Shown: positions 1-42,489 of the stretch, piece after piece
Position numbering within the stretch: position 1 is the stretch's first letter
Layout of the letters: every line of letters starts with the position of its first letter
Assembly: GCA_001929475.1 (NCBI GenBank)
Contig: LXFE01000232.1
Span: forward strand, 1-42,489
DNA: 42,489 nucleotides
Reading direction: 5' to 3'
Source: Neolecta irregularis DAH-3
Taxonomy: Eukaryota
Position numbers and translations under genes: made by a program
Notes under the pieces: model-generated
What the model saw: only the letters and a program-made list of their open reading frames with translations
What the model was told of the DNA's origin: nothing
Database searches by the model: none

Positions 1-120
1 AGTACCAACCAGTACAGCAGCATACTATACCAGTACCCACCAGTCAGCAGTTTACTATACCAGTACTCACCAGGATAGCAGTACAGCAGTATACTATCAG
101 TACCCCACCACTACACCACT
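1..120. repeat. Degenerate low-complexity tandem repeat (CAGTAC / CAGTACAGCAG / TACTATAC units)
   Basis: Recurring ccagtac, cagtacagcag and atactatac motifs over the first ~120 nt. Confidence 0.6.
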
Positions 121-127
121 ACATCTC

Positions 128-1160
128 ATGGACGAGGCAGCCTTCTTTACCCGCCCAGTGCCCGCCCTCGCATTTGCACCTGCGGCATCCTCAGACGCAG
201 ACTCGGACTCGGACGCCGACCCAGCACCCTTGCTCCAGCTGCGCGGATCCTCAGACTCTGACAGCTCCAGCGCCCACTCCTCCTGCATCCCCCGCAAACG
301 TCCCCGCCCGGCTCCCCGCTCGCACTCTCCCTCTCCGCCTCCATGCAAACCCTCTCTGCCGCTCTCTCCTTTGTATTCGTGCAACCCGGGTATTCCTCTC
401 TCTCCTCATATTCCACTCGCTCCTCATATCCCTCTCGCTCCTCATATTCCTATCGCTCCCCATATTCCACTCGCTCCCACCATCCCCGCCCCGCCCTCTC
501 CCCCAGAGTCGCCCGTCCTCGAAATATGCCTGCGTGGCCGTGTGCTCGACGACGCCGCCGCGCTGCCCCCAGACTGGCCCGACCCGCTCATCTTCAAACT
601 CCGCTCCACGCAGACCTTCCGCCTCCTCCTCCGCGCGGCGGTCAGAGCCAAAAACGTCAGCCCCGCCCTTGCAGACTCCATCGTCCTCGCTTGCCGCGGC
701 AGGCGCGTCTTTGGCGCTTCCACCCCCCGCAGCCTCAACCTCGCCCCAGACTCGGACGGCAGAATCTGCATCGACGCCTACACTGCAAATGACTATGAGA
801 AATACAAAACTCTCCACGACAAACAGAGGCTGCGCTCAATCAGCCGGGAGCGCGACCTCCCGCCTCCCCCATTGTGTCCACCCTCCGTCCCAATGAAACG
901 ACTCGTTCTCAGAGGCAAAGACACCACAGACGCAAAGATCAAGACTGCCTTGGTAATACGTCATCCTATCTGCCTCCTTTGACTCGTCCTAGGATACCCC
1001 CGTCGCCAAGATCATCCACAGCTACCGTGAAATGAAGCAACTAGCCGATAGTGTCAAAATATCACTAGAGTTTGACGGCGAAGATATCGACCCAGCCTCT
1101 ACCATAGGCGACGTTGATGATCTGGACGATCAAGATATCATTATCGTCAAAGCCATCTAG
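128..1160 (+). CDS. rad60: Rad60/Esc2/NIP45 family protein with two C-terminal SUMO-like domains
   Basis: Exon 1 128-952, GT-AG intron 953-992, exon 2 993-1160. Low-complexity Pro/Ser N-terminus, then SLD1-like (PLIFKLRSTQTF...RGRRVFGASTPRSLNL) and SLD2-like (RLVLRGKD...ISLEFDGEDIDPASTIGDVDDLDDQDIIIV). Confidence 0.8.
391..480 (+). repeat. Coding 18-bp minisatellite (PHIPLA-type unit, ~5 copies) inside rad60
   Basis: cctcatattccactcgct-like units translate to IPLSPHIPLAPHIPLAPHIPIAPHIPLAP. Confidence 0.8.
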
Positions 1161-1181
1161 CCCTGTCTTTACAACTCCCCC

Positions 1182-1974
1182 CTAATCTTTTTTCAAATCG
1201 CTCAGCTCCACTTGTACACCCTCCTTCGTGACTACATGTATCTCCAAATGGTCCCCAACTTCAATATGACGCTCTGCAGCAGCATTGAAAGCATCCCTCA
1301 CAAGCTTGAGTGCTTGCTCCAACGGTAACGTCGTTTTGGCCCGAGGAATAATCTCCCCATTTGCACTCACTTGAAACTGGTTTTTAAAATTGACCTTGCA
1401 TTAGTTTATATAAATGCACATCTCGGGCACCTGGTTATCGAGGAATGGCATCATCAAACTAGCTGCTGCCCCGCCTGCGCGACACTGTTCACGTTCATAA
1501 GATCCAACCGGGTCAAAAGAATATACCGCCCCAATACCTAATCTTGTTAGTCCTCCCCCAAAACCCCCTGCGCACGGCGTACCTTTTTCATCTAATCCAG
1601 CGACAATAGTATGCACGTAATACGGAAACATTCGTTTCCCATAAAGTAGTGTTTGGATTAACCTAGCAACTGACGATACCTCCATAGGCTTATTATGTGC
1701 ATGATGATACCACTATACACATCAGCTTCATTCACCCTTACTCGACCTCAATTCGTTGGGCAACTCGTTTCACCAAAGTTTCTCCATCGGCCGCGAATCC
1801 ATTAACACCAACTAATATGTTGTCGCCTACATTGAACACTTTAGGTGAATAGCGGGTATTAATGTTATAGCCTCTTGTATGTCGAGTGTCGCTTGCCAGT
1901 ACAGAGAAATCGGAGCCGCTAATCGCAAGGATGGAACCACCGTTGTTTTCGTATGGATTGAATTTACTGCCCAT
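1182..1974 (-). CDS. PRE7: 20S proteasome subunit beta type-6
   Basis: Four exons. Motifs FNPYENNGGSILAISG, GFAADG, FPYYVHTIVAGLDEKG, GAVYSFDPVGSYERE, SLMMPFLDNQV, AERHIEVGD and C-terminal LKKD. Confidence 0.95.
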
Positions 1975-2050
1975 TTGGTTGTGGTTGGTGATGACGCGGA
2001 GTCGGAAAGGTTACTGGTAAACGGGACGATCGTGAATTTCACATTATTAG

Positions 2051-2060
2051 GCTGCCACCA
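2051..2060 (-). promoter_or_regulatory. PACE-like (Rpn4-type) element GGTGGCAG upstream of PRE7
   Basis: Minus strand reads TGGTGGCAGC about 80 nt upstream of the proteasome subunit ATG. The established consensus is GGTGGCAAA. Confidence 0.35.
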
Positions 2061-2230
2061 GAAGAAAGAATCATGAAATTAAAATTGGAAATCAGAGATT
2101 TATCTTTTTGAAAATTGCGAATTCTGTTATTTCTGCATCACACGTTCTGATGACGTGTGACACCAAAATGCAAAAATTCATACAATGCACATACTCCCCA
2201 AGGCAGTCCCTTCTCCCACTGCACCTACAA

Positions 2231-3733
2231 CTACTCCTCCCCCTTGAACTTTATATAATGTTTTGGTGCATCATCCGGTGGCAGCTTAGGCATTGCTGGT
2301 ACTTCAAAGACCCCTGCGAACCTCGTCCGAAATTCTGCTTCCAATTCTTCCAGCTGGGCATCGATCTGTTCATATCCACCTTCACTCGGCTCGAGTTCGG
2401 CTTCCTCGATAGCACAGGGCTCTTCGATTAAACAGTTTCCAGATGTGCAAAGTATGTTTGCATCACTTCCTTCCATTGCAGCCCAATGGGCGTAGGGTGC
2501 CATGCTAACATTGAACTTCTCGATAAACGGGATACCCAAGATAGCCTCATATTTCTCGAGAGGGACTATTAAAAATCTTATTTTCTCTTTTGATAAGAAT
2601 TTTACTGAGGGAATCTCAATCGGGAGGTCTACGTACTCCCGTATTATCTCCGAGTATCCGGCTAATACTTGCGATAGGCGTAAGTTTTTCTTCAATTGTT
2701 TTATCTCGATTTTATTTCGCAATCGATCCGTTACCATTGACGCGATCAAGTTACAATCGGTACCGGTATGAAGGAGTGCCTCGATCACGCGGTCGCACAC
2801 CTTGATGCCCACCGTCAGCTTCTTCCCGACACCATCATGTGGTGTTGTCGTCCAGGAAAGGGAGCAATGGACACTCTCGACACTCTCTTCGTCGTCTTCT
2901 TTTACACCAGGGGACATAACATCCTTGTTTCTGCCTGTTGGAAATTCGTTCCTCGGCCCTTTTCCTGTGCTTTTCATGCATTCCTTGGCGTAATGGCCCT
3001 GGTTGCCGCATTTAAAGCACTCGTTGTTCTTTCCTCTCTTCTTCATCTTTTCTTGGTAGCTAATGCTACCCGCGGTCTTCTCCACGTTCTCCCGGCCTGG
3101 GCGGCGGCTCAATGTCGCCTCCACATTCAATCCTGCAACGACAACTTGTTGCAAGGATGTCATTTGGTATAATTTCGCGCTCAGATAGGATTCGATGTTT
3201 CGTCGAAGCCCATGAGCAAAACGCCTTATCATCTGCGCTTCGGGGTACATAGACTGGTCGAGCTGGTCCCACAGCTCTTGGAATTCTGTCGCATAATCAG
3301 TGACGGATCGAGGACCTTGTCTAAGATTCTCGAACTTGTCCTGTATCGCTGAGACATTTGCGGGGTGCAAAAACTCGTCGGAAAATATTTGGAAAAATTC
3401 GTCGACGCTGTGAATTGATTTTTCATGAAAGTCGAACCATATCGACGCTTCTCCTGTCAGCGAGCACGCTATCTCTTGAAGCAGATGATTATCTGCCTCT
3501 CCGTTGTGGCGTTTGCGCAGTTTCACTATTCGTCGAGTCAGACTCAACCACCCCATTGCCGTCCGGACGGACTTGCCCTCCCCGGAGAATGATGGTAATT
3601 CCCGAATGTTTGCATTCAGACTAACTCCTTTCTGGCCTGTCTCGGCTGCTTGGCCTTTTTCTTCATGTACTTGCACTCTCTCAAGTGGCAGGTTTCTCGT
3701 TCCTGTCGAAATTTCCTGCTTAATGCCGGTCAT
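2231..3733 (-). mobile_element. Ty3/Gypsy-derived Gag (capsid + CCHC zinc knuckle) fused to an inactive aspartyl protease; intact 500-aa ORF truncated before RT
   Basis: Retrotrans_gag-like motifs (LTGEASIWF; LRQGPRSVTDYATEFQEL; RFAHGLR), CX2CX4HX4C knuckle CFKCGNQGHYAKEC, protease ALLHTGTDCNLI...AILGIPF, and a terminal LPPDDAPKHYIKF resembling the PR-RT linker. Intronless. No RT, integrase or LTR seen. Confidence 0.9.
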
Positions 3734-4997
3734 GTCGATAATTCCGCGTTTCCAGAGACGTTAGTCGATTCGTAAAAATATAAGTGTTGAGGCTCGAGTA
3801 CGAATAAGACGAGGTTTACTCTTACCTAAGTGGCGTGAACTTGCTAGGTATGACCCCCTATCTAGCTTTTAACGTACAAATTAAAATGCCGCAATATCAT
3901 TGCAAGCCCTCCTTCCGTAATGGTTACATTTATGTAGCATATGTTTCACATCACTCATAACGTCGATGCATCCCAGACAAATGAACTTATCATAAATTGT
4001 CAGCCATTGCTTGGTTCCTACAACCTAATCTCCTCCATTTTTAAATTCTTACAACTCATTTCATCCGCGCACGCTGTGACATGCGGGTGCTGGGCGCAAC
4101 GATTGGGCGACAGTTACAGTACGGTGAATACTAACCTACTACAGGCGCCTGGCGGATTTCACAGATAGAAGACTTGTAACGATCAGACGGAAAGGGAAAT
4201 ACAATAAATCGCTTTTATGGAGAAACATGCTTCACGAGATTAATTGCATTATTTTTGCACCAAACGCGACTAAACTGTCATATCCATAATGCTCCCCACA
4301 AGTCTTCAGACACCGCCTCGGCGTGAGTTCTCACCAACAGTATTCACCCCCTCAGTTATACCTGCATAACTACCTGATCAATTGCTGGAACACTTCCTGT
4401 CCGGCTGGAATGTCGTGGTTCCTGCAGTCATAAACGCAATTTTCTCAACTCTGGGGGACCTTCAACGTCGAGTCCGCTGAAAAGGAATTCTTGGTTTGTG
4501 ACACTTCCCAGGGGTTATTTTCCTAAAATCAGATCATTTATGACTAATCGACACTTTCTCCACAGTGCCCACATAAGACCCTGGTGATGCCAAACGGATA
4601 CCGGGCTGATCGGGTTATTTTACCGCAGTTTTTTGACCCTCGGCGTGATTTTCTGTTTTCGCTTATTTGTGCTCGATGACTAGTTATGGGCCTCTAGACC
4701 CGGCCTGTGATATGGGCAAAATCATCACAGGCATATTTGGCTGTTTGTTGAGAAGCGACTTTTAAACCCTCTTGCACCTTTTCAAGATGTTCAAGAATGA
4801 CGTTCAGCCGGCAGAAATAATAAGAGCTATCCCCCGATTTGTCAGGTTACCAAACGCCTCTACATGTTTTAGGCATCAATAAAGCCAATGGCATCGACGG
4901 CAGCCTGCTTTAGATATCACAAGTCATAGAATTGTGTCATTGGGTCCTTGCTTATGATTAATATAACTCAAAGTAAACGAAAATCCCCCGGCGCAAA

Positions 4998-5336
4998 CTA
5001 TCCAACTTGATTATCTTTCGCTGCAGATATATAAAGAACTAGCAATATTAAAAATATCTTAAACAGTGGGCGGAACATACCATTATTCCCTCTAATAAAC
5101 ACATCTCCATATTTATTTTTCAACTGGCCATTCACGTACTCTTCAGTCTCTTCAACAGCACAGTTCATATACCCATCGATACAATTGAGGACACCTGAAC
5201 AGGATCAGGACGGGGAGCACACTAAATGCACACCTTTGTAATCAACGCCAGAATTCAACCTGACGACGACCTGTTTTCCGAGGATTTTTCCCAGAAAAGT
5301 AGAAGTGGGATTATCGCGCGTTTCTTCGTCAGCCAT
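4998..5336 (-). CDS. LSM6: U6 snRNA-associated Sm-like protein LSm6
   Basis: Not in the ORF track. Three exons splice to MADEETRDNPTSTFLGKILGKQVVVRLNSGVDYKGVLNCIDGYMNCAVEETEEYVNGQLKNKYGDVFIRGNNVLYISAAKDNQVG, the typical LSm6 Sm1/Sm2 sequence. Confidence 0.95.
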
Positions 5337-5449
5337 GGACCTCGAGTGAGAGTATATTGAGGTGAGGCTTGAAATCGAACTGCAACGTCATTCCAGAATT
5401 TTACCGCCCGAAACTGTCTCTTTTAAAAAAAAAGAGTAATTAATTGAGC

Positions 5450-8373
5450 ATGGGATGGAATGAAGATGTTGCGCGATCACAGCCAATTCATGGTAAATAC
5501 TCTCTTTTTTTGAGCGCGAATAGGCTAAGTTTGGATAGAAGCTATCCAGCTGGGCCATCACAGGCAAGCATTACAACTCTGCACCAAAGCTCTCAAGAGG
5601 ACACCACAGTCCTTATTACTACGAGTACACCATATCATTACATAACACCGAGTCAACTAGTTAGACCCTCAAAGCTCTCACACTTACAAAACTTGGCAGG
5701 AAGGATGAAGCATGGCAAGTCTGTCAAGAAGTAATTGCCCAAGTTCCTACAGACTTTGAAGCTCTGAATGTTTTGCACATGTTGATGGAAAACATTGGAA
5801 AAGGTTCTTTTACCATTCTGAATAATCACGCTAAATAAATAAAAAGGCAATGAAGCCGTTGTAATGTATGACAACGCATTGAAAAAATCCCCGAAAGATG
5901 AAACTTTGGCTCACCATTTCTTCTTGACTATGGTCCAAACGGGAAATATAAAGGCCCAGCAAAGGGTCTAGTCGCCTTTGTAATTGTCGCTTACAAGTTA
6001 CAGGTCGCCATGCACTTGCAAAAGACATTTAATCGCCAGGAATATTACCAATATGCCGTTCAATCCCTCCATCTTTTACACGTACAATCAATTGTATCTG
6101 CTGTATTAAGGAATAGAAACAAGAGCCGTCATCTATTTATGGAACGCTTGCCTGTAGAATGATCGAAAAGGCAATACAACAAAATACTGAAACTTTTACG
6201 TGCGAACAAGTTCATTTGTACGTTACGATACTAGCCTTTCACAAAAGATATCAACAAGCAGCCGATGTTTTAGAGAAATTTCTTCCTTTGGAAAATTCTG
6301 AAGATATCGAATTTCTCCGACTGAAGCTTTCTATTCTCGATGAAATGGCTGATTGGACAACTTTATATTCGCTATGCATATCACTTATTGACAATGGAAA
6401 AGATGATTGGAGAGTATATCAACTGGCGATCAAAACTTTTGTCTCATTATTTTTGGACGCAAAGAAGGAGCCAAAGTAATCTTCTTGGTCAATCATAATT
6501 TTTCTAACATAAAAGTGAACTCGGTGAATTACTCTCATATTTTAAAAGAAAAGACTCGCGAAATGCTGATTTAGCATCCATTTCACTCACTTTTAAGCGC
6601 CTTAATTCAGATCTTGCTTCCGCGAGTTTAAATGCTTGCGTTGAATATTTCAACAAATATTGCAAAAAGCCATCATGTTTTGAGGATTTAGAGCCATACG
6701 TGAGGATGCTTTCTTTTGATGAACGTACCCAGTTTCTTCAAAGCATCCAGGTATCTCTTGAAGAGAATGCCAAGGTACATGTTGATTTTATCACTTTTTG
6801 ATTATCAGTTGTCTGTCGATCTCATTACTTCTGAAATAAATATTCAGAAATTATCTTTCCTCATTAATTCCTCACAACGACAGACGATAAATGAGTCGTT
6901 TGTGAAAACAAATATAGACCTATATGCTAGGGGCCTTCACGTTGGACAGGCGCGGGAAAAAATAGACAATAGTTGCAGCGACGATGCCTTGTTACTAGCT
7001 TGTCATGCTTTATTATTGGTAAATTCTCTAGAGTGTAGGTGGAAGAGTATGATTCTGCTGATAGTCAGTACATACATCGATCATTCAAGCGATCACTTTA
7101 CTCGATTTCGGACTCAAGCATTCACCTTGCAATTATCAATTCAAGTTTCTTTTAATTCGGCTTTACATCATGCTTGGAGCATTTCCACAAGCTATATCAG
7201 TGTACAAGAGCCTTAATATCAAGCAGATTCAATGCGATACCCTCAATCATTTGGTTTTCACAAGAATCGCTTCAGTCTACCCCTCTGAAACTGTCACCAG
7301 TTTACTCAAAGAATCATGTAGTATATACGGTGCGAATGCCGAAGAAACCCCTGAAGCTATCTGTAGAGCCTACGAAAGTGGCGCTTGGAGCAAAATCGAA
7401 GATTTTACGAAGCTTCGTCAAAGATTAGAAGCAAGCCTCTGGAAAGCCATGACGGGAATTGAGTTGGGTAGGCTTGCCTTTTTTCAGAATGGGCATAACT
7501 ACGATTTCCAATACAATTTTGGCGGCTTGGAATCGAGTTTTAGTGATAATCGGGATTTCAAGATCCTTCGTAACTGCATTTGGTCAAAAGATGACTATAT
7601 TGAATGCTGTACCCGGTTACAGCCACTGCCAATGGTACTGCGGCCCTAAATATCGCTGCATGGACTCAACTTTAGTCGTCCTGGTTCATACTGCAAAAGA
7701 CTTTGTATGACCTCCGAAGTGTTTTGCTAAAAGGGGATTTTCTTGAGGTACATCGTGTGACGGAAAGGCTAAAGGAATGCTTTACAGCAGCTACCCAGGA
7801 GCTGTCTCCACATGAAGCTTCATTTTTCACCAAACTGATATCTCTCCTTGAATATTGTAAAAATGGTAATACATCAAATCTTTGTATTGGAAATATCACT
7901 TGGAAGGACAAGTGTGATGGAAGATCGGTTGAGGAGCTGTGTCTTCATCTGGAGGTATCTCAATATGTGTAGTATCTCCTGACATGCAGTTAATCCTTTT
8001 CAAGTTACTCATCTGTGCAACAAGGGAATTCTCGTTAGATAATAGAAACGGCAAAGCTGCTCCCAGTTTGGTCATTCATACACTGAATGAAGAAGTCAAG
8101 CGAGATCTCAAGGGTCTGAACTTGACATTAAATTGGGCGAAGGAAAACATTGGAAATCGGTCTCTTGACCAGTGTCTGGAGCAAGTACGAACACTGCCTA
8201 GTCTGAAGCTTTTGGGTCCTACGGCAAATTAACCAGGCTGATATGGGGCTAATTTTTAGTTGGATGACCTTTTCATCACGCAAATCCTGGAGCGGCTGCG
8301 GGAAGTACAACTAGAGGTGCTCAATTGCATCTCTGATCACGTTGAGCGTTTCGGTAGAAACTTTTGCATATAG
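5450..8373 (+). CDS. MDM20: NatB N-terminal acetyltransferase auxiliary subunit (NAA25/MDM20), multi-exon
   Basis: TPR-like N-terminus (QPIHEAIQLGHHRQALQLCTKALKRTP...TLKALTLTKLGRKDEA), KPSCFEDLEPY, YKSLNIKQIQCDTLNHL, ETPEAICRAYESGAWSKIEDF, and DNRDF. Internal exon boundaries are approximate. Confidence 0.88.
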
Positions 8374-8463
8374 CAAGTATTTAGGAAGCATTGTCATGTG
8401 ATAAGAACGCCGCGACGTCATTCACGCCATGTACATCTGTGTTCCTTGCTACGACCCGCCACC

Positions 8464-10141
8464 ATGACAGATTTAAATATCGACCAAGAAATCTTGGGTC
8501 AATTTTGCGCAATCACAGATGCTGCACCGCAAACCGCTATCCAATATCTTCGTGTATCAGACAACTTGGAACAAGCGATAACATTATTCTACGAGAGCGG
8601 AGGAGCTGATCTTGTTGGAGCAAATGATGCTCCTTCCCGGCAATCTGCCGAAATAGTTTCTGAAACGCACCAAGACCTCCTTTCCGGCTCCCACATTGAT
8701 GATGATGAAGCTATGGCTAGACGACTGCAAGCAGAATTCTCAGAATCAGCCCAAGAGAATGATGGCCAAGTTAGAGCACCAATTTCCCCAACTCGAGATA
8801 TCCTAGTCGATCCCAGTATGGGTGATATTGGAGGAATGATTCCACAATTCGGTGCTATTCAGGGTGGTATGAGACCGGATATGCTGTCTTGGGAATCTTA
8901 TGATTCCAGCGAGCCGTTCTACTCGCCGAGGAATTTTTAATCAGGCACAACCATCCGTGTGGGATAACTCTGAAGCAAGTCTTGCTGAGGCAACAGGTAA
9001 ATCAGGCCAATACCAAAATCTTGGAGTTGCTGATATGAAGGTGGTGCATCTAGGGAAGGGGATAAAGCTAGCCGCCTTGCTAGTATGTATCGGCCTCCAT
9101 TTGAGATCATGACGGACATGGCATTGGAGGATGCATGTTTCCATAATATTTAGGTTCTGATTCAATAGGCCCGAGAAGACGGCAAACGCAAAAAGAAATG
9201 GATTATGATTACCATACAAAATATGAGCGAATTTTTCTGTCAGTTGTTGAATCGGGATATTTGGTCAGACCCCGACGTGCAAGCTTGCGTTCGTGAGAAT
9301 TTCATATTCATTCAAGTGCACATCAGATATACTGGACAACACTGATGTCAAGCACAATATGGATACACATGAGGGACAACAAATATTACAGCTCTATCCT
9401 GTCAGACAGTATCCAAACTTGCTGATAATCGATCCGCGGACAGGAGAGAAAATGAAGGAAATTTACGACCTCGGAGAACCACCTACTAAAGGCCACCTCA
9501 TGATGGCTCGTATGTTAATTTTGATTCTCATGATTTGACTACAAGTCATGGATTTCCTTGATAGGTTTTCGTTAGATCCTAAGAAGAAAAACCCTGTTCC
9601 CAAAACTTCTACGTCAAAGGTATACAAGACCTTTTAAGCACCAACTGAAAAACTAGAGCATCGAGGACATGACTGAAGACGAGCAAATGAATGCAGCCAT
9701 GATGGAGTCCCTCAAACCCTCGTCACCAAATTCGAATACTCCTAACAATAGGGAAATGGGAGTTTTGGACAATGAAGATCAAAGTGCTCAGTCTCCAGAA
9801 AGTATTCAAACGACTTTTGTCAATCCGCTTATCAAATAGCTACCCCGAATAACGACATATTTGCCAATTTGACACCAGTACATCGTGATGAAACTACAGC
9901 AAATCTAAATACTACGAGAATTCAGTTAAGGTTTCCGGATGGAACTAGGGTCGTCCGCAAGTTTGATCTAGACGTGTCAGTGAGACATATCTTTGAATTC
10001 ATCCTCTCAGACGTTGATTGCGCAAAAGGGAGGGTTTTTGATGTCACATTCATGGGCAATAATCTTCTAGAGAAGTTGGAAATGTCTCTTGCTGATGCTG
10101 GATTAAAAAGCTCCTCACTTACAATAGAATATAGAACTTGA
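8464..10141 (+). CDS. UBX5: UBX domain protein (UBA-like, UIM, UAS, UBX; UBXN7/Ubx5 type Cdc48 cofactor)
   Basis: N-terminal UBA-like (QFCAITDA...NLEQAITLFYE), VRAPI, MYRPPFEIM, UAS (KKWIMITIQ...CQLLNRDIWSD), UIM (MTEDEQMNAAMMESL) and UBX (TRIQLRFPDGTRVVRKF...SLADAGLKSS). Confidence 0.88.
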
Positions 10142-10588
10142 TATTTTAAAATTTCGATGATCGATCTCGTGCTTCAGAGCAGATATTTAAAATTCCCATT
10201 TAGTCTGCCATGTTGGTTTCCTAGGGTTTTATATAGAAGGTTAGCCTCTCAAAGACTTTCTATTCAAAGAGCTCTATCCCAAACTAAACCCTACTCGAAA
10301 CTATTGAGCATGACCCCCAACTTATTTCAACACTGAAGTAGCATATCTCATTCAGACAACACAAAAGCTCTTTGTTTCTAAGCCAACCCTCTTTGACCTT
10401 ACAATAACCAATTTAAACATACCTACTCAATTTGAACATAAATCAGAAGTAGGAACTTATGATTTAAGTCTTCACTAAACTGATCTCAAAGATTTATGCT
10501 TGAAACATTATAATCCGCCCGAAGTAGTGAAAGGAAATTAGATTTATTCAACTTGAATAATATCTGTAGCATCATTCTTCCGTTCAGT

Positions 10589-13500
10589 TCACATTCCATG
10601 CGACTTTATCATGTAATCTTTGTTGTCAATAGTAATGCTCTTTGTCTATTCTGTTAGAGGTGAAAAGTTTCTAAATTGATTTTCTACCATGTTTGAAGTC
10701 TTATATATCCCAACCAACCTTGCAGAAAGTTCAAACATATTATTTCGCAGGGAAATAACAATAAATTGGGCATTTTTCGTACGTTCCTGAAAGTAAGTGA
10801 TTGGAGGATTACGATGGGTACCTTGATATAATTTGCAATAATAGAAACATTACGAAAGTCAAGTGCCGCGTCGATCTCATCCATGACATAAAGCGGCGTT
10901 GGCTTAAAATGGTGCAACGCAAATACAAGGGCGAGTGAACTCAGAGTTTTCTCACCCCCAGACAGATTTGAGATATTCTTCCAGCTCTTTTTGGGCGGCA
11001 TGACACTGAAAAGAATTCCTTCAGAGAAGGGATCCAAACTGTCGACAAGTTCCAGTTCTGCGTTTCCACCCATTGTAATCATCTTTTTATGAGAAATGAT
11101 AAAGATCTCATCATACCTGGTACATCTCCTTTAGTCGAATCGAAATGATATTAAAACCATCCATGAATCCATTCAATCTTCTTTTACGAAGATCGTCGCA
11201 TCGTTTCTTTGCTGAATCTCGGGAAAAAGTTGCCTGCTCGAGATCTTTGCTTCGCGCTTGATACTCATCTGCTCTTCGTTTGTACTCTTCAAGAACTGCC
11301 AGATCAACCTTTGCAGACAGTGTCCGTTCTTCAAGGACCGCGATCTCGCCCTTAAGTTCATTTTTGTCGAGACCATGGAGTTCATCAACAGAACACACGG
11401 AAAGCTCAATATGATCTTCCCCTTCAATCCACTCACTATAGCACTCAGAATCAGCTTAGTAAGGGAGCTACCTTGGATTGTGTAATTCCAGTTTGCCATG
11501 CTTTTCTTGCCAATGTTTCAACTTTCTGTTGTTTTCGGCAACGATCTTTTGGTGCTCTTCAAGCCTATTCCGCATCTCAATCTATATTTCAGCAACAAGG
11601 CGTAAAGGAAATTTTACTTCGGCAGCACGCAAGGCATTGATTTCGTCAGTTTTCTGGGTTAATTCCCCTTTCAGCGTGGTCAACTTTTCGGCCTTGGTCT
11701 CGATAATCTATGATATGAGCAGGAAGCCAAGCCAAAACCTAACATATTTCGCCTCCTCGGCTTGTTCACGAATGGACGTGGCAACTATTTCTTTTTCTTG
11801 AATACTCACATCCAGGGCCTTGAGCTCTTCGGCGATACTTTCTAGTTCCTCTTCGCTGCTTTTCAAAGTTTTCTCATGTTTTGAGCAATCCACGAGGGCT
11901 TTGGCTTTCGCAAGTTCGGCCGTTGTAATTCGTTCATTGAGGCTCTCAATCTGCTCTCGAAGACTGTCGACCTTGGACTTCTGACCTCGAAGGCGAACAC
12001 CACCAATTTCCATGATTTTGTTCTGTAGTTCCTTGATTTCCTCTTCGATACCCGCTGTTTCAGAATGCAGACGGGCAATTATTTTTCCCCCAGCTCTAAT
12101 TTGTTCCTCCAGCAGACTCATTCGATCGAGTTCCGCTTTAGACAAGAGACCGCCCTTCCTAATTATAAGAAGTGTCAGTGGTTCCGATTGCATACCCAAG
12201 CTCCGTTATACGACGTTCCAGATCTGTGACACTTTTATCAAACGACGAAATCTCCAACTTCAATTTCGAAATTTGAATCTCAATCTTTGGATTTTGATTT
12301 TCTAGTTCTTGCAGGTTTCGCTCTAGGTCATTCTTGCGTTGTTGATTCTGCTGAAAGTCGCTTTCTTGGGCCTCGACGTCTTTCTCGAGTTTCGCAACCG
12401 CCTCTTTGGTGGTTTCGGCGACCAATTTACTGCTCATTGCACCTTTCATAATGCGGCTGCCACCACCGCTCATAGTACCCGCTTTATCAATAAGTTGACC
12501 ATCAAGGGTGACAACACGCCAACGTTTCTGTCCGTAGGCAATTCGGTTAGCCTGGGCCAAATCCTTTGCGACTAGCGTATTTTGGAGGACGCTATAAAAT
12601 GCAGGTGCAAAGCGTGTGTCTTTGATTTTTACAAGATCGAATAACCGAGGGACATTTTCAGAGGTATCAATAGGTCTGAGATCCCGTGAAGCCAAACGAT
12701 CAAGACAAATGAAACTTGCTCGGCCGAGATTATTCTTCCGTAGATAGTCAATGCATTGTTGACCGACTTCAACGGAATCTACAATGAGACTATCAAGCTG
12801 AGGGCAAGCTGTGGAGATTGCAACATCGAATTTCACATCAATGGTACCAAGATTCCCAAGTCGGCCCTGTTATTTTAGTCTTTATAACCAAGGTATTTTA
12901 CATGAAAACCATTGATCCGCCCAGATTCTTTCAGCCGTAGAAGACCACCGAGAACATTTCCTTGGTTTTGAGAAGCAGAAAGAGAGGCACGGGCGTCATC
13001 TGCTTTGGCTCTACTGCGTTGTAATTCATCTCGAGATTTTGCATTATCATTGTTGCAAGCATCAAGTTCCCTCCTGACTGTTGCTATTTTCTGTTCGATC
13101 TCCCGAAATGACGCTCCACAGTTGCGAATTTCCTCCAACTAAAGTTTTAAAATATATTTAATATAATTCACACACCTTTGCCTTTCGCGATTCTTGAATC
13201 TGAGAAGTCTCAGCTATTGTCTCTTCTTTTGCTCTGTCAACGGCAACCTTTTTATTCTCAAGGATTTCTAATTCCGACTGCGCAACTGCTATAACCGACT
13301 GTGTTTCGTTAATATTCTGACGCCAAGGATCCAGGAACTTCTGTTTCTCTTCGATCTGGTCAGAAAAAGGTTTTGTCTTTCCTGAAAATTTAGACAGAAA
13401 TCTACAACAACTACATACCCTTTAATCCATTCTGAATTGAGACAAGTTCCTCCTCTTCCTTGACTAACCGCGTTTCAAGCTCGGTTATAGAAATGTTGAA

Positions 13501-15256
13501 TTTCTTGATCTCCTCGTCATGATTTTCTGTCCAGCTTCTGGCCTCACTAAGCGCGTGCCTCGTGCTTTGAATGTTTTTTGTGAGCTTCTTTTGTTTTGAA
13601 ACAATATGTTTCTGCTTCTCCTGAATCTGAACATTCTCCCGGTCATATTTTGCGAGTTGTCGAAGCACTTCGACAGTTTCCTTCTGCAGTGATTCATATT
13701 CCTTATTTATCTGCTTATAGCTCTTTTCCAGTGCCCTGTATTCTTCCTCGTTACCATTGTATCTCCCAAGCTCTGAACTGAGCTCAAGTTCAAGTTCTTT
13801 TATTGCGGCATCGGTGATCTCAAGGTTTTCTTTACAATCCAGAATGTAAGATTGGTAAAGTGCCGACTGTTTGAAGACCAGTTCATTTTCATCCTTGATA
13901 TATGCAATTGCCTTATCCTTTTTCTCTTCCAAACTGGCCTTTTCTTTCTCGACGATACCAACTCGGTGCACTTTTTCTGTACAGACGTCATTGAGACTCT
14001 CAAGTTCTTGGGCAGCATCTTCGATAGGCTTTTTATACTTGGAGGTGCCAACAATATCCTCAAGATACTCAAGCAACCCGTCCTCATTCTCATTCTGAGC
14101 CTTCGGCTTCATTTGGGCGATGGATTCAACCTCTCCTTGGAGAATTAAAAATCTTTTGTGGTCAAGATCAATGCCACGGTCTTTGAGGAGGGTAGTAACC
14201 TCGGTAAAATTGCTGTTTCGATCATTAATGGTATATTGACTGGAGTTATTCTTGAATGCTTTTCGAGCAATGACAAGGGTTGAGTTTGGTAGAATTTCAC
14301 AATTACCTTCCTCGGGCTTTAGGTAAGTCGGAGGGTGGGAATTTATGAATACCAGATCGATGACCTCCTGGAAGTGGACTTCCACGCTGCAAAACGCAAG
14401 ATTTGGATGAGCCGCAGAATTGTGTATAAGGGAAGAAATCTTTCCTTGGCGCATCTTGCTAGCGCGAAAGCCGAAGACGAACAACAAAGAATCAATAACA
14501 TTTGACTTGCCAGATCCATTGGGACCGACTACAGATGAAAATGACTTTATTGAGCAGTTATGCAATTTCCAAGCGTACCCTATGGAATGGACCAATCTCT
14601 TGCCTTCCGGCATATGATTTGAAATTCATCAAGACCAGATGGGTGATCATAATCCGCTTGTGAGGGCCTTTTGGTTCTTCAGCGATTAATCTTTGACGTT
14701 TCCGTATATCAAACAGTTGCAAAGTAGACGATACATTCTGGGTTTGGGCCAATTGAGAAGATAACTTTGGAGTTGACGAGGTCAGTGTCGAATCTGGCTG
14801 TTCAGTATTGGTTTCAACATCTTCCGCTGGGATGTCTTCAACAGCTGGAGACGGTGACTGAATCTCAATCATCTCTCCTGTTTGCAGTTCCCCAGCATGG
14901 TCTTTGCTTTCGATTGATTCTCTGGTGATAGGTGGCTTGCTTAGCCCGCTCGATTTCTTTGGGGCTGCTGATGCGGATTCGAACGGGGTTGATCGAGCGG
15001 CGACACGCGCGATTGAACTCGGGGGGTTCGTTGCAGATTCCGTCTTCACAGGGGTCCTCGGGGCTGGTCTGGAGGAGGAGCGGGTTGATCGTGGAGTATC
15101 ATCCAAGCGGTTGTTGTTATCGCAGTCTTGTAGCCTCTGACTGCATTCTTGCAAGTCCGAGCTGTGGTCCGGGTCTGAATCCGAGTCCGGGTCTGGGAGT
15201 GCGCGGCCGGATGAATTTGCCCTGCGAGAAGAATCCTGCTGCCTTGTGGGTGGCAT
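10589..15256 (-). CDS. SMC4: Condensin subunit SMC4 (cut3), multi-exon
   Basis: NFKSYAG, Walker A VGPNGSGKSN, LDHKRFLILQGEVESIAQMKPK, hinge (RWRVVTLDGQLIDKAGTMSGGG), signature LSGGEKTLSSLAL, Walker B VMDEIDAALDFRN. Last exon TKSITIDNKDYMIKSHGM*. Confidence 0.97.
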
Positions 15257-15380
15257 TGAAGCTGTAACGGCCGGCGCGAGAAGCGTAAAGGCGCGCCAGG
15301 GACGGTCACGTGAGACATATGTGTGGCTGGGCAGCAGTCTTCTTCGCTCACCACCATCCGCCCGCCCATTTCACTTATCC
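15257..15380. promoter_or_regulatory. Compact bidirectional promoter SMC4/PRP39 with GTCACGTG E-box
   Basis: The two ATGs are ~124 nt apart head-to-head. GC-rich, with gtcacgtga at about 15305-15313 and several CGCG cores. Confidence 0.55.
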
Positions 15381-17647
15381 ATGGCCGAGAACGAGCCCGA
15401 CGTCGAGCGCTTTTCACGGCTTGTAGTCGACGATCCAGACGACTTTGATGCGTGGGAAGGACTTCTGCAAGCGACAGAGGCCGCAGAAGGCGGTCTGCAC
15501 AGAGGCTCTTCACCGCAGGCTGTTGCGGCTATGCGCAGTGTCTACGACCGCTTCTTGCGCCGCTTCCCGCTGCTTTTTGGCTACTGGAAGAAATACGCCG
15601 ACCTCGAGTTCGCTATTGCAGGGACCGAGTCGGCGGAACTGGTCTATGAGCGCGGCGTCGCAGGCATCTCCAACTCGGTTGATCTGTGGTCAAATTACTG
15701 TGCTTTCAAAATGGAGACCAGCCACGAGCAGGACGATATCAGAGAGTGCGTTCATTTCTTCTTTTGCAAAATCTGCAGTGCTGTCCAGGCGTTGGCCCTG
15801 CCAACTTGTGCCTGAGGCGTACTGCAGTCCGTTCGCCAGGCCTCTCCGAAGCGTCTGCATTCGACGTCTTACGCACTGTAGTATCGGTATGCGAACGAGT
15901 CACGATCCAGTAGATAATTGTTTTCATGTTTGTGTCTTGCAGCAAACGTTGGTAGGTACAGTCAACTGATGCTTCTTTTTCCAGGCTCTTTGAAAGAGGT
16001 GCAAATCATGTCGGCTTGGACTTCTTGGCTCATCCCTTTTGGGATAAGTATCTTGAATATGAGGAACGAATGGAGAATTGGGAAGCTATTTACCGCATTC
16101 TCGATCGCATTATTCATATTCCTATGCATCAATATGCCCGTTATTTTGAGAGGCATGTTTTCTCGTCCCACCAATTCTAACAAATAGATTTACCCAAATG
16201 GCTGTAACTCGACCAATTACCGACCTCCTTCCCGAAGATATAATTGCCACTTTTAGAGACGACGTGATGAACGAGCCTATCCCACCACCCCCATCAGGTC
16301 AAGCATTTAGCGCCAAACGAACTGAAATGGAGATTGAAAGAGAAATCAGACTCCGTATCCACAATTTCCATCTCGAGATTTATCAGAAAATCCAAACTGA
16401 GACCACCAAACGATGGGCTTTTGAGTCAGAGGTTGTTTCTATCCCTTTACTTTTTAATCAAGGATTAGATCAAGCGCCCATACTTTCATGTTCGAGAATT
16501 AGATGAAGCTCAACTTGTCAACTGGAGAAAATATCTCGACTTTGAAGAAATCGAAGGAAACTTCAAGCATATTCAATTTTTGTATGAGCGATGTCTTGTT
16601 ACTTGCGTATGTGTTTCCGATTACTCTCACTTACGTTATAGGCATTATACGAAGAATTCTGGTTGCGATATGCTCGATGGATGTCTGCCCAAGTCGGCAG
16701 ACAAGAGGAAGTTCGACTGATATATTTCCGGGGCTCGACTTGTTTTGCTCCCATGTGGTATGATTAATTTTCCCGTCTATCTATAGTAACAGTATAGTCG
16801 TCTCAGTTTGCGTTTCCAGTTTGCTTTATTCGAGGAAGCTCAGGGAAACCTTGACTTTGCCCTTGGCATATATCAATCCATTTTAGATCAACTTCCTGGA
16901 AACCTTGAAGCGATCATGCATATAATCCATTTGCACCGACGCCAAGACCCCAAGAACTATGAGAAACTTATCGCAATAATCAAGGAGTATATTGATAATC
17001 CTGATACCGAACCTTCTATTCGAGGCAGCCTTTTTGCTGAATGGGCCAGGGTTCTATGGAAGGTATTTATGTCCTGAAGACCCCTTCTAATACGTCAGTT
17101 CAAAGGTTCACCCGATGATGCACGAGCTTTATTTCAAGAGAATGTAGCGAACTATAGAGACAATCGCTACTTTTGGATCAATTACCTACGCTTTGAGATG
17201 GCTCAGCCAGTTGGTATTCTTTCGAATCGCCATTATGGCTAACATGGAGACGTTGAAACAGAAAAAGACGTGTTCAAAAAGATATACAACGTTATAACGC
17301 TCATTAGAACCAAATCCCACCTTCCACCACTAATAGTTAAGGACCTAAGTCATCTCTACATGGAATATCTCCTGGAAAATGCAACATCTCCAGGGGTAAT
17401 TCAAGAATATTGTCGATTAGACCGCGAAGTCAACGGACCATGGAGTATTCAAACAGAGAACAAATTGCGCCTTACGGACAACGAAGATATCGCCAGCGTT
17501 GAAAAGAGACTTCGAGCGGAAAACGGTCACCCCGGATTACTTATCACAGAAGAAGACATCCGAGATGGAAGAAATCCTTATGACAAATATTTTGAACAGC
17601 AAGGGGAAATCCCGCCAGCTCCGGATTCCTCTGCTAATGGGGTTTAA
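15381..17647 (+). CDS. PRP39: U1 snRNP protein Prp39 (HAT repeats), multi-exon
   Basis: YDRFLRRFPLLFGYWKKYADLE, SVDLWSNYC, LFERGANHVGLDFLAHPFWDKY, IKRPYFHV, YERCLVTCALYEEFW. Confidence 0.95.
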
Positions 17648-17922
17648 TTTCAAAATTATCGTCAAGGGCTCGGAGATGTATGGGCTATCTGAACCGAGGA
17701 TGTTGAATGATTTTAAAAATATACTCTTTTCTTCTCTTAGGCTCAGGCACATGATCCATCGCTTTTCTTCACTTTCTATATCTTCGCAATCGTCTATCTG
17801 GCTCGGCACAACGTCGGTGGCGTTTAGTGGTTGCATACCCCACCTGCCATATGTCGAAGGCGCATATCTTAAATATAGGAGCTTCTCTTTTTCCCTTATT
17901 CTCTCTTCCTGACTTCAACAAC

Positions 17923-19573
17923 ATGCTTCTTCTCCTCTTCGCGGTTGCTGTGATGCTTGTCGGCTTATGTGCCCACATGTTTTCTGAACGAAAAGGACTA
18001 ACTAGCGAACACTTGTTTCCGCCTCTCGTTAAATCTTTCATACCGCTCGGCCTGGACAACATTTTAATGCTGATTCGTTTGAGTATTGAGAACACACACT
18101 TTTATTTCTTCAAGCGACACTTCGAGAATTACGGTCAAACTTTTGCTCTGAGAGTGGGCGTGGCTAATCTCTACTTTACGAATGATCCAGAAAACGTTTC
18201 TTTTCCTTGAAAACTTCTGAATCTGAACCGCAGATCAAAGCACTACTTTCCACGCAGTTTGGCGAGTTTGGAAAAGGGCCACTGTTCCATGAAACTTTGA
18301 AAGAGTTCCTTGGACATGGTATCTTCAACGTTGATCATGAATTGTGGCAGACATCTCGAACTTTACTTCGTCCTCAGTTCGTCAAAGAACGTATTTCAGA
18401 TCTAGAACTTTTTGAAAGACATTTTCAACAACTCTTGTTACATATTCCTAATGATAAGACCGTCGATCTACTTGATTTATTCATGCGGATGACTCTAGAT
18501 TCTGCAACAGAGTATCTGATGGGTGTTAGCACAAACAGTCTTGCTGATCCAAAAGTTGATTCTTAGAAATTCGTATCTTATCCTCTAGGTTAAATTTGCA
18601 GAAGCTTTCGACTTTGTACAGGATTTGAGTGCAAGAAGGGTTATACTTGGACCGCTCTATCAACTATATCCAACTTTTGGCTATTCGAAAGCAATCAGAA
18701 CGGTTTGTCAATATCCTGGACTGTCTGACAATTTTCAGTTGGATCATTTTGTAGAACCTTTCATTGATCGTGCCATCGGACTTCACCATTCTAACTCGGA
18801 AAAGCCATCATCAAATTACATCTTCCTCGATGCTATCTCGGAGCTGACTCAGGATCGAAAGGTTTTGCGAGATCAAATTCTTAATATCCTCCTCGCTGGC
18901 CGGGATACAACTGCTGCCGCGTTGAGCTGGGCTTTCTACGAAATGGCCCGGCATGAAGATGTGTGGAGAAAACTCCAAGAAGAAGTTGCGATCCTTAATG
19001 GAGCTAAACCCACTTTTGATGATCTCAAGTCAATAAAATATTTGCAATGGATCATAAACGAAAGTATTCATGCACAGTCCTGTGCTTTTCGTTGATACTT
19101 TAGCCTTGCGTTTATATCCTTCAGTTCCTGGTAATGTTCGAACAGCTTTAGTCGATACAACGCTTCCTCGAGGAGGAGGTCCCAAAGGAGATGAACCGAT
19201 CTTTTGCAAAAAGGGCACACCAGTAGGATATATTGTCCAAGTAATGCACACTCGAACTGATTTTTATGGACCTGATGCTTTGGAATTTAAACCCGAGCGT
19301 TGGTCAGGGCCGCCTCCCAAACCATGGTCCTATCTTCCTTTCAAGTATGTTATGGTTCAGTCATCTCTCTGATATAAAAACAGTGGAGGCCCAAGAATTT
19401 GTCTCGGTCAACAGTTCGCCATTGCAGAAATGGGCTATATCATTGTCCGTATGGCTCAGACGTTTGAAACACTCGAACAACAAGATTTCAAAGAACGTGT
19501 GATGCGCAAGACCATTATTCTGACGAGCGGGAATGGGGTCAAAGTTAGTTTGTGTCGGAAATCTGGGCCTTAA
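17923..19573 (+). CDS. Cytochrome P450, CYP52 clan (alkane/fatty-acid hydroxylase-like)
   Basis: N-terminal TM anchor, [10 protein letters not shown]-helix [13 protein letters not shown] split by an intron, [19 protein letters not shown], and heme motif [14 protein letters not shown]. Start could alternatively be 17851. Confidence 0.92.
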
Positions 19574-20557
19574 TTTAAAATTCCAGATGCCATCCTATGT
19601 AAAGTTTGTCATACCTGAACAAAGGTCTGTGCGAATTTATTTTTCAAAGAAAATGGGATGCAAGTTTGCAAGTTTAACGGTCTAAAGCTCTGAACGACTA
19701 TTTATTCATAACTTGGTCATGAAGTTCAAATATTGATGCTGTCAATCTTGATTTTTGGGACTCCTTGAAGATAACGATGAAACATTAGGAGACTTCCTTT
19801 CAATTCCTTTCCATCTGGGACATATGGAATATCGCCAGGTTGTTAAATATGGTGATATCAGCAAAGTTTTGAAACCTATTAAATTATAGCCTACGAGAAG
19901 AGAATTTTGTTAAGGCGAGAAGCACGTTTACAGCACCCAAGAGTTCCCGGATGTATCGGCGGAGACAACTATTCTGAGACTACTTTTAACCCTTTTCCAA
20001 ACAAAAACATAAGAACATTAACTAGTTCTTACCAGACACGTGGAGGGAGATGTTGCCATATTTATGGACATAGATAATGGAAGTATATAATCTTGTATGA
20101 TTATGTATACCTAACCAAGTTCGCGTACATTAGATAGTATGCCCTGTATATTAGAAGTTCACATACTTGTACTCCGGGCAAGTACTTGTACCGCGACGTT
20201 GCAGAGCAACAGATTAATAATTTCACCAAAGAACTCCAGAAGCCAATAAAATCACCTCAATGCCTTTGGATTCCCTACTTAGTCTGGATCCAGTAGTCAG
20301 GAGGGTGTCAGAGATTTCTTTTTTCTCAAGTTGGGATCTAAACAAGGTTACATGCAAAAAGTCACAGCGAATCGGGTGGTTGACTGACATCTTACATTGA
20401 CCAGTCTCGCTCATGTTCTATTACGAGAAGTTGCTCATTCTTCGAGTTTTCTAAGTTAAGAAATATCTTGCTACATGCATATAAAAATAATATCCAGCTT
20501 ATAGACTATTCACGAGGTGAGTATAAGGCTAAGTACCTGTAGGATCCTTAAAGAAAA

Positions 20558-22786
20558 TCAAAACAAGGGCCACCAAGTGTTTCCAGCATTTCGTGAAGCT
20601 GCCGCCACAGAACTAAGGAGTAGTGAGGTACCTTCTAGCCAAGATGACCAAGAGGCTCCTCGAGGGATAACCCAGGATCCCAACTCATTGTAATACCAAC
20701 AGATGTCTGCAAATATCTCCGCACCAACGGTAAGAAAGAAAGACAGTGTACTACCGTCTAAACGCATAGAAGCAATAGTAAGCCCCAGACTGATCAAGGG
20801 AAATATTATGGCAGGAATGGCAAGAAAGGGCGAGCTTTCGCGCTGGACCTGTTCTGCATTCAATCGCCGGCGCCACGTAGTGGGTTCGATATCCCGAAAC
20901 ATACTTCGAAGACAATAGAACGTTGAGACTACGATCCCCAAAGACGCAAAGATCACTTGAAACCAAATTACGAAGTTCGGAATATTGCTATTGGTGTTGA
21001 ATCCAAGTTGTGCAGTTTTCGGACGAAATGCGAGAGCTACGAACGACAAAACCCAACTTAAAAGTGCAAGTATCCCTAAAGCCCATATCCTCCTAGGAGA
21101 AACTGGTTTTTTCAATGAAAAAAGTCGTCTAGAGACATTGCGGTCGTCCAGTCTGGAGTACGAGCTGATGCTGACTTCTGCAAACATCCACCCCAAATAC
21201 TCAGAACGTTTCGAAGGCCCTTGGATGAATGGCGAGAGAATATTTCGAGCTGCATAGCTTGATATGAGCATCCCAGGATCGGTGAAAGCAACCTGGCACA
21301 TAAGGATTTTATCAGTTGGATCAATAGATTACCATCACCGCTGTTAGAATAACTTCTACAGCTGCTATGCCTAATCGTGACCAATAACCATAGAGTCTTT
21401 CGATTATATAGGGTTTCTCATCCATGACTCTGATTCTTAGAGCAATTGCTTGAGTATCTTGAACGGTGAAAAATGTATTGCCCATATCTGACATCAAACT
21501 GTCGGCGACGCGTTCCTGTACCATTACCATGATTATACCACCTGAAGTAATAGTTTCGATGGCATTCCACCGCGGCTCCAGGCGCTCGTTGATCGCAGAT
21601 ATAACGCCAACTTGTTCAATTGTTACCCTTTTACATTCCTCAATCTCTGTTCTTGACACTGATGGTATATCAAGTTCGTGCTGTGTGCTATGTTTACTGC
21701 TTGTTGTGTTCGAATGTTGTGAATCGAAGTTCTCGATGAGATCCCACTCAAAACAGTCTTGACCGTAGTCAACGAAAAACAACCTATCTGCCCAAGTCCA
21801 ACGATGATTATTTCGATCACCACACCATGCCCGAGCAAACTCGGATTCTGGTGAAAGACTTCCACCTTCAAATACAAATTCTTTTGTTGCAAAAATTCGA
21901 AGCCATCGAAAGTACTGAGCAATTGAAAGATTGCTTTTTACCCACAGTTCATGTCCTGGAAGTTGACACCGCTGGATAACGTCCCGAATCGGCATACAAC
22001 ATAACATATGCTGTGCAGATAGCACTATTTCTCCGCGTTGTTGATTATCGACCAAATTTAAAGGTGGAAGAATAAAGAGTTCGCGGAGAAGTTGTTGCCA
22101 ATGCCCTCCTAGCATATCAATTGACATGATGACCCCGCAGCTATGCCCACATGAATCGATTCGCGCAAGGTAACCGTATCTATTAGCTTCTCCAATATAG
22201 CCAGCCTGGTCCGTATAATTGACGAATTTTGTGAAGGCTGGCACACATGTTGTTATTGAGATTCCAGCGCCTGTATCAGGGAACATGGGGTAAGAGAATG
22301 ATGAGGTTCTGTATGCAAAGAAGAAGTCTAGCCATTGCACTTCGCATTGAAGACCCCCTTGTAGCCATGCTGCAACAGCTCCAGCTAGGCTATCAATCAG
22401 TGTCTATTTGAATGAGGGGATATATTACCTCAACAGACCCGTCGTAACACCTGAGGGCAAAGTAAGGGAATCCCTTACGCCGCCTCCAGCATCTGCGACA
22501 ACTGCAAGTGGGAGAATATTGTATATTAGCCCATTCAGAACATTCAATTCAACTGAAGATATGAATATCAGCAGAGTAAAATGCAACAATCTATGATGAG
22601 CAAACTATGTGGCTATGCATACCGCTTGGCAAAATTCAATATTTGAGGTTTGATCAACCATATAAGAATGATTGTGAGGCCAGATATAAGTGCCAAAAAG
22701 CCAAACATCCAGATGTGATATCTGGAAACCTGGCAAGAGACTGTAACGTCTGGCATAAAAACTGTTAGATGTTCAACAGGAGTCAT
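20558..22786 (-). CDS. Uncharacterised multi-pass membrane protein (~700 aa), paralogue A of the gene at 28186-30255
   Basis: Four exons joined by GT-AG introns of 32-40 nt. Hydrophobic N-terminus, soluble middle domain, several C-terminal TM helices, ends WWPLF. Clear similarity to paralogue B. Start is 22786 or 22756. Confidence 0.8.
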
Positions 22787-24605
22787 TCAGCCAAGATTTG
22801 GTAGAGGCATTAATAAGCAGAAGCAACACGCCCGTAGAGTGCAATTTTGGATCTCATACGAAGAGTCCAGAAAGCAGGATCTAGAGCAACTAGTGTCGGA
22901 GACTCCCGATCAGGGTTTGCTCCAAGGATACGAACATCACAATAGCCAAGCTTGAGAGATCCGCGGGATAACTGCAAAGCGTGTCCAAGTGAATTATTTA
23001 AATTGATAAGGAGATAGTCGAAATTTAAAAAGTGAACCATTGTGGTTTCGACCTTCAAGCTGTGAACCAGTATGTCCAATGGCCCGCCTGTCCCCATCGA
23101 AGAGGCTTCAGAAGGTGGGCGTTCTGTATTAGTTGATTTTGGAGTCTGATGAGGGTTTGATATTCAGATTTGAAATCTCTGGGTAGTAAATTTTCAGCAA
23201 GTGAACAGCTTGCTCAGTTAAGTGAACCTTTCTGACTACTCGCACAATTGCTATCATTTATGCAGTCTCCAAAAAGCCCTTAAAGCAGCCAGTCCTTCTA
23301 GCATTTGTTGGTTTCAACTGTGACATCGCCAAGGCAACTTCGATCATCCGTAACATGCTTTGCAGCTCCTGTCAAACGCTGTCGGACATGCCGATGGCGG
23401 GCGGCTGTCATTCTGCTATGAGTTGCCATGTACAGATCAAGAGAAGAATGCTTTATATGCATGAAAATGATACCCTTCCGGTAAGCTTTTAGCTTGATCG
23501 GTATATTGCACCAGGATGTAGTGAGATCAAAGCGATCAATTGATACTAGATTACCATTTCTTTAATGATGCTGAAAAGAGAGCGTAGTTGAGTCTCGCAT
23601 GACAGATTTCAAAGTCAAGTATCATGAAATATGCATTTTGTTCTCATTGCGAACTGTGGTAAATTTGTCTTGAGAAGTGTTCGTCGCTATCATCTTTCGC
23701 GGGTAATAACCCTGCAACTTTTTACTTTCCATAACGAATATCCTGCTTAATGCTTCATGACTTGCAATAACCAGAACTGCAAGTGTTCAGTAACTCGAGC
23801 GCTGTTGTTCGATTATTAATTAGATAAGCTCGTCGTCAACATACTTCGAATAAGAATGAGTGATTCGATCTGGCTACCAAATTCTTTTCATTTGAATGGC
23901 CACACGAATGAGCTGTCTATTCATGCTTTTAGTAGAATCCGTTGGTATGAGAAAAGGTGGCTGGATCCTGAAAGGCAGATACATCGATCACTGTCACTGG
24001 ACATCTAGTTGTATCAATGGGAGGGAAATACGATTTAGTAATGTATCAAACAGCTCGCGAATTATGTTTGAACGTAAGCATGACAAACAGTTCCATGTTT
24101 CGGATGAGACAGTGAAGATTCAAGTAGTTTGGTTCTGCTGAAGATGACATCCCAAGATATATAAAAAAAGATATCAATTCACGCTCTAAAAAGATATTCT
24201 CGATACTTCTTGACATTCCCTGCGGTTGAATTTAATATATATGGATATCTTTCAATCTATTGGCGGCACGAACACCTACAACAGACTCATTACATTGACT
24301 TTTCGGTCATCGAAATAAGAAATCAGCCCAAACACCATCAATGTGAAAAACCGCGCTTCGTATTTGATTCAAGGCTACCATTCTTCAGATCCTTGGCCAA
24401 AAAAGTGAATGTCAGTTGGCATGGAATATCAATAAACACTATCGTGAAAGTAAAATCCTCTGTTTTCCATGGATATTAACTTCAGTCTTTGCTGTGATAG
24501 AGATTAAGAGTATATGACTTTGATTATGCAAAGAAAAAACATGTAACCACAAAGAACTCGCGATATAAGAAAAATGCCCATGAGAAATAATTGAGAATAT
24601 CAGGT

Positions 24606-27600
24606 TCAGTCATCCATTGGAGCGTCAACCAACTTCAGCCCAGAAGGTCGTTTGTCTTCTTCCAGGGAATTCCGTTGAGCATAACTTTCCCGAATTTGGG
24701 CAGCATCTGCGTCAATATAACCTTCTGGATCCGGTATACCGACTTGGTTCGATGTTGCATCCTTCTTTGAGTGTCGAGACAACATGGCGCCGCCTCGTCT
24801 TGCCAGATGCGAGGATCTTCCCAAAGATCCTCTCTTGGAAGGTGCGCCGAAGACCGGTTCACCGCTGTCGTTTCCTTTCTCTGAATGTAGACTGACTCTT
24901 GGTCCTGTAGGGATGTTCTGAAGTTCTTCCGGAGGGGGTCCAGCGCTATGTGAAGTCACCACCGAAGTCTGAGAAACCCCCTTAGAGGGTGAGATTGCAT
25001 CACTAGGATGTCCCTGAGAAGACGAGGGCGGGGTCTCATGAATCACAGAAGGCAAAGGTGGACTGACTAGCGCTGTCTGTTGGGATGAACCATGAGTCAA
25101 CGAGCGAGCCGATCCGGTCGATATGCGGTGGCTAGACCTCTCTGAATTTGGTGACACTGTTCCAAACTGAGATTGATGACTACGTCCACGTTCAGTGGTA
25201 CATACAGGTGAGATTGGTCGTGGCGATGTACTTCCGTTAGCGAGAGCTGCTGCTTTAACGGCTCTTTGCCTGGCTTCCATGTGCATTCTCCGATTGCTCT
25301 CATCAGTGCTCGAAGTATTCGTTCTAGGTCTGTTTGTTGAAATGTTTCTCTTTAAATCCTCGAAGATCTCTTCTTTGTATGCTAGAAGGTCTTGTATAAG
25401 TCGGACTCCATGTTTATCCTGTATTGTCATTGCGTTATAAGATCGAGGTCGTAGGATGCCTAGAATGTCAGAACAAAGACCTGCGTTATCCACCGTTACA
25501 CGGAGACAGTTTTAATGCCAACTGAGCAACAAATTTCTCGTCTGATGAAGTGATCTCGATAAATCGGCCGAAATGTGTGATTATCGCGTCCAGAGTTGCT
25601 ATGTTAGATATACGCATCTGATGCAATGCGCTTTCGATGTTACCGATTCGGACAGAAGGATCTTTATCGTTACCGTGGGTAAGATAAATTGTTTTAATGA
25701 GATCATAGGTCGATGATGGTATTAAGGAATCTAACGAATTATAATATCAAAGAAAACATATATACCTGGGAGCTCTAGAAGCCACAGCTTTAGTACAGAT
25801 ACTACAACCGCAGGTTCATATAGAGCCAGCGTTTCTATTATCGGGGATTTGCCAGGATTTAATATAGACCGGAGACGATGAGTTGTAGCAAGTTGAACAT
25901 CTGCAAGCCAGAGATTTTGACGGAATGAAACTTAGTTGATACGCAAGGCAAGAAAATACCAGTGTCATTTTCTAAGGTCGGATACTCTGAATATTTAGCA
26001 AATGTGCCTTTCATTAGTGTATATACGCATATCCATGTATGTCAGGGTAGTCGATACTAGTATAGGCACTCTCTTACCATCCTGTCTGGCTTTTAAGTCG
26101 AGATCAACACCAAAGTTTTGCTCTGCGTCCGTTTAACTTTGATATCAAACGCGAAAGTACCATCGACGATGTTGTAGTAGTTTTCATAAGTCACTGCTTT
26201 CGGGATAAATGGCCCAGTACGGTTACTTTCGATCATGAAGCGTAGGTCATTTTCTGGCTGGATAGTTTCGTGGTATAGAAGTAGATCATCAACAGAAGCT
26301 TTCAATCCGTGAATGACGTTTGAAATGGCTGCAGAAAAATCAAGGACAACTACAAGTTAGAGCTGTCCAATGTGTTTAATTACCAGACTTCAAGGCTTTA
26401 AGTCTATCCGATTCGCATCTTTCCATAAACTTGTAGTGATCAAGCTACTCCTAAGTCTATAAACTCAGAAACAGATTGAAACCATAGCTTCTTCCAAGCT
26501 TGTTCGCAATTTGTCGAGTTGGACAACAGCATTTTTATACGTCTCATCAGCTTCGGCGGCTTCGCGGTGAAGTCTTTGTTGAGGAGTTTCATCAGGATAA
26601 GGATTCAATGTTGCCGAAAGTTTCCCAAGATATCCTCCGACATATGGTACCCCAGAAGCAGAGCTGATCGTATTGCCCCGCCTAAGTCGTTTCCCAGAAA
26701 GATGTTCAGCCTTTTTCCTCCATTGATATTTAAAAACACTGCTGTTTGCAAAACTACTTCCCATATTCCCGACTAAACGAAGTAATCCGTTATCAACTAG
26801 ATCTGCTTGTTAGCGAATATTTGAACAAGGACGATACCCTGTCCAATTGACTCTGCATGTGGTAGCTTTTCTTGGTGAGGAATACTGCCCAGCATGTTGT
26901 TTTCAATCCAATTGACCATGTCGGAGCCATTGTAAACATCTGTATATGTGCCTAATATGCGGACTGTCACTTCTCCACGAGGAATTTCATCCATCATTTT
27001 AGCAATGAGGAGAGCTAAATCTTTCGAACTGTAATATATATCGCCAATTTCGATAAGCTCATTTTCATCACTTTCATCTTCATCAAGCCTGAGGGACATT
27101 GATTTATCTGAACCAATTGACATGATTGATTTTCTCTCGGGCGAAGGTTCTTGAAAAGCATACTTCTTCTCTTCTTCAGCATCTTCGATCTTGTGTATCA
27201 GCCTGCGATCACAGATAATCTTTACCAATCGGCATTTATTAAAGTAGATGGTTCGTAAGCGTTTGACTTCTACCAACTGTCGATCGTGTAGTTTGAGGAG
27301 GCCCAAGAGTGCATCGTGTGATGTCTGAACTCGGATTTTATGATCTAAGACCCATTGGCCGAAAGGCTTGATCACCAGCTTGTCGATATTATTCGCAATA
27401 CGAAGATGATTGTTTCCAGCCTGTTTGTTGGATTTAGATCTCCAATACGCACATACCCCATCCATTGCCTTTCTCAGCCCGTCAAAAGCCTTTCTGGTGG
27501 TAGCTCCTTCGTCCTTCATGAATCCACCCGCCTTGACACATGTATTCGAGATCTCTTGAAGCATGTTACCATACGACTCTTCGCATTCGGCGCGAGACTT

Positions 27601-27785
27601 TGCCAGACTCAAGATCTCATCGTTCTCTACAGTACCTTGCTGTAGTTTTGAGAAGAGAACGCCGACTCCGGCTGCATCAGATCAACACCGGAACCAGGGC
27701 AGGGTGAAGTGCCTGCATAATCTTCTCTCGCCCAAAAAGAATCGCAGAATGTCGGGACGCTTTTGGAGATTACCGGAACTTCCAT
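24606..27785 (-). CDS. rga8: F-BAR/DEP/RhoGAP protein (Rga8/Rgd2 type), multi-exon
   Basis: FCH start TFCDSFWAREDYAG, DEP-like VRILGTYTDVYNGSDMVNWI, FANSSVFKYQW, NDLRFMIESNRTGPF, FGVDL leading into the RhoGAP region, and a Ser/Pro-rich tail ending LVDAPMDD. Confidence 0.88.
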
Positions 27786-28185
27786 AGCTGTAGTAGAGAT
27801 ATGAAAGTGTGCAGGAGGGCAGGGCAATAGCACAAAAGAGCTAGCTCGCTCCTTAGGGGGTGTTTTTTAGGGGTTAGGATGATAGTGTGGTTTCCCCACA
27901 ACAGACCAACACCGTCAATTCGCAAGTGCTATGCTGTGCAATACGGAGTACGAGTTTGCCTGGTCGAGGTCATGCACTCCGGAAAAGAACTGACGGTTCT
28001 TGCATCTGTATGGGTTTAATTAACATCTGGCTACAATCCTGCTTTCTCCGCTGTGGCTATCTTGGGTTGAGACACCAGCCCTTAAGGGGACTAGCAGAGC
28101 CATATATAGCACTCTACCAAGGTCACACCCCGAATCCTTGGCTCGACACCTACTAAAATGCGATATCCTTTTGGCAGCCTATATT

Positions 28186-30255
28186 ATGATGATGTTCGAC
28201 TGGGTGGGAAGGCTTCGACTCCGTTTAAACATGTCCAGCTTTGTCACAGGACTAATTATGTTGTTCCTGCCCATCTCGCATACCGAACTATATTTGCATT
28301 CCATAGTCTCGATATTCATCAGGCTGCCTGTCTGTTTGGCAGATGATGTTACAGACACATTCCGTGAAACTCTTAACTATCCGAGCGGTTTCACGACGGG
28401 TTTGATGGCGTTGGGAGGGTATGAGAACCCCAGTGGACAGCAAAACTGAATTACAGAGCTGTATCGGCATGGCTTCGAGGCGGTCTAAACGCGGAAACGC
28501 AATGGTTGGACATAATATATGCTTTTCGATCAACCAAAGGTTCGATACCCCCGATTGCTCGCGATGGGTCAGCCGGCGTCATTATTGAATCATGTGCATC
28601 TTTCGAGAAAGTGATGGGATATTTCGAACAAGCGGGATATTATGCCGAGCGTTACCAGCAGGCAACCGTTGTCAAAATGGGGTGCTCACACAGATCTGCC
28701 GTTCTGGGAACAAATTTCGGTCCAAAGAATATCTGGCAAACCCTTTTGGAGCAATTATTTGTTATTCCACGAGACAGTGCTGGGACTTCCCCCATTGAAG
28801 GAGCTATTATATTTCCGATTGAACATTTGTTATGCTGTCTGAGTGTTCGAGAGCTTGCAATCCGTATGGGATTACCTCGAGCAGATCATTGGACTACTGA
28901 TATCACGGCTGCGTCTTATTTGTCCTGGCTGCGTGAGTTTGTTGAGAAAGAATTTAGGATGGATGACGACCATATGTTGCAACCGCAAACTCCCTTTGCA
29001 CGCGAGTGGATGGGGCCTCGATTTGATGACAATATTCGATATATTTGGCTACAGGCGGTATACGGTTCCGATAAACAATACAGGACTTGGCTTATTTATG
29101 TGGATGATGCGATCAAGAAATCACATGGCTCTACTGGTTGGAACCATAGCTCGGAGGATCCCCCTCGCTATTCAACTGAATCTTCACATCTTCTTGCTCG
29201 ATGTCGGGAGGTCACGGCAGATCAACTCATTCTATTGAGCGATACGATTGATCGATTAACTCCAAGAATTCACGCTATCAATGCAATCTGTCGAGGTGGT
29301 ATAGTTTTTATGATGAACCAATGTCAGACTGCAGATCTTCTGTTATCGGATTTTCGAGGCACAAGTTATGCCGTCGAAGATGCACCCGGTTCATCATTTC
29401 AAGCGGATACTTCGACTGAAATTCCTTATACATTGAAGCAAGCTAATTCCTTCCATGGAAGGATTGCTGCTGCTTTCGCTGAGATGGTCATAACCATCGC
29501 CTTTGTACCGCTACTGAGAGAAACCAGGCTGACCATAGGTGGCTTTTGGAGACCCTGGGATGTTAATGGCAAGTTACGCAGCCCGTATAGTCATTGCACC
29601 AGTCATGTTGGGCCCATCCAGGCACACTGAATACCTCGGATGGTTGGCAGAGAGCATCTCTACAAATCTTGTCAAAGATCTTTATCACAATGAACGGATA
29701 TATCGTACATTCTGCTTGCAGAACCCAGTGAAAACCCATAAGATTTTTGCTCTTGGAGCTATAGCGATCTCAGCTTGGATCTTATCATTCGCGGCGCTAA
29801 CATTACGGCCATTGACGTATCGAATAGACTTTAACACAAACCGAAACATCCCGACCTGGATACCGGCTTTTCAACTTTCTTTTTCAACTATAGGAATAGC
29901 AATGACTATCATCACCTCAAAGACAAGCATTAGTGACAGCAGTTGTTCACGTCATTGCATTCACGAGTTCAAGTGTTTAGTACCGGGTTTGATTGCAATG
30001 TGTGGTGGATTTACTCTTATTTTCATCTCTCTACTCACAGAGAAGCCCACGATGGTCTTCTTTATGAGCCTCGGTGCAGAACTCTGCGCCGATGTGATGT
30101 GGCTTTGCAACGAGGTGGGATACTGGGCTGTGAGAGGTAGAATAGGCAAATGGGCACCATGGATGGAAGGAACGGCATTAGTTTTGAGCTCAGCATCCGC
30201 TGCAACGCGCAACCGTGTCGACTGGTGGCCACTCTTTCCTGAATGGTGGGGCTGA
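28186..30255 (+). CDS. Uncharacterised multi-pass membrane protein, paralogue B of the gene at 20558-22786
   Basis: Exons joined by two GT-AG introns (about 28419-28456 and 29505-29538). Shares PSGxTTGL...GAVxAWLxGGL...QWLD, HxLCC, DPGMLxxSYAAR, EYLGW, FNTNxNIP, GAExxAD, WxEGT and WWPLF with paralogue A. Start codon uncertain. Confidence 0.8.
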
Positions 30256-30508
30256 GCTTTATATCCTCTCTTATCTCGGACCATATGCTATCTGTATCGT
30301 GTAGCTGAAATAGACAAATTATACGGGTCAAAGGCCGCTAATTAGCCATTGCGCCCAAAGAGGAAGGCAGGCTGGACTCGCGCCTCCACTCCATTCCAGT
30401 TCCCTCCTACCCGACTCGGATCATCAGCTGCTCTCTTTACTACTCCTCTCAAATCCCACAAGTTCCGTCGTCTGTCTGTCTGCTCTTGCTATCTGCCCGA
30501 CCCAAGCA

Positions 30509-31684
30509 ATGTCTTCTGAGGTATGTCGCGTGTGCTGCGCCGTCGTTGCTTCGCCGCGATCGCCGTTATGACATTGTTGACCCCTTAGCGCGAAACCAAA
30601 GTCTTTCTCGGGAAACTCGCCGAGCAGGCTGAGAGATATGAAGGTGCGCCTTTCATTCTTTAGGTGTATAGATTGCTAATTATGTTACAGAAATGGTTCA
30701 TTTCATGAAGGTGTGTATACCCTGTACTACTTAAATGTCATCTAATCTGGCTCTCTTTATACAGGAAGTCGCAAAGGCATGTTGTGTCTCCGTTGTCTCA
30801 TTCATTTATCTGTTTAGCTTGGAGTTGAACTCAATGTTGAAGAGCGGAATCTCTTATCGGTATGTACTTGGCTGTTCTCTCGGATGGCGATGTTGACGTT
30901 CTATCAAGGTCGCCTATAAAAATGTCATCGGCGCTCGACGAGCCTCCTGGAGGATTATCAGTTCCATCGAGCAGAAGGAAGAATCCAAAGGAGCCGAAGC
31001 ACATGTCGCCCAAATCAAGGGTTATAGAACAAAAATCGAAAAAGAGCTGGAAGAAACGTGTCTGGATGTTCTCCAAGTTTTGGACGATAACCTTATTCCT
31101 AGTGCTGAGGGCGGCGAATCAAAGGTTTTTTACTATAAGATGTAACTTTCCTCCTCTGATCTACGCTTAATGGGTCAGGAAGGGTGATTACCATCGATAC
31201 CTTGCAGAATTCTCTGGTGGCGACAAGAGAAAGGAATCTGCTCAACTCGCTCACCACTCCTATAAGGTATACTTCTTATAGCCCTCGTTTATCTTATTTC
31301 AGGCTGCCACTGACGTCGCTCAAACTGACCTTGCACCAACTCATCCAATCCGTTTAGGCCTTGCACTCAACTTTTCCGTGTTTTACTATGAAATCCTCGG
31401 CTCACCAGACCGGGCATGCCATCTCGCCAAACAAGCGTTTGATGATGCCATTGCTGAACTCGATTCCCTTAGTGAAGAGAGCTACAGAGATTCGACGCTG
31501 ATCATGCAATTGTTGAGGGACAATTTGACGTTGTGGACCAGTGATCTCGAAGAAGGTACCTTTACTCTCTAAAGTATATCATCGCTTACATGTAGTAGCT
31601 CCAGCGGAAAAGAAAGAAGAGATAGCAGAGAAGAAGGAAGAGGCGACTACGTCTGCCGTGAATGCGCCTGCAGAAGAGAAATGA
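30509..31684 (+). CDS. rad24: 14-3-3 protein (Rad24/Rad25/BMH family), nine exons including 12-nt coding exons
   Basis: Spliced [85 protein letters not shown]. Paralogue assignment (rad24 vs rad25) is not resolvable here. Confidence 0.96.
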
Positions 31685-31916
31685 GGAAGATGACGGGAGG
31701 ACGGGCTAGAACGTATCAGCTTGGATTATTGTCTGTGTCTTGTTTCGATTTGCCAATTTTCTTTTCATTTTCGTGGTCTTCTGTTTGCCTTTTGGCTATC
31801 TACGTATCTATCTATTGCCCCTCTGATATTATCAGTAGCTCATTTGACTCGTGTTGTTACATTGAGGAAACACGTCATCGCCTCAGCCTACTTTAGCTTA
31901 AAGAGAGACAAACCAA

Positions 31917-32552
31917 ATGTCGACAAATCAATACAACAGCGAAATGCCTGTGCCAGACTACTATGCAATGCTTGATCTTACATCGACGGCGACGTATTAT
32001 ATTTTGACTATCCCAATACTTATCTCCAGGCCCGAGGATATTCGACAGGCTTACAAGAAGGCTGCTCTCTCAACTCATCCAGACAGATTTCCACCCAACT
32101 CTTCCGATTGGAAAGCGGCTACAACTCGCTTCCAGCAGGTAAATGACGCATATTATACTCTGTCCGATCCTACTCGTCGCCGAGAGTATGATCGAGTACG
32201 CCAGAAGCGTGGCACATTCCGCCCACCAACTGCCAATGCAGAAGAGCAGTTCGGCGGTGTCTTTGAGGAGATGATGACTGAGGATGCACCCGCTGATCAA
32301 AAGAGTAATGTTTGGGGTATTCTCGGGGGTCTCAGTGGTGGAGTCATGGGCTTTATAATCGGAAATGTTGCTGGCGCTGTTGCTGGTGCAGTTGCTGGGA
32401 ATCGACTGGGTGCTGTTCGAGATACGCAAGGGAAGCCCGTTTATCAAGTCTTTCAGGAATTACCAAGAGATGAGAAGGCCAGAGTTTTGGCTAGTTTGGC
32501 TCAGAGGGTGTTTGCGCAAATGGGAGGTCCTGGGAGCCTTGGATTCAAGTAA
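31917..32552 (+). CDS. J-domain (DnaJ class C) protein with glycine-rich hydrophobic C-terminal segment
   Basis: DYYAML...IRQAYKKAALSTHPDR...FQQVNDAYYTLSDPTRRREYD. One in-frame 36-nt intron near 31994-32029. GGLSGGVMGFIIGNVAGAVAGAVAG glycine-zipper-like segment. Confidence 0.9.
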   Translation: MSTNQYNSEMPVPDYYAMLDLTSTATYYILTIPILISRPEDIRQAYKKAALSTHPDRFPPNSSDWKAATTRFQQVNDAYYTLSDPTRRREYDRVRQKRGTFRPPTANAEEQFGGVFEEMMTEDAPADQKSNVWGILGGLSGGVMGFIIGNVAGAVAGAVAGNRLGAVRDTQGKPVYQVFQELPRDEKARVLASLAQRVFAQMGGPGSLGFK

Positions 32553-32690
32553 TGGTGCTTAAATTATTTGAAGCTGTTTGACAACTGGATTGATATTTTA
32601 CAGTATTGGGGGAATATGGAGTCTTCATATCTATTCATTAAGAGCAGTCTGAATATATATCAATTCTTAACTCAATGATCAGCTTGCAGC

Positions 32691-33683
32691 TTAATGAGCA
32701 TCCTCAAGCTTCTTGATGTTTTCCACTTTGGTAGTACCTAGTACCTCTCCAATGATGTTAAGCTTATCTATTCTAGTAGTTTCCTCATCTCCAATGTTAC
32801 TTTCAACAAAGATCTAGGAACAGTTACAGGCAACTCATTACGCATGCTCATACCACAAGACTAGTAACTGATTGAAACTTGACGAAACGCAGAGCAACAG
32901 TAGCAACACCATTTTCATATGTGATTTCTTCAAACTCTTGAGATGGCATGAAACTTTCAACATCTTCAAATGCGGGACAATTAGTTCTGTTGGTGAAGAT
33001 TTTGAAAGTCCTGGGTGCTTTCGATTCGATCTCTGATTTGAACACAAGACTGTGAACCTTTGCGGCTTGATTAAACTATAAGCATTAAACCGAAATTCAA
33101 CTTTTGAGTGTACTGGAATGTAAATCATCAGTTGTTCATCAACATCTGATTCGATATATCCCTTGGTTGCAAATATATCTCTCGGATCAAGATCGCTTTG
33201 TAAGTTTAGACATTCCACTTGTTTGTTTTCAATATTTTCGTTAATATTGACATATCCTTTCACACTAGTGTCAGTTGCTCCAGTATCGGCAACATGATGC
33301 TTTCTCAATGCGGCTTCGAGTTGTTGCTGTTGAACTCCTTTGATAGTCTCTACTGGGTTTCCATCTTTAAAGACAATGAAAGTGGGACTGATGATTATTC
33401 GCGATTGCAGACGATAGGTTTAATACATTGAAGTCACATTGTACTTTCTCGCTGTACTTTTCAAGATCTCGATATCGACACTGGCGAATACAATGGGATG
33501 ATATGAAACAGCGTATTTCTCAAAAAGGGGTTTGGCGGCTCTACACGGCGCACACCTGTCAGGTTATATTGACTTCCTCACTGAATATAATCACCATAAT
33601 GCGAAAAAATCAACGATCAAGACCTTGGACGACTTCAAGAGATCTTCAAACTCCTTGTCAGTCCCCAAAATTTTCACGTGCAT
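32691..33683 (-). CDS. txl1: Thioredoxin-like protein 1 (Trx + PITH domain)
   Basis: Spliced MHVKILGTDKEFEDLLKSSKVLIVDFFALWCAPC...YNVTSIPTFIVFKDG, then PITH (VECLN, YIESDVDEQLMIYIP, APRTFKIFTN, LRFVKFQSV, IFVESNIGDEETTRI). Confidence 0.9.
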
Positions 33684-34106
33684 ATTAAATCAGAGATGTT
33701 GAAGGAGGTTGGTCAATGGCAGTACAAGCAATTATGTCTGTAGTGTTTTTTCGTTGATAAGGCTACAAACCGAGCTAAAAGGCCTACCCAAAGTCACGCA
33801 AGAAGGGCCGTTTTGTTACAAGCAAATTATTCACCAGGGAATATTGATAAAGAAAGACTGAAATGTATCTTGAGAAACAAACATCCACGATCCGCCAGCA
33901 CTCGACAATCAAGCCAGGTTGTAAATTATAAAGAGGGCTACAAACTAACCCCTAGGGTTCAACATCCATCTTTCAAATACTTTAGAGTTCGCTGTTTTTC
34001 TCAGACTGGGAAGCAGAAGGAGGTTTGGTTGAATATGCATTGGTAGAAACTTTCCATTCATAGTTCTGAGGATAAAGCTTAGACGTTAGCTGAGATCACT
34101 TCAACA

Positions 34107-35732
34107 CTAAACTGTAAGATTACTGTCCACTGCCTTATGGCCCTTGACGTCTTCAACCAGAATAGATTCCTCATGGATAACAGCTGACTGAGTAATAATG
34201 ACACCACTAGCCTGATGTCGCTATATAGATGAGACTCAATTTCACAAGACAAACGAACTTTAAGGTCATCTGGAGCCAATTTTTTCCCGCCTTCGAACTC
34301 CCAGTGTCTGTACTTGTCGTGAGATGAAGGATTACTAAGATGACGATGTTGTTCTGCTCGCGAGTGCAAGGTTACCTAGAGATCAAAAGAAATATCCCCA
34401 AGTGATTCATATGATACCATCAACGAGTGAGTATAGAGCTTTCCAAGTGGGAACTGCAGTGACATATGAGCCATATTAATGTGAGATTGTGCAAGATAGA
34501 ACTCAAGATATCAGACAGGAAACTCGCGAGAATCTTGTACAATGATATCCAACACGGCAGCGAGAGAACTAAGGAACCCAGTCTGTTCATTAGTAGGGCG
34601 ATTACTATGATTTACCTACTTCCATAGTCAATCGAACGAGTTTGTCTATCAAACTAGCAAGTCAGTTATTGAACCAAATGTATTTCGAATATGGTAAAGG
34701 TGACACAACATACGTACCTGTCTAGTTAAAGTCAGGCGGTTCTCCAGGCGGGAATGCACACCTGTTGAAATAAAACCAGTTTTCGAGCGCAACAACATCA
34801 CTATAAGCCCCCCTGTGATCAACACATCGACAACACCGGCCTATGGTTTCAGCCTCCTTCGATATCTATATGTACCGGAATAAGCCACAACATAACCTAA
34901 AAGTTCATGGGTTTTGAAAAAAAAACATTAGAAAAATACCTGAAGTTTTGCCGCACCAACGTTACTATTTCGAGATTAACAAGCAGCTCGTTGGACAGCA
35001 TACAAACCTCATAGTCTATAACTATTAATCAACCAAAAGACGGGGCTTGTATACCTTCACATCCCGCAAAGCCACTACAAGCCATTGAGAACTAGATTTT
35101 AATTTCGATAGATAGCGAAGACAGCACCTTACCAGGCAGAGGAGAATCCCGCTACCGTAAACGAATAGATAAGGAGCCCTCCATGACGATCTTCGCATTA
35201 AACCATAAGTCCGGTGGACGAAGAAGCATTGCACCATGCAAGCAATTATTCCATTGAGTCCAGGTTCAGTCCAGAAGAGCCAGTTGGTTTTATCAAAGTT
35301 ATGGTAATTCCCGAAATGCCTCGCGAAATTGAGATAGAGCAAAGAGGAATCGCACGATGCTAGGACCGTCAAATTTGCCAGGGATGACTTGATAACTTGA
35401 AAGGAGATTGACTGCGAATAGTATACCGACAAAAACCTTTATAAATTTCCGGTCCTCTGTGAAGATATGATAATAGTTCCATGTTTGTATTGTAAGCATT
35501 CCCATGAAGAATATGTTGATGGCGATTCCCTGGGTCTCAGCAGTGTCAACTTTCCGGGCACCCACAATCAGGTAACAACCTAGAGAAGCCTTTGGAAATC
35601 AGTGTTTAGAAGAAACCACGAGTCCTACATCGGTATTGGTATAAAACGCCAGAACCTAAACCTGAGAAGGTGTACCAGGATGCGACATACAGCTGGACTG
35701 AGCTGAGCATTTGCTTCCTCAACAGAACTCAT
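34107..35732 (-). CDS. Multi-pass membrane protein, DUF6534-like, many short exons
   Basis: GMLTIQTWNYY...EDRKFIK, VQCFFVHR, DVLITGGLIVMLLRSKTGF, LIDKLVRLTMETG and LGKLYTHSLMVTLHSR match my recollection of the fungal DUF6534 family. Exon boundaries are approximate. Confidence 0.75.
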
Positions 35733-36550
35733 AGTAGAGAGGATAATTGATAGATTCGGGATATTGACAAGGTATTGTCCAGAGTAAGCAGTTGTTAGCG
35801 GTATGGAAGGAGCGAGATTCAGGTATTGACAAGAATGGCCGGGTTTATATAGAACATATCTTATCCCGTTAGCCAAGCTCCTGATGCTAACCTAAAGTTT
35901 CACTTTGGATAAGATGCCTCATATCTCGGCTTAGCTGGACATAAAGCAGATCAAAGAGCGCTTACTGAAACAATGAGAAAAGAACCAAGATTAGTGCATC
36001 TAGGATTGCTGCGGGACATTTAACCTCTGTTGACTCTCAAATGCGGACTCTTAGAATGTAGATACTCCTCATATTTTTGTATTACCACTGAGGTTTGTGG
36101 CATCGCTTTTCAAAAGATGGCAAGAGTGCGATGAAGGACACTAAATCACTTTTTAAGAACATCGTAGACACGGTGTAAAGTGAATAATGAATGCCTTTAA
36201 GTAAAATTTGTGACAGATGATAATGCACGCTAGGGCGATATTTAGTAGCTCAATTCGAGGTATTTTGTTCTTAGCTCGTCATGAATAACATGACTGGGGT
36301 ATAATGAATACAACAATGATTTTCCAATCGGCAACTAACCGTGAGAATCTGCCAAGTACTACTACAGTCGTTCCGATCTAGTTGACAGGTTGCGGTCTGA
36401 ATATGGAAAATCATCCGTGAGAAACCCGCTGGCGATGACAGTGCCCAAAACTGTACAGCGATTGACTAGCGGGAAATCAAATTCCCACGGCGATTTGAGA
36501 CGCAATAGATTTTGAATTGGCGGCATTGTATTTGACTGATTTCAGCGTCG

Positions 36551-36578
36551 AGGTCTCGCGTCTCGCGTCTCGCGTCTG
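36551..36578. repeat. Triple TCTCGCG repeat (3x ACGCGA on the minus strand; MCB-like)
   Basis: aggtctcgcgtctcgcgtctcgcgtctg. Confidence 0.55.
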
Positions 36579-37187
36579 ACGCCTTAGCTTTATTGTGTTC
36601 AAGTAAAGGATTGTTGTAGAGCGAATGAATGTAGGTCACCTGGCCAGATTAGCTCACTGCTCTAATATTGAGCGAATCAAACGGGCCGTCGAAGAATTCG
36701 TCTGAGAATTTCCTTCGAAATGGCATAGTCGTTTGGCACTATCCACATGTACTTTATCAAATCGGGTTTTTAACATTGATGAGAGCATGAAATGCACATC
36801 TGGAAAACAACTGAAGAAGGTAACAGCAAAAGCCCATTTTTCAGGAATTCCGGAAAAATTAGCGAGGTAATAAATACACAGAGTACAATCTCGGCTTCAA
36901 AGAAAGCGAGGTATCTGAGGGGTAGGCACCGGAGATCAGAGCATCTCCCGATAGTATACAAGTAGCGCCTAGCTTGATTAGCAAGCAGGCAGGAACAGAA
37001 GCAGGCAGGAACAGAAGCAATACTCTGTAGTTGCCTGTATCAAAGGGTCGAATGTGTTCTTCAACCTAAGCCTCCTGAGCGCAAGTCCGGACACCCAACG
37101 CTCATACCAACCCATTCTGTATGAAAGCTGGAAATGTAACCCAGCCTTGCAGTCCCAGATCAAATAAAGAATATCGCTTGGAGTGAC

Positions 37188-42489: not shown

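What the first reader, a model, noticed from the sequence alone, without database searches (positions are those of the whole stretch)
2231..3733. Solo, intact Gag-CCHC-dead protease ORF: candidate domesticated retrotransposon capsid gene
Seen: a 500-codon ORF with no stops or frameshifts encoding Ty3/Gypsy capsid, zinc knuckle and protease fold. It ends cleanly at the PR-RT linker. The ~250 nt downstream, up to the PRE7 start, show no RT remnant, and I found no LTR pair or tRNA primer site. It sits among housekeeping genes. Known: Gag or Gag-PR genes of this architecture have been domesticated elsewhere (PEG10/RTL, Arc, yeast Ty1 Gag restriction factors). Inference: it may be a host gene forming RNA-binding capsids or restricting related elements.
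Basis: partly seen in the sequence, partly recalled or inferred. Interest (0 to 1): 0.78.

Follow-up and report, generated by a model that had tools for sequence, protein, structure and literature searches.

The report
Truncated retrotransposon Gag-protease remnant, transcribed
An intact 500-codon piece of a Ty3/gypsy-type retrotransposon (capsid, zinc knuckle and a protease lacking its catalytic aspartate) sits between housekeeping genes of the fungus Neolecta irregularis; it could be a co-opted gene, but a leftover element fragment fits the evidence at least as well.

Summary
The ORF at 2231-3733 (-) has 500 codons and is the longest open frame on the contig. It encodes a Ty3-type capsid, one CCHC knuckle and a retropepsin fold in which His322 replaces the catalytic Asp (13 of 13 chosen relatives keep Asp). 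It stops about 12 residues into the RT N-terminal motif. No RT, RNase H or integrase remnant, LTR pair or tRNA gene exists in the 42.5 kb.

"Solo" needs qualifying. The window is a contig of Neolecta irregularis DAH-3. That proteome has two Gag-CCHC paralogues (43% and 33% identical). A DNA run holds further patches 80-92% identical to the ORF. A roughly 144-nt multi-copy, LTR-like segment lies 48 nt upstream of the ATG.

A cDNA-like run covers 2208-4238 as one unspliced, error-free contig, so the locus is transcribed. The strand is unknown: an antisense RNA from the proteasome gene's promoter fits as well as a sense mRNA, which would carry 13 upstream ATGs.

No orthologue, synteny or dN/dS test was possible. 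My reading is a 3'-truncated retrotransposon remnant (0.6). Co-option as a capsid-poisoning, Drt2-like factor stays open (about 0.25).

The parts
2231..3733 (-). 500-codon ORF (ATG 3733-3731, TAG 2233-2231) encoding Gag capsid, CCHC knuckle and a protease-like domain; a second in-frame TAG lies two codons after the first, so read-through would not extend it
3104..3601 (-). Capsid (CA) domain, aa 45-210, two helical lobes
   Evidence: Pfam Retrotrans_gag and Ty3_capsid; pLDDT above 90; PEG10 CA-CTD Z 13.8 rmsd 2.0 over 86 residues; dArc1/2, Ty3 capsid 6r24 Z 10.4, Copia capsid Z 11.9
2978..3019 (-). CCHC zinc knuckle, aa 239-252 (C239, C242, H247, C252)
   Evidence: Pfam zf-CCHC; invariant columns in alignment A3, nearly invariant in A1 and A2
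2498..2821 (-). Retropepsin-like domain, aa 305-412, with the I-L-G-x-P-F motif at 398-403
   Evidence: no Pfam protease family at E up to 10; leave-one-out profile score 66.0, 6th of 14
2768..2770 (-). Codon CAT = His322 at the position of the catalytic Asp (L-L-H-T-G-T-D)
2246..2284 (-). Last homologous stretch, aa 484-496: the first residues of the RT N-terminal motif; the truncation point lies just after it
   Evidence: tblastn of relatives reaches down to 2255 only
1975..2230 (-). 256-nt spacer between the stop codon and the ATG of the proteasome-subunit gene; no RT-like reading in any frame
3781..3924 (.). Multi-copy dispersed segment, possibly the 3' end of a 5' LTR, 48 nt upstream of the ATG. 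Other copies continue differently beyond 3924 and have unrelated flanks below 3781
   Evidence: X1 depth 3830 against about 401, 8 contigs, loose-end consensus; the LTR identity is inference
2208..4238 (.). Transcribed unit: one unspliced 2031-nt contig of run X2 with 0 differences, bounded by zero-cover gaps (about 2020-2207 and 4239-4252); strand unknown
   Evidence: motifs near its ends

Best explanation
This is a 3'-truncated copy of a Ty3/gypsy-type (Metaviridae-like) LTR retrotransposon family that lives in the Neolecta irregularis genome. What survives is possibly the last ~144 nt of a 5' LTR, a short leader, and a single gag-NC-PR reading frame. A deletion just inside the start of RT removed RT, RNase H, integrase and the 3' LTR, leaving the fragment 256 nt upstream of a proteasome-subunit gene. 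The protease cannot be catalytic because its Asp is now His. The fragment cannot transpose. The locus lies in transcribed chromatin, but the RNA may be an antisense by-product of the neighbour's promoter. Shown: the domain content, the His322 substitution, the truncation point, the absence of Pol and of an LTR pair, related copies in the genome, and transcription. Inferred: the LTR identity of the repeat, deletion as the cause of the truncation, and the lack of a host function.
For: Gag, CCHC and retropepsin architecture ending in the RT N-terminal motif. No Pol remnant anywhere in 42.5 kb: all 20 tblastn hits with E below 0.01, from 16 relatives including 9 that bear Pol, lie within 2255-3622. 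A multi-copy segment ends 48 nt before the ATG, with about 9-fold excess depth and 8 contigs. Extra DNA contigs match the ORF in patches (106 nt with 9 differences; 110 nt with 22 differences) at 1.5-2 times single-copy depth. Two Gag-CCHC paralogues sit in the same proteome on short contigs of 6.7 and 4.6 kb; such short contigs would fit repeats that broke the assembly, which is inference. Co-resident active subfamilies in fission yeasts also have Gags only 32-55% identical (passages). The ORF is intronless in a region with an intron every 100-350 nt. Its GC3 of 0.52 exceeds that of four host exons (0.37-0.47). The 505-nt putative leader has 13 upstream ATGs, not depleted against shuffles at 9.4 +/- 2.8. 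The ORF is absent from the public proteome. For the antisense reading of the RNA: contig end 2208 lies 188 nt from the proteasome transcript's end (about 2019), and a plus-strand AATAAA sits 30 nt before the other end, at 4203.
Against: The ORF is fully intact although the nearest copies seen differ by 8% or more in nucleotides. If that divergence had built up neutrally after insertion, stops or frameshifts would be expected (inference). The one clear lesion hits exactly the catalytic Asp, which is unlikely for a fragment carrying only a few random mutations. In the 91.5%-identical patch, the listed differences are 4 synonymous and 2 conservative replacements. The capsid and knuckle keep every nearly invariant family residue, and the model folds confidently. 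The locus is transcribed at a depth (76) similar to neighbouring genes (18-128), while no RNA contig of the diverged copies was laid on the ORF. The proximal 166 nt of leader has no upstream ATG.
Confidence: 0.6

Rival explanations
1. Co-opted host gene. The retained Gag-NC-(dead PR) protein is made and either co-assembles with the Gag of related elements and poisons their particle lattice or maturation (an uncleavable Gag-PR fusion acting like Drt2, Ty1 p22, Fv1 or enJS56A1), or it forms RNA-binding capsids like Arc and PEG10.
For: Intact 500-codon ORF with all conserved capsid and knuckle residues. Confident two-lobe capsid and retropepsin fold. Loss of just the catalytic Asp. No Pol or LTR pair, and a fixed position between housekeeping genes. 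The locus is transcribed. Possible targets exist, namely family copies 80-92% identical in nucleotides. A fungal precedent exists: DRT2 is an endogenised Ty1' gag fragment under purifying selection (passages).
Against: No orthologue in any searched collection, so neither synteny nor dN/dS could be tested. The strand of the RNA is unknown and antisense features are at least as good. There are 13 upstream ATGs if the mRNA starts at 4238. The ORF is intronless and its GC3 is not host-like. In the 80%-identical patch the listed changes are 3 synonymous and 5 replacement codons. It is not single-copy in the sense of the co-option screen of Wang and Han.
Confidence: 0.25
2. Internal part of a still mobile, non-autonomous element that supplies its own Gag and borrows protease, RT and integrase from autonomous relatives.
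For: Gag is kept while the protease is dead. Related copies exist. One diverged copy has a different or missing 309-nt linker between capsid and protease (joint 2787 to 3097), which suggests structural variants in the family.
Against: No LTR pair, and no second copy of the 3781-3924 segment anywhere in the 42.5-kb contig. The proteasome gene starts 256 nt after the stop, leaving no room for a PPT and 3' LTR. No copy of 95% identity or more was seen apart from the locus itself: 11 of 46 laid records at 99% or more tile the locus, and 1 was at 95-99%.
Confidence: 0.06
3. Assembly chimera: the Gag fragment is not really adjacent to the housekeeping genes.
For: The DNA unitigs of X1 break at 2041-2070, 2542-2569 and 3541-3570, so branch points exist.
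Against: Overlapping error-free unitigs tile 1000-8989 in X1. An independent cDNA-like contig of X2 spans 2208-4238 without a difference. Similar breaks occur inside ordinary genes, for example at 5824-5853.
Confidence: 0.02

Closest known systems
Ty3/gypsy (Metaviridae) LTR retrotransposons, Gag3/PR of Ty3
   Same: Capsid fold (Ty3 capsid 6r24 Z 10.4; Pfam Ty3_capsid), one CCHC knuckle, a retropepsin fold, and the RT-opening motif in the same order.
   Different: No RT, RNase H, integrase or LTR pair. The catalytic Asp is replaced by His. It is only 21-27% identical to the nearest protease-bearing relatives, which are unnamed environmental contigs.
Drt2 (S. cerevisiae DRT2) and Ty1 p22/p18 Gag-derived restriction factors
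   Same: A fragment of a retrotransposon gag kept as an intact ORF at a fixed locus in a fungus, with related elements in the genome. The CA-CTD fold matches 9rxy (Z 10.7, rmsd 2.3, 84 residues). DRT2 is described as an endogenised fragment that poisons the capsid lattice (passages).
   Different: Drt2 derives from Ty1/Copia, comprises only the CA-CTD region (169 aa), is present across S. cerevisiae lineages with purifying selection, and has knock-out evidence. Here the whole Gag plus a dead protease is kept, the source is Ty3/gypsy-like, and none of those tests exists.
PEG10 / RTL (SIRH) genes of mammals
   Same: Ty3/gypsy-derived Gag with CCHC followed by a retropepsin domain, without RT or LTRs. 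It is the best structural match of the capsid C-lobe (7lga Z 13.8, 30% identity; phmmer E 0.0096).
   Different: From recall: PEG10 expresses its protease through a -1 frameshift and keeps an active D-S-G. Here there is a single frame with His at that site. No shared ancestry beyond the retrotransposon superfamily is implied.
Arc / dArc1 / PNMA capsid genes
   Same: Two-lobe capsid fold (dArc1/2 Z 11-12, PNMA2 Z 10.3).
   Different: As I recall, those genes lack a protease domain and are conserved across host lineages.
Crtg12-14, the fungal co-opted gag genes of Wang and Han 2021
   Same: Gag-only derivatives in fungi (passages).
   Different: Those derive from Ty1/Copia (two) and Bel-Pao (one), are single copy, and are shared by two or more families with synteny. 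This locus is Ty3/gypsy-like, lies in Taphrinomycotina, and has no known orthologue.
Ddi1-type RVP domains
   Same: The best structural matches of the protease-like domain (Z 11.4-11.9).
   Different: No ubiquitin-like or UBA domains were detected here, and the catalytic Asp is missing. The resemblance is in fold only.

Membership tests
Ty3/gypsy LTR retrotransposon (complete element) | Pair of long terminal repeats | tested here: not met
   No flanking direct repeat in 1-12000. blastn of 1975-4980 against the whole contig gave only the self-hit. Only a single LTR-like fragment, at 3781-3924.
Ty3/gypsy LTR retrotransposon (complete element) | Gag with retrotransposon capsid and CCHC nucleocapsid | tested here: met
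   Pfam Retrotrans_gag, Ty3_capsid and zf-CCHC above their cut-offs; fold matches.
Ty3/gypsy LTR retrotransposon (complete element) | Retropepsin with catalytic D-T/S-G | tested here: not met
   The fold is present, but His322 stands where 13 of 13 chosen relatives have Asp.
Ty3/gypsy LTR retrotransposon (complete element) | RT, RNase H and integrase downstream of the protease | tested here: not met
   tblastn with 9 Pol-bearing relatives found nothing outside 2255-3622; the three downstream frames show nothing RT-like.
Ty3/gypsy LTR retrotransposon (complete element) | Primer binding site next to the 5' LTR | tested here: inconclusive
   No tRNA gene in the window to compare with; nothing convincing by eye in 3734-3780.
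Co-opted (domesticated) gag gene, criteria as in Wang and Han 2021 | Orthologues at a syntenic site in other taxa | not testable with these tools
   No genome held. No hit above 43% identity among 1.84 billion representatives. Two metagenome scans were empty.
Co-opted (domesticated) gag gene, criteria as in Wang and Han 2021 | Purifying selection on the ORF | tested here: inconclusive
   Only 19 listed nucleotide differences to paralogous contigs: 8 synonymous codons and 8 replacement codons. These are paralogues, not orthologues.
Co-opted (domesticated) gag gene, criteria as in Wang and Han 2021 | Expression of the sense strand | tested here: inconclusive
   An unspliced cDNA-like contig covers 2208-4238. 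Contigs carry no strand, and the signals near its ends fit either strand.
Co-opted (domesticated) gag gene, criteria as in Wang and Han 2021 | Free of LTRs and Pol, among host genes | tested here: met
Drt2/p22-type lattice-poisoning restriction factor | CA-CTD able to pair with the Gag of a resident element; loss raises retromobility | not testable with these tools
   Fold resemblance only (9rxy Z 10.7). Related copies are present. No binding or genetic test was made.
PEG10/RTL-like Gag-PR gene | Gag-CCHC followed by an active retropepsin | tested here: not met
   The architecture is met, but the catalytic Asp is absent.

The most novel reading that the evidence does not exclude
Neolecta irregularis keeps this fragment as a host gene. 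A full-length Gag is fused to a protease made uncleaving by Asp322His, and it co-assembles with the Gag of the related resident elements and blocks particle assembly or maturation. That would be a Ty3/gypsy-derived counterpart of yeast Drt2, and the first Ty3/gypsy gag co-option reported in fungi. The basis for 'first' is two full-text searches and passages of Wang and Han 2021, who list only Copia- and Bel-Pao-derived cases in fungi.
Probability: 0.22. Interest if true: 0.7.

Novelty: new member of a known kind. Interest (0 to 1): 0.38.

Why it matters
If it is only a remnant, its value is for annotation. It is an unannotated 500-codon ORF in the sole published Neolecta genome, and it is evidence that a Ty3/gypsy-like family with diverged Gag subfamilies lives in this small, intron-dense genome, whose genome paper has no occurrence of 'transpos' in its main text. 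If it is co-opted, Gag-based self-defence, so far demonstrated in fungi for Ty1 in Saccharomyces, would extend to a Ty3/gypsy element in an early-diverging ascomycete. It would also add a new twist: a whole Gag held uncleaved by a dead protease. The locus is small and well defined, so the question is directly testable.

Tried and rejected

**Protein and metagenome searches.**
- Word-based protein searches found nothing at near lengths (0 of 7928 candidates) or at longer lengths (0 of 5395). The exhaustive HMMER search then found 382 hits.
- Two metagenome-contig scans found no relative: single protein, 349 pattern matches and none confirmed; three-sequence alignment, 452 and none confirmed. 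A ten-sequence alignment was too diverse for the tool.

**Sequencing runs.** No RNA holder was listed by the look-up of sequencing runs. X2 is labelled 'DNA?' but skips introns.

**Other searches on the locus.**
- Rfam on 1900-5100 gave 0 matches.
- Pfam found no aspartyl-protease family for the whole protein or for aa 283-440 alone, even at E up to 10.

**Idea rejected: the protease part is selectively decayed relative to Gag.** In leave-one-out profiles the protease segment ranks 6th of 14 (66.0 bits) and the capsid 1st of 14. That ranking is biased, because the rows were chosen as hits of this protein.

**Idea rejected: the spliced plus-strand RNA at 4253-5038 is a small gene.** It has no ORF.

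**Not attempted.**
- Complex prediction was not used, because a pass would not separate a young remnant from a co-opted gene.
- Whether the paralogous copies carry Asp or His at codon 322 could not be read, because differences within about 31 nt of an aligned block's end are not listed.
They may say whether repeats were masked.

A search term was too short (resent). A frame slip in a reference was corrected.

Full report
**Observation.** The minus strand carries an ATG-to-TAG frame of 500 codons at 2231-3733.
- It is the longest stop-free frame of the 42,489-bp window, at 509 codons. The surrounding genes are cut by introns every 100-350 nt.
- Pfam places Retrotrans_gag (E 2.3e-16, aa 89-178), Ty3_capsid (3.7e-8) and one zf-CCHC (5.4e-5, aa 238-254) on it. 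It reports no protease family, even for aa 283-440 alone at E up to 10.

**Fold.** An AlphaFold2 model was built on a 142-row alignment of HMMER hits. Mean pLDDT is 73.7, with values above 90 over aa 45-210 and about 90 over 305-410.
- Foldseek and the VIA second look match the first block to retroelement capsids: PEG10 CA-CTD Z 13.8 (rmsd 2.0, 86 residues), dArc1/2 Z 11-12, Ty3 capsid Z 10.4.
- They match the second block to retropepsins: Ddi1 RVP Z 11.4-11.9, EIAV PR Z 11.2 (rmsd 2.0, 100 residues), and M-PMV, FIV and HIV PR at Z 9-11.

**Dead protease.** From the 150 hits listed, I picked the 13 whose match reached the protease region. All 13 have Asp in the D-T/S-G column (one reads D-N-A and two read D-C-G). 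The window protein reads L-L-H-T-G-T-D, with His322 encoded by CAT at 2768-2770. The downstream I-L-G-x-P-F motif is kept. A leave-one-out profile test ranks the protease segment 6th of 14. Apart from the lost Asp, it is not unusually decayed for its family (the rows were selected as hits of this protein, which flatters it).

**Truncation and surroundings.**
- Residues 484-496 align with the L-P-P-x-R-x-x-x-H-x-I motif that opens RT in the relatives. The stop follows four codons later, and a second in-frame TAG lies two codons on.
- The nearest protease-bearing relatives (P0004, P0152) run Gag-PR-RT in one frame, so this stop is not a native Gag-Pol boundary.
- tblastn used 16 relatives, 9 of them extending into Pol. 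All 20 hits with E below 0.01 lie within 2255-3622; the 5 hits outside the ORF are weak (E 0.076 to 0.33).
- There is no direct repeat flanking the ORF, no second copy of any part of 1975-4980 in the contig, no tRNA gene and no Rfam match.
- Neighbours are a proteasome subunit (ATG at 1974), an LSM gene, NatB-MDM20 and SMC4.

**Organism and family.** An SMC4 exon is 100% identical to SMC4 of Neolecta irregularis DAH-3, on a contig of 42,489 bp. The window is that contig.
- The ORF's exact product is not in the 15-billion-protein collection.
- The exhaustive HMMER search found no hit above 43% identity, with 382 hits at E up to 1e-3 and only 4 at up to 1e-10. The ORF is therefore unannotated and has no known orthologue.
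- The two best hits (43% and 33% identical; 35% to each other) are N. irregularis hypothetical proteins NEOLI_004467 and NEOLI_004825. They are Gag-CCHC only and sit on contigs of 6.7 and 4.6 kb, so they are paralogues.
- The next ten hits I looked up are plant retrotransposon Gags or unnamed environmental contigs.
- Gag identities of 32-55% between co-resident active subfamilies are reported for fission-yeast elements (passages). Such divergence therefore does not by itself mark host genes.

**Copies in the genome.** I laid the contigs of two runs on 1000-9000. In the DNA-like run X1 the locus is tiled by error-free unitigs at depth 401-452. Of 46 laid records, 18 were 90-95% alike and 16 were under 90% alike. 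The extra contigs on the ORF include:
- 2542-2647 (9 differences in 106 nt, depth 620);
- 2678-2787 (22 differences in 110 nt, depth 825), joined to 3097 onward with 309 nt skipped or replaced;
- shorter patches near 2539, 3233 and 3519-3550.

A segment at 3781-3924, 48 nt upstream of the ATG, has depth 3830 and 8 contigs. Other copies share a different continuation beyond 3924 (agreement 0.71) and have unrelated flanks below 3781 (0.58). This is what the 3' end of an LTR with solo copies elsewhere would look like, though that is inference. 'Solo' is thus true of the contig but not of the genome.

**Expression.** Run X2 is labelled 'DNA?', but its contigs skip 34-46-nt GT..AG or CT..AC introns in the proteasome, LSM and NatB genes, so it behaves as cDNA.
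- One 2031-nt contig (depth 76.4, 0 differences, unspliced) covers 2208-4238. Zero-cover gaps separate it from the proteasome contig (depth 503, ending near 2019) and from a contig starting at 4253.
- The locus is therefore transcribed at a level like its neighbours (18-128), and not through DNA contamination.
- The strand is unknown. A sense mRNA from 4238 would have a 505-nt leader with 13 upstream ATGs (shuffles give 9.4 +/- 2.8; there are none in the last 166 nt). It would have a 23-nt 3' UTR, with TATATA 44-49 nt before the end.
- A plus-strand RNA would start 188 nt from the proteasome transcript, as divergent promoter transcripts do. It would end 30 nt after the only AATAAA in 4150-4260.
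- A spliced plus-strand RNA without an ORF starts right next door at 4253.
- I cannot decide between the two strands.

**Selection.** Only 19 nucleotide differences to paralogous contigs are listed inside the ORF. They give 8 synonymous codons and 8 replacement codons. In the 91.5% patch there are 4 synonymous and 2 conservative replacements. In the 80% patch there are 3 synonymous and 5 replacement codons. This hints at some past constraint, as in any active element family, and does not separate the hypotheses.

**Reading.** The simplest account is a 3'-truncated family member that has not yet decayed, sitting in transcribed chromatin (0.6).
- Against it stand the intact frame despite 8% or more divergence from every copy seen, and the fact that the single obvious lesion removes exactly the catalytic Asp.
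- Those points keep co-option open (about 0.25).
- The most concrete mechanism for co-option would be lattice or maturation poisoning by an uncleavable Gag-PR. That is analogous to S. cerevisiae Drt2, an endogenised Ty1' gag fragment shown by selection analysis and knock-outs to restrict its parent element (passages).
- A non-autonomous mobile element (0.06) and an assembly chimera (0.02) are unlikely.

**Known context.** Wang and Han 2021 (passages) list three fungal gag co-options, from Copia (two) and Bel-Pao (one). They required orthology across families, and none is Ty3/gypsy-derived. A fungal TE co-option screen (passages) has no occurrence of Neolecta. The Neolecta genome paper (passages) has no occurrence of 'transpos' in its main text, and its supplements were not visible. 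As a remnant this is a new member of a known kind. As a co-opted gene it would be a new variant of the Drt2, Fv1 and PEG10 theme.

Noticed in passing
window 4253-5038 (+): A spliced RNA contig in X2 (39-nt GT..AG intron at about 4494-4532 on the plus strand) has no ORF in any frame. It abuts the transcribed Gag unit and overlaps the 3' side of the LSM gene on the other strand. It looks like a non-coding RNA.
   Followed up: partly
window 3781-3924: A dispersed repeat of about 144 nt with roughly 9-fold excess DNA depth (8 contigs). It is also present in RNA contigs from other loci. Its identity (LTR end, SINE or other) is unresolved.
   Followed up: partly
window 2-982 (+), repeats at 373-486: A GC-rich (59-65%) ORF open at the contig start, with five tandem 18-nt units encoding a P-L-A-P-H-I-type repeat. 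It has no Pfam family at E up to 1.
   Followed up: partly
window about 4640-4705: A second contig in both X1 (depth 435) and X2 (depth 46) differs from the window at 4668 and 4674. This is a small paralogous or allelic segment in the non-coding interval.
   Followed up: no
window 1000-9000: All 15 listed splice joints skip only 34-46 nt, so introns here are extremely short and dense. The 1.5-kb Gag ORF is the one long uninterrupted coding stretch.
   Followed up: no
P0002 (NEOLI_004467) and P0003 (NEOLI_004825): Two annotated 'hypothetical proteins' of the same fungus are retrotransposon Gag-CCHC proteins (Pfam Retrotrans_gag 3e-12 and 1e-13), on contigs of 6.7 and 4.6 kb. The 60-residue tail of P0002 after the knuckle resembles nothing and may be a gene-model artefact.
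   Followed up: partly
P0004 / P0152 (unnamed environmental contigs): The nearest protease-bearing relatives read D-N-A instead of D-T/S-G at the catalytic motif while continuing into RT. This is an unusual active-site variant in an apparently complete polyprotein.
   Followed up: no
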